64,000 bases of DNA, taken from the NCBI GenBank assembly GCA_910579775.1, contig CAJTUE010000003.1, forward strand, positions 79,653 through 143,652, in the 5' to 3' direction. Of the stretch, positions 1 through 64,000 are shown in pieces (position 1 is the first letter of the stretch; each line of letters starts with the position of its first letter). The translations under genes and the position numbers were made by a program. The notes below the pieces were generated by a model. It saw nothing but the letters and a program-made list of their open reading frames with translations, had not been told where the DNA came from and searched no databases. This stretch comes from an uncultured Oscillospiraceae bacterium. GTDB lineage: Bacteria; Bacillota; Clostridia; Oscillospirales; Oscillospiraceae.

Positions 1-2
1 AC

Positions 3-110
3 GCCGACGATCCCACTATGGAGTTTCGCTACTGCTCCAAGTGCGACGGGTACTACTGCTACTGCATGGACCACATCAACGACCACGTCCACATCCGCAA
101 GGACGATTGA
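3..110 (+). CDS. 3' end of an upstream CDS with a Cys/His-rich C-terminus, function unknown
   Basis: The frame is open from the window edge: ...ADDPTMEFRYCSKCDGYYCYCMDHINDHVHIRKDD, with TGA at 108-110. No family recognised by eye. Confidence 0.4.
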   Translation, partial: ADDPTMEFRYCSKCDGYYCYCMDHINDHVHIRKDD

Positions 111-197
111 CCCACACAGCACGGCCCGATCGGGGTCTACCCGCCGGGAGCAAACATTTGTAAGGCCCGATGCCCTTATCGGGCCTTTACACGCAGA

Positions 198-229
198 AGA
201 GAGCCTTCACTTCGCAGTGAAGGCTCTCT
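198..229. terminator. GC-rich hairpin between convergent CDS ends (possibly a bidirectional terminator)
   Basis: Inverted repeat agagagccttcac / gtgaaggctctct with a 5-nt loop and a T-rich run after it on the + strand. A second hairpin aaggcccgat/atcgggcctt lies at 162-187. Confidence 0.6.
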
Positions 230-233
230 TGCT

Positions 234-878
234 TTATTTCTTTGAAAGGTGGGCGACGATCAGGTCGATCTGGACCTCGCTCAGTCCCACCTTCTCCAGC
301 AGATAGGTCCGGGTGGCGGCGGCCAGGTCCATACTATCCAAGGCAGCCTCGTCAGCCGCTCCGGTAAAGGTCAGAAGGTTGGATATAGCCTCTGCCCTTG
401 CAACGCGCCAGGGGGCCGTATAGGGCTCTACGCGGCAGTATTCCTCATAGGAGCGCAGGTAGTCCGCCAACAGCTCCTCCTTGGACGCGCCCATGAGGGC
501 CTCCAGTACCATGCACAGATAGCCGGTACGCTCTATTCCCTCCGTGCCGTGGATCAGATAGGGTCCGGGACGCTCGGAGATAAAATCCAGGCCGTTGCCC
601 ATATCCTCCAAAAAAGCTTCGGAGGCATAGCTATGCCCCATGTTCAACGCCACTTGGTCGGTTGCGTCCAGCCGGGCATAATAGGTGTCCCGGTACCCCG
701 CAAAGCTGCGGAAACGCAGACGGCAATCGGCAGTGTTCACTACCGTTGCGATCCCGGTACGCCGTAGCAGAGCGTCGGCCACAAAGCGGCGCTCCCCCTG
801 GCGGGGGTCGATGGGACTGGAGGAACGGTAGAGCACCCCGGGGGCAATGCCCCCGGCGGTGATCTCCCGAAAGTTCAC
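234..878 (-). CDS. Tyr-phosphatase-like protein (Y_phosphatase3/CX5R type) lacking the catalytic Cys
   Basis: 214-aa ORF with a GTG start at 876-878 preceded by GAGG. PYLIHGTEGIERTGYLCMVLEAL...ADYL resembles the HCxxGxxRTG P-loop region, but Gly (GGC, 546-548) replaces Cys. Confidence 0.6.
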   Translation of the reverse strand: MNFREITAGGIAPGVLYRSSSPIDPRQGERRFVADALLRRTGIATVVNTADCRLRFRSFAGYRDTYYARLDATDQVALNMGHSYASEAFLEDMGNGLDFISERPGPYLIHGTEGIERTGYLCMVLEALMGASKEELLADYLRSYEEYCRVEPYTAPWRVARAEAISNLLTFTGAADEAALDSMDLAAATRTYLLEKVGLSEVQIDLIVAHLSKK

Positions 879-919
879 ATAAGCCTCATCGGAGGGGTAA
901 TTGGCCCGCTCCGGGTCGC

Positions 920-3118
920 TTACTGCGCGGGGGTAAAAAAATCGGTGTAGTTGGTGAGGATCTGAGCCAGCTCGGCGCGGGTAGCAGTGTCACCGGGAGC
1001 CAGCAGGTTGCCGGTCTTACCGGAGACCACCTTAGCGCCCACAGCCCACTGGAAGCCGGGGATGGCCCACTCGGTGAGCGCCTCACCGTCGGCAAAGTCC
1101 AGCAGATTGACTTCTTCAGAAGCGGTGTGGCCCTTCTTCTCCGCATAGCGGGCAAGGATGGTGACCAGCTCGGCGCGGACCACAGCCCGGTCGCCCTCAA
1201 AGCCATTACCGGTCCCGGTGGTCAGTTCCATCTGCTCGGCCCAGCGCGCGGCGTTCTCATACCACTTGCCCTGGGCGTCGGGGAAGGTAGCCATCTTGTT
1301 GGTGACCTCTGGCTTGCCCTCCAGGTTGTAGAGGGCCTGGAACACCGTGGCCCGGGTAACAACAGCGTCAGCGTCAAAGCCGTTGCCGGTAGAGGACATC
1401 AGGCCCTTGTCCATAACATTCTTGGCGGCGGCGGTATACCACTGCCCCGCCTCCAATCCTACATACTTCACATGGATGCGGCCCTGGGGCGCGGCATAGG
1501 TCTCGCCCACAACACCGTCCAGCTTCTCGGTAATGAAAGCCATGAGCGCCTCGTCCAGAGGCACGCCGGTGTCCACAATGTTCTCGGAGGTGGAGAAGGT
1601 ATAGTAGGTGTCGCCGCCGGCAGCCACGAAGTCGTTGGTGATGACGGCATAGGTGGCGTTGGCATCAAAGTCCTTGCCGTTCACGCTGTCGATGGTGACG
1701 CGGTTGATGGACTTGGGCGCGGCATAGGTAGTGCCCTCGTAGTTCTCGCCCGCGTCAAAGACGGCGGCGGTGTCGATGGTAAACTCAATGCCGGAGACCT
1801 GGGGGAAGCCGCCCACGGCGGTGGGGGTGCAGAAGGTGGAAGCCTCCAGAGCCTCCAGCAGGGCTGCGCCCTTGATGTAGATGGTGGCGACGGTGTTGCC
1901 GAAGGGCAGGACCTTGTTCACGTCCTGGCGGGTGATGTCGCCGGCAGCGATGGCGGCGCGGATACCGCCGCCGTTGGTGACGGCGATGACGTGGTCATCG
2001 TCCACGTCCAGACCGCCGTCCTTGGTGACCTGCCAGACCATGGCGTCACAAATCAGGTCGCCCAGGTTGGTCTCCTCGGTGCGGTTGCCGGGGGCGCGCT
2101 CGCCGTTGAGGTCCACTTCGCTCTTGGCAAACACCTGGCCGTACAGCTCGTTCACCGCGTCCACCACGGCCTTGGCGGCCTCAGCAACGGTCTCGTCGGC
2201 CCCGGGAATGGCGTCCACGGGGACCAGCTCGGCGGTGATGTTCTTGTCGCCGTCGATGATGACCACGCCCACGTTGGCGATCTTGGTGCCGGTGGAGGTG
2301 ATGACGGTCTCACCCACCTTGTTGGAGTCGTTGGTCTTGGCCCTGATGTCAGCAATGGTGGAGTGGGAATGGCCGTCGATGAGGAGGTCGATGCCCTCCA
2401 CCTTGGCCAGCAGGTCGATGGAGCGGTTGCCGTTGGCAGCGGACTCGTCGTCGATGCCCAGGTGGGACAGGCAGACGACCAGGTCCACGTTCTCCTTCTT
2501 CAGCGCCTCCACCTCAGCCTTGGCGACGGCATACAGCTCCTCGCCGCCCTCAAAGGTCACGCCCTTGATCTTGGCGGGGTGGGCCTTGGTAGCGGTCTCG
2601 GGGGTGTCCAGGCCGAACAAACCGATCTTCTTGCCGCCCTTCTCGATGACCACGTGGTCGCCGAAGGCCAGCTTGCCGTCAAACTTGATGTTGGCGGCCA
2701 GAACAGGGAACTCAGCCAGCTCCGCCAGGGTCTTGAGGTTCTCATAGCCGTAATCGAACTCATGATTGCCGGGGGCTACCGCCTCGTAACCCGCCAGGTT
2801 CATCAGCTCCACGGCGCTCTTGCCCTCGGAAACGCTGACGTAGGTCTCCCCCTGGGAGAAGTCGCCCGCGTCCACCAGCAGCACATGGGCACCGGCGTCG
2901 GCAAACCTCTTCTTCAGGGTGGCGACCTTGGCGTAGTTCTCCACCGCCCCATGGACGTCGTTGGTGTGCAGGATCACGATCTTCCCCTCCACGTCAGCAG
3001 GGACAGTGTAGGGAGCGGTCACAACAGGGGTCTCCTCCTCGCCATCCACCGCAAGCGCGGGGATCGCCAGGGAGAAGAACATCGCCATGACCAGCAACAG
3101 GGACAAAAACTTCTTCAT
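920..3118 (-). CDS. secreted 5'-nucleotidase / metallophosphoesterase with three C-terminal SLH domains
   Basis: 732-aa ORF with RBS AAAGGTGA and signal peptide MKKFLSLLLVMAMFFSLAIPALA. Metallophosphoesterase motifs HTNDVHG, GDFSQG, GNHEFD and DGHSH are present, followed by a 5'-nucleotidase C-terminal region. The last ~190 aa hold three SLH-type repeats (QWYTAAAKNV.., KWYENAARWA.., LTEWAIPGFQWA..). Confidence 0.85.
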   Translation of the reverse strand: MKKFLSLLLVMAMFFSLAIPALAVDGEEETPVVTAPYTVPADVEGKIVILHTNDVHGAVENYAKVATLKKRFADAGAHVLLVDAGDFSQGETYVSVSEGKSAVELMNLAGYEAVAPGNHEFDYGYENLKTLAELAEFPVLAANIKFDGKLAFGDHVVIEKGGKKIGLFGLDTPETATKAHPAKIKGVTFEGGEELYAVAKAEVEALKKENVDLVVCLSHLGIDDESAANGNRSIDLLAKVEGIDLLIDGHSHSTIADIRAKTNDSNKVGETVITSTGTKIANVGVVIIDGDKNITAELVPVDAIPGADETVAEAAKAVVDAVNELYGQVFAKSEVDLNGERAPGNRTEETNLGDLICDAMVWQVTKDGGLDVDDDHVIAVTNGGGIRAAIAAGDITRQDVNKVLPFGNTVATIYIKGAALLEALEASTFCTPTAVGGFPQVSGIEFTIDTAAVFDAGENYEGTTYAAPKSINRVTIDSVNGKDFDANATYAVITNDFVAAGGDTYYTFSTSENIVDTGVPLDEALMAFITEKLDGVVGETYAAPQGRIHVKYVGLEAGQWYTAAAKNVMDKGLMSSTGNGFDADAVVTRATVFQALYNLEGKPEVTNKMATFPDAQGKWYENAARWAEQMELTTGTGNGFEGDRAVVRAELVTILARYAEKKGHTASEEVNLLDFADGEALTEWAIPGFQWAVGAKVVSGKTGNLLAPGDTATRAELAQILTNYTDFFTPAQ

Positions 3119-3170
3119 GCTCGTTCACCTTTCCGTTTCTTTGATTTACCCATAAGGGCTTAACAAAATT

Positions 3171-3199
3171 ATTGTAACATTCCTGTAATATTCCCGCAA
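3171..3199 (-). promoter_or_regulatory. candidate sigma-A promoter of the 5'-nucleotidase gene
   Basis: The minus strand reads TTGCGG - 17 nt - TACAAT, about 45 nt upstream of the ATG at 3118. Confidence 0.5.
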
Positions 3200-3236
3200 G
3201 GCTTTTCGCCCAATTTCCCAAAATTTCTTGCGTGGA

Positions 3237-3269
3237 GACAAAAAGGCGCGCCGTTTTCGGCGCGCCTTT
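3237..3269 (-). terminator. intrinsic terminator after the histidine kinase gene
   Basis: Stem aaaggcgcgcc/ggcgcgccttt with a 6-nt loop, followed by TTTT on the minus strand. Confidence 0.75.
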
Positions 3270-3283
3270 GGCGTATCTATCCT

Positions 3284-4126
3284 TCAAGGGGCGGAGGCGG
3301 GCAGGACGATATGAAACACCGTGTCCTCTCCGGTGGACTCCGCGGCGATGGAGCCGCCGTGGCTATCCACGATCTCCTTGGCGATGGCCAGGCCCAACCC
3401 CGCCCCGCCGGTGCGGGTGGAGCGGGCGGCGTCCAGACGATAAAACCGCTCAAAAATATTGGACAGCTCCTTTTCCGGGATGCCCAGCCCCCGGTTGGCG
3501 ATGCGGATGTGGACCCTTCCCTCCTCCAGCGAGGCGGTGAGGCGGATGGTCCCGCCCTCGTGGGAGTAGCTCACGGCGTTTCGCAGCACGTTGTCAAAGA
3601 CCCGGGCCAGCTTGTCCGCGTCCCCTACCGCGGCCAGACCGGGGGCAATGTCCGCCTCCAGTTTCAGTCCCTTGTTCTCCAGCAGGGGGTAAAATTCGTC
3701 GGTGATCTGTTCCAGTAGCAGGGTAAGCTGAACGGTTTCCCGTTTGTCGCTGTCCTGATGGAGCTCCATGCGGGAAATATCAAAAAATTCCTCCAACAAA
3801 CTCTCCAGGCGGCGGGCTTTCTCCAAAGCCACCGCAGTGTAGCGCTCCCGCTCGGCCGGGTAGAGACCGGGCTTGTCGCTCAAAAGGGTGAGATACCCCA
3901 CCACAGAGGTCAAGGGTGTCTTCAGGTCGTGGGCCAAAAAGGCCACCAGGTCCTTCTTTCGCTTCTGCTCCTGCCGCGCCGCCTCCCGCTGGATCTCCAG
4001 TTCATCCCTCACCGCCTTCAGCTCCCGGTCCACCCGCCGCCAGCGGCGAAAATACTTCACCAGGAAAACCACCGCCGCCAACAGCAGCAGCGCCAGAAAC
4101 CCGATCCAAAAGTGCATGATCTTCAC
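3284..4126 (-). CDS. sensor histidine kinase (HisKA + HATPase_c) with a single N-terminal TM helix and no partner response regulator
   Basis: 280-aa ORF with RBS GAGGTGA. It has one TM helix (FWIGFLALLLLAAVVFLV), a charged coiled-coil linker, H-box FLAHDLKTPLTSV, an N box LRNAVSYS and G boxes IANRGLGIP / GGAGLGLAIAKEIV. Confidence 0.85.
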   Translation of the reverse strand: MKIMHFWIGFLALLLLAAVVFLVKYFRRWRRVDRELKAVRDELEIQREAARQEQKRKKDLVAFLAHDLKTPLTSVVGYLTLLSDKPGLYPAERERYTAVALEKARRLESLLEEFFDISRMELHQDSDKRETVQLTLLLEQITDEFYPLLENKGLKLEADIAPGLAAVGDADKLARVFDNVLRNAVSYSHEGGTIRLTASLEEGRVHIRIANRGLGIPEKELSNIFERFYRLDAARSTRTGGAGLGLAIAKEIVDSHGGSIAAESTGEDTVFHIVLPASAP

Positions 4127-4152
4127 CTCTCAGCTCTTACGTCAGTACAGGC

Positions 4153-4180
4153 AAGGCCACCGGCAAATGCCGGTGGCCTT
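4153..4180 (-). terminator. strong hairpin after the 376-aa SLH gene (probable operon end)
   Basis: aaggccaccgg / ccggtggcctt, an 11-bp stem with a 6-nt loop. The U-tract on the minus strand is weak. Confidence 0.5.
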
Positions 4181-4201
4181 GAAAACGCTTTGATGCGCGG
4201 C

Positions 4202-5332
4202 TTATTCGCCGTCCTGAACGATCTGGTCGGTGCCCGCCAGAGGGCCTGCGTCGGTCAGATCGTCATGGTAACGCCAACGCTCGTCGATCCAGCACTGGCT
4301 CCAGTGCTCCGGCAGAGTCTGCTTGTCCGGACCAGTGTAGGTCAGGGCGTGGTCGTTGGCCGCCTCGATAATCTCATAATAGGCCCAGTGGTTGGCGGGA
4401 ACGTCGGGCCAGGTCATGTACTCGTCGGTGCCGTCCTCGGTGTTGTTGCTGGCTACGCCGGAGTGGACATACTCGCTCAGTTCACTGAGGCCGTCGGCAT
4501 CTACGCCCCGGTAGAGGTAGGCGTTGAATACCTTCACCGCCTCGTCACGGCGAATGTTGTTCAGCGGCTTGAAAGTGCCGTCGGTGTAGCCGTCGATCCA
4601 ACCCGCGCCGGTGGCCAGCTTCAGGCCCTCCTTGGCCCAGTCGCCCACGTCCGCCATGTCGTCGAAGTCGTCCTTCTCCACCAGGCCAACGGGAATACGG
4701 TCCATCTTCGTGGCCAGACGGGCCACGGCGGTGACGTACTCCTGCCGGGTGATGGGCGCGTCTGGCTGGAAGGTCCCGTCCAGGTAACCATTGAACACAT
4801 CGAACTTGGAACAGTAGGCGATGGCGGACTCGGCCCAGTGACCGGCCACATCGCTGTAGTTACCGGGGTTACCGTAGTTGGCCCCTTCCTCAAAGCCCTG
4901 CAGTCCCGCCCGGGCGATGATGGTGGCCACGCTGCCCCGGGTGATGAAGTCACCGGGGCCGAACTGGCCGTTGGGATAACCGATGACATAGTGCTGATGA
5001 TAGGGGGCATAAACGGCGTAGAAGGTAGTGTCCTTGGTGACCCGCTCCGCGGTGGGGTCCACCAGGGGAGCCACCTCCCCCACCTTCAGCTTGGAGGGGT
5101 CGGTCAGGGACCAGCCCAGGAAGGTCCGCCGGTCCAGCGGAGTGACCTTGGGCACATGAGCGGGCTTGGTGTCCTGGGGAACGGCCTCGGAAGTGAGGTC
5201 GCTGGAGGTGCCGCCCACGCCCAGGTTGTAGTCCACGGAGACAGGACACCCCGCCGCGGCGGCGCTGAGCGCCGTCGCGGTGAGGATGGTCATAGTCAGA
5301 AGCAGGGCGAGAAGTCTTTTCGCGTTCTTCAT
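4202..5332 (-). CDS. secreted protein with one InlB-B/Flg_new repeat plus SLH repeats; a free-standing paralogue of the giant protein's anchor module
   Basis: I prefer the ATG at 5330-5332, 8 nt after AGGAGG (5341-5346), over the GTG of the ORF track (5341). Signal peptide MKNAKRLLALLLTMTILTATALSAAAA. Listeria-Bacteroides-type repeat (..RRTFLGWSL..TTFYAVY). SLH motifs include YSDVAGHWAESAIAYC...TRQEY. It is about 70% identical by eye to the last ~350 aa of the 5,922-aa protein. Confidence 0.8.
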   Translation of the reverse strand: MKNAKRLLALLLTMTILTATALSAAAAGCPVSVDYNLGVGGTSSDLTSEAVPQDTKPAHVPKVTPLDRRTFLGWSLTDPSKLKVGEVAPLVDPTAERVTKDTTFYAVYAPYHQHYVIGYPNGQFGPGDFITRGSVATIIARAGLQGFEEGANYGNPGNYSDVAGHWAESAIAYCSKFDVFNGYLDGTFQPDAPITRQEYVTAVARLATKMDRIPVGLVEKDDFDDMADVGDWAKEGLKLATGAGWIDGYTDGTFKPLNNIRRDEAVKVFNAYLYRGVDADGLSELSEYVHSGVASNNTEDGTDEYMTWPDVPANHWAYYEIIEAANDHALTYTGPDKQTLPEHWSQCWIDERWRYHDDLTDAGPLAGTDQIVQDGE

Positions 5333-5348
5333 GATACGCACCTCCTAC

Positions 5349-8300
5349 TTAATGGAGCCAGACGCGGAAGCCCGCGGATAACAGAGCGGCGTTGGGACCG
5401 CCGTCGTTCAGGTCATCGTGGTAACGCCAGCGCTCGTCGATCCAGCACTTGTCCCACTCCTCGGGCAGGGTATAGCCCAGCTCGGACTCGAAGTCAGGCA
5501 CGAACTCGTGGTCGTTGGCAGCTTCCACGATCTCATAGTAGGCCCAGTGGCCCTGCGGCACGTCAGGCCAGGTCATGTACTCGTCGGTACCGTTGCCGGT
5601 GACGTTGCTGGCAACGCCGGAGTGGACATATTCGTGGAGCTTGCGCAGCCCGTCGGCGTCCACGCCGCGGTTCAGATAGGCGTTGAAGACCTTCACGGCC
5701 TCGTCACGGCGGATGTTGTTCAGCGGCTTAAAGCTGCCGTCGGTGTAGCCGTTGACCCAGCCCTTCTTGTAGGCGGTGTAGATGCCGCCCAGAGCCCACG
5801 ACCCGGCCTCGTCGATGTCGGTGAAGTCCATCTCACCGGGGGTCATGACGCCGTCCAGACGGGCGATGACCAGGGCGAACTCCTGACGGGTGATAGGCTG
5901 GTTGGGCTTGAAGGTACCGTCGGTGTAACCCTCAAAGACGCCGTACTTGGAGCAGTAGGCAATGGCGCTCTCGGCCCAGTGTCCAGCCACGTCGGTGTAG
6001 CCGCCGGGGTTGCCGTAGTTGGAGCCTTCCTTAAAGTCGGGCAGGATGGCCCGGGCGATGATGGTGGCCACGCTGGCGCGGTCGATGTTATCGGCGGGGC
6101 CGAAGTTGCCGTTGGGATAGCCGATGACATAGTGCTCATGATAGGGCCGCTCGATGATCACCGCGTAGAAGGTCATGGTCTCACCCTTGGCCGTCACGGT
6201 CTTGGGATCCACCAGTTCGATCTTCTCACCCTTCTTCAACGTGGCGGGGTTGGTCAGAGACCAGCCGCGGAAGACGTAGCCGTCCAGAGCGGTGACCGTG
6301 GGCACCTTGCTGGGCCGGCTGCTCTCGCTCACGTCCTCAATGGTGGCGTCAGCGGTGACGCCGTGGATACCCACATGGTAGAGCACCTTGCACGGGCAGG
6401 TCTCCACCACACCGCCGCCACCGCCGGGAGAGCGGATGGTGATCTGGAACACGTAGGTGGACTGGATCGTTCTCGCGTCCTCCGGATCGTCCGCATTGGC
6501 CTTACCCAGAGCCAAGAGGGTCAGAGAATAGGTCCCGACCTTCGAGGTGTCCGCTGCGCTCAGATCGAGGACAACGCTCTGCTTGGCGCCGTCCACGGTG
6601 AGGTCAAAGCCTGTGGGCAACGTGCCCAGAGTGGCTCCGATCCCGTTTTCGGCAGAGGAAGTGATCGTATCCTGTGCCACCGTCCACTGTACGTCGTAGA
6701 CATTCGCACCATACGCGCCCAGGTTGATGGTGTAGCTGCCCAGCCCGGTAGCGCCCTGCATGACGGAAACGGTGCGGCGGTCATCCACCTTGGGGCCGGT
6801 CGTATCGGCCGGGTCGCTGCCGTCCTTCACGTCGTCGTGCATCAGGTAGGGTATCTTCTGTGTGATGTGGATAATGTGGTCGCCGTCCTCAGGATCACGC
6901 TCCACCTCCGGGTCGGGCGTGAGGTGGTCTGTAACGGTCAAGTCTGTGTTCTCGGTAATGTCCTCCTTGACGTCGGGAGTCGTGTCATCTTCTTCAGCGT
7001 AGACGTAGTTGGGATCGATGGTCACGTCCACCTTGACTTCCGTGTGCTTGCCGTCAGGCTCGCCGGGTTCAGGCTTCCAGGTGACGGTCACGTCCTGGAT
7101 GGGCACGTTGCCCTTGTCGTCCGGCGTTTCATTATCCACCGGCTCGTCGTCCTCGGTGGTTCCCTTCACCTCGGTAGGCTCGGTCTCGGGATCGGTAACG
7201 GTCACGTCTACCTTGGTGATGACCTTGGGATCGACCATAACGATCAGCTCATAAGTGGCCGTCACGTCAGGTTCGCCGCCCTCTGCGGCCAGCTCCGCAT
7301 TGGAGTAACCGGTAAGGGTAAACTTCGCGTGATGCTCGCCCACCCAAAGCTTTCCGCTCACAGGGGCCAGCTCCAGAACAAAAGTCTTTTCTCCGTCGCC
7401 AGAGGCAAACTGACCGTTGGTAAAGGTGGGATACGCACTGCCTTCCGCCAGCTTAAAGCCGGTCAGCTCATCCACCGTAAACACTGTGCCATGAATGGCC
7501 GCGTCCAGACTATGGAGCTTCACGGTGTACTGCGGTTCCACGTCCAGATAGGTGATGCGCTCGTTCTTACGGAAAGTCTCGTTGGTGTACGCCATGGCTT
7601 CGGGCGCCGTGGTAAAGGTCCCGTCGTAGCCCTCCGGCTTTTCCACCAGACTGTAGTCCGTGTCAAACTCGCCGGGCTTCAGCACATTCTCCACGTCGGC
7701 AAAATTCCGGATGATATCCGCAAACTCTGCGCCCACAGGAGGCTTGGCAATGGTGATGGTCATGTCGGTGACCGCCGCGGCGTAGTTCCACTTCTCCTCC
7801 GCCGTATCCGGCTTGTAGGTGAAGGTGAATCTATAGGTGCTGGGTTCCCCGGTACCTTGGAAGCGGGTGGGCGCCACCGTCCACGTGCCCTTATCGTAAA
7901 CGCCGCTGTCGTTGTTGGTCACATCGCCCGCATGACCGGTCGTATCGATCTGCGTGGCGGCTTGATCGTGAACGTTCTCGTAAGCAAACAGATGCTTGCG
8001 CACCGTCTCGTTGTACATGGGCACGCCGTTTTCATCCACAGGGATAAAGCTTCCGGCTGTATTCGCCGCCACATAGGCGTCGCCGCGCTTCACAGAAGTG
8101 TCCTGTGCTGCCGCGTGCGTCACAGCCAACTGGCCGGGCTCCACGTTGACCGTATAGGTCACGTCCTTGGATTTTCCGGCGTTGGTGGTAATGCGAACGG
8201 TAAGGACGACCTCGTTGTCCACTGCGCCGGCCTCGGCATAGGTCGCCTTGGTGCCGTCCTCTACCTGAACGTTGGTGTTCACAGGGGACTTGACGCTGAA

Positions 8301-11300
8301 TACGCCGGTGTCGGCATTCAGCTCCAACCAGTCGGGCAGGTCATCGGTGTTGACCACTGCATAGGTAAATGTTGTTCCGGTCGCCTCGGAATCAGTTGCG
8401 GCTACGCTGGTCTCGCTGCCGTCCTCAAATTTGGAGTTGCCATAAATCACCAACGCCTTCTTGTCAGCCGCGGTAAAGTCGCCGGGAGCAAAGGAGGCTT
8501 CTACCGTCGCTGTCAAGGATGTGGGTCTAAACACGGTCTCCGCCTTGGTTTCTCCCTCTTCCTCCAGGAATCTTCCGCTACCTGCAGTAATTTTCCAGCC
8601 GGTAAACACATAGCCGGGCGCAGGGTTCGCGTGAATCGTTACAACGCCATTCACTGTAGAGGCAGTAGAGGTTTCAGCGGCAGTTCCGTCCGACACGCCA
8701 TTCGTCACTTGGACGGTATGCCCCTGTCCCTTGTTGTCATCTGCCACAACGGCGGTCACATCCTTGTCACCTGTAGAGGTCACGTACGCTTTCGAGCGGT
8801 CATAGCCGGCATAACCCTCATTCTCAACACCCTTCTCCAAATCGTAGAAGGTGATGATATAGTCTTGGTCGCCCTCCAAGTTAGCTGTGATCCAACTGTT
8901 GGTCAGAACATAGTCGCCGTCCGCACCCATCTTCCCACCGGAAGGCTGTCCGGCAATCTTTTCAAAGGCAGTCGCATTGAGAACTCTGGGTGTGGTCAGA
9001 TCTTCATCCTCTGCCCCGGTCACTGCCAGGAAGCGAGAGCCGTCTGCCGGCTTGATCTCAATGCGGACATTGCCGCTGCCGTCATTGTGCTTATAGGTAA
9101 AGGTGCGGTCCGCTACCGGGATCGTTGCCGCGCCGATGGTACAGCCATTGGCGCCCGTCAAAACCGGCAGTAGGTCATAGTAACCGATAACCGTGTCCTG
9201 TTTCGTGACTGCGTAGGTCATAGCCAAACGGTCATCCGCATTCACTTCGATCCTGTCGTCACCCTCCGGCCCCCATCCAACAAAGTAATACTTCGCATTG
9301 GCGGGTGTTGCATTGTCGGCCTCATCTGCGGTAAAGGAAATTTCGCTGTTATCGGCCGGGATCACCAGCGTCCCGGAGTTGGACTTGGCACTGGAAGCTG
9401 TCTCGCCTGTACCGTAAGTGCCTTCGATCTGCACCGAAGTATCGGCGACCTGTGTCTTATCGCTATAACGCTGGGTTTTTAGAGAAATTGTTACCTGAGC
9501 ATAGACCGCGTCGGAGACAGCAAACTCACTGGCGTTGGCGGTACCAGCGCTGCGGTAGGCAATGAGGTAGAAGAACTTACCTTCTTCCGCCGCGCTGGGC
9601 TGGCGGGTCTTGCCCAGGGTGGTGTCCACGGTAGCTACGCCGTCCTTAGCTACCATCTTGTTGTTGGCCGTATCGATCTCAAAGTTGGCCGCGGTCAGGT
9701 CGCCCTTGTCAGACACCGCCCAGACGAAGCTGAGATCGCCGTCCTTCAGGTTGGCGTCCGTGCTGTTGGCGGCCACGGCGTCGGTGGCGGCGCTGCCGTC
9801 GTGATCCACCATCACGTGGTCAAGACCAGTCTTATTGGTGGCGTCGTTCTTGTCGTAACCCTCCAGGCTCAGCTCGCCGGTGGTGGCGTTCTTACCCGTG
9901 GTCACGCTCACGATGGGCAGTGGCTCTACCGTCAGATCGAGCACATAGTAAACGGTGGGGCCGACCGGGGTGTTGCCGTTGGTATCGGCATAGGTGGAGG
10001 GGAACTCCACCACATAGACCGCGTCGTCCTTGTTGGCCGCCGTCTTCTTCAGGGTCAGCGAGCCGCCGGCGGTGGTACCGTTCACTGCCAGGGCGGTGTT
10101 TGCGATGTCCAGACCGGAGATGGTCAGGTTATCGTCACTGTAGCTGCCGCTGGTCAACGCCAGCGCAGTGCCCAGCGTAACGCCGGTCATATTGGTAGAG
10201 GCGTTCACGCTCCCCGCCGCCAGCTTGTAGACCTTGGGCTGGCCCAGCTTCAGATCGGTGTTGCCCGGATTGCTCAGGGTCAGCGGGAAGGTTCCCGCGG
10301 TGGCGTTGAAGTAGTGGGTCTCTTCATTGTAGGCGTGCTTGTAGTTGGTGGCTACGTTGCCGCTGCCCTCAGAAGTGGCGTTGTTGTGGGGGGCCGCGCC
10401 CTCGTTGTCGGCCACCTTCAGCTTCAGGGCGGTGCCCGCCACGTAGATGGTGAACACCCGGTCGTCCGTCTGAACGGTGGGGGTCAAAGTCTCCTTGTTC
10501 CGGGTCTTGTCGGTATCGGTGTCGTCCGTGTTGACCGTTACCCGCTGAATGGTGGTGTTGACGCCGTCAAAGGAGGTGATATTATAAATACCCTTGACCA
10601 CGGTGAACTCGGCGGTATCACCCGGCTCACCACGAACGCCGTTGTTGTCCCCATCGCTCAGCACGCCGGTGGTCAGTTTTCCCGCCTCCGTAGCCGTGGT
10701 GAGGGTAAACTTGTTGTTGGACTCCGCCAGCTCCACCTTGAGCACGTGTCCGCCAGTCATGCCGGTCTCGTTCTTCACCGTGCCCACGACCTCATAGGTC
10801 TTCTGGTCGAGGCGGCCGCCGATGAAGGTCTTGTGGGTCACCGCGCCGTAGGCATACGCCCCGTTGGCAATGGCGGCGGTGGCGGACTGTCCCGTGGTCG
10901 CGGAGTCGGCCAGATTCACATCGGCGACGGCGGCGGCGGTGTTGTCATCCGACTTCTGCCGCCAAGTGAGGGTGTAGTCCTGAACCCAAGCCTTATCGGC
11001 GTTGGGCGCGCTCAGCGCCGGAGCCTTGGCGGCCACGCTCTGGCCGGAGAGAACAGGGGTGCCGTTGGGCAGAGCCGCGTGATCTGTGCCGATGGTAAAG
11101 GCGGGGGTGATGGTCACGCCGGTGAAGTCCTCCCCGGTGCCCGTCTGATACTCCTTGTTCACGAAGTTCACCGCATTGACGGTGAAGTAGGGCGCCGTGG
11201 CGGTGCGGTTGGCGTTGGAAATGCTCACATCGGCCAAGGTGACCAGGTTGGTCTTGTCATCCTTGGCGCGGCTGACCTCAACGGTATAGGTCTTGGTGGG

Positions 11301-14300
11301 CTCCAGTGCGGCCACATAGCCCTGGGCAGTGTTGTCCCAGGTGCCCTTGATCTTGTCACTGCCGTTGACAAAGTTGACGGTGTAGACAGGGTCGGTAGTG
11401 CCGCTAATGACGCCGGGATCAGCAGTCAGCGTCGTACCGTCCACCGAGATCTTCACAACGCCCTGGAAGGTGCTGGTGATGGGTGTAGAAATGGCGGCCT
11501 GGCTGGCGTTGCTGTCGTTGTTGGCATAGATGACCAGGTAGATGTCCTTGCCCTGCTGGGTCGAAGGGTCAAAGGTCTTGTTTGTCGCCCCGGCAATGGC
11601 CGTTGCGCCGGAAACGGTGGGGACACCCGCCGCCCAAGTCACGGTGGGCTGGGCAGAACCAGCGTCGGCAGCATACCACTGATACTGGTAATCCTCAGCA
11701 TTGCCGTAGGTCAAAGCGGTCTTATCGTCGGCGGCCACAGGATCGGCAGGCTCAGTCTCCGTAGCGGTAGCCGCGCCGGTGGGCGTCACCTGATACTTGT
11801 CGATGGACAGCGTGCCGTTGTCCAGCTTCTTGATTGTCACGTTGGTGAAGGGCAGGGGATCCACCACGACCTTGAGGGTGTAGGTGACCTTTGCGCTTCT
11901 GCCGCCGGTCTCCTTATTTTCAAAGGAGAAGTCAGCGGAGTATTTGTACTCACCCGCGTCCAAGCCGTCGGCAATGGTCAGGGTGATTTCTTCCTTCGCG
12001 GCGGGTTCCATCTTACCGCCGGTAAAGCTGCTGGCTGTGATGGCACTGGTGTTGCCGGCCGCCGGGGTGCTCCTCACGTTCCAGATCGCCGTGCCTTCGG
12101 TGGTGTTCTCCACCTCCATGACCACAGTCTGCCCCGTAGGGTAGTTGTAGTTCAGGTGGATCTCTTGATTGACGGTTCCGTTGACTACCGCCGCGGTATC
12201 AGCGTTGGGGATACTGCCCATGCCCGACTGGACGGTATTGCTGTCTGTTTTGTCCTTGGGCAGAGACGTCTCGGAGACCTTCATGTTCAGACCTTCACCG
12301 ATGAGGTTCACATCGTAAGTGTCCACATGCTCATCGCCTGTCACGTTCACGGTGATCTTCACACTGCCGGGATTATCCATGTCGCCGGGGGTATCCTGTC
12401 CGCCGTAGCGGTAGTTCCAACTGGCCACGCCGCTTTCCGTCTGACCGGGCACATGGGCGGTGGTGGTGTAGCCGTCTGCCTTAGGCAGACGGAAGGTGAC
12501 AGATTTACCCACGCCGATCCGATAATTCGTGGCGGAATCCAACCCGCTGTCGTCAATGCCCAGAATATTGTCAGTCTGCGTCCGCAGGGAGGTAAAGGTG
12601 TTGGTCACCGCGCCGTCTTCAAGGGCCATGGTGAGGTAGTTCACCCAGCCCGCGGTACCCGTGGCGTTGGCCTTCACGGGATAGAGGTTCAGCTTCAGCT
12701 GGGTCTTGACCTGAGCCAGCTGGCTGGAATAGGTCACGTTGGCGTGGGTCACGGCCCCGGCGTTGCCCGCCGCGGCCTTGTCGGTGGCGGTCACGCCGCC
12801 GGACCAAGTCAGGTCATAGTCCTTCGTCCACTGGGGATAGGTAAAGGTGACCTTCGTGCCCGTCTGTACCCAGGTGTTGACCACGTCCCTGCCTGCGACC
12901 CCTTCCGCGGCGGCAGAGGGACGCGGCGTAGGCGCGGTTTTGTAGAAATACTTGCTGCCATCAGGGATGTTCAGCTTGCCCTCGTAGTCATTCTGATGGA
13001 CGCTGGTATCATCCACGTCCACCTTGTAGTAAACCACGTCTTCCGTGCGGTGACCCACAGTGATGGTCTTCCCGGTGTTCTTCAAGGTGGCATCGTCCTT
13101 TACGATGCTGGCGTAGACCTTATAAGTCCAGGGCTTAGTGCTATCCGGGTTCTCCGGGTCGCTGGCCCACAAGTTCTTGGTGGACATAAAGGCGTTGTCC
13201 GCCGTGCTCCACTGGGTGGGGATCAGGTTCTCCGTATCGTTCAGGTCGATCTCGTCTCCACCCTGGGTGTTCCAAAGGTAGACGGTGTACTTCGCCCCTT
13301 CATCCGGGTCGGTGACCAGGGTAGTGTTTTCATGGATGGTGATCAGACCGTCGAAGGGCACCAGTTCCACCGGATCGCCGGCCTCCACGTCAGGGGTCAT
13401 GGCCGCGCTGGTGGCGTCCCGCTGGCCCTTGGCCACCAGGAAGAGGGCCATGCCTTTTTCTCCCGCGGTGGGCGTATAGGTCAGGTTGTTTGTGCCACGG
13501 GTGCCGGCACCCAGAGACAAGTTGCCTGTGCCGCCAGCGGTGTAGTAGGGCACGCCGGTGTTCTTGTTCAACTTCACCGTGGCATCCCAGGGAGCCACGT
13601 ACCACTCATAGACAATGTCGGCGTTGGTGGCCATGTTGTAATCGCCATCCTCCATGGTCACCAGAGCATTGTAATGGGGCTTGGTGGCCGGATTTTCGCC
13701 GTCCTCCGCGACCCAGGTCTCTTTGACATCATAGCGGATCACATTGCCGTCGCTATCCTTGATCTTGTTGGTCGCCACCTTGCTCACCGTGACGGGGTCG
13801 ATGGTGATGTTCAGGTTGTAGACGCCGTCGGGGCCCTTGGTGGTCACGCCGTCGCGGCCATCCACCGTGGAGAAGTTGAAGTGGTAGGCCACGTCGTCAT
13901 CGTTGTTCAGGTCGGCGGGGATGGTGACCACAAAGCTCTTGCTGGCGCCCACCGCCAAGTCAAAGGTGCGCTCCAGGCCGCCGATGGTCACGCCGTTGCC
14001 ATCGGTCAGAACACCGCCCGTCAGGGTCTGGGTGCCGTCATACACGGTGGTGTTGGTGCCCTTGGTGATCCCCAAGGTAACAGTCAAGGGGGTGTTGCCC
14101 TGGTTGGTGATGACAACGGTGCGGGTGTACTGGTTGTAATCCGCGAACTTTTCCTTGTCGCTGTGGTTCACAGTAGCCGTGGCAGAGCCGCCGGTGGCGA
14201 ACTGCTTGTGGGCCTCGTTATCCGTGTCCTTCACCTCGATGGAAAGGGTAGTAGACACGATGTGGATGGCAAACTTGCCATTTTCCGCCTTGGTCACCTG

Positions 14301-17300
14301 CTCCAAGGCCAAAGGCGCAACCTGATCGGCCGCCGCCTTACTGGGGGCGCTGTAGCCCACCAGGGTGGTATTGGCGCCCATCGTAGCGGAAATGACATAG
14401 TTTTCGTTGATCTCACCGGTCACCGCAGACTTGGGCACGGTAAATTCCACCACATTGATACCCGGCGCACCGCTGTAAAGCACCTTTCCGGTAAATTCAT
14501 GCCCGTTGGCGGTCAGCTTCGCCGTCGCCACGCTACCGCTGCCCTTGATGTCGCCTCTGATCAGGTAAGTGTTCTGCACCAGCTCGCCGCCGATGTTGGT
14601 CTTGGCGGTCACTGCGCCGTTGGCGTAACCCGTGGCGTTGGCGGTGGTGGAGTTCTGCTTGGTAGTGGTGTTCGCTACAGGGTCATTCCCCGTGCTCTTC
14701 TTCCATGTAAGGGTGTAGTCCTGGTTCCAGGTGGAGGACTTGGCGGTGACCGACGTGCCGGTGTGGACGCCGTTGCCGTCTGCCACAGTGGAACCGTTGG
14801 ACGTAGTCACGCTGTTGATGGCGGGGGTGTTGGTCGCGTCAAAGGTCTCGCCCACATCGCGGTTGTCCTTGTCCTGCGTATGGCTCTGGCTAAAGTCAAC
14901 GCGGTTCACCGAGAAGTAATTGACGTTCTTCCCGGTGTTGTTGAGCGGTGTGACCGTCCCGGCCTCGGTGGCGTGGAGGTAATAGGTGCTGCCCTCCGCG
15001 TCGCTGACCCAGATCACGTAATTGGTCGCGCCCTTGAGGGGGGAACCGCTGGTCGAGTAAATACCCGTGGCCGCGTTAAAGGTATCCGCCTTCTTGATGC
15101 CCTTGGCGTTCAGCGCGGCGTCGCCGGCAAAGTCAGCCTGGGTCACAGCCGTACCGCTGGGCACCAGGAACACCTTGTAGTTGTCCGCAGTCACGTGACT
15201 GCCGTCCTTGTTGACGGTGATCTCCGCGTCATAGTCCACGGGGATGGCGTTGGTGATGACCGCGCCCTCGGCGGTCTCGCTTGCCGCATCCACCTCAACC
15301 ACGGCGTAGATGTACTTGCCTCGCATAGCGCTGGTCACAGTCACCGCGCCTGTAGCGATCGAGTTTGTCCCTTCGTTCCACGCGCCGACGCCGGTCGCCC
15401 CGGTGGTGCCGATCAACGTAGCGCCGCTGACTGCCATTGCCGCCGTCTTTGCCGCCGCGGCGGGATCAGTCTGGGCATTAAAATTCGTCTGAGTGGGCTT
15501 GCTGTTCGCATAGTACCAAGTAAAGATCAGCTCGTCATGCTTGATGTCAGGCGCCGCGGCAGTGTGATCCTTATAGATCACACCGTCACGGGCAGTAGCA
15601 GTGTTGGGATTGGCGGTATCAGAAGCCTTGTCCTTCACCTGCACGTTCGTCTCGGTGAGCTTGTGCTTGTTGGAAGTCACGATAAAGTTGGTACTTTGGG
15701 CCGTTTTCTCCACATTGTTCGGGTGATTCACAGGCCCGAGCACATACGTAAGGTTCAGGGTGTACGTTCCGTTCGGCACATCTTCACGCAGATGCTCCGC
15801 CGTAATGGTGTAATACTCACCGTCGCCGCCGCTCACAACGTAGTCCGCAGCGTCCAGGACCTCCGTAAAGGTGGCTGTACCAGCCGCATTCAGGACCGTC
15901 ACCTTTGTGGGCGCTTGCCCGTTGTTCTTCGTCCAAGTAGAGCGCCGCTCTGCCGCGCCCGTAGGAGAGGTCGCGGTCCCTGTGCCCTTGTCGAACACCC
16001 ATCCCGCAGTGAGCGTACCCATCCGCCAGGCGTTCAGCTCCAAAACGCTGTCCTTCTTGGGTGTGTAGATGCCGTTCTGGATCACATATCCCACCTTGCC
16101 GTTTGCAGGCTTGGTCGCAGCTGCGTGGCTGCTGTTGTCAAATTCGCCGTGATCCGTGCTCGGGACCGTCCACTCGCTCAGCACACGGGTAGCGCTTTCA
16201 ACGCCGCCGCCGTTGGCAGCGCCGTTGATGGTAACGGTGTCGCCGCTGTCTACCATAATGGTGTTCGTTGCCGCCCAATTTGCCTCGCCCGTCTCCTTCA
16301 GGTGGACGGCAAACTCACTGCTGGGGATCCCGGCCGCCAGCTGCACCGTCACCTTGAACTGCTGCACAAAGCTGGCAGTAAGGGTGATTTTGTCGGTGGG
16401 CGTAATACCAGTATTAGCCTTCAACGTGGCTTCCGCCGGAAGGGTATACGTTGTGGTCGCATTCTTGGCGTTGCCCATGCTGCCGCCGTTGGCCCCCGGC
16501 GCGGTCACCGCCCAGTTGTCAAAGCGGTAATGGGTCCCGTCCGCCTCGTTAAAGGCCGTGGCGACCACGTTCCCAATGCTGTAAGCGTCTACCTTTGCCA
16601 GCACGATCTTGCTGGCGGTCGTACCAGCCGTACCGCCGGCAAAGTTCACCTTGTTCTGCTTCGGGGCGGTTCCCGCGGGATCGGCCACCAGATCAATGGT
16701 GTAGTAGTTGACCTCGGCCTTTCGCTTGGCCTGTTCATTAACGTCCGTGCTCTCCGCTTCCGCGGCGGTGAAGTTCAGATTTTTCTCGGAATCCGCCGTG
16801 GTCCCGGTCGTTACACCGTCTACATAGACGTCGTAATTACCGGGCAGCACTTTTGCTGTATAGAGTCCGTCTTCGGTGGCGCTTTCCGTCAGGGTATATT
16901 TCACCGCACCGCCCTGACGCAGCTCCACCTTTCGTCCTGCGTAAGCTTCGTTGTCCAGGTTGACCCGGATCTCCACCGGGTAAACGGCGGCTTCCGTCTT
17001 GGCAACCAGGGAAGCGTTGTCCGCGGTGGGGAAGAAATACACCGTAGTGGCCGCCGTCTTCGTACCGGAGGTCAACTGCGTCCCCGCCTGCTTATCAGCC
17101 GTGGTCCACAGCGTACCATTGGAGAAAGTCCAGTTATTCAGCGTATTGCCCGTGTTGTGGGTAAACTCCGCCTTCACGTAGTCCCCGCTGTCCACCGTAG
17201 CGCTGGTGGCAGGAGTCCCAATGCTGGAGCCGGTGGAGCCCTTTTCGGTAAAGATAGCCGTACCGCCGGTGGTAGGATCAACGCTGACCGTGGCGGTGTA

Positions 17301-20300
17301 CTGCCGCACATAATGCGCAGTCAGGGTCACGTCGGCGGTCATGCTGCCGATGGTCCAGGTGGTGGCGTTGCCCGTTCCCCCCTCCGGGGTGGTCACGTCG
17401 CCCGCACTGGCGGTCCAGAAGGAGTTGTTCGTTCCGTCATTGGCGACGGAACGCTTGCGGTAGCCCGTTGCTACTGTGGCGGCGGCGTTTACCGTCGGGG
17501 CAGCAGTGGTCACCGCCGCGCCGTTGGGTACGATCGCCAAGTTGCCCGTACCCGCGGCGTTCAGGCCCACGTTGCTGGTACCGCCCGCGGCGGGATCACG
17601 CGCGGTGGTCACCTTAAACACCACAACAGGCACTTTTCCGCCTGCGTTGGCGGAGGTGATCTGCTTGTTGCCCGCTCCGACCTTAAAGCCGTTCACCCAG
17701 ATATCATAGGTCTTGGCCGGGTCCAGACCGGACACACTGTAAGTGCCGTCGGCAGTCTGCTTTGTACAATTGATCGTGGGAGCGGCGCCCACCTCGGCCA
17801 GCTGCACCGTGGTCACGTTCGTCAGCGTGCCCGTGGTGGTCAGATGCCGCGTCTCAATAGTGGTGGCGAAGGTATAGGTGGGTGTGACCACCAAGTCGGT
17901 AGCGGCATTGTAACCCGTCTGCAGCGTCACCGTGCCGCCCGAAATGGATACATTCGCGAGCGCCGGGTCGTTGGTCTGTTCCCAGTTCGCCAGGGTGTAC
18001 CCGGTCGAGTGGGTCTCCGCGGCGGTCACGTTGCCCACGGGAGTCACCACACGGGCGCTCGCCGCAGAGCCGGCCCCGGCGGCCCGGACCGTAGCAGTAA
18101 GGCAGCCGGCGGGCTTCGTCTCCGCGACCTTCACGCCGTAGAAGTTCTTGGTCGCGACGTCATCTATCTTGGCCTGCTCGTAGTAAACGCCGCCGTCAAC
18201 GGTGGTAATGCGCCAATAGGGCGCCGTCACGCTGGCCGAAGATACGCCGTTGGCCTCCCAGCGGTCGTTCTTGCGCTCCAAGGTCACGCCACTCACCGAA
18301 GCCGTCCCGGTGGCGGTGTTCACCAGCTGGATCTCTTTGATGTTGGTGTCGCTGGTTCCCTTCGTGGCCCAGTTGCTGGTGTTGACGTTGACCACCAGAT
18401 AGGTGTTGTACTTATCCTTGATAAAGTTTGCCGTATAGGTGACCGTGCTGGTCACGCTGGCCAGCGTCTTGGGGTCGGAGGTATCGTGAGTGGTGGTGTT
18501 GTTCAATTGCCAGTAGCTAAACTTCCAGTTCTCCTGAGGATTCATCGACGTCCACTTCACCGCCGTGCCGTTGATCACCACAATGCTCTGGGAGGTGACC
18601 GGCGTGCCGTTGGCGTAATCCGTCTGGGCGGAACCGCTCAATCCGTCGGTGGTGACCTCCACCTTGGCGTCGCCGTGTCCGGCGGTCGCCGCTGTGACCG
18701 TCCAGTATCTGACCGTGATCTGGGGCACGTTAGCCTGATTCACCGTCACCTTGGCGGTGTGCGTTCCCACATACCCGGTCTTGCTCACCGACAGATCATA
18801 CTTGTTGGCGTCCGTGCCATTATACTCCACATTGCTGAAGGTATAAATGCCGTTTGCAACGCTGGTGGGAGTCTTCGTAGACAAAGTCACTGTGGCGTCG
18901 TTGACCGGGTTGCCGTCCAGCAGCACCTGTACCGTCACCGTGCCCAGCTTCTTCTTGAAGGTCGCCGTCAGCTCAGTCTTCTGGTTCATAGTGACGCTGG
19001 CGCTGGCGGAGGTAGGCGCGGTAATGCCGCCCACATCCACCGTCCATGCGTCCCACTCATAGTCGGTGTTCTTGGGGTCGGCAATGAAGGACACAGAAGT
19101 GCCCTTCTTATAGACGGTCGGTCCGACGGTCTGCGCCGTCGCGGAGGACCCAATGCCCACCTGCGCGGCGGTGGCCTTCGTCTGATCCGCCGTCAGCTTC
19201 AACGTGTAAAGCTCCAGCTTCGCCGGGGCGGCGGTGCTGTCCTGGGTGCCCTGGTCCACCGTAAAGGCGCCGTCCGGCGTGACAACGCTCCACTTCAAAT
19301 TGCTCTCCGTCGCCGAAATGACCCCCGCGTACTTCCACAGATTGACCGTCGTATCATAGGTCGCGTCATGGGTCCCCAGCTTCACGCTGGTGATCTTCCC
19401 GCCCAGGGCGGTCACGCCGCTGTCATCGAGGATCAGGTTCAAATAGGTATCGTACTTCGGCTTGCTGAACTCGGCGATCAACTCCGTCTTCTGGGTCAGC
19501 GTGATCTGGTTCGCCGCGTTCGTCGCAGTAGTAGGCAGAGTGCCCTCACCAAGCTTCCACCTGGTGAAGGAATAGTTGCTGCCGCTGGGCGCGGCGTTGA
19601 TATACACCGTCGTACCCGTCAGATAGGTGCCCGTCTGGTTATCCTGATTCGCCGTGGGCGGGTTGGCGGTAGCGCTCTGGGCGACCTTCGCGCCGCTGTC
19701 CACCGTCTGTTCAGCCGTCACCTTCAGGGTGTAGAAGGGGATATTGACCGTCTGATCCGAGGCGATCGCCGTAATGGTCCGGCTGAACGTCCCCAGGGCG
19801 ACGGTGTAGTTGTTCCCCTGCTCCACAGTAAACTCTTTGGTCGCGTCGGAGGTGGTCGTCCAGTCGGTCTGTCCGGTTACGGTGACCGTCTGGCTCCCGC
19901 CGGGGTGCTGGGTCGTGCCGTTCACCTGGAGGTTGACCGTAATCGTGGCGGTCAGCTTGGCGAAGGACACCGTGTACGTGGTGGTCTCGGTAATGGCCTT
20001 CAGCGTCGTGCTGTTGGTGGTGCTGGCAGCCGTCTGATCCACGCCCGCTGTCTTTGTCCAGGTCGCGGCGTTGGGGTTATAGTAGGTCTGCGCGCTGGCC
20101 GACAGGGTCACCCCCGTCGTGCCGTCCAGCACCACCAACGAGTTGTTGGAGGTGTTGACCTTGGGCGCGGTAGCGCCCGTTCCGGCGTTCAGCGTCACGG
20201 TCCAATAACGCACATCCTGGCTGCCGCCGGTATCTCCCACTGTAATATCGATCCCCGTGTTTGTACCGTTGACATAGATGCGATAACTACCCGGCGTAAC

Positions 20301-23117
20301 GTCGGCAGAATACACGCCCGTCGCGTCCTTGTTCAAGTCCGCGGCTTTCGTCGTTCCCGTGTAGAGGGCCACGCCGGAGCCCACCGTAGCGTCGCTCTTC
20401 GCATTGTCCAAGTAGATGTTGACTACAGCCGGAACGACCCCGGCGCCGAAGGTGGCGACGAGGGGCTTGGAGTTCTCCGTGTCTCCGGCGTTGGAGGCGA
20501 CGGTGACCGCCGAGACCTCCCACGTGCCGTCTGTCAGGGATGGGGTCTGGTCAGTCCCGTTATAGCTTACCTTCTTTGGCTGGTCGTTGCCCCCCGCATT
20601 CAGCGCGGGGGTAAGCTCCGTCCCCACCGGGTAATAGAGCGTGCGGGGGTTGGTCGTGTCCTTATTGACGGGCACATAGCCGTCCTCGGGGTCAACGTCG
20701 GTGGCGGCCGGATTCTCGTCGTGAGGGATCTTCAGGGTGCTCTCCGCATGGGTCGCCCCCTCCACCTTGGGGGTCACAGCGCCCAACTCCACCAGGAAAT
20801 GATAGGTGCCTTTGCCCAGGAGCATACTATACTCGTTCTCTGTCAGGGCGGAGGTATTGATCGTATACGCCGTATGGCCGTTGATGTTCAGGGTATACGT
20901 TCCGCCCGGCAGCGTGACCGACCAGGGGTCGGCCAGTCCGCCCGCCGCCTGGGCCGAGAGGGTGTACGTGCCGCTCTTGGAATAGCCGTCTTCGGCGTCG
21001 CCGCTGTCGTCCTTCGTCGCCGAGGCCAGGAGGGTCGTCCCCCGGTAAAGCTCGACCTTAAACACATGGTCCACGTTCTTGCTGCGGTCGGTGGGCGTGG
21101 CGTTATTGATATCCGTGCCCTTAAATGTGGTAAAGAACTTTACGTTGACCAGATCATAATGCGCCGTCACTGTGGTGTCCGCGGTGGGGTTAAAATAGCC
21201 GTTTTCCGCCTGCGTCACCCCGGCCATAGAGCCCGTCAAGCCGCTTCCCATGCTTGTACCCGACGTAACGGCCGCGCCGCTCCAGTGGTCAAACGCGTTC
21301 AGCTTGTCGCCGGCGTAGACGTTTACCGTGGTTCCCGTCGGATAATAGGAATACTGCACACGGCTGGACTTTACCCGGTCCCAGGTATAGTCGCCCAAAA
21401 CCTGCGGGTTGCCGGAGCCGCCGGAGCCGTCTTCCGCCACCGTAACCGCGTACGCGGGCACGTCGGTGAAGCCCTTCTTTACACCCTCTTGTGTGTTGAT
21501 CCCGTCGACAAACACCTTGCTGCCCAGCTCCACCGTGCGGCCGCCCGACAGTCCGTAATATCCGCCTTCCTCCGCGACCCACTCCAGAATATAATTTGCC
21601 GTGGTTCCAATCTTCAGCTGATGGAAGTCCTCTCCGCTGTCAGCCATGTTGTTCGTCTTCTTCATGCCCTTATATTCGTCTTGGGTCAAAGGGGTCGTTG
21701 TGCCGTCCGCGTTCACCTTCACCAGACGTACCTTCGGCTCCACATCCAGGCTTCCGGCCCAGTGAATGCCGCCGTTTGCCGACGCGCTGACTGGACGCCC
21801 GGCATATTCTCCCGATGCGCACGACGCCTCCGCCGTATAGCTGGACCATATGTCGGAGGGATAGTCATTGCCATCCCAAGTGCCTGCGCTATAAAAAGCC
21901 TCTATCACGCCGATGTCCGACATGGACGAGCCCCAGCCCAGGTTCTCGTCTCCAAACAGGGCCTCATCCACCGGCGTGACCAGCGGAAGATATACTGCAT
22001 TGTCCTCTCCCGGTTGAAGAGTCCCGATGGTATAGATCCCCCATGCATTTGTACCATCTGCAAACCCGTAGGCGTGACCCAGGGTTATGCCGCAATCAGC
22101 GTAATCCGCGAAGCCAATATCCGTTTCGCCGTTGTCAGCGCCCACCGTAATATTGCCCCACTGCGCGCCGGGGTCGTCGGTCACGATATTGCCGCGCTTC
22201 AACTGCACCGTCACGTTGGTCATTGCGGCCTCGCTCCGGTTGGTGACCTTTACATAGGCATATGCGCTTCCCCCCTCCTGGGGAAGCGTAAGGCCCTCGC
22301 TCGTATCCTTCACGTCCACCAACCGTTCTACAAGCTCCACCTTGAGGGGCTGGGTGGTGACTTTGATGCGCATGACGGCATGGCTGAAGCCGGAGGAACC
22401 GCCAATGAAGACAGTAAAAGGCAGACCATCCGTAGCAGGATCAATGGTCGTGGTACTGTCCGGCTCATAGAAGGTCTTGCCCAACGCATATTCGCTCAAC
22501 GCACTCATGTTAAAAGCTACCGAGCTATGCCGACTCTGTGCAGTATCTACAGCTGCCCCGTTAGCTCTAATTTGCCAGTTCCAGTCTACACTTACAGTGC
22601 CACCAAAGGTTGTATTCTTTGACTTTAGCCAGACATAGGGCATTCCCATAAAGTCTGCTAACTGTGTATCAGCATCACTTGCATTGTTGTTAAAATATCC
22701 GGTCCAATCGCCTGCCCCTAGCCCTTCGTAACCTGTCGTAGCTATAGAGTCGCCACCATTCGTAGTGAACCGAGGTACAATGAGAACTGCTACGGGGTCC
22801 TGACCTGTACCCGTACCAGTCGCAATTGTACCGCTCAAGTTAGTCACGTTCGTATTCGCCAGCGTAATGCTGGTAATGGCCGCGCTCAGATCCGCGGTAG
22901 GACCGTCGGGATCGACGGGGTCCACAGGCTTTTCCCCGGTGACGTCGTCGTCATGCCTCCCCTGGGTGTCCGCCACGGGGTCGTCGGGGCTGAGGACAGG
23001 CTGCTCCCCCACCACGTCGTCGGTGATGCGGGCGGCAAAAGCGGTGGTGGGGAGGGTCCCCACCACCATCAGCACCGCCAGAGCCATGGCCAGCCATCTC
23101 TTCAGAAGTCTCTTCAT
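5349..23117 (-). CDS. giant (5,922 aa) secreted, SLH-anchored repeat protein; putative cell-surface fibre/adhesin
   Basis: An uninterrupted 17,769-nt ORF with AGGAGG 8 nt upstream of the ATG at 23115-23117. Signal peptide MKRLLKRWLAMALAVLMVVGTLPTTAFA. The body is rich in T/A/G/V/N/D and looks like beta-type repeats, including many InlB-B-like units (..Y.F..W..). It ends with an acidic spacer, a GGGGG linker, one Flg_new repeat (GYVFRGWSL..TFYAVI) and SLH repeats (YTDVAGHWAESAIAYC..TRQEF etc.). Confidence 0.9.
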   Translation of the reverse strand: MKRLLKRWLAMALAVLMVVGTLPTTAFAARITDDVVGEQPVLSPDDPVADTQGRHDDDVTGEKPVDPVDPDGPTADLSAAITSITLANTNVTNLSGTIATGTGTGQDPVAVLIVPRFTTNGGDSIATTGYEGLGAGDWTGYFNNNASDADTQLADFMGMPYVWLKSKNTTFGGTVSVDWNWQIRANGAAVDTAQSRHSSVAFNMSALSEYALGKTFYEPDSTTTIDPATDGLPFTVFIGGSSGFSHAVMRIKVTTQPLKVELVERLVDVKDTSEGLTLPQEGGSAYAYVKVTNRSEAAMTNVTVQLKRGNIVTDDPGAQWGNITVGADNGETDIGFADYADCGITLGHAYGFADGTNAWGIYTIGTLQPGEDNAVYLPLVTPVDEALFGDENLGWGSSMSDIGVIEAFYSAGTWDGNDYPSDIWSSYTAEASCASGEYAGRPVSASANGGIHWAGSLDVEPKVRLVKVNADGTTTPLTQDEYKGMKKTNNMADSGEDFHQLKIGTTANYILEWVAEEGGYYGLSGGRTVELGSKVFVDGINTQEGVKKGFTDVPAYAVTVAEDGSGGSGNPQVLGDYTWDRVKSSRVQYSYYPTGTTVNVYAGDKLNAFDHWSGAAVTSGTSMGSGLTGSMAGVTQAENGYFNPTADTTVTAHYDLVNVKFFTTFKGTDINNATPTDRSKNVDHVFKVELYRGTTLLASATKDDSGDAEDGYSKSGTYTLSAQAAGGLADPWSVTLPGGTYTLNINGHTAYTINTSALTENEYSMLLGKGTYHFLVELGAVTPKVEGATHAESTLKIPHDENPAATDVDPEDGYVPVNKDTTNPRTLYYPVGTELTPALNAGGNDQPKKVSYNGTDQTPSLTDGTWEVSAVTVASNAGDTENSKPLVATFGAGVVPAVVNIYLDNAKSDATVGSGVALYTGTTKAADLNKDATGVYSADVTPGSYRIYVNGTNTGIDITVGDTGGSQDVRYWTVTLNAGTGATAPKVNTSNNSLVVLDGTTGVTLSASAQTYYNPNAATWTKTAGVDQTAASTTNSTTLKAITETTTYTVSFAKLTATITVNLQVNGTTQHPGGSQTVTVTGQTDWTTTSDATKEFTVEQGNNYTVALGTFSRTITAIASDQTVNIPFYTLKVTAEQTVDSGAKVAQSATANPPTANQDNQTGTYLTGTTVYINAAPSGSNYSFTRWKLGEGTLPTTATNAANQITLTQKTELIAEFSKPKYDTYLNLILDDSGVTALGGKITSVKLGTHDATYDTTVNLWKYAGVISATESNLKWSVVTPDGAFTVDQGTQDSTAAPAKLELYTLKLTADQTKATAAQVGIGSSATAQTVGPTVYKKGTSVSFIADPKNTDYEWDAWTVDVGGITAPTSASASVTMNQKTELTATFKKKLGTVTVQVLLDGNPVNDATVTLSTKTPTSVANGIYTFSNVEYNGTDANKYDLSVSKTGYVGTHTAKVTVNQANVPQITVRYWTVTAATAGHGDAKVEVTTDGLSGSAQTDYANGTPVTSQSIVVINGTAVKWTSMNPQENWKFSYWQLNNTTTHDTSDPKTLASVTSTVTYTANFIKDKYNTYLVVNVNTSNWATKGTSDTNIKEIQLVNTATGTASVSGVTLERKNDRWEANGVSSASVTAPYWRITTVDGGVYYEQAKIDDVATKNFYGVKVAETKPAGCLTATVRAAGAGSAASARVVTPVGNVTAAETHSTGYTLANWEQTNDPALANVSISGGTVTLQTGYNAATDLVVTPTYTFATTIETRHLTTTGTLTNVTTVQLAEVGAAPTINCTKQTADGTYSVSGLDPAKTYDIWVNGFKVGAGNKQITSANAGGKVPVVVFKVTTARDPAAGGTSNVGLNAAGTGNLAIVPNGAAVTTAAPTVNAAATVATGYRKRSVANDGTNNSFWTASAGDVTTPEGGTGNATTWTIGSMTADVTLTAHYVRQYTATVSVDPTTGGTAIFTEKGSTGSSIGTPATSATVDSGDYVKAEFTHNTGNTLNNWTFSNGTLWTTADKQAGTQLTSGTKTAATTVYFFPTADNASLVAKTEAAVYPVEIRVNLDNEAYAGRKVELRQGGAVKYTLTESATEDGLYTAKVLPGNYDVYVDGVTTGTTADSEKNLNFTAAEAESTDVNEQAKRKAEVNYYTIDLVADPAGTAPKQNKVNFAGGTAGTTASKIVLAKVDAYSIGNVVATAFNEADGTHYRFDNWAVTAPGANGGSMGNAKNATTTYTLPAEATLKANTGITPTDKITLTASFVQQFKVTVQLAAGIPSSEFAVHLKETGEANWAATNTIMVDSGDTVTINGAANGGGVESATRVLSEWTVPSTDHGEFDNSSHAAATKPANGKVGYVIQNGIYTPKKDSVLELNAWRMGTLTAGWVFDKGTGTATSPTGAAERRSTWTKNNGQAPTKVTVLNAAGTATFTEVLDAADYVVSGGDGEYYTITAEHLREDVPNGTYTLNLTYVLGPVNHPNNVEKTAQSTNFIVTSNKHKLTETNVQVKDKASDTANPNTATARDGVIYKDHTAAAPDIKHDELIFTWYYANSKPTQTNFNAQTDPAAAAKTAAMAVSGATLIGTTGATGVGAWNEGTNSIATGAVTVTSAMRGKYIYAVVEVDAASETAEGAVITNAIPVDYDAEITVNKDGSHVTADNYKVFLVPSGTAVTQADFAGDAALNAKGIKKADTFNAATGIYSTSGSPLKGATNYVIWVSDAEGSTYYLHATEAGTVTPLNNTGKNVNYFSVNRVDFSQSHTQDKDNRDVGETFDATNTPAINSVTTSNGSTVADGNGVHTGTSVTAKSSTWNQDYTLTWKKSTGNDPVANTTTKQNSTTANATGYANGAVTAKTNIGGELVQNTYLIRGDIKGSGSVATAKLTANGHEFTGKVLYSGAPGINVVEFTVPKSAVTGEINENYVISATMGANTTLVGYSAPSKAAADQVAPLALEQVTKAENGKFAIHIVSTTLSIEVKDTDNEAHKQFATGGSATATVNHSDKEKFADYNQYTRTVVITNQGNTPLTVTLGITKGTNTTVYDGTQTLTGGVLTDGNGVTIGGLERTFDLAVGASKSFVVTIPADLNNDDDVAYHFNFSTVDGRDGVTTKGPDGVYNLNITIDPVTVSKVATNKIKDSDGNVIRYDVKETWVAEDGENPATKPHYNALVTMEDGDYNMATNADIVYEWYVAPWDATVKLNKNTGVPYYTAGGTGNLSLGAGTRGTNNLTYTPTAGEKGMALFLVAKGQRDATSAAMTPDVEAGDPVELVPFDGLITIHENTTLVTDPDEGAKYTVYLWNTQGGDEIDLNDTENLIPTQWSTADNAFMSTKNLWASDPENPDSTKPWTYKVYASIVKDDATLKNTGKTITVGHRTEDVVYYKVDVDDTSVHQNDYEGKLNIPDGSKYFYKTAPTPRPSAAAEGVAGRDVVNTWVQTGTKVTFTYPQWTKDYDLTWSGGVTATDKAAAGNAGAVTHANVTYSSQLAQVKTQLKLNLYPVKANATGTAGWVNYLTMALEDGAVTNTFTSLRTQTDNILGIDDSGLDSATNYRIGVGKSVTFRLPKADGYTTTAHVPGQTESGVASWNYRYGGQDTPGDMDNPGSVKITVNVTGDEHVDTYDVNLIGEGLNMKVSETSLPKDKTDSNTVQSGMGSIPNADTAAVVNGTVNQEIHLNYNYPTGQTVVMEVENTTEGTAIWNVRSTPAAGNTSAITASSFTGGKMEPAAKEEITLTIADGLDAGEYKYSADFSFENKETGGRSAKVTYTLKVVVDPLPFTNVTIKKLDNGTLSIDKYQVTPTGAATATETEPADPVAADDKTALTYGNAEDYQYQWYAADAGSAQPTVTWAAGVPTVSGATAIAGATNKTFDPSTQQGKDIYLVIYANNDSNASQAAISTPITSTFQGVVKISVDGTTLTADPGVISGTTDPVYTVNFVNGSDKIKGTWDNTAQGYVAALEPTKTYTVEVSRAKDDKTNLVTLADVSISNANRTATAPYFTVNAVNFVNKEYQTGTGEDFTGVTITPAFTIGTDHAALPNGTPVLSGQSVAAKAPALSAPNADKAWVQDYTLTWRQKSDDNTAAAVADVNLADSATTGQSATAAIANGAYAYGAVTHKTFIGGRLDQKTYEVVGTVKNETGMTGGHVLKVELAESNNKFTLTTATEAGKLTTGVLSDGDNNGVRGEPGDTAEFTVVKGIYNITSFDGVNTTIQRVTVNTDDTDTDKTRNKETLTPTVQTDDRVFTIYVAGTALKLKVADNEGAAPHNNATSEGSGNVATNYKHAYNEETHYFNATAGTFPLTLSNPGNTDLKLGQPKVYKLAAGSVNASTNMTGVTLGTALALTSGSYSDDNLTISGLDIANTALAVNGTTAGGSLTLKKTAANKDDAVYVVEFPSTYADTNGNTPVGPTVYYVLDLTVEPLPIVSVTTGKNATTGELSLEGYDKNDATNKTGLDHVMVDHDGSAATDAVAANSTDANLKDGDLSFVWAVSDKGDLTAANFEIDTANNKMVAKDGVATVDTTLGKTRQPSAAEEGKFFYLIAYRSAGTANASEFAVSDAVYAQVTISLKTQRYSDKTQVADTSVQIEGTYGTGETASSAKSNSGTLVIPADNSEISFTADEADNATPANAKYYFVGWGPEGDDRIEVNADDRLAMTYAVTKQDTVIGYYDLLPVLTGANGCTIGAATIPVADRTFTYKHNDGSGNVRIEIKPADGSRFLAVTGAEDEDLTTPRVLNATAFEKIAGQPSGGKMGADGDYVLTNSWITANLEGDQDYIITFYDLEKGVENEGYAGYDRSKAYVTSTGDKDVTAVVADDNKGQGHTVQVTNGVSDGTAAETSTASTVNGVVTIHANPAPGYVFTGWKITAGSGRFLEEEGETKAETVFRPTSLTATVEASFAPGDFTAADKKALVIYGNSKFEDGSETSVAATDSEATGTTFTYAVVNTDDLPDWLELNADTGVFSVKSPVNTNVQVEDGTKATYAEAGAVDNEVVLTVRITTNAGKSKDVTYTVNVEPGQLAVTHAAAQDTSVKRGDAYVAANTAGSFIPVDENGVPMYNETVRKHLFAYENVHDQAATQIDTTGHAGDVTNNDSGVYDKGTWTVAPTRFQGTGEPSTYRFTFTYKPDTAEEKWNYAAAVTDMTITIAKPPVGAEFADIIRNFADVENVLKPGEFDTDYSLVEKPEGYDGTFTTAPEAMAYTNETFRKNERITYLDVEPQYTVKLHSLDAAIHGTVFTVDELTGFKLAEGSAYPTFTNGQFASGDGEKTFVLELAPVSGKLWVGEHHAKFTLTGYSNAELAAEGGEPDVTATYELIVMVDPKVITKVDVTVTDPETEPTEVKGTTEDDEPVDNETPDDKGNVPIQDVTVTWKPEPGEPDGKHTEVKVDVTIDPNYVYAEEDDTTPDVKEDITENTDLTVTDHLTPDPEVERDPEDGDHIIHITQKIPYLMHDDVKDGSDPADTTGPKVDDRRTVSVMQGATGLGSYTINLGAYGANVYDVQWTVAQDTITSSAENGIGATLGTLPTGFDLTVDGAKQSVVLDLSAADTSKVGTYSLTLLALGKANADDPEDARTIQSTYVFQITIRSPGGGGGVVETCPCKVLYHVGIHGVTADATIEDVSESSRPSKVPTVTALDGYVFRGWSLTNPATLKKGEKIELVDPKTVTAKGETMTFYAVIIERPYHEHYVIGYPNGNFGPADNIDRASVATIIARAILPDFKEGSNYGNPGGYTDVAGHWAESAIAYCSKYGVFEGYTDGTFKPNQPITRQEFALVIARLDGVMTPGEMDFTDIDEAGSWALGGIYTAYKKGWVNGYTDGSFKPLNNIRRDEAVKVFNAYLNRGVDADGLRKLHEYVHSGVASNVTGNGTDEYMTWPDVPQGHWAYYEIVEAANDHEFVPDFESELGYTLPEEWDKCWIDERWRYHDDLNDGGPNAALLSAGFRVWLH
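9440..15700 (-). repeat. diverged ~640-aa (~1.9 kb) coding super-repeat, 3 full copies plus the start of a 4th, inside the giant ORF
   Basis: Motif ..(F/E/Q/V)W(Y/A).. occurs at W2534, W3172, W3814 and W4466 (codons 15516-18, 13602-04, 11676-78, 9720-22). Motif DY(T/D)LTW occurs at D2800, D3433 and D4047 (14718-20, 12819-21, 10977-79). All are in the ORF frame. Confidence 0.75.
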
Positions 23118-26100
23118 TTCATTGTCCTCCTAGTCAGGAATGCGATAATGGGTCCGGCCATGGTCACGGTCACGGACGGTTTTCGGTCGGTCGGTTCGTC
23201 AGGTATGTCCTCCAACGTCCCTGCTGCCTGCAGGGGGGCCTCCTCCGGCCCGATGAGGGCATCGGGCCCTACAGGCTCCTCCAGCGTCGCCGCGCCAGGA
23301 GCCTCTACGGTCACGGGGTCGCCGCGCCCTACGGGGGTCGCGTCGGGCAGGTCATCCAGGGGGACGTTCTCGTCCTCCGGGGCTTCCTCCAGGCTCAGGA
23401 GGCTGGCGCGGGTGGCCTTTTCCTTCCACACCCACGGCGCGTTCTCCTGGGTCGCCCAAGCCTCACATTCCTCTGTGGTGGGCATGATCCAGCCCGACTC
23501 TACATCGTTGAGATGGAGCAGCACATATTGGAACTCCGCCCACGTCGGCGGGGTCACCCACTTGCGGTTGGTCGCCGCGCCGGTGATAAACTCCTTCTTC
23601 CGGTTGGAGGTGTTCAGGGCGGTCATCACCTGCCACAAGAGGTCCTGCTTATCCCCACTGAACATTTCCGCGGCGGCGATCACGTCGCTGTCGTTCGGTC
23701 CCTTGCGCAGCAGCAGGGTGTCCTTCAGCTTATCGTCCGTCAGGTCATAGACAAACCCCGCGGGGTTGCCCGCGGTCTTCTTGAAGTAACCGATGGCGGA
23801 GGTCATAAAGTCGCCCCACTCTGTGGCGTCTGGCCGCACCGCCTCATACTCGACCTTTCCGCCGGTGACCCACATCCACCCGTAATTCTCCTTCTCCGCC
23901 GCGCATTCCTCTGTGGGCGGCATGATCCAGCCCGACTCCACATCGTTCAGATGGAGCAGCACATATTGGAATTCCTCCCAGGTCGGCTTATTCACCCACC
24001 TGCGGTTGGTCGCCGCGCCGGTGATAAACTCCTTCTTCCGGTTGGAGGTGTTCAGGGCGGTCATCACCTGCCACAAGAGGTCCTGCTTATCCCCACTGAA
24101 CATTTCCGCGGCGGTGATCACGTCGCTGTCGTTCGGTCCCTTGCGCAGCCGCAGCACATCCTTCAGCTTTTCGTCCGTCAGGTCATAGACAAACCCCGCG
24201 GGGTTGCCCGCCGTCTTCTTGAAGTAGCCGATGGCGGAATCCAGGAAAGCGTCCCATTCCGCCGGGTCTGCAAACAGCTCTTCCTTCTTGACCTCTTCCT
24301 CCGGCTTTTTGTCCGCGTTGAACCACCAGTAGGCGTCCACGCCGTCCACAATGACCTCCGCCTTGACCTCCGCGTCCGTCTTATAGACGCCGTTCAAGAG
24401 CAGATACTGGAGCTGGTAATCCGTCAGCCCCGTCAGGCTGTCATAGGTCAGGGTGGGATCGGCCGCAGCCGCCGCGCGCAGCGTGCTCAAAAGGGCGTTC
24501 TTAAACGCCTCAATGCTGGTAAAGGCCGCGCCGTCCGCGTTCACGCGCATAGCCATGCCTGGGTCGGTAACCGAGGGCCGGCGGGTGATAAAGTCCAGAT
24601 CGAGGATCTGGTCCATGGCGTCGGTAGCTGTCTTGCCGTCAAAGCCCACCGCCGCCAGCCAGGCGGCCTGGGCCAGGGTGGCGTGGGTGTCGGCGGTGAA
24701 GCCACTGCCCTGCCACCAGTAGTTTTCCGTGATGCTGGCCGCGGTCTGATAGCTGCTGCCGGGGAAGAGGAGGTGCTGCACCTCCTTCGTCAGGTCCGCG
24801 GCGCTCTGGGAAGCGACGGCGTCCAGATCCTTGTAGGGCAGGCCGCCGCCCGTCTTGCGCACGACCTCCATGATCCGGGCGCGCAGGTCGGCATAGCTCT
24901 CGTCGGTGAAGGGCATGCCGTGGACCTCCGCGCGCAGCTTCAGCCGCTCCAGGGTGGCGGCGTCCAGCTTGCCCAGGGGGTCGATGGCCAGAGGCTGCAT
25001 CGCCCCGTCCACCTCCACGCCGTCCCTGGCCCAGTAGGCGTAGGTGAGCAGGTCCATAATGTCGCCGATGCGCTGGGCCTCGGTGGGGGTGTGGGGCTCG
25101 GGGATCCACCAGTAGTTGCACACCACGTCCGGGTCGGCGGGGTCGGCGATCTTGTCCGCGGGCGGAATGGGCTGGCCCACCAGCTTGTTGGCGTTAATAA
25201 GCAGATATTGCAGCTGGTAAATATCCAGGGCGTACTCTCCCGAGGGCAGCTTCCTCAGGCTGCCGTCCAGGCTCAAAAAGTCGTTCATGTTGTCCACAAA
25301 GCCCAGCACCTTCAGCGCCAGCTCCAGGGAGGTCTTAAACTGCTCCACGCTGGTAAAGCCGCTGCCCGCGGCGGTGCGGCGGAGATAGACCTCGTTATTG
25401 ACGGGGGTGATCCCCTTGGCCAGGAGGGTGTCCAGCTTGGTGGAGTCGGTGTAGTTGCTGGCCCGCCAGGCGTCCGCCGCCTCCATCAGCCGCTCGTAGG
25501 TGAGCCGCGGCTGGCCGCCGTTCTTCCACCAATAATTCTTTTCCTTGAGGATCTCCTCCGCGGTCTTGTAGTCTCCCGCCGGCTGGATCAGAGCGTATTG
25601 GATCTCCTCCCAGGGGATAGTCTCCCACACGTCCATCACCGTCTTGGGGTCGGAGAGGTCATAATGGGCGCTGAGGGTGGTCAGCGCCTTGAGCCAGGCG
25701 GTCTTGAACTCCGCCAGGGTGGTAAAGGCGTTGTCGTCCTCCTCCGACTCCTCCTTGCGGAACCACCCCACATTTTGTGGAGTTTCGTTCCCGGTGGGGG
25801 GCGCGTAGCTGATCAATTCTGTCAAAGCGTTGGGCAGGTTCTCCTCCGTCATGGCGTCCAGGGCGTCGGGCACATCCCCTGAGACCACCAGCATGCCGCC
25901 CTCGATAAAGTCCTTCCAGCCGGTCACCGGGCGTTTGCCGCCGTTTTGCCACCAGTAGGTCTTGCCCGTGGTGGGCCAGGTCCCGGTGATGAGCAGCTCC
26001 TGCACCTGCTCCGCGGTGATCTGCTTCATGGCGTCCTGGTCCAGGCCCGCCGCCGCCAGAATGTCGTATACCTTCTCCAGCGCGTCCAGCATCTCCTGGC

Positions 26101-29100
26101 GGTTCTGGAACTTGCGGCCGTCCTCGTCCTTGCGGAAGGTGGACTGGTAATAGCCGTCCAGGAGGGAGGGGGTCTCGGTGAGCAGCTTATCCAGGGCGTC
26201 CTTGGCCGGGTGCTTATCTCCGGTCTCGTCCTTGGCCTTGTCCATGGCGACAAAGATATCACCCAGGTCAAAGATATCCACAGTGATGTCCTTGGCGCAG
26301 TCGTCCAGGCGGCACCAGGGGAAGCCGGCGCACTGGGCCTCGCTCATGAGGCTGCCGCCGCTGTAAATGCCGTCGCCGCCCCCGGCCTGCATGCACAGCA
26401 GGATGTGGCGCTGGAGTTGATGCCAGCCCAGCTTCACGTCCCCGGTCTTGGGGTCGATAGAGACCCCAGCGTTATACAGGCGTGTGACTAAATCTTGAAA
26501 GTAAGTGGCGGCGCGGGTATAGTTACCCCCGGTAAATTCATCCCCGTTCAGATTTGTCCGCAAATTCAAATCCTTAAGCGTAGCACGGCTCATGTGTTGC
26601 GTTAATTTGTTGCTCTCACCTCTTGCTCCCTTGGTCGCCTCCGCAAGAAGAGTGTTCAACGTAGCATCCAACACAAAGCCATCTGTTCCCTGACGGTCAG
26701 GATAGGCGACCCCGTCCGAATAGAGGAAGTTGTTTTTCAAGTCCAGTTCCTCACCGGCAGAGCGTTGCTTACCTGAAGAAATATTTTCTCCATAGGTATC
26801 TCTCAGCATATAATCCAACTTCCACAACACGCCGCCGGTGGTCATGTCGATGTTCAGAATATCGTCGTTGTTGGAAAGGGTCTTCAGGAAAAACACGTTC
26901 GTATCAGAGGACGGGTCCAAGTCCTGGTCTTCCGAATCAAACGCGTTTACGTCGTAGGTATAGCCTGTCTGTACAGCAGGGTCTCTAGTCCGGTTAACTC
27001 CCTGCCATGGTCCTTCCGCCTGCGATGCACGACGGTATTGATATTGAAAAGAGTAGACTGATGCCTCGGTAGAGGCCGCAATACTATATCTCTCTATGTG
27101 TAAACTTTCGTCCACCACGGTATAGTTATAGTCCTCCAGCAAGCTCTCTCCCGGCTCATAAACCGCCTTGACAATGAGCACGTCCTGGCCGGGCCGCAGC
27201 ATTTTTTCCATGGCGGAAAAGTCCGCAAAACGCAAATACCACGCCGCGTCCTGTTCGGTCACGGCGTAGGTATATGGCTCTGCGGTTCCGGGTATGGTTT
27301 GGGTGGCGGCTGCTGCCGGGTCCAGGTCTCCCAGCTCGCCCACCCCGAAGGTGGTCCACACGTCTTCGGTTTTGATGGAATCCTTATGTAAGATCCAGTT
27401 TTTCTTGGTGAGGTCCTGTGACTCGTCCTCCACGATGGCCCATCCATATACATATGGATAAAGGTAGCCGTCGTATTCCTCCTCCGGGTCAACGGGGGCC
27501 GGCCCGGTCTCCACCGGATCGACGGTGTAGTACCGGGTGGTGAGTCCCGTGCCGGGGTCGGTCACCTCCTTCTGGGTGGTGACGCGGCGGTAGAAGGCGT
27601 AGTCCAGCTTGTCCGTTAACGGGTAGTCCTCTCCCGGCTCGGCGCTGTCCGGGCCGAACTTCATGGCGTCGTCATTGTCGTGACCGACGGTATAGGCGTA
27701 GTCCCCCCGGTAGGTATGCTCCCGCGCCAGGGAGTTTACCCGGTTTTGGTAGTCGGCATATTCGGGCTTGGTCTGCAGGTCGGCCAGATCCTTGGCTCCG
27801 GCCACGATCTCCCCCGTGCGTAACCGGGGATGAATGAAGGTCTTCTCCACGTATTCGTTGACCAGAGGGCGCGCGTCACCCTCGGGGTCCACCACAAGGG
27901 CTCCGATGAGGGTGTCGTCCCAGTCATAGAAGAGGATCTGCGCGCCGCCCACGCCGCCGGTGGGCTTGCGGTAGGTCTCCGCGTTTACCAGGGTGAGCCG
28001 GAGGGTGTTTTCCCTCAGGGTGAGGAGGTTCTGGAAGAAGGAATAATTCCCGTTGGCGTTCACGCCGCCGGGGGCGTCGGGGTCGCCGGGGGTGGCCCAG
28101 GCGGCGTTGTAGTCGGCCACGATGGCGGAGCCCAGGGTGTTGGGCAGCCACAGCGTCGCCTCGTCGTCGTTGTCGGTGGCCTCGTCGTGGATCACAACGT
28201 TCCCCTGGCCGCTGACGTTATAGGAGGTGTTCTTGCCCGCGCCCAGGTAATAATAGAAGCGGGTGGGCGCGTCGGTCACGCCGTCGTTCTCCAGGTTCTG
28301 GGTGTAGAGCACGCTCTGGAACACCGAGCTGCCCGCCACCTGCTTGTCGGCGGCGGTGAGGCTGGCGGCGTCTGTCCAGGCGCCCAGATAGGTCAGGGGG
28401 GTCTTGCCCGAGTTCTGGGGAAGCTCCGCGTCGCCGGGGTCGTTGTCGTCCTTGTTCAGGCCCAGCCAGAAATTAGAGGTGTTCGGCTCGTAGTCCGGCT
28501 GGCCGGGTTCGCCCACGCCCACCTCCAGGTCCGTGAAGCGGTTCATATCATAGGCAAAGCGGACCACCACCACGGGGGTGGAGGTCTCGTAGACTACGTT
28601 GGCGGTGGTGGTGGTGTTGGCCGAGAGGGTGAGAAGGCCCGTGCGGTCGGTGGCCGCCGCGCCGAAGGTCCCCTCCTCGATAAAGGCGGTGGCGTTGTTC
28701 ACCTCGTCGGGCTTGGCGGTGTCCAGCCGGACCCGGACCTTCTTCCCCGAGGTGTTATTCAGCACAGGGTCCAGGTCGGTGAAGATCTTCGCCTGGTCCT
28801 CGCCGTCCTTGTCGATGCCCCGGGGGTAGTGGGTATCGCGGCCGGCGTCGTCGGTGTAGCTGCCCGAGGTGGAGCCGGTCCCGGCGGCGGACCAGCTGTC
28901 GTAAACGGGCTTGCCCGCGCCCCAGGTCACGGCGGTGAGGGCGTCGAGATTCACCGTTACAGCCGCCGCGGCGGACTGGAACGGGTAGTTGCGCACATCA
29001 TATTTGGCCTCCAGGGCCGCCCGGTCCTCGGGCTTGTTGCCGTCCGCCAGCACCTGGGCCAGCTCGGCGGCGTAGACCGCGTCGTCCACAAGGGAGCCGT

Positions 29101-29359
29101 CTGCTTTCAGGGTGACCGTGCGGGCCGTGCGCACGCACAGGGCCAACTCGTAGAAGCCGGTGGGCTTGCCCTTGTCCACCACCACGTTGCCCTGGATGGT
29201 GACCTGGGGCTTGGGGGCCGCGCTGTTGAGCAGGGCGCTGGCGCCCTCCGCCGGAGCTGCCAGGGCCGTACCGCTGAAAAGCGCGCAAGAAAGCGCCGCC
29301 GCCAGGAACAGCGCTCCCAGACGGCCGAGCCGGCCGGACCCTCTCTTTCTTGTCTCCAC
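23114..29359 (-). CDS. 2,081-aa secreted protein: beta-rich N-terminal half plus 7-8 helical YWW repeats, with no recognisable wall anchor
   Basis: GTG start at 29357-29359, 7 nt after GGGGG. Signal peptide ..LGALFLAAALSCALFSGTALAAP. The stop overlaps the giant ORF start (ATGA, 23114-23117). Repeat motifs are listed in the findings. Confidence 0.85.
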   Translation of the reverse strand: METRKRGSGRLGRLGALFLAAALSCALFSGTALAAPAEGASALLNSAAPKPQVTIQGNVVVDKGKPTGFYELALCVRTARTVTLKADGSLVDDAVYAAELAQVLADGNKPEDRAALEAKYDVRNYPFQSAAAAVTVNLDALTAVTWGAGKPVYDSWSAAGTGSTSGSYTDDAGRDTHYPRGIDKDGEDQAKIFTDLDPVLNNTSGKKVRVRLDTAKPDEVNNATAFIEEGTFGAAATDRTGLLTLSANTTTTANVVYETSTPVVVVRFAYDMNRFTDLEVGVGEPGQPDYEPNTSNFWLGLNKDDNDPGDAELPQNSGKTPLTYLGAWTDAASLTAADKQVAGSSVFQSVLYTQNLENDGVTDAPTRFYYYLGAGKNTSYNVSGQGNVVIHDEATDNDDEATLWLPNTLGSAIVADYNAAWATPGDPDAPGGVNANGNYSFFQNLLTLRENTLRLTLVNAETYRKPTGGVGGAQILFYDWDDTLIGALVVDPEGDARPLVNEYVEKTFIHPRLRTGEIVAGAKDLADLQTKPEYADYQNRVNSLAREHTYRGDYAYTVGHDNDDAMKFGPDSAEPGEDYPLTDKLDYAFYRRVTTQKEVTDPGTGLTTRYYTVDPVETGPAPVDPEEEYDGYLYPYVYGWAIVEDESQDLTKKNWILHKDSIKTEDVWTTFGVGELGDLDPAAAATQTIPGTAEPYTYAVTEQDAAWYLRFADFSAMEKMLRPGQDVLIVKAVYEPGESLLEDYNYTVVDESLHIERYSIAASTEASVYSFQYQYRRASQAEGPWQGVNRTRDPAVQTGYTYDVNAFDSEDQDLDPSSDTNVFFLKTLSNNDDILNIDMTTGGVLWKLDYMLRDTYGENISSGKQRSAGEELDLKNNFLYSDGVAYPDRQGTDGFVLDATLNTLLAEATKGARGESNKLTQHMSRATLKDLNLRTNLNGDEFTGGNYTRAATYFQDLVTRLYNAGVSIDPKTGDVKLGWHQLQRHILLCMQAGGGDGIYSGGSLMSEAQCAGFPWCRLDDCAKDITVDIFDLGDIFVAMDKAKDETGDKHPAKDALDKLLTETPSLLDGYYQSTFRKDEDGRKFQNRQEMLDALEKVYDILAAAGLDQDAMKQITAEQVQELLITGTWPTTGKTYWWQNGGKRPVTGWKDFIEGGMLVVSGDVPDALDAMTEENLPNALTELISYAPPTGNETPQNVGWFRKEESEEDDNAFTTLAEFKTAWLKALTTLSAHYDLSDPKTVMDVWETIPWEEIQYALIQPAGDYKTAEEILKEKNYWWKNGGQPRLTYERLMEAADAWRASNYTDSTKLDTLLAKGITPVNNEVYLRRTAAGSGFTSVEQFKTSLELALKVLGFVDNMNDFLSLDGSLRKLPSGEYALDIYQLQYLLINANKLVGQPIPPADKIADPADPDVVCNYWWIPEPHTPTEAQRIGDIMDLLTYAYWARDGVEVDGAMQPLAIDPLGKLDAATLERLKLRAEVHGMPFTDESYADLRARIMEVVRKTGGGLPYKDLDAVASQSAADLTKEVQHLLFPGSSYQTAASITENYWWQGSGFTADTHATLAQAAWLAAVGFDGKTATDAMDQILDLDFITRRPSVTDPGMAMRVNADGAAFTSIEAFKNALLSTLRAAAAADPTLTYDSLTGLTDYQLQYLLLNGVYKTDAEVKAEVIVDGVDAYWWFNADKKPEEEVKKEELFADPAEWDAFLDSAIGYFKKTAGNPAGFVYDLTDEKLKDVLRLRKGPNDSDVITAAEMFSGDKQDLLWQVMTALNTSNRKKEFITGAATNRRWVNKPTWEEFQYVLLHLNDVESGWIMPPTEECAAEKENYGWMWVTGGKVEYEAVRPDATEWGDFMTSAIGYFKKTAGNPAGFVYDLTDDKLKDTLLLRKGPNDSDVIAAAEMFSGDKQDLLWQVMTALNTSNRKKEFITGAATNRKWVTPPTWAEFQYVLLHLNDVESGWIMPTTEECEAWATQENAPWVWKEKATRASLLSLEEAPEDENVPLDDLPDATPVGRGDPVTVEAPGAATLEEPVGPDALIGPEEAPLQAAGTLEDIPDEPTDRKPSVTVTMAGPIIAFLTRRTMK
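23465..24258 (-). repeat. near-identical intragenic tandem duplication (period 438 nt = 146 aa)
   Basis: catgatccagcccgactc... starts at both 23483 and 23921. The encoded ~105-aa cores differ at about 9 positions (SAIGYFKKTAGNPAGFVYDLTD...HLNDVESGWIMP). Confidence 0.85.
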
Positions 29360-29491
29360 GGCGATACCCCCGTCTCGAAAGGTTTACTCTTCTCTCTTTT
29401 CCTCCGCGGCGTTCCCCATTTTGCGCAAAATTTCTGAATTTTTCAGCAATATCCGTCAAATAGGGCGCAAAGGTAGACATAATTATTTTTG

Positions 29492-29520
29492 ATTATACAA
29501 CAAGCCTTTCCAAATTGCAA
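29492..29520 (-). promoter_or_regulatory. candidate sigma-A promoter of the giant-protein operon
   Basis: The minus strand reads TTGCAA (29515-29520) - 17 nt - TATAAT (29492-29497). The leader to the GTG start is about 125 nt. Confidence 0.6.
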
Positions 29521-29623
29521 GTCTTTTGGTAAATTTCTGTGATAGTCATTTTCTTCCATCGCCGCGCCGCTTTTTTGTTCCTTTCTTAGACGCTATATAC
29601 GACCCGCCGGTTCCCACCCGCGC

Positions 29624-29652
29624 GTAGGGCGGGCTTCCCAGACGCGCCGCTC
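29624..29652. repeat. short GC-rich repeat, copy 1 (gtagggcgggcttcccagacgcgccgctc)
   Basis: Matches 39126-39155 with a single 1-nt indel. Confidence 0.7.
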
Positions 29653-29661
29653 ACTTTTTCA

Positions 29662-29690
29662 TTGACACGGCTTTATTATTGTGGTAAACT
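29662..29690 (+). promoter_or_regulatory. candidate rpsO promoter
   Basis: TTGACA (29662-29667) - 17 nt - TAAACT (29685-29690), with a TGn extended -10. Confidence 0.6.
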
Positions 29691-29696
29691 ATCTCA

Positions 29697-29793
29697 GTCT
29701 GCGAAGGCAGACACTACCCTTGGCTGTGGCCTGCGGCTTTCACCGGCCCTTGTCTCGGCTTTGGGCAAATTTTGTGAAAGGTGGAACACCACA
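29697..29793 (+). promoter_or_regulatory. rpsO 5' leader, possible S15 autoregulatory structure
   Basis: A ~100-nt leader with hairpin gtctgc-gaag-gcagac and further GC-rich pairing potential before RBS GAAAGGTGG. The function is inferred only from known S15 autoregulation. Confidence 0.3.
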
Positions 29794-30060
29794 ATGATCC
29801 GTAAGGACGAAAAGACGGCCGTGATCGAGGCCAACCGCACCCACGAGACCGACACCGGCTCTCCCGAGGTGCAGATCGCCATCCTCACCGCCCGCATTAC
29901 CCAGCTCACCGCCCACATGCAGGCCAACCCGCAGGACAAGCACTCTCAGCGCGGCCTTTTGCAGATGGTCGGTAAGCGCCGCAAGATGCTGGACTACCTC
30001 ATGCGCAAGGATATCGAGCGTTACCGCACTTGTATCGCCAAGCTGGGCATCCGTAAGTAA
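29794..30060 (+). CDS. rpsO: 30S ribosomal protein S15
   Basis: [69 protein letters not shown].., 88 aa. Internal ATG at 29794 with an RBS. Classic rpsO-pnp synteny. Confidence 0.95.
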
Positions 30061-30069
30061 GAATGTGAG

Positions 30070-30097
30070 ACATAGGGCGGCGTATGCCGCCCTATGT
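30070..30097 (+). terminator. rpsO-pnp intergenic hairpin (attenuator or processing site)
   Basis: acatagggcggc - gtat - gccgccctatgt, a 12-bp stem. Confidence 0.55.
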
Positions 30098-30229
30098 TCG
30101 CATATACGGCCCGGTAGTTTCCTCGTTTTTTTAGCAGTTGAAGATGGATTTGACATTGCTCGAGCCTATCTTCAAGTGCTAAAGGGCAGAGAAAACTCCG
30201 GGTCAAACGAAAGAAAAGGAGTTGTTATC

Positions 30230-32377
30230 ATGTCAACCGTTATCACCCACAAGCAGTTCCCCAACCGCAAGACCTGGTCCATGGACCTCTGCGGCCGCAA
30301 GCTGTCCATCGAGATGGGCCGGGTGGCCGAGCTGGCCAACGCCAGCGCCATTGTCACCTACGGTGAGACCACCGTTCTGGTGGCCGTCACCGCCGCGCCC
30401 CGTCCCCGGGACGGAGTGGACTTCTTCCCCCTGAGCGTGGACTTTGAAGAGAAGCTGTACGCCGTGGGCCGCATCCCCGGCTCCTTCATGCGCCGGGAGG
30501 GTCAGCCCTCTCTGCCCGCGGTGCTGGCCAGCCGGGTCATCGACCGCTCCATCCGCCCCCTGTTCCCCTACGACTACCGCAACGACGTGGTGGTGACCTG
30601 CACCGTCATGAGCGTAGACCGGGACTGCTCTCCCGAGATGACCGCCATGTTCGGCGTGTCCGCCTGTCTGGCCGTCAGTGACATCCCCTGGGCCGGCCCC
30701 ATCGGCTGCCTTGAGGTGGGCTATGTGGACGGTCAGATCGTCATGAATCCCACCCAGGCCCAGCGTCATGCCTCCCAGCTGGACCTCACCGTCGCCGCCA
30801 GCCAGGAGAAGGTCATCATGATCGAGGCGGGCGCCAAGGAGCTGCCCGACGACATTATGTACGACGCCATCTGCCAGGCCCACGAGGAGGCCAAGAAGCA
30901 GGTGGCGCTCATCAACCAGATGGTCAGCGAGATCGGCAAGGAGAAGATGACCTACGACCACGCCGCCTTTGACCAGGAGTTGTTCGACAAGATCGTGGCC
31001 GACTTTATGGACGAGGCCAAGGCCGCCATGGACACCGACGACAAGAACGTGCGGGAGAGCCGCTGGAACGCCATGATCGAGAAGTGGCACGAGAAGTATC
31101 TGGACGACCATCCCGACATGGACCAGTTCCTGGAGGAGATCACTTACAAGTTCCAGAAGAAGATCGTCAAGGCCTGGCTGCTGGAGGGCCACCGGGTGGA
31201 TGGCCGCGCCAAGAACGAGATCCGGCCTCTGGCCGCCGAGGTAGGCGTCCTGCCCCGGGTCCACGGCTCCGGCCTCTTCACCCGCGGCCAGACCCAGGTG
31301 CTGTCCATCTGCACCCTGAACACCCTGGCCGCCACCCAGAAGCTGGACACCATCTGGGAAGAGGAAGAGAAGCGGTATATGCACCACTACAACTTCCCCT
31401 CCTTCTCCGTGGGCGAAGCCCGGGCCAGCCGCTCCACCAACCGCCGGGAGAAGGGCCACGGCGCCCTGGCTGAGCGGGCGCTGGAGCCGGTCATCCCCAG
31501 CGTGGAGGACTTCCCCTACGCCATCCGCGTGGTCTCCGAGGTGGTCAGCTCCAACGGCTCCACCTCCCAGGGCTCTATCTGCGGCTCCACCCTGGCTCTG
31601 ATGGACGCGGGCGTGCCCATCTCCGCCCCCGTGGCAGGCATTTCCTGCGGCCTCATCCAGGACGACAACGGCGGCTTCACCACCTTTATCGACATCCAGG
31701 GCGTGGAGGATTTCCACGGTGAGATGGACTTTAAGGTGGCAGGCACCAAGAAGGGCATCACCGCCATCCAGATGGACATCAAGAACGACGGCCTCAGCCA
31801 CGCCATCATCAAGGAGGCGCTGGAGATCACCCGGGACGCCCGCTTCGCCATTCTGGATGAGATCATGCTCCCCTGCATTGCGGAGCCTCGCCCCGAGGTG
31901 AGCCGCTACGCCCCCAAGATGCTCACCATGAAGATCGACGTGGACAAGATCCGCGAGGTCATTGGCAAGGGCGGCAGCGTCATCCAGAAGATCACCGCCG
32001 AGTCCGGCGCTCAGGTAGACATCGATGAGGACGGCACCATTCACATCGCTTCCCCCGATGCGGAGAAGTGCGACGTGGCCAAGAAGATGATCGAGACCAT
32101 CGTCTTTGTCCCCGAGGTGGGCCAGCTCTACTACGGCAAGGTGGTCCGCATCCTTCAGTTCGGCGCGTTTGTGGAGCTTGCGCCCGGTAAGGACGGCATG
32201 GTCCACATCTCTAAGCTGGCAAACCACCGTGTGGAGAAGGTGGAGGACGTGGTGAACATCGGAGACATGATCTGGGTCAAGGTCACCGACATCGACGAGA
32301 AGGGCCGGGTGAACCTCTCCTATAAGGACGCCCTCAAGGAGCTGGAGAACCGCGGCGCGAAGGCCCCGGAAGTGTGA
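30230..32377 (+). CDS. pnp: polyribonucleotide nucleotidyltransferase (PNPase)
   Basis: ATG at 30230 after AAAGGAG, 715 aa. Two RNase PH-like domains followed by KH and S1 regions (..GKGGSVIQKI.., ..YYGKVVRILQFGAFVEL..). Confidence 0.95.
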   Translation: MSTVITHKQFPNRKTWSMDLCGRKLSIEMGRVAELANASAIVTYGETTVLVAVTAAPRPRDGVDFFPLSVDFEEKLYAVGRIPGSFMRREGQPSLPAVLASRVIDRSIRPLFPYDYRNDVVVTCTVMSVDRDCSPEMTAMFGVSACLAVSDIPWAGPIGCLEVGYVDGQIVMNPTQAQRHASQLDLTVAASQEKVIMIEAGAKELPDDIMYDAICQAHEEAKKQVALINQMVSEIGKEKMTYDHAAFDQELFDKIVADFMDEAKAAMDTDDKNVRESRWNAMIEKWHEKYLDDHPDMDQFLEEITYKFQKKIVKAWLLEGHRVDGRAKNEIRPLAAEVGVLPRVHGSGLFTRGQTQVLSICTLNTLAATQKLDTIWEEEEKRYMHHYNFPSFSVGEARASRSTNRREKGHGALAERALEPVIPSVEDFPYAIRVVSEVVSSNGSTSQGSICGSTLALMDAGVPISAPVAGISCGLIQDDNGGFTTFIDIQGVEDFHGEMDFKVAGTKKGITAIQMDIKNDGLSHAIIKEALEITRDARFAILDEIMLPCIAEPRPEVSRYAPKMLTMKIDVDKIREVIGKGGSVIQKITAESGAQVDIDEDGTIHIASPDAEKCDVAKKMIETIVFVPEVGQLYYGKVVRILQFGAFVELAPGKDGMVHISKLANHRVEKVEDVVNIGDMIWVKVTDIDEKGRVNLSYKDALKELENRGAKAPEV

Positions 32378-32662
32378 GCGTAGACACATAGCCGTGGATG
32401 GACCGGAGCGAGGGCCGAATTGGTAAGGCGGCAAAGCCGCCGCGATTTGGCCCGAGACGTAGGGAAGCCACGGCGTGATGTGTCCAACGCGAACATGACA
32501 AGGAAGTGTGAGCGTAGACACATAGCCGTGGATGGACCGGAGCGAGGGCCGAATTGGTAAGGCGGCAAAGCCGCCGCGATTTGGCCCGAGACGTAGGGAA
32601 GCCACGGCGTGATGTGTCCAACGCGAACATGACAAGGAAGTGTGAGCGTAGACACATAGCCT
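32372..32662 (+). repeat. 134-nt long-hairpin element, 2 tandem copies plus a 23-nt partial third, in the pnp 3' UTR
   Basis: gtgtgagcgtagacacatagcc starts at 32372, 32506 and 32640, giving an exact period of 134. The first copy contains the pnp stop codon. Confidence 0.9.
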
Positions 32663-32689
32663 CTCGCCCACCCCCTGCACACACAGATC

Positions 32690-32726
32690 AAAAGCCCCTC
32701 GACCAGTGGTCGAGGGGCTTTTTTCG
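32690..32726 (+). terminator. intrinsic terminator of the pnp transcript (downstream of the repeats)
   Basis: aaaagcccctcgacc - agt - ggtcgaggggctttt, followed by a T-run. Confidence 0.85.
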
Positions 32727-32824
32727 CCTGTTTCCTTGACTTTTCTTCCCCCAGCGGCTACCATAGAGACACCGCCCGCAAGGCTGAGGGCAAATCGATC
32801 CACACACCCAAGGAGGGGACTTCT

Positions 32825-33850
32825 ATGGAAGACAAGCGGCCCTTTGGCGAGTACATCCGCCGCAAGCGGCTGGAGGCAGGCTTGACCCAGAAGGAGCTGG
32901 CCGAGCGCCTGTTTGTCACCGAGTCCAGCGTCAGCAAGTGGGAGCGGGGACTTTCCTACCCCGACGTGCCTATCATTACATCTATTTGCGCTGAGCTGGG
33001 CATCTCCGAGCATGAGTTCTTCACCGCCTGCGACGACGACAAGGCCCACGCCCAGGAACGGGCCGCTGCCATTTGGCACGGTTTGACCAAGACCTTCCGT
33101 GTCATCTGTCTGGCGGGCTACGCCATCGCCTTGATTACCTGCTTTATCTGCGATCTGGCCATCTTCCACACCCTGGACTGGTTCTGGATCGTGCTCACCG
33201 CGCTGGCCTTGGCCTTCTGCTTCACCAACCTACCCGCCTACGTTCCAAAGGAGCGGACCGCTGTCTGCCTGGGGGCGGCCACCGTCTGTCTTATGCTGCT
33301 GCTTTTGTCCTGCTGGTTCTATGTGGGCGGCAAGTGGATCCTGGGCGGCATGGTCATCACCGCTGTCTCTCTCGCCTTGCCATGGAGCTGGTGGGTCGTG
33401 TGGCGGTTCTATGGCAAGCACGTGCTGCTCCTGTGCGTGGCGTTGACCACGGTGTGGGTGTTCCCCCTGCTGGCGGTCATCCGGGCCTTTGAGGGCGGGG
33501 ACTGGCTGCTGGGTGTGGCCTATCCCATGGCGCTGGTGGGCGGCGTGTTCCTGTGGGGGTATTATCTGGCCCTGAAGCTGCCCCGGGACCCGGTGATGAA
33601 GACCGGTCTGTGCGTTCTCCTCACCGCCCTGGCTACCCCGACGTTCAACACTCTGTGCGACGCGCTGTTAGGCGGCGGACAGAGCGGCGTTCCCTTTGCA
33701 CAGTATTTCTCCATCCCCGCCATGCTGGCGCGGTCGAAAGCGGGAGATCTGGACTGGGTGAACATCCTCACCACCCTGATCCTTGTGGCGGCGGGAGTCA
33801 TTGTCACCGCCGTGGGCGGGGTGCGGGAATACCGCGTCAAGAAGTCCTGA
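32825..33850 (+). CDS. membrane-anchored XRE-family HTH regulator (HTH_3 domain plus a polytopic membrane domain)
   Basis: N-terminus FGEYIRRKRLEAGLTQKELAERLFVTESSVSKWERG, followed by about 7 hydrophobic helices. RBS AAGGAGGGG. Confidence 0.8.
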   Translation: MEDKRPFGEYIRRKRLEAGLTQKELAERLFVTESSVSKWERGLSYPDVPIITSICAELGISEHEFFTACDDDKAHAQERAAAIWHGLTKTFRVICLAGYAIALITCFICDLAIFHTLDWFWIVLTALALAFCFTNLPAYVPKERTAVCLGAATVCLMLLLLSCWFYVGGKWILGGMVITAVSLALPWSWWVVWRFYGKHVLLLCVALTTVWVFPLLAVIRAFEGGDWLLGVAYPMALVGGVFLWGYYLALKLPRDPVMKTGLCVLLTALATPTFNTLCDALLGGGQSGVPFAQYFSIPAMLARSKAGDLDWVNILTTLILVAAGVIVTAVGGVREYRVKKS

Positions 33851-33863
33851 AGGAACAAGCTAT

Positions 33864-33908
33864 AAAACACCCCGTTATCTTTTTGGTCAAGATAACGGGG
33901 TGTTTTTC
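33864..33908. terminator. bidirectional terminator hairpin
   Basis: aaaacaccccgttatc / gataacggggtgtttt, flanked by A/T runs on both sides. Confidence 0.8.
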
Positions 33909-33915
33909 CATTCTA

Positions 33916-34106
33916 GAGTTGTCACGCTCCCGTTGGACACACTACGGCTTCGCGTCTCGCCTTTCGGCTCGGTCAGCTCGTAGCTCGGGCCCCACCGGGG
34001 CCCACTCGCCCCTCCGACTCGGGGCAGATCGCGCGGCCCTTGGCCGCTTACCAATTCGCCCCTCGCTCCGGTCCATCGAAGCCTGTGTGTCTACGGGTCG
34101 CACTTC
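33916..34106 (-). repeat. 191-nt member of the same long-hairpin element family, in the prfB 3' UTR
   Basis: The reverse complement begins gaagtgcgacccgtagacacac..gatggaccggagcgaggggcgaattggtaag.. and ends ..gtgtgtccaacgggagcgtgacaac. It is collinear with the 134-nt unit plus a ~57-nt internal insertion. Confidence 0.8.
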
Positions 34107-35228
34107 TTACTTTTCTACCCAACTCCCCGTGGCTTCGCAGGACAAATAGGCGTTGATGAAGCCGTCCAGGTCGCCGTCCATGACGGAATTGATGTTGGCG
34201 GTCTCGTAGCCGGTGCGGGTGTCCTTGACCAGCTGGTAGGGCATGAAGACGTAGGAGCGGATCTGACTACCCCATTCGATCTTCATCTGCACGCCCTTGA
34301 GGTCGGAGATTTTTTCCGCATGGGCCTGCATCTGCAGCTCTACCAGCTTGGAGCGGAGCATCCGCATACAGGTGTCCCGGTTCTGGAACTGGGAACGCTC
34401 CTGCTGGGAGGACACCACAATACCCGTGGGCTTATGGATGAGGCGAACGGCGGATGAGGTTTTGTTGATGTGCTGGCCGCCCGCGCCGGAGGAACGAAAC
34501 ACCTGCATCTCCACGTCCTCGGGGCGGATGTCCACCTCCACGTCGTCAGGGATCTCAGGCATGACCTCCAGAGCGGCGAAGGAGGTCTGCCGTCTGGCAT
34601 TGGCGTCGAAGGGGGAGACACGCACCAGCCGGTGGACGCCATTTTCTCCCCGCAGGAAGCCGTAGGCGTTTTCTCCGGTGATCATAATGGTGGCGGATTT
34701 CAATCCGGCCTCGTCGCCCTCCAGGTAATCCACGGTCTCGCAGGTGAACCCATGGCGTTCCGCCCAGCGGGTGTACATGCGAAAGAGCATCTGGGCCCAG
34801 TCCTGGGCCTCGGTTCCCCCCGCCCCGGCGTGGAAGGTGAGGATGGCGTTGGCGTTGTCATACTCCCCGGTCAGGAGGGTAGCCAGCCGCGCGGACTCCA
34901 CGTCCTCCTCCAGGGCTCTGCAGCCCTCGGACAGCTCAGGGAGGAGGGAAGCGTCCTCCTCCTCGTTGCCCATCTCGCAAAGGGTGACCAGATCGGACCA
35001 GCTGCGCTCCCGCTTGGCCTGGTTCTCAATCTTGTCCTGAAGGGCCTTGATGCGCTGCTGGGTCTTTTGAGCCTTGTCCGGGTCGTCCCAAAAGCCGGGG
35101 GCGGCGGACTGTGACTGGAGCAGATCCAGCTCCCGGGCCGCCTGGTCCAGGCCCAGGGAAGCCTTCAGGGTTTCCAACTGAGGTTTGAAGTTGTTGAGCC
35201 AAACCTTGTATTCGTCAAATTCCAGCAT
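34107..35228 (-). CDS. prfB: peptide chain release factor 2, encoded in a single frame
   Basis: 373 aa with the SPF motif (VRVSPFD) and the GGQ motif (SGAGGQHINK). The N-terminus ..LKASLGLDQAARELD.. is continuous where many prfB genes carry CTT TGA C. Confidence 0.95.
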   Translation of the reverse strand: MLEFDEYKVWLNNFKPQLETLKASLGLDQAARELDLLQSQSAAPGFWDDPDKAQKTQQRIKALQDKIENQAKRERSWSDLVTLCEMGNEEEDASLLPELSEGCRALEEDVESARLATLLTGEYDNANAILTFHAGAGGTEAQDWAQMLFRMYTRWAERHGFTCETVDYLEGDEAGLKSATIMITGENAYGFLRGENGVHRLVRVSPFDANARRQTSFAALEVMPEIPDDVEVDIRPEDVEMQVFRSSGAGGQHINKTSSAVRLIHKPTGIVVSSQQERSQFQNRDTCMRMLRSKLVELQMQAHAEKISDLKGVQMKIEWGSQIRSYVFMPYQLVKDTRTGYETANINSVMDGDLDGFINAYLSCEATGSWVEK

Positions 35229-35263
35229 AGTAAATCTCCTAGCACTTGTAAAGTCAGTAGCCT

Positions 35264-35293
35264 ATTATACCCAATTGGCCCCACTCCTGTCAA
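35264..35293 (-). promoter_or_regulatory. candidate prfB promoter
   Basis: The minus strand reads TTGACA - 18 nt - TATAAT. It overlaps the stop of the upstream small CDS. Confidence 0.5.
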
Positions 35294-35499
35294 TCCTTGG
35301 GCTTCAGCGGAGTCTTGCTGCCGTCGGGATGTTGAATGACGGTGTGGTCCAGCTGGGCGGTGAGGTTTTCCCGCACCGCCTCCACATACCGCCGCCGTAG
35401 CTCCATCTGCTCAGCCTTTTCTTCCACGGTGAGGCCCTCGGGGGTGCGGGACTTACGAGCCAGGGCGTTGATGCGGTCAATGTCGGCTTGGGTGATCAT
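35290..35499 (-). CDS. small DUF896/UPF0291-like protein
   Basis: MITQADIDRINALARKSRTPEGLTVEEKAEQMELRRRYVEAVRENL.. (69 aa). The ATG overlaps the upstream stop as ATGA. The longer ORF-track start would run into the upstream CDS. Confidence 0.65.
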   Translation of the reverse strand: MITQADIDRINALARKSRTPEGLTVEEKAEQMELRRRYVEAVRENLTAQLDHTVIQHPDGSKTPLKPKD

Positions 35500-36290
35500 A
35501 CATATCGCTCCATTTCCACCAAGATGCGGCCCTTGCGGCTGAGACCGTTGACCTTGGTCAACTTGCATTTGCCCAGACCCTTGCCGTTGAGGGAGTCCCC
35601 CTCCTGGAGCAGGCGGTCTGGCTTGGTACAGGGCAGATGGTTGAGCAAAAGCCGCCCGCCGGAAATAAGGGCGGCGGCCTTGGACCGGGGGATGCGAAAG
35701 GCGGAGGCTGCCACCGCGTCAAAACGGAGGGATTGGAAGGTCTCTGTGCGCCGCTGGACCATTTCCTCCGCCGGGGTCAGCCGGGAAAGGGGGATCTCCT
35801 TTGGGGAGGCGGAATACCACCCCACCTCTCGCCACTGCTCCAGCAAAATAGGCAGGGCGGAGGCCAGACAGACCACCTGGGCGGTGTCCTCTCCCACCAA
35901 AATGTCACCCAGCAGGTCCCGGGTGATTCCCAGCCCCATGAGAGAGCCTAAAAAGTCCCGGTGGGAGAGCTTCTTTGCCCCCTCCCCCTCGCGAGGCAGC
36001 TTGACCTCCACGGCGGCCAGCGGCGGCTCGTCCGGCGTTTCCATCCAATCGGGGAGAAAGCGGCAGACCTTGCGGGAGGCGGCGGCAAAGCCGCCCTCCA
36101 AGGTCCAGCGGATCTCCCCCGCCGCGGCAATGGCCTGAACGGCCAGGGCCTGTTCGCCGTCGGAGAGAAAATGGCTGTGGGTGGGGATATCCCGCCGCCG
36201 GCACAGCTCCAGCTGATCCAACAGTCGAGCCAGAGACATGCGGCTGTCGGCGTCGGCGGCCAAATGGTCCAGGACCTTGGTCTTATCCAT
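35496..36290 (-). CDS. YlmH-like RNA-binding protein with a C-terminal S4 domain
   Basis: I chose the start MDKTKVLDHL.. (ATG 36288-36290) because the longer ORF overlaps the ABC gene. The C-terminus ..SLRFDAVAASAFRIPRSKAAALISGGRLLLNH.. looks like an S4 domain. Confidence 0.65.
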   Translation of the reverse strand: MDKTKVLDHLAADADSRMSLARLLDQLELCRRRDIPTHSHFLSDGEQALAVQAIAAAGEIRWTLEGGFAAASRKVCRFLPDWMETPDEPPLAAVEVKLPREGEGAKKLSHRDFLGSLMGLGITRDLLGDILVGEDTAQVVCLASALPILLEQWREVGWYSASPKEIPLSRLTPAEEMVQRRTETFQSLRFDAVAASAFRIPRSKAAALISGGRLLLNHLPCTKPDRLLQEGDSLNGKGLGKCKLTKVNGLSRKGRILVEMERYV

Positions 36291-38040
36291 GGGCGTGCCC
36301 TTTCTGGGCGGCGTGGAGCTGGGCGTATTGTCCGCCAAGGGCCAGCAGCTCCTCATGAGTGCCCTCCTCGGCAATGCCCGCCCCATCCACCACCAGGATG
36401 CGCTGGGCGGAACGGATGGTGGAGAGGCGGTGGGCGATGATGAGGGTGGTGCGCCCCTTCGCCAGCGCGTCAAAGGCCCCCTGGATGCGGTGCTCGGTGA
36501 CGCTGTCCAGGGCGGAGGTGGCCTCGTCCAGAATGAGGATGGGCGGGTTTTTCAGAAAGATGCGGGCAATGGACACCCGCTGCTTCTGGCCGCCGGAGAG
36601 CATGACCCCCCGCTCACCCACATAGGTGTTGAAGCCGTCGGGCATGTCCAGAATATCGTCCAGGATCTCCGCCTTGCGGGCGGCCTCCCGGACCTCCTCC
36701 AGGGTGGCGCCCGGTCTGCCGTAGGCGATGTTGTCAAAGATGGTCCCGGCAAACAGGAACACGTCCTGCTGGACGATGCCGATGGCCCGGCGCAGGGAAT
36801 GCTGGGTCAGAGTGCGCACGTCCTTGCCGTCCACCAGGATAGCCCCCTCCGTCACGTCGTAAAAACGGGGGATGAGCTGGCAGAGGGTGGACTTGCCGCC
36901 GCCGGAGGGCCCCACCACCGCCACCGTCTGGCCGGGAGCGATGTGAAGGTCCACATGGCTGAGCACCGGCTCGCCGCCGGGCTCATAGGCAAAGGTCATG
37001 TCCTTGACCAAAATATCCCCCTTCACGTCGGTAAGGTCGCGGGCGTGGGGGGCGTCCTGAATATCCGGTTCCACCCGCATGAGCTCCAGGAAGCGGTGGA
37101 AGCCCGCCATACCCTGGGTGTACTGCTCCACAAAGGCGGAGAGCTTGCGGATGGGGGTGAGGAAGGTGGAAACATAGAGGGAGAAGGTGATAAGGTCCAC
37201 ATAGTCCATGCGGCCGCCCATGATGAGAAAGCCGCCCAGGGCGATGACCAGCACGGACATGATGCCCATGGCGAACTCCAGCCCGGAGTGGTAGGTGGCC
37301 ATGGCCTTGTAGTAGTCGTTTTTGGAGCCCCGGAACAGGTCGTTGGCCTTGCCGAATTTCTCGATCTCCGAGCGCTCGTTGGCAAAGGCCTTGGCCGTCC
37401 GCATCCCGGACAGAGAGGATTCCAGCTCCCCGTTGATCCCCGCCAGGGTGCGCTTCACCGCCATGGAGGCGCGGCTCATCCGCCGGCGCTGGATGATGGT
37501 GAAGACCAGGAAAACGGGCACCACCACAAACACGGCCAGGGCCAGCTCCCAGCGGATGGTGAGCATCACGCACAGCGCGCCCAGGAGGGTGACCGACGAG
37601 ATGAACAGGTCCTCGGGGCCGTGGTGGGCCAGCTCGGTGATCTCAAAGAGGTCGCCGGTGACCCGGCTCATCAACTGCCCCGTGCGGTTTTTATCATAAA
37701 AGGAGAAGGACAGGTCCTGCATGTGGGAAAAGAGGTCCCGGCGGATGTCCGCCTCGATGCGCACCCCCAGCTGGTGGCCCCAGTAGGTGACCACAAAGTA
37801 AAAGGCGGAGCGCAGAAGGTAGGACAGGGCCAGCACCGCCATCACCGCGAAAAAGGCGGAGTACAGTTTACCGGGCAGCAGCTCATTCATGCACAGCCGG
37901 GACACCCACGGAAAGGCCAGGTCCACCAGGCAGATGCCGGTGGCGCAGAGCATGTCCAGGGCAAACAGCGGCCAGTGAGGCTTGTAGTAGGAGGAAAATA
38001 TTTTTAAAGGCCGTGCGGTCTTCATCTCTTTGGCGGTCAT
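36283..38040 (-). CDS. ABC exporter, fused permease/ATPase (MsbA/multidrug type)
   Basis: 585 aa with six N-terminal TM helices. Walker A GPSGGGKST, signature LSGGQKQR, Walker B ILILDEATSALD. Confidence 0.9.
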   Translation of the reverse strand: MTAKEMKTARPLKIFSSYYKPHWPLFALDMLCATGICLVDLAFPWVSRLCMNELLPGKLYSAFFAVMAVLALSYLLRSAFYFVVTYWGHQLGVRIEADIRRDLFSHMQDLSFSFYDKNRTGQLMSRVTGDLFEITELAHHGPEDLFISSVTLLGALCVMLTIRWELALAVFVVVPVFLVFTIIQRRRMSRASMAVKRTLAGINGELESSLSGMRTAKAFANERSEIEKFGKANDLFRGSKNDYYKAMATYHSGLEFAMGIMSVLVIALGGFLIMGGRMDYVDLITFSLYVSTFLTPIRKLSAFVEQYTQGMAGFHRFLELMRVEPDIQDAPHARDLTDVKGDILVKDMTFAYEPGGEPVLSHVDLHIAPGQTVAVVGPSGGGKSTLCQLIPRFYDVTEGAILVDGKDVRTLTQHSLRRAIGIVQQDVFLFAGTIFDNIAYGRPGATLEEVREAARKAEILDDILDMPDGFNTYVGERGVMLSGGQKQRVSIARIFLKNPPILILDEATSALDSVTEHRIQGAFDALAKGRTTLIIAHRLSTIRSAQRILVVDGAGIAEEGTHEELLALGGQYAQLHAAQKGHAHG

Positions 38041-38123
38041 AAGATCCCTTCCTTGTGAAAAAGTGGCTATTGTGGTAGTATATGCGAAAAAGCGGAAAAA
38101 GTCAATCGATCAGGGCAACGTCC

Positions 38124-38152
38124 TTGCTTTTTCCCCGGACTGACGGTATAAT
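38124..38152 (+). promoter_or_regulatory. candidate promoter of the small membrane protein gene
   Basis: TTGCTT - 17 nt - TATAAT. Confidence 0.5.
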
Positions 38153-38175
38153 GGGCCGTGAAAGGTGGGACCGCC

Positions 38176-38490
38176 ATGAAAAACCGTCAGCGGGAAATGA
38201 AATATCTCTATCTTGCGTGCAGTGTGTTCGGCATCGGCTATTTTGTCCTCAGCCTGATCGCTCTCTTTGCGGACGGAGCCATGCACAGAGTATTTTTCGG
38301 CCTGGAGGACTCCCTGGGCAGCGTAGCCTATTTCGCGTCCATGCTCTTTTGGTGGGTGAGCATCCAGCTCTATCTGCGTTCTCTCCCTGAGCCCAAGCTG
38401 CCCCCCTGGGCCAAAAAGCTGTGCGTGGCCGACCTGCTGGCCTTTCTCGGCGTCCTGGCCCTGCGGCTTTTGGACCTCTATGTGATCTGA
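38176..38490 (+). CDS. small integral membrane protein, unknown function
   Basis: ATG at 38176 after AAAGGTGGG. 104 aa with about 3 hydrophobic helices. Confidence 0.5.
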   Translation: MKNRQREMKYLYLACSVFGIGYFVLSLIALFADGAMHRVFFGLEDSLGSVAYFASMLFWWVSIQLYLRSLPEPKLPPWAKKLCVADLLAFLGVLALRLLDLYVI

Positions 38491-38504
38491 CAAAACGCAA
38501 AACG

Positions 38505-38534
38505 AAGGGACGGCTCCATCGAGCCGTCCCTTTT
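38505..38534. terminator. bidirectional terminator of the GGGACGGCTC type
   Basis: aagggacggctc - catc - gagccgtccctt. Confidence 0.8.
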
Positions 38535-38535
38535 G

Positions 38536-38778
38536 CTACTTCAATTCCTGCTCCAGACTGTCAAATTCCTCGGTGGAGAAAAACTCGCCCAAGGTCATGT
38601 CCAGGCCGTCGCACAGCATTTTGATGGTAGCCAGCTTCGGATTGCGGCTTTTTCCATAGAGGATGTTTTTCACGCTGGACGGCGGCAGCCCCGCCAGATC
38701 CGCAAGCTTGTTGATCGTGATCTCGTGTTCTCCACAAAGCGTCAGAATACGGTTGCGTACCGTCTCGATCATGTCCAT
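38536..38778 (-). CDS. XRE-family HTH transcriptional regulator
   Basis: MDMIETVRNRILTLCGEHEITINKLADLAGLPPSSVKNILYGKS.. (80 aa), with RBS GGGGTGA. Confidence 0.8.
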   Translation of the reverse strand: MDMIETVRNRILTLCGEHEITINKLADLAGLPPSSVKNILYGKSRNPKLATIKMLCDGLDMTLGEFFSTEEFDSLEQELK

Positions 38779-38845
38779 TGTTTTCACCCCTTGTCGGGAG
38801 AATAACAAAAAACTCTGGACATTGTAGGCTACCCATGCTACTATT

Positions 38846-38861
38846 AGGCTATGCATAGCCT
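38846..38861. promoter_or_regulatory. perfect 16-bp palindrome, candidate operator in the divergent promoter region
   Basis: aggctatgcatagcct is self-complementary. An extra half-site, gtaggcta, lies at 38825-38832. Confidence 0.5.
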
Positions 38862-38877
38862 ATTTCAAGGGAGGTAC

Positions 38878-39129
38878 ATGATGGAACGATTGCCAAAGGC
38901 CATGCGGCCAGCCGCTGTATGCGGGACCTGTGTCCACTACCGTCAACACTTTGTCATGAGCATTCACCAACGGTTGACTCCAGTGTGGTACGGTCACTGC
39001 AACCTGCCAAGCAACAGACACACAGCCCCCGACGAGACCTGTACGCACTGGGATGAGAGCCCCAGTGTTTCACACTCAAACATCACCAAAGACATCTTGC
39101 TCCCGCCCGCCGGCAAACCTCCAATGTAG
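38878..39129 (+). CDS. small Cys/His-rich protein (CxxC..GHC..C, zinc-ribbon-like), unknown function
   Basis: RBS AAGGGAGG followed by ATGATG. MMERLPKAMRPAAVCGTCVHYRQHFV..PVWYGHC..PDETCTHWDES. A paralogue lies at 60385. Confidence 0.5.
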   Translation: MMERLPKAMRPAAVCGTCVHYRQHFVMSIHQRLTPVWYGHCNLPSNRHTAPDETCTHWDESPSVSHSNITKDILLPPAGKPPM

Positions 39130-39650
39130 GGCGCGGCTTCCCAGACGCGCCGCTCCTTGCGGTCTGGGACCGCTGGCCTTTCTGGGAGACTATCTTTTCC
39201 ATCCTCGAAAAGATAGCCCCCAGACCCCCAGAAAAGAGGCCAAAGGGGGCAATCCGAGAGCCCCCTTTGGAAACCCCTTCGGCCAAAGAGGGGGTCCTCG
39301 GTCCCCCTCTGTCGGATACTCCCCCTGGAGAGTCTTCTTGCCAGGTAGGATGGTCGTCTCGGCTTACTCCGTAACGCCGCGCCGACACGGGCCGCCCTGT
39401 CCTTCGTAGGGCGCGCCTTGTCCTTGACCTTGGCCCCTTTGGCAAAGGAGCTGTCAGCCGACAGACTGACTGGGGATTGTGCCCTTGTGCTGTACCTGAC
39501 AATCCCCAGTCATTTGCTTCGCAAATGCCACCCTCTTTTTAAAGGGTGCTTGTAGACCGCGCCGCCATCCACCATCCTACATTCCGGGCGGGGCAAGCCC
39601 CGCCCCTACGGTAGGATATGGGCTGTGAGGCAGCGGCCAGGGGCAGCGCT
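39126..39650. repeat. 0.5-kb non-coding array of at least 8 consecutive GC-rich hairpins / short repeats
   Basis: Inverted repeats at 39140-39168, 39190-39216, 39242-39268, 39288-39309, 39469-39510 (12-bp perfect stem), 39513-39525, 39529-39548 and 39574-39617 (the last containing gggcgggg-caag-ccccgccc). Confidence 0.7.
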
Positions 39651-39736
39651 TACGCCGCGGTGTCGGCGAAAAAGAGGAAATCTCCGTCCTGGTACACCTC
39701 TACATGGCCCATCACATAACGAATTTCACAGTTCAT
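39650..39736 (-). CDS. possible 28-aa small ORF (MNCEIRYVMGHVEVYQDGDFLFFADTAA)
   Basis: AGGAGG sits 7 nt upstream of the ATG at 39734-39736. The ORF is below the ORF-track size cut-off and ends where the hairpin array begins. Confidence 0.2.
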   Translation of the reverse strand: MNCEIRYVMGHVEVYQDGDFLFFADTAA

Positions 39737-39834
39737 AAGAAAACCTCCTATCCCGTTGCCTTCTGACAATAGGATAGAAGATCTGCTGTCCCATAAACGG
39801 GACTCATTCTTTCTTTTCTCTGCCTGACCTCAAA

Positions 39835-39886
39835 AACACAAAAGGACGATCCCCCGTGGTAACACGGAAGGACCGTCCTTTTTTCA
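39835..39886 (-). terminator. rny terminator
   Basis: An imperfect long stem aaaaggacggtcc..ggatcgtcctttt followed by a T-run on the minus strand. Confidence 0.7.
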
Positions 39887-39890
39887 AAAC

Positions 39891-41438
39891 TTATTTCGCG
39901 TACTCGATGGCGCGGGTCTCACGCAAGACGTTGACCTTGATCTGACCGGGATATTCCAGCTCCTCCTCGATCTTCTTTGCAATGTCCCGGGCCAGGAGCA
40001 CCATCTGGTCCTCGCTGACCTTGTCGGGGGCGACCATGATGCGGACCTCCCGGCCGGCCTGGATGGCAAAGGATTTCTCCACGCCGGGGAAGGAGGACGT
40101 GACCTCCTCCAACTTCTCCAGGCGCTTGATGTAGTTCTCCACGTTCTCACGGCGGGCGCCGGGGCGGGCGGCGGAGATGGCGTCAGCGGCCTGGACCAGA
40201 CAGGCGACGATGGTCTTGGGCTCCACATCGTTGTGGTGGGCCTCGATGGCGTGGATCACGCCGTCGCTCTCCCGGTATTTCCGGGCCAGCTCCACGCCGA
40301 TTTGGACGTGGGAGCCCTCTACCTCGTGGTCGATGGACTTGCCCAGGTCGTGAAGCAGGCCCGCGCGCTTGGCCATAGTGACGTCGGCGCCGATCTCAGC
40401 AGCCAGCAGTCCGGCCACGTGGCACACCTCAATGGAGTGGTTCAACACGTTCTGGCCGTAGCTGGTGCGGTATTTCATGCGGCCCAGGAGCTTGATGAGC
40501 TCGGGGTGGAGGCCGTGGACGTTGGTCTCGAACACAGCCCGCTCGCCCTCGGCCTTGATGGTGGCGTCCACCTCCCGCTTGGCCTTCTCCACCATCTCCT
40601 CAATGCGGGCGGGGTGGATGCGGCCGTCCTGGATGAGCTTTTCCAGCGCCAGCCGGGCGATCTCCCGGCGCACCGGGTCGAAGCAGGACACGGTGATGGC
40701 CTCGGGGGTATCGTCAATGATGAGGTCCACCCCGGTGAGGGTCTCCAAGGTGCGGATGTTGCGGCCCTCCCGACCGATGATGCGGCCCTTGAGGTCGTCA
40801 TTGGGCAGCGGCACCACAGACACGGTGGCCTCAGCCACGTGGTCGGCGGCGCAACGCTGGATGGCGAGGGAAATGATCTCCTTGGCAGTGGTGTCCGCCT
40901 CTTCCTTGGCCCGGGTCTCGATCTCCTTGACCTTCAGGGCGGCCTCGTGGGTGACCTCCTGCTCCAGCTCGGTCAACAGGACGTTCTTGGCCTCCTCGGC
41001 GGTCATGCCGGAAATGCGCTCCAGCTCACGGACCTCCTGGTCCTTCAGCTGGGTCAGTTCCTCGCGCTGGGCGTCCAGGGCCTCCTGCTTGGTGGTCAGG
41101 GCTTCTTCCTTATGCTCCAGGTTTTCCAGCTTGCGGTCCAGGTTTTCTTCTTTCTGATTGAGGCGGTTTTCCTGCTTTTGCAGCTCGGCGCGGCGCTCCT
41201 TGACCTCGGTCTCGTGCTCGGTGCGGGCCTTCAGGATCTCCTCCTTGGCCTCTACCAGCGCCTCGCGCTTCTTGCTCTCGGCGGACTTGATGGCGTCGTT
41301 AATGATGCGCTTGGCCTCTTCCTCCGCGCTGGAGATCTCCTTTTCGGAGACCCTCTTGCGGTATTGCACGCCCACAGGGAACCCGATGGCGAAAAAGACC
41401 ACGGCGCAAATCACGCCGACTAAGATGTAAATGCCCAT
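39891..41438 (-). CDS. rny: ribonuclease Y
   Basis: 515 aa with an N-terminal TM helix and a long E/K-rich coiled coil. KH domain ([17 protein letters not shown]) and HD domain ([20 protein letters not shown]). Confidence 0.95.
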
Positions 41439-41580
41439 ATTGCTTTGCTGACACCTCCGTTTTTTTGAATTTATCCTTGACTTTCAGCTTCCAAAGACAA
41501 AGCGGCATTATTTCAGCATACCTCTATTATTTTAAGTCAGTGTGGGCATTATGTCAAGGAATAATTTGTCCTGGGAGGGG

Positions 41581-42069
41581 TCAGGCCTTCTGCTTCTCCG
41601 CCAGAGAATCGTCCTCCCGGATCCAGTCCTCCACATGGACCACCCGGTAATCTGTCGGGGTGTCCCGAATGACCACCTGGGCAATACCCGCGTTAATGAT
41701 GAGGCGGCGGCACATGGCGCAGGAGCTGGTCCCCGCCATCAGCTCTCCGCTCTGCGGATCGAGGCAGGCCAGATAAATCGTGCCACCCAGGCTCTCCCGG
41801 CGGGCGGCGGAAATGATGCAGTTAGCTTCGGCGTGGACGCTGCGGCAGAGCTCGTAGCGCTCCCCGGAGGGGATGCCCAGCTCCTCCCGGGTACAGCGGC
41901 CCAGGTCGGCGCAGTTTTTCCGCCCCCGGGGCGCACCGTTGTAGCCGGTGGAAACGATCTCGTCATCCTTTACCAAAATGGCGCCGTAGCACCGCCGCAG
42001 ACAGGTGGAGCGCTCGGCCACCGTCTGGGCGATGTCCAGATAATAATTCATCTTGTCCCGTCGTGTCAT
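41581..42069 (-). CDS. dCMP (deoxycytidylate) deaminase, ComEB type
   Basis: Zinc motifs VHAEANCI and SCAMCRRLI, 162 aa. Confidence 0.85.
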   Translation of the reverse strand: MTRRDKMNYYLDIAQTVAERSTCLRRCYGAILVKDDEIVSTGYNGAPRGRKNCADLGRCTREELGIPSGERYELCRSVHAEANCIISAARRESLGGTIYLACLDPQSGELMAGTSSCAMCRRLIINAGIAQVVIRDTPTDYRVVHVEDWIREDDSLAEKQKA

Positions 42070-42218
42070 GGTGTGGTCCTCCTTTGTGTTGGGGTCATGT
42101 GCCTATTATACGGCCTGACCCCCCCCCACCGCAAGGGAAATTTACACTTTGTTTACGCTTTCGCCATTGACGGCGCTCTGTTCGCGGGGTATGATAAACG
42201 TAGCAATGAGGTGATACC

Positions 42219-42611
42219 TTGGGCTTTTTGCGGAGATTTCTCTATGGCCGCTATGGCGGCGACAACTTAGGCCGGGCGCTGATGGCTGCCTACCTGGCGA
42301 CGTATCTGATCGGGCTGCTGGCCCGATGGGGCGCGCTTTGCATTTTGAGCCTGCTCCCCGCCGGGTGGTGCCTGTTTCGTATGCTCTCCCGCAATCTCTC
42401 CGCCCGCCGCCGGGAAAACGACAGATATCTTGCCCTCACCGCCGCCCCGCGCCGCTTTTTGCGCCGCCGGCGGGCGATCCACGGCGACAAGACCCACCGC
42501 TATTTCAAGTGCCCCAACTGCGGCCAGCAGCTCCGGGTCCCCCGGGTCAGCGGGACGCTGAAAATCACCTGCCGTGCTTGCGGCGCCGTGTTTGAAGAAA
42601 AGATCAAATAA
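42219..42611 (+). CDS. membrane protein with a C-terminal zinc ribbon
   Basis: TTG start after GAGGTGA, two hydrophobic helices, and CPNCGQQLRVP...CRACG. Confidence 0.5.
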   Translation: MGFLRRFLYGRYGGDNLGRALMAAYLATYLIGLLARWGALCILSLLPAGWCLFRMLSRNLSARRRENDRYLALTAAPRRFLRRRRAIHGDKTHRYFKCPNCGQQLRVPRVSGTLKITCRACGAVFEEKIK

Positions 42612-42648
42612 AAACTGGGATGGCCCGAGAGCCGTCCCAGTTTTGTTT
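42611..42648. terminator. bidirectional terminator
   Basis: aaaactgggatggc - ccgaga - gccgtcccagtttt. Confidence 0.75.
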
Positions 42649-42652
42649 TGAT

Positions 42653-43036
42653 TCAAGCTTCTTTTTTCGTCCCGGCGGGTTTTTTGCCCCCCTCCAGGAT
42701 CTTTTCAACTCCGCCTACAAATCCGTGATAGACGGGCAAAAGCGCCTTCAGGTGGGCACGGCCCTTGTCGGTGATGTGGTAAAACTGCCTGCGGCGTCCG
42801 TCGGGGGCGTTGCAACGGTCCCCCTCCACGATGTGTCCAAATTCCAACAGGCGGTACAGCGCCGCGTAGGGAAACACGATGCTCAGCGCCTTATCCGAGC
42901 GCTCTTCCATCTCCCGTAGCAGCTGTCCGGCGTACATATCCTCTTCATTGAGCAGGGACAGGACCACCAGCTCGGTGACCGCCTTTTTCAGATTGTCCTC
43001 CATGCCCTGGGGTGCTCCACTTCTTGTCTTTGCCAT
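42653..43036 (-). CDS. PadR-family transcriptional regulator
   Basis: LVVLSLLNEEDMYAGQLLREMEERSDKALSIVFPYAALYRLLEFGHI, 127 aa. Confidence 0.85.
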   Translation of the reverse strand: MAKTRSGAPQGMEDNLKKAVTELVVLSLLNEEDMYAGQLLREMEERSDKALSIVFPYAALYRLLEFGHIVEGDRCNAPDGRRRQFYHITDKGRAHLKALLPVYHGFVGGVEKILEGGKKPAGTKKEA

Positions 43037-43168
43037 GCTTCGTTCCCCTCTTATAGCGGCTTGCGTTTTCTAGCAACTCCCACATAATAGCATAAAATTT
43101 TGGAAAACTAAAGGATTTTTTGTAAAATCACTGTATAAGATACCTTTTAGCGAAAAATTCCCTCTTAT

Positions 43169-44443
43169 TTATACCGCAGCCAGCGCCTTTTCCACGTCCG
43201 CCAGAATATCCTCCACATCCTCGATGCCCACAGAGAACCGCACCAAGTCAGGGGACACCCCCGCCGCTTCCAGTTCGGCGTCGCTCATCTGCCGGTGGGT
43301 GGTGGAGGCGGGGTGGAGGACGCAGGTCTTGGCGTCGGCCACGTGGGTGGCGATGGAGGCCAGCTCCAGTCCCGCCATAAATTTAGACGCTGCCGCGCGC
43401 CCGCCCTTCACCCCGAAGGACACCACGCCGCAGCAACCCTCGGGCATATACTTTTGCGCCAGGGCGTAGTCCGGGTCGCCCTCCAGGCTGGGGTGGCGCA
43501 CCCAGGCCACCTTGGGGTGGTTTTTCAGGTACTTGGCCACCGCCAGAGCATTGGCACAGTGGCGCGCCATGCGCAGGCTCAGCGTCTCCAGGCCGATGTT
43601 GAGATAGTAGGCGTTCTGCGGGGAGGGAATCGAGCCGAAGTCCCGCATGAGCTGAGCCGTAGCCTTGGTGATGAACGCCCCCGCCAGACCGAAGCGCTCG
43701 GTGTAGGTCACCCCGTGGTAGCTCTCGTCGGGGGTGCACAGGCCAGGGAACTTATCGGGGTATTTGGTCCAGTCAAACTTCCCGCTGTCCACGATGGCGC
43801 CGCCCACGGCGTTGGCGTGACCGTCCATGTACTTTGTGGTGGAGTGGGTCACGATGTCCGCGCCGAACTCAAAGGGCCGGCAGTGGACGGGGGTGGGAAA
43901 GGTGTTGTCGATGATGAGGGGCACGCCATGGTCGTGGGCCGCCTTGGCAAAGCGCTCAATGTCCAGCACGGAGAGCGCGGGGTTGGCCACGCTCTCCCCG
44001 AAAACCGCCTTGGTATTGGGGCGGAAAGCAGCGGCCAGCTCATCGTCGGAGCAGTCGGGGGAGACAAACGTAAAGTCGATCCCCATGCGCTTCATGGTCA
44101 CGGCAAAGAGGTTGAAGGTCCCGCCGTAGATGGTGGAGGAGGCCACCACATGGTCGCCGCAGGAGGCGATGTTGAACACGGCGTAGAAGTTGGCCGCCTG
44201 GCCTGAGGAGGTGAGCATCCCTGCCGTACCCCCCTCCAGCTGGGTGATCTTCGCCGCCACCCGGTCGTTGGTGGGGTTTTGGAGCCGGGTGTAGAAATAT
44301 CCGCTGGCCTCCAGGTCAAAGAGGGCGCCCATGGCCTCGCCGGTGGCGTAGCGGAAGGTAGTGGACTGAACGATAGGGATGTTACGCGGCTCCCCGTTTT
44401 CCGGGGTGTAGCCCCCGTGGATGCAGACGGTGTCTCGGTTCAT
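43169..44443 (-). CDS. metY: O-acetylhomoserine sulfhydrylase / aminocarboxypropyltransferase (PLP-dependent)
   Basis: ATG at 44441-44443 after AAAAGGAGG. MNRDTVCIHGGYTPENGEPRNIPIVQSTTF.. and ..HSTTKYMDGH.. (PLP lysine). 424 aa. Confidence 0.9.
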   Translation of the reverse strand: MNRDTVCIHGGYTPENGEPRNIPIVQSTTFRYATGEAMGALFDLEASGYFYTRLQNPTNDRVAAKITQLEGGTAGMLTSSGQAANFYAVFNIASCGDHVVASSTIYGGTFNLFAVTMKRMGIDFTFVSPDCSDDELAAAFRPNTKAVFGESVANPALSVLDIERFAKAAHDHGVPLIIDNTFPTPVHCRPFEFGADIVTHSTTKYMDGHANAVGGAIVDSGKFDWTKYPDKFPGLCTPDESYHGVTYTERFGLAGAFITKATAQLMRDFGSIPSPQNAYYLNIGLETLSLRMARHCANALAVAKYLKNHPKVAWVRHPSLEGDPDYALAQKYMPEGCCGVVSFGVKGGRAAASKFMAGLELASIATHVADAKTCVLHPASTTHRQMSDAELEAAGVSPDLVRFSVGIEDVEDILADVEKALAAV

Positions 44444-44477
44444 GGCAGCGGCCTCCTTTTTCTTACTCGGTGGGGCC

Positions 44478-44506
44478 ATTATAGCACGGTAAAACGGGAA
44501 AGACAA
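44478..44506 (-). promoter_or_regulatory. candidate metY promoter
   Basis: The minus strand reads TTGTCT - 17 nt - TATAAT with a TGn extension. The leader is only about 30 nt. Confidence 0.5.
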
Positions 44507-44553
44507 GCGAAATGTAGCGCGGCGCGCTCTGGGGATATCCCTTGCCCCTCCCA

Positions 44554-44582
44554 TTGCATTTTTCCTTCACCTATGGTAGAAT
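44554..44582 (+). promoter_or_regulatory. candidate promoter of the DEAD-box helicase gene
   Basis: TTGCAT - 17 nt - TAGAAT with a TGn extension. Confidence 0.5.
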
Positions 44583-44620
44583 ACTTCCAAATCCCATTTT
44601 ATACAAAGGATGTTTGCGAT

Positions 44621-45799
44621 ATGGAGATCAACGGCGAGCAAGTAAACGAGATACAGGACTACAAGGACATGGGCCTCTCCCCCGCCCTCATGGCGGCCAT
44701 CGACAAGAAGGGCTACGTCACCGCCACCCCCATCCAGGTGGGGGCCATCCCGCCCTTTATGGAGTGGAAGGACGTGATCGCCAAGGCCCCCACGGGCACG
44801 GGCAAGACCTTCGCCTTCGGCATTCCCATGGTGGAGCACACCGACCCGGAGAGCGACTATGTCTCCTCGGTGGTCCTGGCCCCCACCCGGGAGCTGGCCA
44901 TCCAGATCCAGGACGAGCTGCGGGACCTGTGCGCCTTTAAGGAGGGCGTGCGGGTGGTGTGCCTCTACGGCGGCGCCCCCATTGAAAAACAAATTCAAGC
45001 GCTCAAGAAAAAGCCCCAGATCGTGGTCGCCACGCCCGGGCGGCTCATGGACCATATGAAGCGGCGCACGGTGCGGCTGGACCAAGTAGAAACCGTGGTG
45101 CTGGACGAGGCGGACCGGATGCTGGACATGGGCTTCATCCGAGACGTGACCCACATCCTCGACCTCATGCCCCAGCGCAAAAACCTGGGCATGTTCTCCG
45201 CCACCATCTCCCGGGAGGTGCTGGATATCTCCTGGGTCTACCAGCGCGATCCGGTGGAGATCACCGTCCAAGCCGTGGCGGGCAACAAGCCGGACATCCA
45301 ACAGTACCGCATCGACGTAGACCGGGGAGATAAATTGGACATTACCGTCCAGCTTCTCAACGCCGGGGGCTATGAGCGGGCCATCGCTTTTTGCAACACC
45401 AAGAACATGACCGACCGGCTGGCCTCCCTTCTCCGCATGAACGGCGTCCAAGCCGACGCCATCCACGGCGACATCCAGCAGCGGGTACGGGAGAAGGTGC
45501 TCAAGACCTTCCGGGACGGCAAGCTCCGGGTGCTGGTAGCCACCGACGTGGCTGCCCGGGGGCTGGACATCGACGACGTGGACGCGGTGTTCAACTACGA
45601 CGTGCCCGACGAGAACGAATACTACGTCCACCGCATCGGCCGCACCGGACGGGCCAAACGCCACGGCGTGGCGTACACCCTGGTCAGCAGCGTCACCGAG
45701 AGCCTGAAAATGGACGACATTCAAAAGGGCACCCAAAACAAGGTCCTGCCCCTGAAATACGAAAACGGCGTGCTGCTGGAGCTGGAAGAAGAGAAATAA
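44621..45799 (+). CDS. DEAD-box ATP-dependent RNA helicase
   Basis: Motifs AKAPTGTGKT, PTRELA, DEAD (VVLDEADRM), SAT and HRIGRTGRA. 392 aa. Confidence 0.9.
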   Translation: MEINGEQVNEIQDYKDMGLSPALMAAIDKKGYVTATPIQVGAIPPFMEWKDVIAKAPTGTGKTFAFGIPMVEHTDPESDYVSSVVLAPTRELAIQIQDELRDLCAFKEGVRVVCLYGGAPIEKQIQALKKKPQIVVATPGRLMDHMKRRTVRLDQVETVVLDEADRMLDMGFIRDVTHILDLMPQRKNLGMFSATISREVLDISWVYQRDPVEITVQAVAGNKPDIQQYRIDVDRGDKLDITVQLLNAGGYERAIAFCNTKNMTDRLASLLRMNGVQADAIHGDIQQRVREKVLKTFRDGKLRVLVATDVAARGLDIDDVDAVFNYDVPDENEYYVHRIGRTGRAKRHGVAYTLVSSVTESLKMDDIQKGTQNKVLPLKYENGVLLELEEEK

Positions 45800-45833
45800 C
45801 GAAACGGACGGCGTGTTTGTGGCAGCAATGACA

Positions 45834-45875
45834 GAGGGACGGTTCTTCCTGTCGATATGACAGAAGAACCGTCCC
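45834..45875. terminator. long bidirectional hairpin between the helicase and cinA genes
   Basis: agggacggttcttcctgtc - gatat - gacagaagaaccgtccct. Confidence 0.75.
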
Positions 45876-45915
45876 TGCTGTCTTGTTGCGGACCGGTCGT
45901 CCGGGAACCCCCAGC

Positions 45916-47181
45916 CTACACCTTCAGTTCTGAAGGGAGCCCCGCCAGATACCGCCTTGTCATGTCGAAGGCGTGGTGGGCGGCGGTGGTGCGCACCCGG
46001 TCGCGGCTCTGGCCCAGGTGGAGCTCCCGGCAGAAGGTCCCTTCGGGAGTCGCCAGCGCCACATAGACCAGCCCCACCGGGTTGCCCCGCTCGTCGGAGT
46101 CCGGCCCGGCCACGCCGGTGGCAGAGACGGCCAGGTCGCTGCCAAAAACGGTCCGCGCCCCCTCCGCCATGGCTCTGGCCACCTCTTCGCTCACCGCGCC
46201 CTTCTCGTCCAGCAGTGTTTGAGGCACACCCAGCAGACCGCGCTTGACCTCGCTCCAATAGGTCACCGCACCGCCCTCGAACGCCGCCGACGCGCCGGGC
46301 AGATCGGTGAGCCGCTTGGCAATGAGCCCGCCGGTACAGCTTTCCGCGCAGGAGAGAGTCAGCCCCTTCTCCTTCAACGCCGCCAAAACGACCTCCTCCA
46401 GGCTGTCCACGTCCGCGCCGTAGATCAGGTCGCCAAAGATGGCCCGGACCTCTTCCTCCACAGGGGCAATGAGGGCGTCTGCCTCAGCGTCGCTCTCCGC
46501 CTTGGCGGTGATGCGCAGCTCCACCTCCCCCGTCTTGGCGTAGGGAGCCAGGGTGGGGTTGGTGAGCGCGTTCATCCGATCCCGAAGCCGCGCCTCTACC
46601 GCCGATTCTCCCATACCGAAAAGCTTGAGCGTGCGGGAGCGGATGGTCTCCCCGGACAGCTTCTGCAGATAGGGGACCACGTGGGCGCAAAACATGGGCT
46701 CGCACTCTCTGGGCGGGCCGGGGAGCATCACCACATGGCAGCCGTCCGCCTCGAAAATGCACCCCGGCGCAGTGCCCCAGTCGTTTGGGAGAATGACGCA
46801 CCCATCGGGGAACATGGCCTGTTGGAGGTTATTCTCCGGCATGGGAGCTCCATGGAGATTTTGTTCAAAATAGTCCCGGATGCGCTCCGCGCTCTCCTCG
46901 TGGAACACCAGCTTTTTGCCAAAGGCCGCCGCCAGCGTCTGCTTGGTGAGGTCGTCGCAGGTGGGGCCCAGGCCCCCGGTGGTGATGATGATGTCCGCCC
47001 GGCCTTTTGCGATGTCCACCGCCCGGCGCAGCCGCTCCGGGTTGTCTCCGACCACCGTCTGGTAGTAGACGTTCATCCCTAACTTGGAAAGCTCCCGGGA
47101 CAAAAATCGGGCATCGGTGTTCAAAATATTGCCCAGCAGCAGCTCGGTACCCACCGAAATCAGCTCCGCGTTGTGGCTCAT
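45916..47181 (-). CDS. cinA: CinA-family protein (MoCF-binding plus nicotinamide-nucleotide amidase domains)
   Basis: ATG at 47179-47181 after AAAGGAGG. MSHNAELISVGTELLLGNILNTDARFLS.. and ..SCAESCTGGLIA... Confidence 0.9.
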   Translation of the reverse strand: MSHNAELISVGTELLLGNILNTDARFLSRELSKLGMNVYYQTVVGDNPERLRRAVDIAKGRADIIITTGGLGPTCDDLTKQTLAAAFGKKLVFHEESAERIRDYFEQNLHGAPMPENNLQQAMFPDGCVILPNDWGTAPGCIFEADGCHVVMLPGPPRECEPMFCAHVVPYLQKLSGETIRSRTLKLFGMGESAVEARLRDRMNALTNPTLAPYAKTGEVELRITAKAESDAEADALIAPVEEEVRAIFGDLIYGADVDSLEEVVLAALKEKGLTLSCAESCTGGLIAKRLTDLPGASAAFEGGAVTYWSEVKRGLLGVPQTLLDEKGAVSEEVARAMAEGARTVFGSDLAVSATGVAGPDSDERGNPVGLVYVALATPEGTFCRELHLGQSRDRVRTTAAHHAFDMTRRYLAGLPSELKV

Positions 47182-47318
47182 GCTCCCGCCTCCTTTAGGG
47201 ATAGTATAGCACGGTTTTGCGGTGTTGACCACACAAAACCCTCCCGCCCCTTGCTTTTTCCCGCCTCTTCCCGTATAATGGGGAAAATGGTGTTCAGGAG
47301 GGAGGGAAGAAAGGTCAA

Positions 47319-48845
47319 ATGGTGTCCAAAATACGTTCCCTGGGGCTTCAGGGGGTCAGCGGTTACGAGGTCTCTACCGAGTGCGATCTGTCCGGTGGGC
47401 TGCCCAACTTTGACATCGTCGGCCTGCCCGACGCCGCCGTGAAGGAGGCCCGGGACCGGGTTCGCGCCGTCATCAAAAACTGTGGCTTTACCTTTCCCGT
47501 CTCCCGCATTACCATCAATCTGGCCCCCGCCGACCGCCGCAAGGCGGGGACAGTCTACGACCTGCCCATCCTGGTCGGCATTCTGGTGTCCGGAGGCCAG
47601 CTGCCCGCCCCCGAGGAGGACGCCGCCCTGGTGGGCGAGCTGTCCCTCAGCGGCCAGCTGCGGCCCATCACCGGGATGCTCCCTATGGCCATGGCCGCGG
47701 CCCGGGCAGGGATCAAGCATCTTTACGTTCCCGCCGACTCCGCCGCCGAGGCCACACTGGCAAAAGGCCCTGCCGTCTATCCCGTCCACGACATGGGCCA
47801 GCTGGCCCGCCACCTGCGGGGGGATGAGCGGATCGAGCCAGCGCCGGTGTGGACGCCGCCAGCCGCCGACCGCGAAGGCCCCGACTTCAGCCAGGTCAAG
47901 GGCCAGCACGCGGCCAAACGCGCCCTGGAGATCGCCGCCGCTGGCGGCCACAACCTTCTGATGTCCGGCCCTCCCGGCTCAGGAAAAAGTATGCTGGCCC
48001 GCCGCCTGCCCTCCATTCTTCCCGACCTGACCATGGACGAGGCCCTGGCCACCACCGAGATCTATTCCGTTCTGGGCCTCACCACTGCGGAGGAGCCGCT
48101 GATCGTCCACCGCCCCTTCCGGGCCCCTCATCACACCATCTCCAACATGGGCATGGCGGGCGGCGGCAATCCGGTGCCCCGACCGGGAGAGATCTCCCTG
48201 GCCCATAACGGTGTTCTCTTTCTGGACGAGCTACCCGAATTCCACAAGGACGTCATCGAGGTCCTCCGCCAGCCCCTGGAGGAAGGAAGGGTCCAGATCA
48301 GCCGAGCCACCGCCACCGAGGTATTTCCCAGCCGCTTTATGCTGGTGTGCGCCATGAACCCCTGCAAGTGCGGCTGGTACGGCCACCCCTCCGGGCGGTG
48401 CAAATGCTCCCCAGGCGCGGTGGCAAAATACACCCAGAAGCTCTCCGGCCCCCTTCTGGACCGCATCGACCTCTTCATTGAGGTCCCCGCCATGGAGTTT
48501 GACGAGCTGGCCGCAAAGGATTCCAAAGAGGAATCATCTTCCGAAATTCGACAAAGAGTTAACGCCGCCCGCCGCATTCAGGTGGAGCGTACCGCAGGCA
48601 AAGGCGCAAGCTGCAACGCCCAGCTGGGCCCCGAGGAGCTGAAGGCCCACTGCGCCCTCAGCGACGACTGCCAGGCCATGATGAAGTCCGCCTTCGAGCG
48701 GCTGGGACTCACCGCCCGCAGCTATGACCGCATCCTCCGGGTGGCCCGCACCATCGCCGACCTGGATGGAGCGGAGTGCATTGAACTGCCCCATCTGGCG
48801 GAGGCCCTGCAATACCGACAGCCGGCGGCGTGGATGTCCCGTTAA
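47319..48845 (+). CDS. comM: YifB/ComM-family Mg-chelatase-like AAA+ ATPase
   Basis: 508 aa. LMSGPPGSGKSML (Walker A), GVLFLDELPEF (Walker B) and a CxxC-rich insert. Confidence 0.9.
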   Translation: MVSKIRSLGLQGVSGYEVSTECDLSGGLPNFDIVGLPDAAVKEARDRVRAVIKNCGFTFPVSRITINLAPADRRKAGTVYDLPILVGILVSGGQLPAPEEDAALVGELSLSGQLRPITGMLPMAMAAARAGIKHLYVPADSAAEATLAKGPAVYPVHDMGQLARHLRGDERIEPAPVWTPPAADREGPDFSQVKGQHAAKRALEIAAAGGHNLLMSGPPGSGKSMLARRLPSILPDLTMDEALATTEIYSVLGLTTAEEPLIVHRPFRAPHHTISNMGMAGGGNPVPRPGEISLAHNGVLFLDELPEFHKDVIEVLRQPLEEGRVQISRATATEVFPSRFMLVCAMNPCKCGWYGHPSGRCKCSPGAVAKYTQKLSGPLLDRIDLFIEVPAMEFDELAAKDSKEESSSEIRQRVNAARRIQVERTAGKGASCNAQLGPEELKAHCALSDDCQAMMKSAFERLGLTARSYDRILRVARTIADLDGAECIELPHLAEALQYRQPAAWMSR

Positions 48846-49099
48846 AGGCACAAGGCCATCAGCCGCATACCAAGGCACAGGCCCATGTGGAAGATAAACG
48901 TCTTTTCTGTTGCCCCGCACTCCAGCGCGGCAAACCAGATCTTCTCCCCTTCCTCATCGCCCAACGCCGCGCACAAGCGTTCATATTCCGGCTCGGTGTC
49001 GGCCATCCTCTGCCGCATGATCGCCTCGTGCTTCAGATCGTTTTCTACTGTCAGTTCATATAGGCTGTCCAACAGCTCTTCCATGTCCATGTGTGCCAC
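48842..49099 (-). CDS. small hypothetical protein divergent from an XRE regulator
   Basis: 85-aa ORF MAHMDMEELLDSLYELTVEND..FIFHMGLCLGMRLMALCL. No family assigned. Confidence 0.4.
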   Translation of the reverse strand: MAHMDMEELLDSLYELTVENDLKHEAIMRQRMADTEPEYERLCAALGDEEGEKIWFAALECGATEKTFIFHMGLCLGMRLMALCL

Positions 49100-49176
49100 C
49101 TCAATTTTGAGATTATTTTATTCTCAGTTTGGATTATAGCACACTGTTTCTTTTCGTCAAGGGGGTAATGTGAAAA

Positions 49177-49398
49177 ATGTCGGATTTTGGGTCGCGGTTT
49201 CGGGAGCTGCGGAGGGAGCGAAAGCTCAATCAGGATGAAATGGGAGCAGTATTCGGTGTAACGCGGCGCACGATCTGTGCTTACGAACATGACACCCTCC
49301 ACCCTGACTTCAAGGGCCTGCTGTTCATCGCGGAATACTTCGGGGTGTCCCTGGACTATCTTGTCGGCTGGTCGGACGAACGCGACGTGCGGCGGTAG
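49177..49398 (+). CDS. XRE-family HTH transcriptional regulator
   Basis: FGSRFRELRRERKLNQDEMGAVFGVTRRTICAYEHD, 73 aa. Confidence 0.8.
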   Translation: MSDFGSRFRELRRERKLNQDEMGAVFGVTRRTICAYEHDTLHPDFKGLLFIAEYFGVSLDYLVGWSDERDVRR

Positions 49399-49453
49399 CG
49401 GTGGATCCCAACCCCGCCCACTCCATTGTATCATGTAAAAAGAGGTACACATC

Positions 49454-50632
49454 ATGAAAGAAACCATCCTGTTGAAATTGGGCGAGATCGTCCTCAAGGG
49501 AGCCAACCGCCGCAGCTTTGAGGAAAAGCTGATGCACAACGCGAGGCGGCGGCTCAAGCCCTTCGGGAAGTTCAACGTCTACACCCGCCAGTCCACCGTC
49601 TATGTGGAGCCCCTGGACGAGACCTGCGACATGGACGGAGCCTACGCCGCCATGGAGCACCTCTTTGGCGTGGTGGGGCTGGCCCGCAGCTACCCCTGCG
49701 AAAAGACGGTAGAGGCCATGCGGGACGCCGCCCAGACCTATCTGGCAGACAAGCTCAATGCCGCCAAGTCCTTCAAGGTGGAGTCCAAGCGCTCGGACAA
49801 GACCTTTCCTATGACCTCCATCCAACTGTCCCAGACGGTGGGCGGCGACCTCCAGGATGCCTTCCCCCACCTGAAGGTAGACGTACACCACCCGGAGGTC
49901 ACCGTCTATCTGGAGGTGCGTGACTTTGCCGCCTACGTCCACGCCGACCCCGATCCCGGCGCGGGCGGACTGCCCGTAGGCATCGGCGGGCGGGCGGTGT
50001 GCCTGCTGTCGGGGGGGATCGACTCCCCTGTGGCCGCCTATATGATGACCAAGCGGGGCCTGGGGCTGGAGATGGTCCACTTCTTCTCCTACCCCTACAC
50101 CTCCGAGGCCGCCAAGGAGAAGGTCTTTGACCTGACCCGGAAGCTGGTGCCCTGGTGTGGGCGGCTCACCGTCCACGTGGTGCCCTTCACCAAGATCCAG
50201 GAGGAAATGCGCCGCGTTGTCCCCGAGGAATACTTCACCCTGGTCATGCGCCGCTTTATGATGCGGATCGCCGAGGCGGTGGCGGAGCGCACCGGCTGCG
50301 GCGCGCTCATCACCGGGGAGAGCCTGGGCCAGGTGGCCAGCCAGACCATGCAGGCTATGGCCTGTACCGGGGCGGTGTGTACCCTTCCCGTGTTTCGCCC
50401 CTTGGTGGGCATGGACAAGGAGGAGATCGTCCGCGTGGCGCGGAAGATCGACACCTTTGAGACCTCTATTTTGCCCTATGAGGACTGCTGCACCGTCTTC
50501 ACTCCCAAACACCCCAGGACCCGGCCCCAGCTGGACGAGGTGGTGGCCGCCGAGGCCGCTCTGGACATTGACGCTCTCGTCCAAGAGGCTGTAGACGGCA
50601 TCGAACGGGTCTATTTCACCCCAGAAAAATAA
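49454..50632 (+). CDS. thiI: tRNA 4-thiouridine(8) synthase
   Basis: THUMP-type N-terminus and PP-loop LLSGGIDSPVAAY. 392 aa. Confidence 0.9.
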   Translation: MKETILLKLGEIVLKGANRRSFEEKLMHNARRRLKPFGKFNVYTRQSTVYVEPLDETCDMDGAYAAMEHLFGVVGLARSYPCEKTVEAMRDAAQTYLADKLNAAKSFKVESKRSDKTFPMTSIQLSQTVGGDLQDAFPHLKVDVHHPEVTVYLEVRDFAAYVHADPDPGAGGLPVGIGGRAVCLLSGGIDSPVAAYMMTKRGLGLEMVHFFSYPYTSEAAKEKVFDLTRKLVPWCGRLTVHVVPFTKIQEEMRRVVPEEYFTLVMRRFMMRIAEAVAERTGCGALITGESLGQVASQTMQAMACTGAVCTLPVFRPLVGMDKEEIVRVARKIDTFETSILPYEDCCTVFTPKHPRTRPQLDEVVAAEAALDIDALVQEAVDGIERVYFTPEK

Positions 50633-50692
50633 CAAAGAACAGCGCAAGAGGACCGGCCCGCAGGCCGGTCCTCTGTTCATTACGCGGGAAGG

Positions 50693-51964
50693 TCACTCTT
50701 CTTCAGCCGTCTCTTCCTCCCGGGCCACCTGAACATTGATCTCCAACACCCGGCGGTGCTCGATCTTGGTGATGGTGACGTGGAGGTTTTCGTAGTCAAA
50801 GCTGTCCCCCTCCTCGGGGATGCGGCCAATCTGCTCCAGCACCCAGCCGGACACCGTAGCGCTGTCGCACTCGCCCTTGAGGGAGAACAGCTCATAGAGG
50901 TCGCTGAGGTCGGCGGAGCAGGCGATGGTATAGGACCCGTCGGCGTTTCTATGAAAGGTCTCTATGACCTCGTCGTGCTCGTCCCAGATCTCGCCCACCA
51001 ACTCCTCCAAAATATCCTCCAGGGTCACGATCCCCTCGGTGCCGCCGTACTCGTCCACCACCACGACCATATGGTTCTTGCTGGCCTGAAGAACCCGCAT
51101 CAGGTCGGAAATTTTCGTCCCCGGCGTGGTACAGATCACCTCGCCGTAGATGGCGGAGAGGTCGGTCAGCCCCCGGTAGCGGGCGGCATAGAAGTCCTTT
51201 TCATGTATGATGCCGATGATGGAGTCAATGGTCTCCCGGTATACCGGCAGGCGGGAATACCCCGTTTGAACAAAGCGGATGGCCAACTCCTCGGGGGTGA
51301 TATCCTCGGGAACAGCCTCGATATCCACCCGGGGGGTGAGGATCTCCCCCACCTCCAGATCGTCAAACTCAATGGCGGCGCGGATGAGCTGGCTCTCGTG
51401 GGCGTCCAGGCCGCCCTCGTCCTCCGCCTGCTCCACCATGGCGGTGATCTCCTCGTCGGTAATGCCGCTGTCCTCCGGGGCCTGAAACAGCTTGGACATA
51501 GCGTTTTTCAGCTTAGTAAAGAGAAATGCTAACGGAGTAAACACCTTCACCAGCAGGCCCATGATAGGGGTGGAGAACATGGCAAAGCTCTCAGGCCGTT
51601 CCTTGGCAATGCTCTTGGGGGTGACCTCTCCGAAAATGAGCACCAGCAAGGTGAGCACCACCGTGGACACTGTGGGACCGTAAGCCCCGCCCAGCAGTCC
51701 GGTAAAAAACACCGTAGCCACGGTGGTAGCCGAGATGTTCACGATGTTGTTGCCGATGAGGATGGTGGTGATGAGCTTGTCGTAATCCTCCGCCAGAACC
51801 AAGCACTTCCCGGCCCTCCTGGCCTTAGCGCCATCGCTGTCCGCCCAACTTTTCAGGCGGATCTTATTCAAGGAAGAAAAGGCAGTCTCGGTGGCGGAGA
51901 AAAAGGCGGACAGCATCAGCAGCACCAAAAGCGCCGCCACCATCATAATACTGGGTATGTCCAT
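50693..51964 (-). CDS. CNNM/TlyC-family membrane protein (DUF21 + CBS pair + CorC_HlyC)
   Basis: 423 aa. The N-terminal TM domain reads ..[14 protein letters not shown].., followed by CBS-like repeats and a C-terminal transporter-associated domain. Confidence 0.85.
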
Positions 51965-52138
51965 GTGGACAAATCAACTCCTATGTTTCAAGTTTCCCGG
52001 TAAAATACCGAGTTTAGGGGATTATAGCATATGTAGCGCCAATGCGCAAGTACCCCTTGCCAAGGCCAAAGCCTTTATGATATACTATTATGTAGTATTA
52101 TGGAAAGTCGTAACCATCCTCGAAAGGGGTGTTTGCCC

Positions 52139-53026
52139 ATGAAGAACCCGTACAGCACCTATCGTGGCCGCGCCAACTGGCTGCGGCGCATCCTCATCGC
52201 CATTGTCGTGCTTCTGGTCATCGCCCTGGCGGCGGCCATTGTGGGGCTGTTCGTGCTGCCCAACTACGTGGTCTACACTCCCGACGGCCCTCAGCTGGTG
52301 CTCCCCTTCTTTGGCGGCAAGGGGTCCGAGGCCCCCGCGCCCACCCCGGATGTGACCGTGGAACCCAGCGACATCGTCATCGAGACGCCGCCTCCCTCCC
52401 CCTCTCCCACCGTCACCCCGCCGCCTCCCGATTCTCTCCCGCCCCGGCGGGATACGCCCCTGGGCCTGGTGGGCTACGAGTTCCCCCGCTTGCTGGACAG
52501 CTCCGCCAAGGAGAGCCTTGTCAAGGGACGGGGGGCCGTCTTCTCCCTGGAGGGTGCGGACCTGGACGACCCCGACCTCACGGCCGGGCAGTACCCCCTG
52601 GACCTCCCCTACGCCGCCGCCCTGGTTCCCTTTGACCCCGCCGACAGCGAGGCCGCCATCTCCACCTGCCGGACTCTGGCCTATCAGTGCTTTGACGAGG
52701 TCATCCTCACCCTTGCCGAGGACGCCGACCCCTCCGACGAGGACGCCGTTTCCTTCTTCAGCGACCTGGTAGACGCCCTGGCGGACTACCACTTTAACGG
52801 CCGGATCTCCATCGTGGCCGAGAAGGCCCCCTTCCAAAATGACACTGCCCTGGGCCGGGCCATCGCCCAGAAGTTTGACCGGGTGTATGTCCCCGGCGGC
52901 AACTGGGGCGGTCTCAACCTCTACAAATACCTGAAGGACAACGGCTTCCAGGGCACCACCGCCGACATCGTCACCACGGTGAGCAAACCCATCTCCGCCA
53001 ACTACTCCTGGGCGATCCTGCCATGA
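52139..53026 (+). CDS. membrane-anchored extracytoplasmic protein with a Pro-rich linker, unknown function
   Basis: ATG at 52139 after GAAAGGGGTG. One TM helix (ILIAIVVLLVIALAAAIVGLFVL) followed by a PTP/PPP linker. The stop overlaps the next start (ATGA). Confidence 0.5.
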   Translation: MKNPYSTYRGRANWLRRILIAIVVLLVIALAAAIVGLFVLPNYVVYTPDGPQLVLPFFGGKGSEAPAPTPDVTVEPSDIVIETPPPSPSPTVTPPPPDSLPPRRDTPLGLVGYEFPRLLDSSAKESLVKGRGAVFSLEGADLDDPDLTAGQYPLDLPYAAALVPFDPADSEAAISTCRTLAYQCFDEVILTLAEDADPSDEDAVSFFSDLVDALADYHFNGRISIVAEKAPFQNDTALGRAIAQKFDRVYVPGGNWGGLNLYKYLKDNGFQGTTADIVTTVSKPISANYSWAILP

Positions 53027-54063
53027 ACAAAGCATCCTTGACCCGGGAGGGCTGGGCCGACGCTTTGCGGGTGTTTGCCATGATTTCGGTGGTGATGCTC
53101 CACTGCGCCGTGCTTCCCATAGGCACCGAGACCCCCGGCGACGCGCGCTTCTGGGTCATGAACCTGCTGGACGGCGGCGTGCGGTGGGGCGTGCCTGTGT
53201 TCGTGATGCTCTCCGGCGCCTTTTTGCTGGACCCCAAAAAAGAGATGACCACCCGGCAGTGGCTCTCTCACGCAGGCCGTATTGCCCTGCTCACAGTGTT
53301 TTGGGGCGGGGTCTACGCTCTCTACGCCGCCCGTGGCGCGCACATGGGCCTTGAATGGCTGCTGGAGGCGCTGATCTCTCTGGTCACCTGCCGCCTCCAC
53401 TACCATCTTTGGTTTTTGCCCATGCTGCTGGGCCTTTACATACTTCTCCCCATCTTCCGTGCCTTTGTAAAGGGCGCGGATCGAAGGATCCTTTGGTATG
53501 CCGCTATTTTGTGGGTGGTCGCTGTCCCCGGCCTGGACATTCTCTTCTCTCTCTTTCCCAACATCGCCGGGCACGGCTGGTTCACTGCGCTGGATCTGCG
53601 CCACCTCTATGGCTACGGGGGCTATTTCCTCTTTGGTTATCTCCTGCGCACCTGTGAGATACGCCCCAGGCGGGCCTACTGCCTCTATGCCGCCGGGGCC
53701 TTGGGCCTGATCGTCACTTGGTGGACAGCCTACACCGCTTCCGTAGAGCTGGGCCGTTTCTCCGGGGTGCTGTACGCCAACCTCACCTTCAATGTCTGCG
53801 CCACCGCCCTGGCCGTCTTTTTGGCTTTCCGTCACTTTGATCTGGGCAAGCGACCCTTCTGGGCAAAGCTCTCCACCCTGTCTCTTGGGGTGTTTGTTCT
53901 CCATCCTCTTTTCATTGACTGGACCGTCTACCTCGGCTTTCCGCCGGACGCCTGGAACTTGGCGCTTTCCATCCCCTTGCGCTGTCTGACTGTCACTGTG
54001 CTGTCCCTGGCGGCTGCGTGGCTCATCCGCAAGCTCCCCCGGGTTGGAAAACTTATCGCGTGA
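53023..54063 (+). CDS. acyltransferase family 3 membrane protein
   Basis: 346 aa with about 10 TM helices. N-terminus ..WADALRVFAMISVVMLHC... Confidence 0.75.
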   Translation: MNKASLTREGWADALRVFAMISVVMLHCAVLPIGTETPGDARFWVMNLLDGGVRWGVPVFVMLSGAFLLDPKKEMTTRQWLSHAGRIALLTVFWGGVYALYAARGAHMGLEWLLEALISLVTCRLHYHLWFLPMLLGLYILLPIFRAFVKGADRRILWYAAILWVVAVPGLDILFSLFPNIAGHGWFTALDLRHLYGYGGYFLFGYLLRTCEIRPRRAYCLYAAGALGLIVTWWTAYTASVELGRFSGVLYANLTFNVCATALAVFLAFRHFDLGKRPFWAKLSTLSLGVFVLHPLFIDWTVYLGFPPDAWNLALSIPLRCLTVTVLSLAAAWLIRKLPRVGKLIA

Positions 54064-54075
54064 GGTCAATACATC

Positions 54076-55506
54076 ATGCTATTCTCTTCTCCCATCTTTC
54101 TCTTCGCCTTTCTCCCCATCGTTCTGGCTGTCTACTATGGCCCCCTGCGCAGTACGCGCCGGGGGCAAAATCTGTTTCTCCTGATCGCCTCGCTGTTCTT
54201 CTATGGCTGGGCCGAACCGGCCTTTGCCTTGGTAATGGTCGGAAGCATTCTGCTCAATTACAGCTTGGGCCTGTGGGCGGCGTGGCTGCGGCGGAAGAAG
54301 AAGTCCACCGTTCCGGCGGTGGCGGTGGCGGCTGTGTGTAACCTCTCGCTGCTTTTCGTGTTCAAGTATCTCACCTTTGTTTTGGCCAATCTGCGCAGTC
54401 TGGGCGCCAACGTCCCTCTGTGGGACATCGTTCTCCCCGTGGGCATTTCCTTCTTTACCTTTCAGGCCCTCAGCTATGTGTTGGATGTGGCCCGGGGGGA
54501 CGCCCCCTGCCAGAAAAACCCCCTCCATGTGGGGCTTTACATCGCCTTTTTCCCTCAGCTTATTGCCGGGCCCATCGTGAAATACCGCACGGTGGCCGAA
54601 CAGATCCAAAACCGCCGGGAGACCTGGGAACATTTCTCCCAAGGGTGTTATCGCTTTCTCATTGGCCTGGGCAAGAAGGTCCTGCTTTCCAACCAGCTGG
54701 CCGTCATTGCCGACGCCGCCTTCGGAACCGGCGGACCGGACTCTGTTGCCATGGCTTGGCTGGGCTCCCTCTGCTACACCCTGCAGATCTTCTTTGACTT
54801 CGGCGGCTACTCGGACATGGCCATCGGCTTGGGAAAAATGTTCGGCTTTCAGTTTTTGGAGAACTTCCGCTATCCCTATCTGGCCGCTTCCCCCAGCGAC
54901 TTCTGGAAGCGGTGGCACATCTCCCTGAGCACTTGGTTTCGCGACTACGTCTACATTCCCCTGGGAGGCAACCGCAAGGGGAAGTACCGCACCATCCTCA
55001 ACATGTTCCTGGTCTGGCTTCTCACTGGGATCTGGCACGGGGCCAACTGGACCTTTATCCTCTGGGGACTCACTTGGTTCGTCGCCCTGGCCTGCCAGCG
55101 GCTTCTGCCGGACCGGAATGTCTGCCTTCCTCTGTGGCTGCGCCGGGTTCTTACCCTTCTGCTGGTCAACGCCACCTGGGTCCTTTTCCGGGCGGACAGC
55201 GTGGGGGACGCCTTCTCCTTTTTGGGGACCATGTTTCTCTGGAACGCTCCGCCTCTCTGGAGCGTACAGGCCGGCTATTACCTGGCCCAAAACGTGGTTG
55301 TTCTGGCAGCGGCAGCTCTGGCCTGCGCTCCCACCGCCACCTGGCTGCGAGGCAGGCTTGCCCACCTGTCCGCACGCAACGCCCTCCCCGCCCTTCTAAA
55401 CGCGTGGGACGCCCTGTGCGCCGTCGCCACCGTGTGCATCCTTCTCGTCTCCGCCGCTTACTTGGTGAAGGGAACGTATAACCCGTTTATTTATTTTAAT
55501 TTCTAA
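54076..55506 (+). CDS. MBOAT-family O-acyltransferase (AlgI/DltB/PatA-like)
   Basis: 476 aa. MLFSSPIFLFAFLPIVLAVYY.. and the conserved His region FWKRWHISLSTWFRDYVYIPLGGNR. Confidence 0.9.
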   Translation: MLFSSPIFLFAFLPIVLAVYYGPLRSTRRGQNLFLLIASLFFYGWAEPAFALVMVGSILLNYSLGLWAAWLRRKKKSTVPAVAVAAVCNLSLLFVFKYLTFVLANLRSLGANVPLWDIVLPVGISFFTFQALSYVLDVARGDAPCQKNPLHVGLYIAFFPQLIAGPIVKYRTVAEQIQNRRETWEHFSQGCYRFLIGLGKKVLLSNQLAVIADAAFGTGGPDSVAMAWLGSLCYTLQIFFDFGGYSDMAIGLGKMFGFQFLENFRYPYLAASPSDFWKRWHISLSTWFRDYVYIPLGGNRKGKYRTILNMFLVWLLTGIWHGANWTFILWGLTWFVALACQRLLPDRNVCLPLWLRRVLTLLLVNATWVLFRADSVGDAFSFLGTMFLWNAPPLWSVQAGYYLAQNVVVLAAAALACAPTATWLRGRLAHLSARNALPALLNAWDALCAVATVCILLVSAAYLVKGTYNPFIYFNF

Positions 55507-55644
55507 GATGCTCAGGCCGGGGAACCCGGCTTTCCGTAAATTCTCGGCCTGCGGCCTCAAATTTACGCACCTGCTGGCGCGTCCCCGCTCTCGCGGGTGC
55601 CCTCCGGATATTCTACCGAAACCTACAAGGAAGGAGGTTCCTGA

Positions 55645-57030
55645 ATGAATTGGAAATACAGACTCAAGCGGCTGGTCACCAACCGATTTTCCCTGTCCGC
55701 CGCGCTGTTTCTGGCGGTGATCGTCTTCGGGGCCTTCTCCGCTTTGTTCGGTGTGCTGGACAACTCCACCGCCTGCACCGGTTTTGCCCAGCCTTCCCTA
55801 CTCAAGCAAGACCCCTCTCTTCCTCACCACGTAGCCGCCTACCGTTCTCTCAGCGCCGGCGCTCTGAACGCCCCCGCCCCCATAGAGGAGTGGCCTGACC
55901 GCTTTTCTCAAAAAACCGCCGCCGCAGAGGACGCCGTCCAGGCCGCCCTCACTGACCAGCGTGCCCTCATCCAGCTCTACGGCGGCTTCCAGGCCCTCAC
56001 CGGCCGCACAGTAGTAGAGGACGTGGACCCCGCCAGCACCGTGGTGCGTCTGGGCAACGGTTCCCTCTCCTTTGTGGCCTCCGGCGACCCTGACCCCGCC
56101 GCCCAGGCCGCGTCCCTCAAGCGTCTTCAGCGCGCTCTGGACAACCGGGACATCCCACTGCTCTATCTCCAGGCTCCCTCCAAGATCACAGCCGACAGCG
56201 ACCTGCCCTACGGCGTGGAGGACAGCTCCAACCAAAACGCCGACGACCTACTGGCCTCTCTGGACGAGGCCGGGGTGGACTATCTGGACTTCCGCCAGAC
56301 CCTGCGCAACGCCGGGGGGCCCTGGAAGAACTGGTTCTACGCCACCGACCACCACTGGACCCAGGAGGGGGCCTTCCAGGCCTTCCGCACTCTGTGCGAC
56401 AAGCTGGACGACTACGACCAGACCCTCTCCGCCGCCCGCGGCATCAAACGCCGCCCCATCTCCATAGATCCGAAATGGACCGACCGGGCAAGCTACCAAA
56501 TCAACACTCTCCCCTCCTTCTTCCTCGGCAGTCAGGGCAAGCGGGTGGGTTCCCTCTACGCCGGGATGGACGACTTTGCCCTCTGGGTCCCCGACTCCCC
56601 CACCCTTCTGCGCTACGACGCCACCGACCCCGTCTCCCACGGCGACGCGGAGGACACCGTGCTCTTCCCCGAGCGCCTGGAGGAAACAGACCCCTTTGCC
56701 GCAAATCCCTACACCTACTACGCCGGCGGAGACTACGGCGCCGCCCGGATCAAGAATTACTATAATCCCCAGGGCCCCAAGGTCCTGCTCATCCGCGATT
56801 CCTTTGCCTGTGCGCTCACCCCCTATTTGGCCTATGCCTGCGCCGAGGTCACCACCGTCGACCCCCGCTACTTCTCCGGCGACCTGCTCTCCTATGTAGA
56901 CTGGGTCCAGCCCGACGTGGTGCTGGTGTTATATTCCTCCGGCATGGTGCGCTCTGAGGACTATTACCGTCTTTTGTCCCAACCCTCCGCTCCCTCCAAG
57001 GGGGACGTTCTGCGCTGGAAGCAGGGCTGA
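55645..57030 (+). CDS. DHHW-family / AlgX-AlgJ-like extracytoplasmic acyltransferase partner
   Basis: 461 aa with an N-terminal TM helix and the diagnostic FYATDHHWTQEGAF motif. It lies immediately downstream of the MBOAT gene. Confidence 0.8.
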   Translation: MNWKYRLKRLVTNRFSLSAALFLAVIVFGAFSALFGVLDNSTACTGFAQPSLLKQDPSLPHHVAAYRSLSAGALNAPAPIEEWPDRFSQKTAAAEDAVQAALTDQRALIQLYGGFQALTGRTVVEDVDPASTVVRLGNGSLSFVASGDPDPAAQAASLKRLQRALDNRDIPLLYLQAPSKITADSDLPYGVEDSSNQNADDLLASLDEAGVDYLDFRQTLRNAGGPWKNWFYATDHHWTQEGAFQAFRTLCDKLDDYDQTLSAARGIKRRPISIDPKWTDRASYQINTLPSFFLGSQGKRVGSLYAGMDDFALWVPDSPTLLRYDATDPVSHGDAEDTVLFPERLEETDPFAANPYTYYAGGDYGAARIKNYYNPQGPKVLLIRDSFACALTPYLAYACAEVTTVDPRYFSGDLLSYVDWVQPDVVLVLYSSGMVRSEDYYRLLSQPSAPSKGDVLRWKQG

Positions 57031-57053
57031 GGTAAACTTTTTGTGAACAAGCC

Positions 57054-57082
57054 TTGCTTTTTGGAAACAGATGGAGTATGAT
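57054..57082 (+). promoter_or_regulatory. candidate htpG promoter
   Basis: TTGCTT - 17 nt - TATGAT, ending 5 nt before the CIRCE element. Confidence 0.55.
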
Positions 57083-57087
57083 ATGGG

Positions 57088-57114
57088 TTAGCACTCAGTC
57101 TTTTAGAGTGCTAA
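57088..57114. promoter_or_regulatory. CIRCE operator (HrcA binding site)
   Basis: TTAGCACTC-agtctttta-GAGTGCTAA is a perfect match to TTAGCACTC-N9-GAGTGCTAA. The palindrome extends to atggg..cccat (57084-57118). Confidence 0.9.
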
Positions 57115-57140
57115 CCCATCTTGCTTTAGGAGGCAGACCC

Positions 57141-59048
57141 ATGGCAAAGAAGCAATTCAAGACAGAATCCAAGCGTCTCTTGGACCTGATGGTCAACTCC
57201 ATCTACACCCATAAGGACATTTTCCTGCGGGAGCTGGTCTCCAACGCCAGTGACGCCATCGACAAGCTGGCCTATCTGGCCCTCACCGACGAAAAGGTAG
57301 GACTGAACCGCGGGGACTTTCAAATCACCCTGGTCCCCGACAAAGCCAGCCGCACCCTCACCATCTCAGACAACGGCATGGGCATGACGGCCGAAGATCT
57401 GGAGAAGAACCTGGGCACCATTGCCAAAAGCGGCTCTTTACAATTCAAGCAGGCGCTGGACGAGGGAGAGGCCAAGGACGTGGACATTATCGGACAGTTC
57501 GGCGTAGGCTTTTACTCCGCGTTCATGGTGGCCGACGAGGTCACCGTCACCTCCCGGGCCTACGGAGAGCCCGACGCCCACCGCTGGCACTCCAAGGGAG
57601 CGGACGGCTATACTGTGGACGACGCCCAGCGGGACGCCCCCGGCACCGACGTCGTGTTGAAGCTGAAGGAAAACGCTGACGGAGAGGACTATGACCGCTA
57701 CCTGGACCCCCATGTCCTCATGGGCCTGGTGAAAAAGCACTCCGACTACATCCGCTACCCCATCCGTATGGAGCTGGAGCACACTCACGAGCTGCCCCGC
57801 CCCGATGACGCCGGAGACGACTATAAACCCCAGTACGAGACCCACCGTGAGTGGGAGACGCTGAACTCCATGCAGCCCCTTTGGAACCGCCCTAAAAAGG
57901 ACGTGACCAAGGAGGAATATGACCAATTCTATCAGGAGAAGTTTGGTGACTGGCAGCCGCCCCTGGCGGTGACCCACCTTGCCGCCGAGGGGGCGGTGAG
58001 CTACAAGGCCCTGCTCTATATCCCCGCCCAGGCTCCCTACGACTACTTTACCCGGGACTTTGAAAAAGGCCTGCAGCTCTATTCCTCCGGGGTTCTCATC
58101 ATGGACAAGTGCGGAGAATTGCTCCCCGAGCACTTCCGCTTCGTCCGGGGGGTGGTGGACTCTCCCGACTTCTCTCTGAATATTTCCCGTGAAATTCTGC
58201 AGCAGGACCGCCAGCTCACCGCCATTGCCGCCAATCTGGAGAAGAAGATCAAGGCGGAGCTGGAAAAGCTGTTGAAGGATGACCGGGAAAAATACCTCAC
58301 CTTCTGGAAGGCCTTCGGCCCCCAGCTGAAGTACGGCGTAGTCAACGAGTTTGGCGTCCACAAGGACCTTTTGAAGGACCTGCTGCTGTTCTGGTCCTCC
58401 AAGTCCGAAGGGATGTCTACTCTCCGGGAGTACCGCGACCGGATGTCCGAGAGCCAGCAGTTCATCTACTACGTCCGGGGAGAGAGCAAGGAGAAGGCCG
58501 CCGCCCTGCCCCAGACCGAGCGCATTCTGGATGCGGGCTTTGAGGTCCTGTACCTTACCGAGGACATCGACGAGTTTGCGATCCAGACCTTGAATGACTA
58601 CGACGGCAAGGTTTTCAAGTCGGTCTCCGACCCCGGAGCTCTTCCCGAGACCGATGCCCAAAAGGCGGAGGCTGAGAAGCAGAGCGAGGAAGCCAAGCCC
58701 CTGCTGGACTTCTGCAAGGAGACCCTGGGCGAGGCGGTCAAGGAGGTGCGGGTGTCCCGTATCCTAAAGTCCGCTCCCGTGTGCATGACTGCCGGAGGGC
58801 CCATGTCCTTTGAGATGGAGCGGTATTTTGAGAAGGTGGAGGGTCAGGCCCCCATGAAGGCGGAGCGGGTCCTGGAGCTGAACCTGGACCACCCCGCCGT
58901 AAAAGCCCTTCAGGCCGCCCTGGGCAGCGACAAGGAAAAGGCGGAAAAGTACGTCAAGCTCCTGCACGCCCAGGCTTGTCTTGCCGCCGGGCTGGAACTG
59001 ACCGATGTGGCGGAATACACCGAACTGGTGTGCTCGCTGATGGAGTGA
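57141..59048 (+). CDS. htpG: molecular chaperone HtpG (Hsp90)
   Basis: ATG at 57141 after TAGGAGG. ..FKTESKRLLDLMVNSIYTHKDIFLRELVSNASDAIDK.. and GQFGVGFYSAF. 635 aa. Confidence 0.95.
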   Translation: MAKKQFKTESKRLLDLMVNSIYTHKDIFLRELVSNASDAIDKLAYLALTDEKVGLNRGDFQITLVPDKASRTLTISDNGMGMTAEDLEKNLGTIAKSGSLQFKQALDEGEAKDVDIIGQFGVGFYSAFMVADEVTVTSRAYGEPDAHRWHSKGADGYTVDDAQRDAPGTDVVLKLKENADGEDYDRYLDPHVLMGLVKKHSDYIRYPIRMELEHTHELPRPDDAGDDYKPQYETHREWETLNSMQPLWNRPKKDVTKEEYDQFYQEKFGDWQPPLAVTHLAAEGAVSYKALLYIPAQAPYDYFTRDFEKGLQLYSSGVLIMDKCGELLPEHFRFVRGVVDSPDFSLNISREILQQDRQLTAIAANLEKKIKAELEKLLKDDREKYLTFWKAFGPQLKYGVVNEFGVHKDLLKDLLLFWSSKSEGMSTLREYRDRMSESQQFIYYVRGESKEKAAALPQTERILDAGFEVLYLTEDIDEFAIQTLNDYDGKVFKSVSDPGALPETDAQKAEAEKQSEEAKPLLDFCKETLGEAVKEVRVSRILKSAPVCMTAGGPMSFEMERYFEKVEGQAPMKAERVLELNLDHPAVKALQAALGSDKEKAEKYVKLLHAQACLAAGLELTDVAEYTELVCSLME

Positions 59049-59071
59049 CCTTCAAACGCATCTGATACGTC

Positions 59072-59102
59072 AAAGGGACGGCTCAATTTGAGCCGTCCCT
59101 TT
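59072..59102 (+). terminator. htpG terminator of the GGGACGGCTC type
   Basis: aaagggacggctc - aattt - gagccgtcccttt. Confidence 0.8.
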
Positions 59103-59172
59103 CTGTTCCCGCCTTGCCTTTTGGCCGGGGCCATGGTATGATAGGTAAAATACCATTCAAGGAGGGCACGCC

Positions 59173-60003
59173 ATGAGCCGCGCCGACGAAATTTTTCTCC
59201 AAAACTGCCGGGACATCCTGGACCGCGGGGTTTGGGACACCGACCTCGCCGTGCGGCCCCGCTGGCAGGACGGGACCCCCGCACACACCGTCAAGCTTTT
59301 CGGCGTTGTCAACCGCTACGACCTGCGAGAGGAATTTCCCATCCTCACCGTACGCAAGCAGTACCTGAAAAGCGCCATCGACGAGCTGCTGTGGATCTGG
59401 CAGAAGAAATCCAACAACATCGCCGACCTCAGCAGTCATGTGTGGGACTCCTGGGCGGATGAAACGGGCTCCATCGGCAAGGCCTACGGCTACCAGCTGG
59501 GGGTGCCCTATGACTTTCCCGAGGGCCGCATGGACCAGGTGGACTGGATCTTGAAGACCCTGCGGGAAAACCCTGCCTCCCGCCGCATGGTGACCAATCT
59601 TTTTAACCACCACGATCTGAAGGATATGGCTCTCCAGCCCTGCGCCTACTCCATGACCTTTAACGTCTCGGGCAATGTGCTCAACGGCATTTTGAACCAG
59701 CGCAGTCAGGACATGCTCACCGCCAACGGCTGGAACGTGATGCAGTACGCCGCTTTGCTCATGATGTTCGCCCAGGTCTCCGGTCTGGTCCCCGGCGAGC
59801 TGGTCCACGTCATCGCTGACTGCCACATATACGACCGCCATGTGCCCATTGTGGAGGAATTGCTCAAACGAGAGTCCTATCCCACCCCTAAGGTGACCCT
59901 GGACCCCACCGTCACCGATTTCTATTCCTTTACCAAACAGTCCTTCACCGTGGAGGGCTACCAAGCCCACGACCTGAACACCCCCATTGAAGTGGCGGTG
60001 TGA
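59173..60003 (+). CDS. thyA: thymidylate synthase (ThyA)
   Basis: 276 aa. ..LLWIWQKKSNN.., ..RRMVTNLFNHHDL..LQPCAYSMTF.. (catalytic Cys) and ..QRSQDM... Confidence 0.9.
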   Translation: MSRADEIFLQNCRDILDRGVWDTDLAVRPRWQDGTPAHTVKLFGVVNRYDLREEFPILTVRKQYLKSAIDELLWIWQKKSNNIADLSSHVWDSWADETGSIGKAYGYQLGVPYDFPEGRMDQVDWILKTLRENPASRRMVTNLFNHHDLKDMALQPCAYSMTFNVSGNVLNGILNQRSQDMLTANGWNVMQYAALLMMFAQVSGLVPGELVHVIADCHIYDRHVPIVEELLKRESYPTPKVTLDPTVTDFYSFTKQSFTVEGYQAHDLNTPIEVAV

Positions 60004-60023
60004 AGAAAGAACACATAACACAT

Positions 60024-60054
60024 AAAAGAGACGGCTCAACGAGCCGTCTCTTTT
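60024..60054. terminator. bidirectional terminator, a variant of the same hairpin family
   Basis: aaaagagacggctc - aac - gagccgtctctttt. Confidence 0.8.
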
Positions 60055-60226
60055 ATTCATCAGGGATATAAAGCCAAACATCCTCCACGCGGCAGTCCAG
60101 CATGTTGCAAAGATCGTTGAGTGTGGCAGTGGAAATGTTGCGTCCCTGCTTGAGAGAATCCAACGTTCCTCGGCTAAAGGAATATTGTTTGAGCAAGGTA
60201 TATGTGGTGATCCCTTTGCGCTTCAT
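60053..60226 (-). CDS. short HTH (Cro/C1-like) transcriptional regulator
   Basis: MKRKGITTYTLLKQYSFSRGTLDSLKQGRNISTATLNDLCNMLDCRVEDV.. The internal ATG is preferred. The ORF-track start at 60295 cannot be excluded. Confidence 0.6.
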   Translation of the reverse strand: MKRKGITTYTLLKQYSFSRGTLDSLKQGRNISTATLNDLCNMLDCRVEDVWLYIPDE

Positions 60227-60306
60227 GGTCGCCCATAACGGTTTTATGAAATAATTGCAATCACCTACCTTTATAACTTTAATTATATTTTGCATAAGTG
60301 GGGTTG

Positions 60307-60332
60307 AGCATTCCCGATATATCTGGAATGCT
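60307..60332. promoter_or_regulatory. 26-bp near-perfect palindrome, candidate operator
   Basis: agcattcc-c-gatatatc-t-ggaatgct, with only the c/t pair mismatched. It lies between the divergent HTH and small-Cys genes. Confidence 0.5.
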
Positions 60333-60384
60333 GTGTGTGAAGGTCGTGCGCGATCTCCTGCCCATAAAGAAATGAGGTGATATT

Positions 60385-60575
60385 ATGCAAAGAATGCCAA
60401 AGCCCATGGTGCAGGCCGCGGTGTGCGGGACTTGCGCCCACTACCACCAGCACTATGTTCTGGGCGGCAAAAAATTTGTGCCGCTGTGGTACGGCCACTG
60501 CGTCGCATCCAAGCTGAAGGACCGGATCCTGACCAGACCTGCGAGCGCTGGGAGGAAAACCACAGCGAGGAATGA
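60385..60575 (+). pseudogene. paralogue of the small CxxC/GHC protein, apparently frameshifted
   Basis: MQRMPKPMVQAAVCGTCAHYHQHYV..PLWYGHC is in the annotated frame. The conserved C-terminal PDQTCERWEENHSEE-stop (TGA 60573-60575) is in the -1 frame. The spacer between GHC and (E/Q)TC is 32 nt here and 33 nt in the 38878 copy. Confidence 0.5.
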
Positions 60576-60598
60576 AACGTCCCATAGCAACAACGATA

Positions 60599-60647
60599 GA
60601 GGGACGGTTTTCTCTGTCGGGCCCTTTCCGACAGGAGAACCGTCCTC
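60599..60647 (+). terminator. long hairpin after the small-Cys paralogue
   Basis: gagggacggttttctctgtcgg - gcccttt - ccgacaggagaaccgtcctc. Confidence 0.65.
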
Positions 60648-60764
60648 ACGTTCCGGGAGGGGCAAGCCACTCCCCTACATCACCTATGGTAACGTTCGTG
60701 TCCATAGGGGCGGGGCTTGCCCTGCCCGCCGATTCTCATCTGCCCTTCGTAGGGCCGGGTTTGG
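60648..60764. repeat. GC-rich repeat remnants related to the 39.1-39.65 kb array
   Basis: ttccgggaggggcaagccactcccctac resembles ttccgggcggggcaagccccgcccctac (39583-39610). ccttcgtagggcc resembles ccttcgtagggcg (39401-39413). Also contains ggggcggggcttgccctgccc. Confidence 0.55.
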
Positions 60765-63074
60765 CTACGGCTTCCGCGCCGGGAGACGCTGAAGGATCAC
60801 CTCCACCCCGGCGGTCCAGGCCATCAGGGCGGGGAGGATGAACCACATGACCCCGTGGGGGATCACCAGCGAGAAAAGCTCCGCCAGCAGCCACGCCGCC
60901 AGATAAAACCCCGCCGTCATGGTAACGAGCAGAACCAGCCGCCAGCGGTTCAGCGGGCGGCTGACAAAGTAGAGGTTCACCAGCCCGCCAAAGCCCACCA
61001 GCAAAACGCACAGGGTGGACAACTGGGCGGCGTCAAACCGGTGCCAGTTCAGCAGGGCCACGCACCACAGCACCGCGCTGGCCATGGCGGCCGCCCCCGG
61101 CAACGCCCGGCGAAATACGTTGTCCCGGAAGCGGCCGTGCACCCGCTCCAGATTCGGCTCCAAGGCCAGCAAAAAGGACGGGATGCCGATGGTCATGGTG
61201 CTGATAAGGCTCAGCTGGATCGGCTCAAAGGGATAGCCAACAGAGAAGAACAAAAAGCAGACGGCCAGAATGGTGGAAAAGCCAGTTTTGGTCAAAAACA
61301 GGGCGGAGGAGCGCTGGAGATTGTTGATGGCCCGCCGCCCCTCGTCCACCACATGGGGCAGGGCGGAGAAGTCGGAGTTCATAAGCACTACCTGGCTCAC
61401 GTTGCGGGCCGCCTCGCTGCCCGCCGCCATGGCAATGGAGCAGTCGCTCTCCTTGAGGGCCAGCACATCGTTCACCCCGTCTCCCGTCATGGCGACGGTA
61501 TGTCCGTCCTCCTTTAGGCTCTGAATGAGCCACAGCTTCTGCTGTGGGCTGACCCGGCCAAAGACGGTATATGTCTTCGCCGCCGCTCGAGTGGCCTCCT
61601 CGGTCAACAGCGTGGAGGCGTCCACCGTCCGCTCCGCCCCCTCCACCCCCACCCGGCGGGCCAAGGCGCTGACGGTGCGGGGATCGTCCCCGGAGATAAG
61701 CTTCAGCGCCACCCCCTGGCGCTTGAAATAGTCCACCGTCTCCTCCGCGCCGGGACGCAGGGTGTCCGCCAAAACGATCAAGCCCGCCGGACGCAGGTTT
61801 TCGGGCAGGGCGTCGCCGGTCCCAAAGTCCGCCTCCGACACCCCCACGCACAGCACCCGCAGGCCCTGCTCGGCGTATTCTGCCGCCTTGCCCTCCAGGC
61901 TCCAGCCCTCCGGGAACACAAAGGAGCCCGCCCCCAGCACCCAGCTCTCGCCCGCTGCCGTGCGGCATCCGCTCCACTTCACCTCCGAGCGGAAGGGAAG
62001 GCCCCGTAGGGTCTCTGCCGCCACCGTTCCATTCAAATAGTCCTTCAACGCCGCCGCCGTGGGATTTTCATCCCCGGTGGCGTTTAATATGGCCAAAACT
62101 CCCTCCCGCAAGCGGTTTTCCTCCATACTTGCCGCCGGCTCCAGGGCTGAAACTGCCATTTCTCCCGTGGTCAGGGTCCCCGTCTTATCCAGGCAAAGGG
62201 TATCCACCCGGGCCAGCAGTTCGATGGATGCCAGCTCCTGGCACAGCGCGTCCCGTCCGGCCAAACGGACCACTCCCACCGCCAGCACCACGCTGGTTAG
62301 AAGGATCAGCCCCTCAGGGATCATCCCCACCAGCGCCGCCACCGTCCGCACCACCGCCTCCTTGGGGGTGGCGTGGACAAAAAACCACTGCTTGACAAAC
62401 AGGGCGGCCCCCACAGGCAGGATCACCGCCGCCATAACCCGGATGATGCGGTCGATGGTGTTCAGGATCTCCGAGTCGGGGCGCTTCCAGCGTTTTCCCC
62501 CGGCGGCGATCTGGGCGGCGTAGTTCTCCGCGCCCACATGCTCCACCCTGGCAACGCAATGCCCCGAGGCCACAAAGCTTCCCGACAACAGCTTATCCCC
62601 CGCCGTGCGCTCCACCGCGTCCGACTCCCCGGTGAGCAGGGCCTCGTTCATGCGGCACACGCCCTCCAGGACCACGCTGTCCGCCCCCACCTGATCCCCG
62701 GCGGCGTAGCGGACGATATCCCCCCGCGCCAGCTCCTCCAGGGGCAGCTTCACCCAAACGCCGTCCCGCAGGGTATCGGCGTCAGGAGCAGCCACCACGG
62801 TGAGGCGGTCGATGACCGCCTTGGCCCGCAGTTCCTGGACGATGCCAATGACGATGTTGCAGAGGATGACCCCCATAAACAACAGGTTCTTCCACGAGCC
62901 CACCACCGCCACCAGCACCGCCAGCACGGCGCACAGAAGATTGGCGGGGGTGAGCAGATTCCCCCGAATGATCTCCTTGACCGACTTTGAGCGGGGAGCA
63001 GCTTGTACGTTCCCCTCTCCCGCCTCGTGCAGGGCCCGCGCCTCGCCCGTTGTCAAACCCCGGTATACCTCCAC
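60765..63074 (-). CDS. cation-transporting P-type ATPase (HAD superfamily)
   Basis: 769 aa. Phosphorylation motif CLDKTGTLT, TGES, MTGDGVNDVLALKESD, and multiple TM helices. Confidence 0.9.
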   Translation of the reverse strand: MEVYRGLTTGEARALHEAGEGNVQAAPRSKSVKEIIRGNLLTPANLLCAVLAVLVAVVGSWKNLLFMGVILCNIVIGIVQELRAKAVIDRLTVVAAPDADTLRDGVWVKLPLEELARGDIVRYAAGDQVGADSVVLEGVCRMNEALLTGESDAVERTAGDKLLSGSFVASGHCVARVEHVGAENYAAQIAAGGKRWKRPDSEILNTIDRIIRVMAAVILPVGAALFVKQWFFVHATPKEAVVRTVAALVGMIPEGLILLTSVVLAVGVVRLAGRDALCQELASIELLARVDTLCLDKTGTLTTGEMAVSALEPAASMEENRLREGVLAILNATGDENPTAAALKDYLNGTVAAETLRGLPFRSEVKWSGCRTAAGESWVLGAGSFVFPEGWSLEGKAAEYAEQGLRVLCVGVSEADFGTGDALPENLRPAGLIVLADTLRPGAEETVDYFKRQGVALKLISGDDPRTVSALARRVGVEGAERTVDASTLLTEEATRAAAKTYTVFGRVSPQQKLWLIQSLKEDGHTVAMTGDGVNDVLALKESDCSIAMAAGSEAARNVSQVVLMNSDFSALPHVVDEGRRAINNLQRSSALFLTKTGFSTILAVCFLFFSVGYPFEPIQLSLISTMTIGIPSFLLALEPNLERVHGRFRDNVFRRALPGAAAMASAVLWCVALLNWHRFDAAQLSTLCVLLVGFGGLVNLYFVSRPLNRWRLVLLVTMTAGFYLAAWLLAELFSLVIPHGVMWFILPALMAWTAGVEVILQRLPARKP

Positions 63075-63259
63075 TGCCGCCGCCTCCTACAGAACCTCAT
63101 TTTCCGCCATTATACCACACCCGTCTCGCCAATTGCTTTCATTTTTCTTAAATTCTCCTAAAACTTTCCCGGCGTCTCCTCCAGTCTTCGCCTGTCTTCG
63201 CCCTCGCCCCGGCGGTATGATGTGGACAAGCTTATTTCCCGGCCAAAGGAGGGTCTTTT

Positions 63260-63571
63260 ATGCCCATTCAAGCCAAGGAGGAAAACGGCGCTCTCACCGT
63301 CTTTTTGAGCGGCGACATCGACCACGCCTCCGCCCGATCCATGATGCTCGCCCTGGACAAGGAGGTGGCCCGCCGCGCTCCCGGTCTGCTCCGGGTGGAC
63401 ATGTCCGGCGTAACCTTTATGGACAGCTCGGGAATCGCCGTGCTGCTGCGGACCTGGCGGCGGGTCCAGGAGGCCGACGCCGCCATGGAGGTCACCGCCG
63501 TCCCCCGCCAGCCCTGGAAGGTATTTGCCACCGCGGGATTACCTAAGATCATTCCCATGAGCACCTTATAA
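63260..63571 (+). CDS. spoIIAA: anti-sigma-F factor antagonist (STAS domain)
   Basis: 103 aa, ..VDMSGVTFMDSSGIAVLL.., directly upstream of a SpoIIAB-like kinase. RBS AAAGGAGGG. Confidence 0.85.
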   Translation: MPIQAKEENGALTVFLSGDIDHASARSMMLALDKEVARRAPGLLRVDMSGVTFMDSSGIAVLLRTWRRVQEADAAMEVTAVPRQPWKVFATAGLPKIIPMSTL

Positions 63572-63585
63572 AGGAGGTCCTACAT

Positions 63586-64000
63586 ATGATCCCCATTTTG
63601 AACCAGGCCACCATCTTATTTCCTTCCAAAAGCGCCAACGAGGCCTTTGCCCGCTCCGCCGCCGCCGTCTTCGCCGCCCAGCTGGACCCCACCCTGGAGG
63701 AGCTGGGAGACGTGAAGACCGCCGTCAGCGAGGCAGTGACCAACGCCATTGTCCACGCCTACCCCGAGGAGCTAGGGGTGGTCACCCTGCGCCTGCGCAT
63801 TTTGGAGGGGCGCATTTTTGAGGTCATGGTGAAGGATAAGGGGGTTGGCATCCCCGACGTGGAGCAGGCCCGCCAGCCCCTCTACACCACCGGGGACGAC
63901 TCCCGCTCGGGCATGGGCTTCACCATTATGGAAAGTTTTATGGACTCTCTGCGGGTGCGTTCGATCCCTGGAAAAGGGTCTACGGTGACCATGCGCAAGC
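63586..64000 (+). CDS. spoIIAB: anti-sigma-F factor (Ser kinase), 5' part, running off the window
   Basis: ATG at 63586 after AAAGGAGG. ..DVKTAVSEAVTNAIVHAY.. (N box) and ..DKGVGIPDV..SGMGFTIMESFMD... Confidence 0.85.
   Translation, partial: MIPILNQATILFPSKSANEAFARSAAAVFAAQLDPTLEELGDVKTAVSEAVTNAIVHAYPEELGVVTLRLRILEGRIFEVMVKDKGVGIPDVEQARQPLYTTGDDSRSGMGFTIMESFMDSLRVRSIPGKGSTVTMRK

Follow-up and report, generated by a model that had tools for sequence, protein, structure and literature searches.

The two hairpin repeats behind the pnp gene of this uncultured Oscillospiraceae bacterium are, with a probability that we put at about two in three, units of a dispersed, structured intergenic repeat family of gut Oscillospiraceae with REP/BIME- or MIRU-like character, which would serve as a generic hairpin after stop codons. 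The family is uncatalogued, and it is not a pnp-specific regulator. The window, a stretch of 64,000 nucleotides from one contig, contains two full units and a mini unit after pnp as well as a diverged member after prfB (Table 1). To our knowledge, almost no non-coding elements have been described in Oscillospiraceae, gut commensals that are abundant but for which genetic tools are scarce.

Tandem Repeats Finder (TRF) reported an array at 32368–32661 with a period of 134, 2.2 copies, 100% matches and 0 indels. A repeat search placed 134-nt units at 32368–32501 and 32502–32635 and found the first 26 nt again at 32636–32661. The 134-nt tandem hairpin repeat described after pnp in an earlier note is therefore real and has the two full copies given there, while the trailing partial copy is 26 nt rather than 23 nt. 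The array has the layout A-X-A-X-A, in which A is GGAAGTGTGAGCGTAGACACATAGCC and X is 108 nt, and its two units are 100% identical; unit 1 matched covariance model R1 with 151.3 bits (E 1.7e-37). At the distal end, the mini unit consists of the 26-nt third copy and about 10 nt able to pair with it, and the predicted fold contains a small hairpin there (32640–32653/32662–32671). Similar mini units were seen in L023 (6913–6955) and also in L039/L072. The intrinsic terminator that had been proposed beyond the units was also recovered: an 11-bp G+C stem (32694–32704/32708–32718) is lengthened by A-U pairs and followed by TTTTTT at 32719–32724, a structure missed by a simple consensus scan. Because the units lie upstream of this terminator, they should be transcribed with pnp, and we infer that they form the first part of its 3' UTR, folded in the RNA.

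Table 1. Features around the repeat units after pnp and prfB, in window coordinates.
Feature	Position	Strand	Basis
pnp (polynucleotide phosphorylase, 715 aa)	30230..32377	+	translation; Pfam RNase_PH x2, KH, S1
Repeat unit 1 (full family member, long bulged hairpin)	32369..32500	+	TRF, fold, covariance model
Repeat unit 2	32503..32634	+	TRF, repeat search, covariance model R1
Degenerate mini unit, distal end of pnp array	32636..32671	+	repeat search, allele alignment, fold
Intrinsic terminator of pnp transcript	32690..32724	+	sequence, fold (15-pair hairpin then U run)
Intrinsic terminator of prfB, downstream of second element	33864..33906	-	fold -28.5 kcal/mol, z -7.3, then U run
Diverged family member (second element)	33920..34106	-	inverted-repeat pairs, sequence, R1 core match, fold
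prfB (release factor 2), stop adjoins second element	34107..35228	-	translation; Pfam PCRF + RF-1

The reading frame of pnp closes with GAA GTG TGA at 32369–32377, within unit 1, and all family members elsewhere start with GAAGYG(T/C)GA. In relatives without the element, PNPase ends in ...GAKK*, ...GAKKD* or ...NPGLKK* with the terminator directly after, and pnp ends AAG AAG TAA, not GYG TGA. The protein here ends in ...GAKAPEV*, within a clade that shares ...GAKAPE[V/A/L/M]*, and the exact window PNPase is present in the searched protein collection. Because the element-free relatives end in ...GAKK*, pnp owes its final two codons and its stop to the element, by which the ancestral ...GAKK* was replaced with ...GAKAPEV*; this agrees with the proposal of the earlier note that the last codons are element sequence. 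The same note held that orthologous pnp genes with these codons and no element would count against the proposal. An identical PNPase without a full unit does exist in two zero-unit alleles (L006 and L007), yet both keep the 26-nt 5' fragment and are therefore deletion derivatives rather than true empty sites. The family thus rewrites the 3' ends of core genes through altered C-termini and donated stops, which annotation pipelines will call as ordinary coding sequence.

A single pnp unit folds as a nested hairpin of -66.9 kcal/mol, as compared to -41.2 +/- 3.4 for shuffled sequences (z = -7.6), and 0 of 200 shuffles were as stable, so the long hairpin proposed for each unit holds up against these controls. 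The reverse strand folds more weakly (-52.5, z = -4.8). Folding both units jointly produced a domain-swapped giant hairpin that is energetically equivalent to two hairpins and is uninformative. Across the family, the unit measures 125–140 nt (about 130 nt) and has nine helices. Compensatory changes affect 23 of 43 pairs in the seed alignment, while 120 distinct copies show both-side changes at 40 of the 43 base pairs, with 88.6% of cells paired; alignment A3 was fitted to the model. The covariation score of these 120 copies was 0.47, as compared to 0.13 for shuffles and 0.03–0.08 for slid partners. Family copies contain 279 G-U pairs versus 104 A-C mismatches, and this excess indicates that the fold belongs to the sense strand.

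The termini of the family are conserved (5' GAAGYGYGAG..., 3' ...GCGTGACA), and they pair within the hairpin but are only loose inverted repeats. Purine-rich internal loops, GGACCGGAGCGAGG facing CGAGACGGAGGGAAG, are conserved as well, an invariance that is partly ascertainment because both collection scans demanded the loop motifs. A selfish repeat would not usually combine strongly covarying stems with invariant purine-rich loops and a position precisely at gene ends, and this combination could open the way to a new RNA-protein system or insertion mechanism. The loop conservation exceeds that of typical selfish hairpin repeats and hints at a specific protein partner or a catalytic core.

Searches of Oscillospiraceae/Clostridia MAGs and gut metagenomes turned up more than 150 additional copies. 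Of the 13 genuine matches in the genome collection, all in Oscillospiraceae/Clostridia MAGs, at least 9 come from a single MAG. The metagenome scan gave 94 loci with the element, and the covariance model gave 140 matches; the further copies that the earlier note suggested looking for therefore exist, with covariation. Pattern-only matches in L012, L017 and L026 (Bryobacterales, Acidimicrobiaceae, Acidobacteriota) were discarded as chance. Elsewhere, the element follows pgk, tpi, pgm, pgi, PPDK, PEPCK, aspS, dut, upp and fabH, and it also occurs 3' of a phage capsid gene, tRNAs and 23S rRNA, with several members between glycolytic cistrons. Hosts comprise at least 20 unrelated genes and stable RNA genes, and the host genes are mostly highly expressed housekeeping genes. 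Rfam 15 had no match anywhere in the window at gathering thresholds and none on the units at E <= 10, and on 14 further array loci it gave only rRNA and tRNA matches; weak IhtA and NsiR1 matches are merely the terminator hairpin. Literature on the core motif and on MITEs in Oscillospiraceae yielded nothing.

The second element of the window begins directly after the TAA of prfB. It carries an extra 53-nt branch (about 33957–34009) on the 3' side of the conserved internal loop, its core matched R1 with 65.4 bits, and its fold reaches -89.8 kcal/mol. It was present in 13 of 13 same-species contigs examined, with variation too low for a test of in-situ compensatory evolution. Both the pnp and the prfB sites are also occupied in other species (L090, L045), where the core is the same and the apical parts differ.

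This distribution bears on the suggestion that the stacked hairpins are a pnp-specific autoregulatory or stability device, by which PNPase would monitor or regulate the transcript that encodes it. Stable hairpins stall PNPase, a 3'-5' exonuclease, the units lie in the 3' UTR of its gene, and the site is kept in a related species (L090). However, the element also follows prfB, the many other genes listed above, tRNAs and 23S rRNA, the PNPase is identical in strains with 0, 1 or 2 units, near relatives are entirely without the element, and the known autoregulation of E. coli pnp works through RNase III at the 5' leader. The pnp-specific reading is thus already largely refuted by the distribution of the element, and we regard it as very improbable; the data favour the other possibility raised at the outset, a MITE/REP-like repeat.

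Strains of the same species have 0, 1 or 2 units at pnp. The two-unit arrangement occurs in two independent assemblies (the window and L002), and one-unit alleles, which lack unit 2, in L001, L003–L005 and L008–L010, while in zero-unit alleles the mini-unit region is the sole element sequence remaining. Short-read assemblers may merge two units into one, yet they cannot make the zero-unit junction. The number of whole units also differs at seven or more other orthologous sites, and neighbouring units lie head-to-tail, 2–9 nt apart. The two-unit pnp array would have arisen recently, when the identical 26-nt 5' segments recombined unequally or replication slipped between them, and the same process would have left the zero-unit allele. 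The natural allelic series at pnp makes effects on mRNA stability and termination directly testable; the units also offer VNTR-like markers by which strains in metagenomes can be typed, and they cause assemblies to collapse.

In the family, the 5' end of the element adjoins the 3' boundary of the upstream gene, with the stop directly before the element or in frame within it at positions 1–3, 7–9 or 13–15. An ORF that enters in frame 1 is closed by TGA (7–9) or TAG (13–15). Among 98 non-redundant arrays, with ORFs called mechanically in G+C-rich DNA, the upstream same-strand stop ended at -3 (11 arrays), 0 (14), +1 (4), +3 (7), +9 (10) or +15 (3) relative to the first base of the element, and the antisense side of these arrays had no comparable peak. 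Between co-directional gene pairs, 19 arrays were sense and 6 antisense. The usual place is after the stop of a co-oriented gene and before the terminator or next cistron; the element also begins immediately behind tRNA-CCA and behind 23S rRNA, and one copy lies antisense between two tRNA genes. Deletion bias alone was judged insufficient to explain the abutment, because the offsets peak at 0 and -3 rather than spreading over -1 to -10 and 3' spacers remain. Such abutment is sharper than a generic stabiliser requires, which is a point against our preferred reading.

A rival explanation is a dedicated functional RNA module, whose loops would bind a protein or form a catalytic or processing core at the 3' end of the upstream RNA, and which would have spread owing to the usefulness of that function. 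The nearly invariant loops beside 40 of 43 covarying stem pairs, the strand-specific fold in mostly sense orientation, and a 5' end that matches the 3' boundaries of mature RNAs are all consistent with it. A hairpin of -60 kcal/mol at a CCA-encoding tRNA gene would block exonucleolytic 3' trimming unless it is cut. The pnp and prfB sites retained in other species, with unchanged cores and different apical parts, point the same way. However, a cut at the first base of the element would leave non-stop mRNAs wherever the stop lies at positions 7–15, the copy number varies freely among strains down to the zero-unit pnp allele, and degenerate and mini copies are still present. The copy between two tRNA genes runs antisense to them, no Rfam ribozyme or protein-binding family matches, and the loop invariance is inflated by the search patterns. 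We hold this explanation to be unlikely.

Quite unlikely is a new RNA-level module tied to RNA 3' ends, either a processing signal or ribozyme that sets where the upstream RNA ends, or a retro-mobile RNA. In the retro-mobile version, the 5' end of the element may be joined by template switching to the 3' ends of mature RNAs, behind a stop codon, tRNA-CCA or 23S rRNA, and the product copied back into the genome. This would account for the precise abutment, the preference for highly expressed genes and the sense orientation, as well as arrays in which intact units are gene-proximal and decayed units distal.

Alternatively, the family could be a non-autonomous DNA transposable element, either a MITE or a single-strand hairpin substrate of the REP/RAYT or IS200/IS605 kind. 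Its structure would then be selected for transposase recognition on single-stranded DNA, RNA effects would be secondary, and the sense bias would come from the co-orientation of genes with replication. This proposal is likewise on the unlikely side. It fits the many copies per genome at unrelated sites, the copy 3' of a phage capsid gene, and termini that are the most conserved part across subfamilies; DNA hairpins also tolerate G-T wobble. It also fits the spacer between tRNA-Gln and tRNA-Lys, which is occupied in opposite orientations in two genomes, and one orthologous intergenic region that has different hairpin elements in two strains. On the other hand, the flanks of 67 well-bounded arrays matched by none (40 arrays), 3 nt (12) or 4 nt (5), close to the values of re-paired flanks, so there is no target-site duplication beyond chance. 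The GCGTGA shared by both ends was rejected as such a duplication, since GCGY is the self-complementary basal helix. A conserved flanking target is absent, an unsystematic look through about 780 kb of flanks, 8–14 kb around the copies, saw no autonomous copy, transposase or longer element with the same ends, and neither a scan of viral contigs nor BLAST against phage and plasmid records matched the element. Finally, a DNA enzyme can recognise neither a reading frame nor the end of a mature RNA, which would leave selection alone to account for the abutment.

In our preferred reading, that of a dispersed post-stop hairpin, the family behaves like REP/BIME, ERIC or MIRU, yet it matches none of them. 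REP sequences are transcribed with the upstream gene, protect against 3'-5' exonucleases and, near a stop, disturb termination; reportedly they stabilise the upstream mRNA, and within 15 nt of the stop they stall ribosomes. Like REP/BIME, which are extragenic, high-copy hairpin repeats in 3' UTRs or between cistrons with strain-variable arrays, the family is extragenic, present in many copies per genome, clustered, and placed between a stop codon and the terminator or next gene. However, REPs are palindromes of about 35 nt (20–40 nt class) that occur in both orientations within BIMEs, are linked to RAYTs and belong to Proteobacteria (E. coli). The present unit, at about 130 nt (125–140 nt, nine helices) with large conserved loops, is not a short palindrome in alternating orientation; it runs head-to-tail in a single orientation in a Firmicute host, and its 5' end adjoins and can donate the stop codon.

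ERIC (IRU) and Correia/NEMIS elements are co-transcribed imperfect palindromes of 100–150 bp whose long RNA hairpins are processed by RNases and alter mRNA stability. These elements insert in either orientation and are bounded by terminal inverted repeats, to which Correia adds a TA duplication and an IHF site, and unlike the family they show no stop-codon abutment, no strongly conserved loops and no sequence similarity to it. MIRUs are dispersed head-to-tail units of strain-variable number between operon genes, placed with respect to translation signals in such a way that their insertion has little effect on expression (PMC12548453). The family shares the strain-variable head-to-tail units, with 0, 1 or 2 at pnp and differences at the seven or more other loci. 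In contrast, MIRUs are 46–101 bp, are not long hairpins and contain a small ORF that is coupled to an adjacent start codon, whereas 134, the period here, cannot be divided by 3, the unit closes the upstream frame and its structure is RNA-like. No through-ORF occurs on the sense strand of the units, and a MIRU-like one was rejected as the frames do not fit (frame 1 closes at 7–9 or 13–15).

Several other identities were considered and rejected. Integron attC sites are imperfect palindromes of 57–141 bp with structure conserved over sequence and a one-strand fold, and they start at, or overlap, the stop codon of the ORF before them. The family has no RYYYAAC/GTTRRRY core sites, ending instead in GAAGYG... 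and ...GCGTGACA, and it forms no cassette arrays beside an integrase, its neighbours being pnp, prfB, glycolytic, tRNA and rRNA genes. The units are not intrinsic terminators, since AAGGAAG... or varied sequence follows them and real terminators lie 28–55 nt further on. Template and variable repeats of a diversity-generating retroelement do not fit identical, tandem copies of a dispersed family. A possible likeness to the sarcin-ricin region of 23S rRNA came down to one shared 8-mer (23S fragment, L115), which was treated as chance.

As a generic post-stop hairpin, the unit would act as a barrier to 3'-5' exonucleases right after the stop, may be an endonuclease target in operons, and could be a ribosome termination structure (RTS) that insulates termination. 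After highly expressed genes, such a unit would do no harm or bring a slight benefit. Stable structures directly after stops are under selection, most strongly in abundant genes (PMC7518266). The family shares the post-stop placement and the bias to highly expressed hosts, and its predicted fold of -66.9 kcal/mol, with a helix from 4 nt in and stops at -3 to +15, would place it in this functional class; an RTS, however, is a statistical trend across local sequences that are unrelated to each other, and no homologous, mobile element in many copies underlies it. In the cip-cel operon of Ruminiclostridium cellulolyticum, intergenic G+C-rich stem-loops stabilise processed transcripts and are endonuclease cleavage signals (PMC10311766); unlike the present family, they are not reported as a repeat family.

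The repeat behind pnp, which encodes polynucleotide phosphorylase (PNPase), is a perfect tandem repeat, and everything that an earlier note had described was present, including the exact period. We found the register A-X-A-X-A, where A is the 26-nt segment GGAAGTGTGAGCGTAGACACATAGCC and X is 108 nt, so the two full copies stand while the partial third copy measures 26 nt and not the 23 nt first given. A single unit is predicted to fold into one long bulged hairpin of -66.9 kcal/mol, as compared to a mean of -41.2 +/- 3.4 for shuffles (z = -7.6), which bears out the proposed hairpin; the complementary strand folds more weakly (-52.5 kcal/mol). The expected terminator was found behind the units. 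When both units were folded jointly (window 32360-32735), the minimum-free-energy structure was a domain-swapped giant hairpin, in which the 5' half of unit 1 pairs with the 3' half of unit 2. Identical tandem units could in principle misfold on each other as RNA or extrude as a large DNA cruciform.

Coordinates of the features in the window and in compared loci (L handles)
Feature	Location	Strand	Remarks
Perfect tandem repeat behind pnp	window 32368-32661		period 134, 2.2 copies, matches 100%
Intrinsic terminator behind the pnp units	window 32690-32724	+	textbook type; from sequence and fold
Diverged inverted family copy behind prfB	window 33920-34106	-	1.4 kb from the pnp array; repeat search
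Inverted pair of short G+C-rich hairpin sequences	window 159-185 and 23247-23273		27 nt, 93% complementary
Inverted pair of short G+C-rich hairpin sequences	window 39585-39611 and 60702-60728		27 nt, 93% complementary
Direct repeat, 300 nt	window 23460-23759 and 23898-24197		93% identity, start-to-start 438 nt
Three collinear direct-repeat blocks	window 4242-5005 and 5395-6146		79-82% identity, ~1150 nt apart
Two family members bracketing a gene	L014 1410-1543 and 4237-4369	+ and -	
Mini unit	L023 6913-6955		~40 nt
Mini unit	L039 1852-1893		~40 nt
Mini unit	L072 6582-6623		~40 nt
Peptidase U32-to-next-gene spacer	L039 4020-4203 and L120 1397-1564	L120 reverse	flanks 97-98% identical
rRNA operon spacer	L115 680-930		tRNA-Lys fragment ~680-712, intact tRNA-Lys 853-928

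The 715-aa PNPase reading frame closes with GAA GTG TGA (32369-32377) within the first unit. In relatives with a terminator directly after pnp, PNPase ends in ...GAKK*, ...GAKKD* or ...NPGLKK*, while the 90%-identity cluster of the window's PNPase ends in ...GAKAPEV*, with the variants APEA, APEL, APEM and GAEG. Judged from these C-termini, the element supplies the pnp stop codon, as had been proposed; the last residue is variable, as expected if the basal RNA helix, and not the protein, constrains it. In a different species (L090), the element lies at the same pnp position and PNPase ends in ...GAKAPEEA*; in a close relative (L128), a decayed piece of the element's 5' end separates ...APEL* from the terminator; and in another species (L045), an array stands directly behind the TAA of prfB, the gene for release factor 2 (RF2). 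The pnp and prfB sites are thus old, with their content turning over. The window's prfB copy also starts right behind the TAA, ends 14 nt short of the prfB terminator and has an extra 53-nt branch inserted on its 3' side. Compared with the pnp unit, it has compensatory changes in its stems and identical loop sequences. A filter-free covariance-model search revealed no further copy in the 64-kb window beyond those at pnp and prfB.

A scan for the shared loop motifs, with one genome per species, gave 13 genuine matches, all in Oscillospiraceae/Clostridia MAGs and at least 9 within one MAG, and a metagenome scan gave 94 loci. The covariance model, built from 14 copies, had 140 matches in those 94 loci and added more diverged, tandem and miniature copies within the loci of the genome scan. 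Contigs with the window's PNPase and RF2 proteins came largely from mouse-gut samples, and the proteins from Oscillospiraceae MAGs. Rfam 15, which the earlier note had named as a check together with further copies and covariation, gave no match in the window, in a scan of the region at E <= 10 or in 14 other loci; the unit was not found in viral, phage and plasmid collections, and none of the papers in the literature library that was searched contains the core motif. The family appears to be uncatalogued, and it has unusual placement rules.

In the seed alignment, 23 of the 43 predicted pairs have changes on both sides. An alignment of 120 distinct copies has 88.6% of its cells paired, and both sides are altered in 40 of the 43 pairs. 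This alignment was fitted to the model and is biased toward the structure; an independent MAFFT/RNAalifold result was concordant with it. The covariation score was 0.47, as compared to 0.13 for column shuffles and 0.03-0.08 for slid 3' partners. G-U pairs exceed A-C mismatches (279 vs 104, or 177 vs 104 without one invariant G-U), so the fold belongs to the strand as written. The family consensus keeps its termini (gaAgcGcg... and ...GCGTGAca) and two purine-rich loop strands that face each other, atGGAcCGgAGCGAGG and cGAGaCGGAGgGAAgcC. The invariance of these loops is partly built in, as both collection scans required each locus to have at least one copy with the loop motifs. The apical stem-loop varies freely or is replaced across the family.

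The most striking result of our analysis is the placement next to gene ends. For 98 non-redundant arrays (one or more head-to-tail units at one site), the stop of the longest same-strand upstream ORF was measured against the element's first base. The offsets peak at 0 (14 arrays, with GAAG right behind the stop codon) and at -3 (11 arrays, in most of which a purine-rich triplet stands between the stop and GAAG). Further peaks are at +1 (four arrays, where TAG shares the first G) and, for in-frame internal stops, at +3, +9 and +15 (7, 10 and 3 arrays, respectively); the antisense mirror analysis was flat. In frame 1, the element's sequence is GAA GYG TGA GCG TAG, and an ORF that runs into it in this frame is extended by two to four residues before it ends. 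Most of the genes upstream are housekeeping genes with high expression, among them those for the enzymes PPDK, PGK, TIM, iPGM, PGI, PEPCK and oxaloacetate decarboxylase beta; AspRS, RF2, PNPase, dUTPase, UPRTase, FabH, RlmH and one phage capsid gene also occur.

Three arrays start 0, 0 and 4 nt past the CCA end of co-oriented tRNA genes, and one starts at the 23S rRNA 3' end, inside an rRNA operon. Of the arrays that lie between co-directional genes, 19 have the sense and 6 the antisense orientation, as judged crudely from the longest ORFs; in a clear antisense case, the array fills a tRNA-Lys/tRNA-Gln spacer whose ortholog elsewhere holds two sense units. The flanks of the arrays show neither a conserved target nor more target-site duplication than expected by chance. 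On the contig L014, two family members bracket one 878-codon gene. One lies behind aspS on the opposite strand, and the other lies 4 nt past an upstream terminator and ~35 nt ahead of the ribosome-binding site of the gene. Some copies are thus located in a 5' leader instead of a 3' UTR.

Among contigs with an identical PNPase and otherwise identical flanks, the window and L002 have two units, L001, L003-L005 and L008-L010 have one, and L006 and L007 have none, although assemblers may collapse two units into one, which makes these allele frequencies unreliable. Exactly one A segment is left in the zero-unit allele; this segment and the 10 nt behind it form a small hairpin similar to the distal mini units of other arrays. 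At k > 26, no assembly artefact can account for the zero-unit junction. Starting from A-X-A(mini), the one-unit allele, unequal exchange between the 26-nt repeats, or slippage, can produce either A-X-A-X-A or a lone A; the 100% identity of the two pnp units marks the event as recent. Unit numbers differ at no fewer than seven other orthologous sites (1:2, 1:2:3 and more complex mosaics). Neighbouring units are 2-9 nt apart, and intact units tend to be gene-proximal and decayed ones distal.

The mini units keep only the two termini and the basal helices of the element. For example, the one in L023 closes a PEP carboxykinase ORF (...AAGPEV*); at both ends it matches the window's pnp unit almost exactly, though it is from a different MAG. 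In the peptidase U32 spacer shared by L039 and L120, one strain has a family member and the other a quite different hairpin pair, the first of which is a perfect palindrome, GAAGCTGTAC...GTACAGCTTC, that also opens with GAAGC directly behind TAA; the comparison suggests that different hairpin elements turn over at one site.

At pnp and at prfB alike, the element is placed between a stop codon and a strong terminator, and no promoter or terminator signal intervenes, so it should form the first transcribed part of the 3' UTR. The bias toward G-U on the sense strand, together with the orientation bias, indicates that selection acts on the RNA fold. A hairpin of -67 kcal/mol starting 4 nt into the element would block 3'-5' exonucleases. 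Within operons it would be a likely endonuclease target, as was shown for intergenic stem-loops in Ruminiclostridium (PMC10311766), and, as a stable fold right behind the stop, it would fit the 'ribosome termination structure', which is selected for, most strongly in abundant genes (PMC7518266). The pnp-specific regulatory device that the earlier note had considered is not supported, as the family also follows prfB and many other genes. REP elements of E. coli show behaviour similar to that expected of this hairpin. Given these likenesses, the family is most likely a structured repeat of the REP/BIME or MIRU type whose post-stop effects are generic; the REP-like part of the note's other option, a MITE/REP-like selfish insertion, is favoured, with the family dispersed and multi-copy. 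MIRU offers a precedent for a repeat placing itself on translation signals (PMC12548453).

The exact abutment to stops, CCA ends and the 23S end is explained neither by a generic stabiliser nor by simple DNA transposition, and the same is true of the in-frame pattern, of the marked conservation of the loops and of what appears to be array growth on the gene side. Less probably, the element may be a dedicated processing or protein-binding RNA, or it may have been joined to RNA 3' ends by an RNA-mediated process.

Other repeats were also observed. In the rRNA operon spacer of L115, the first 31 nt of tRNA-Lys (tgcgcctttagctcagttggtagagcaactg) are present twice, as a fragment followed by ~140 nt of unrelated sequence and as the start of the intact gene, and this may be a disrupted or partly duplicated tRNA gene. 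The two inverted pairs in the window, GGCCCGAT...ATCGGGCC and GGGCGGGGC..GCCCCGCCC, then CTACGG, may be motif-sharing terminators or another small repeat family. The 300-nt direct repeat is probably a duplication internal to a gene, and the three collinear blocks bear the sequence signature of two adjacent paralogous genes.
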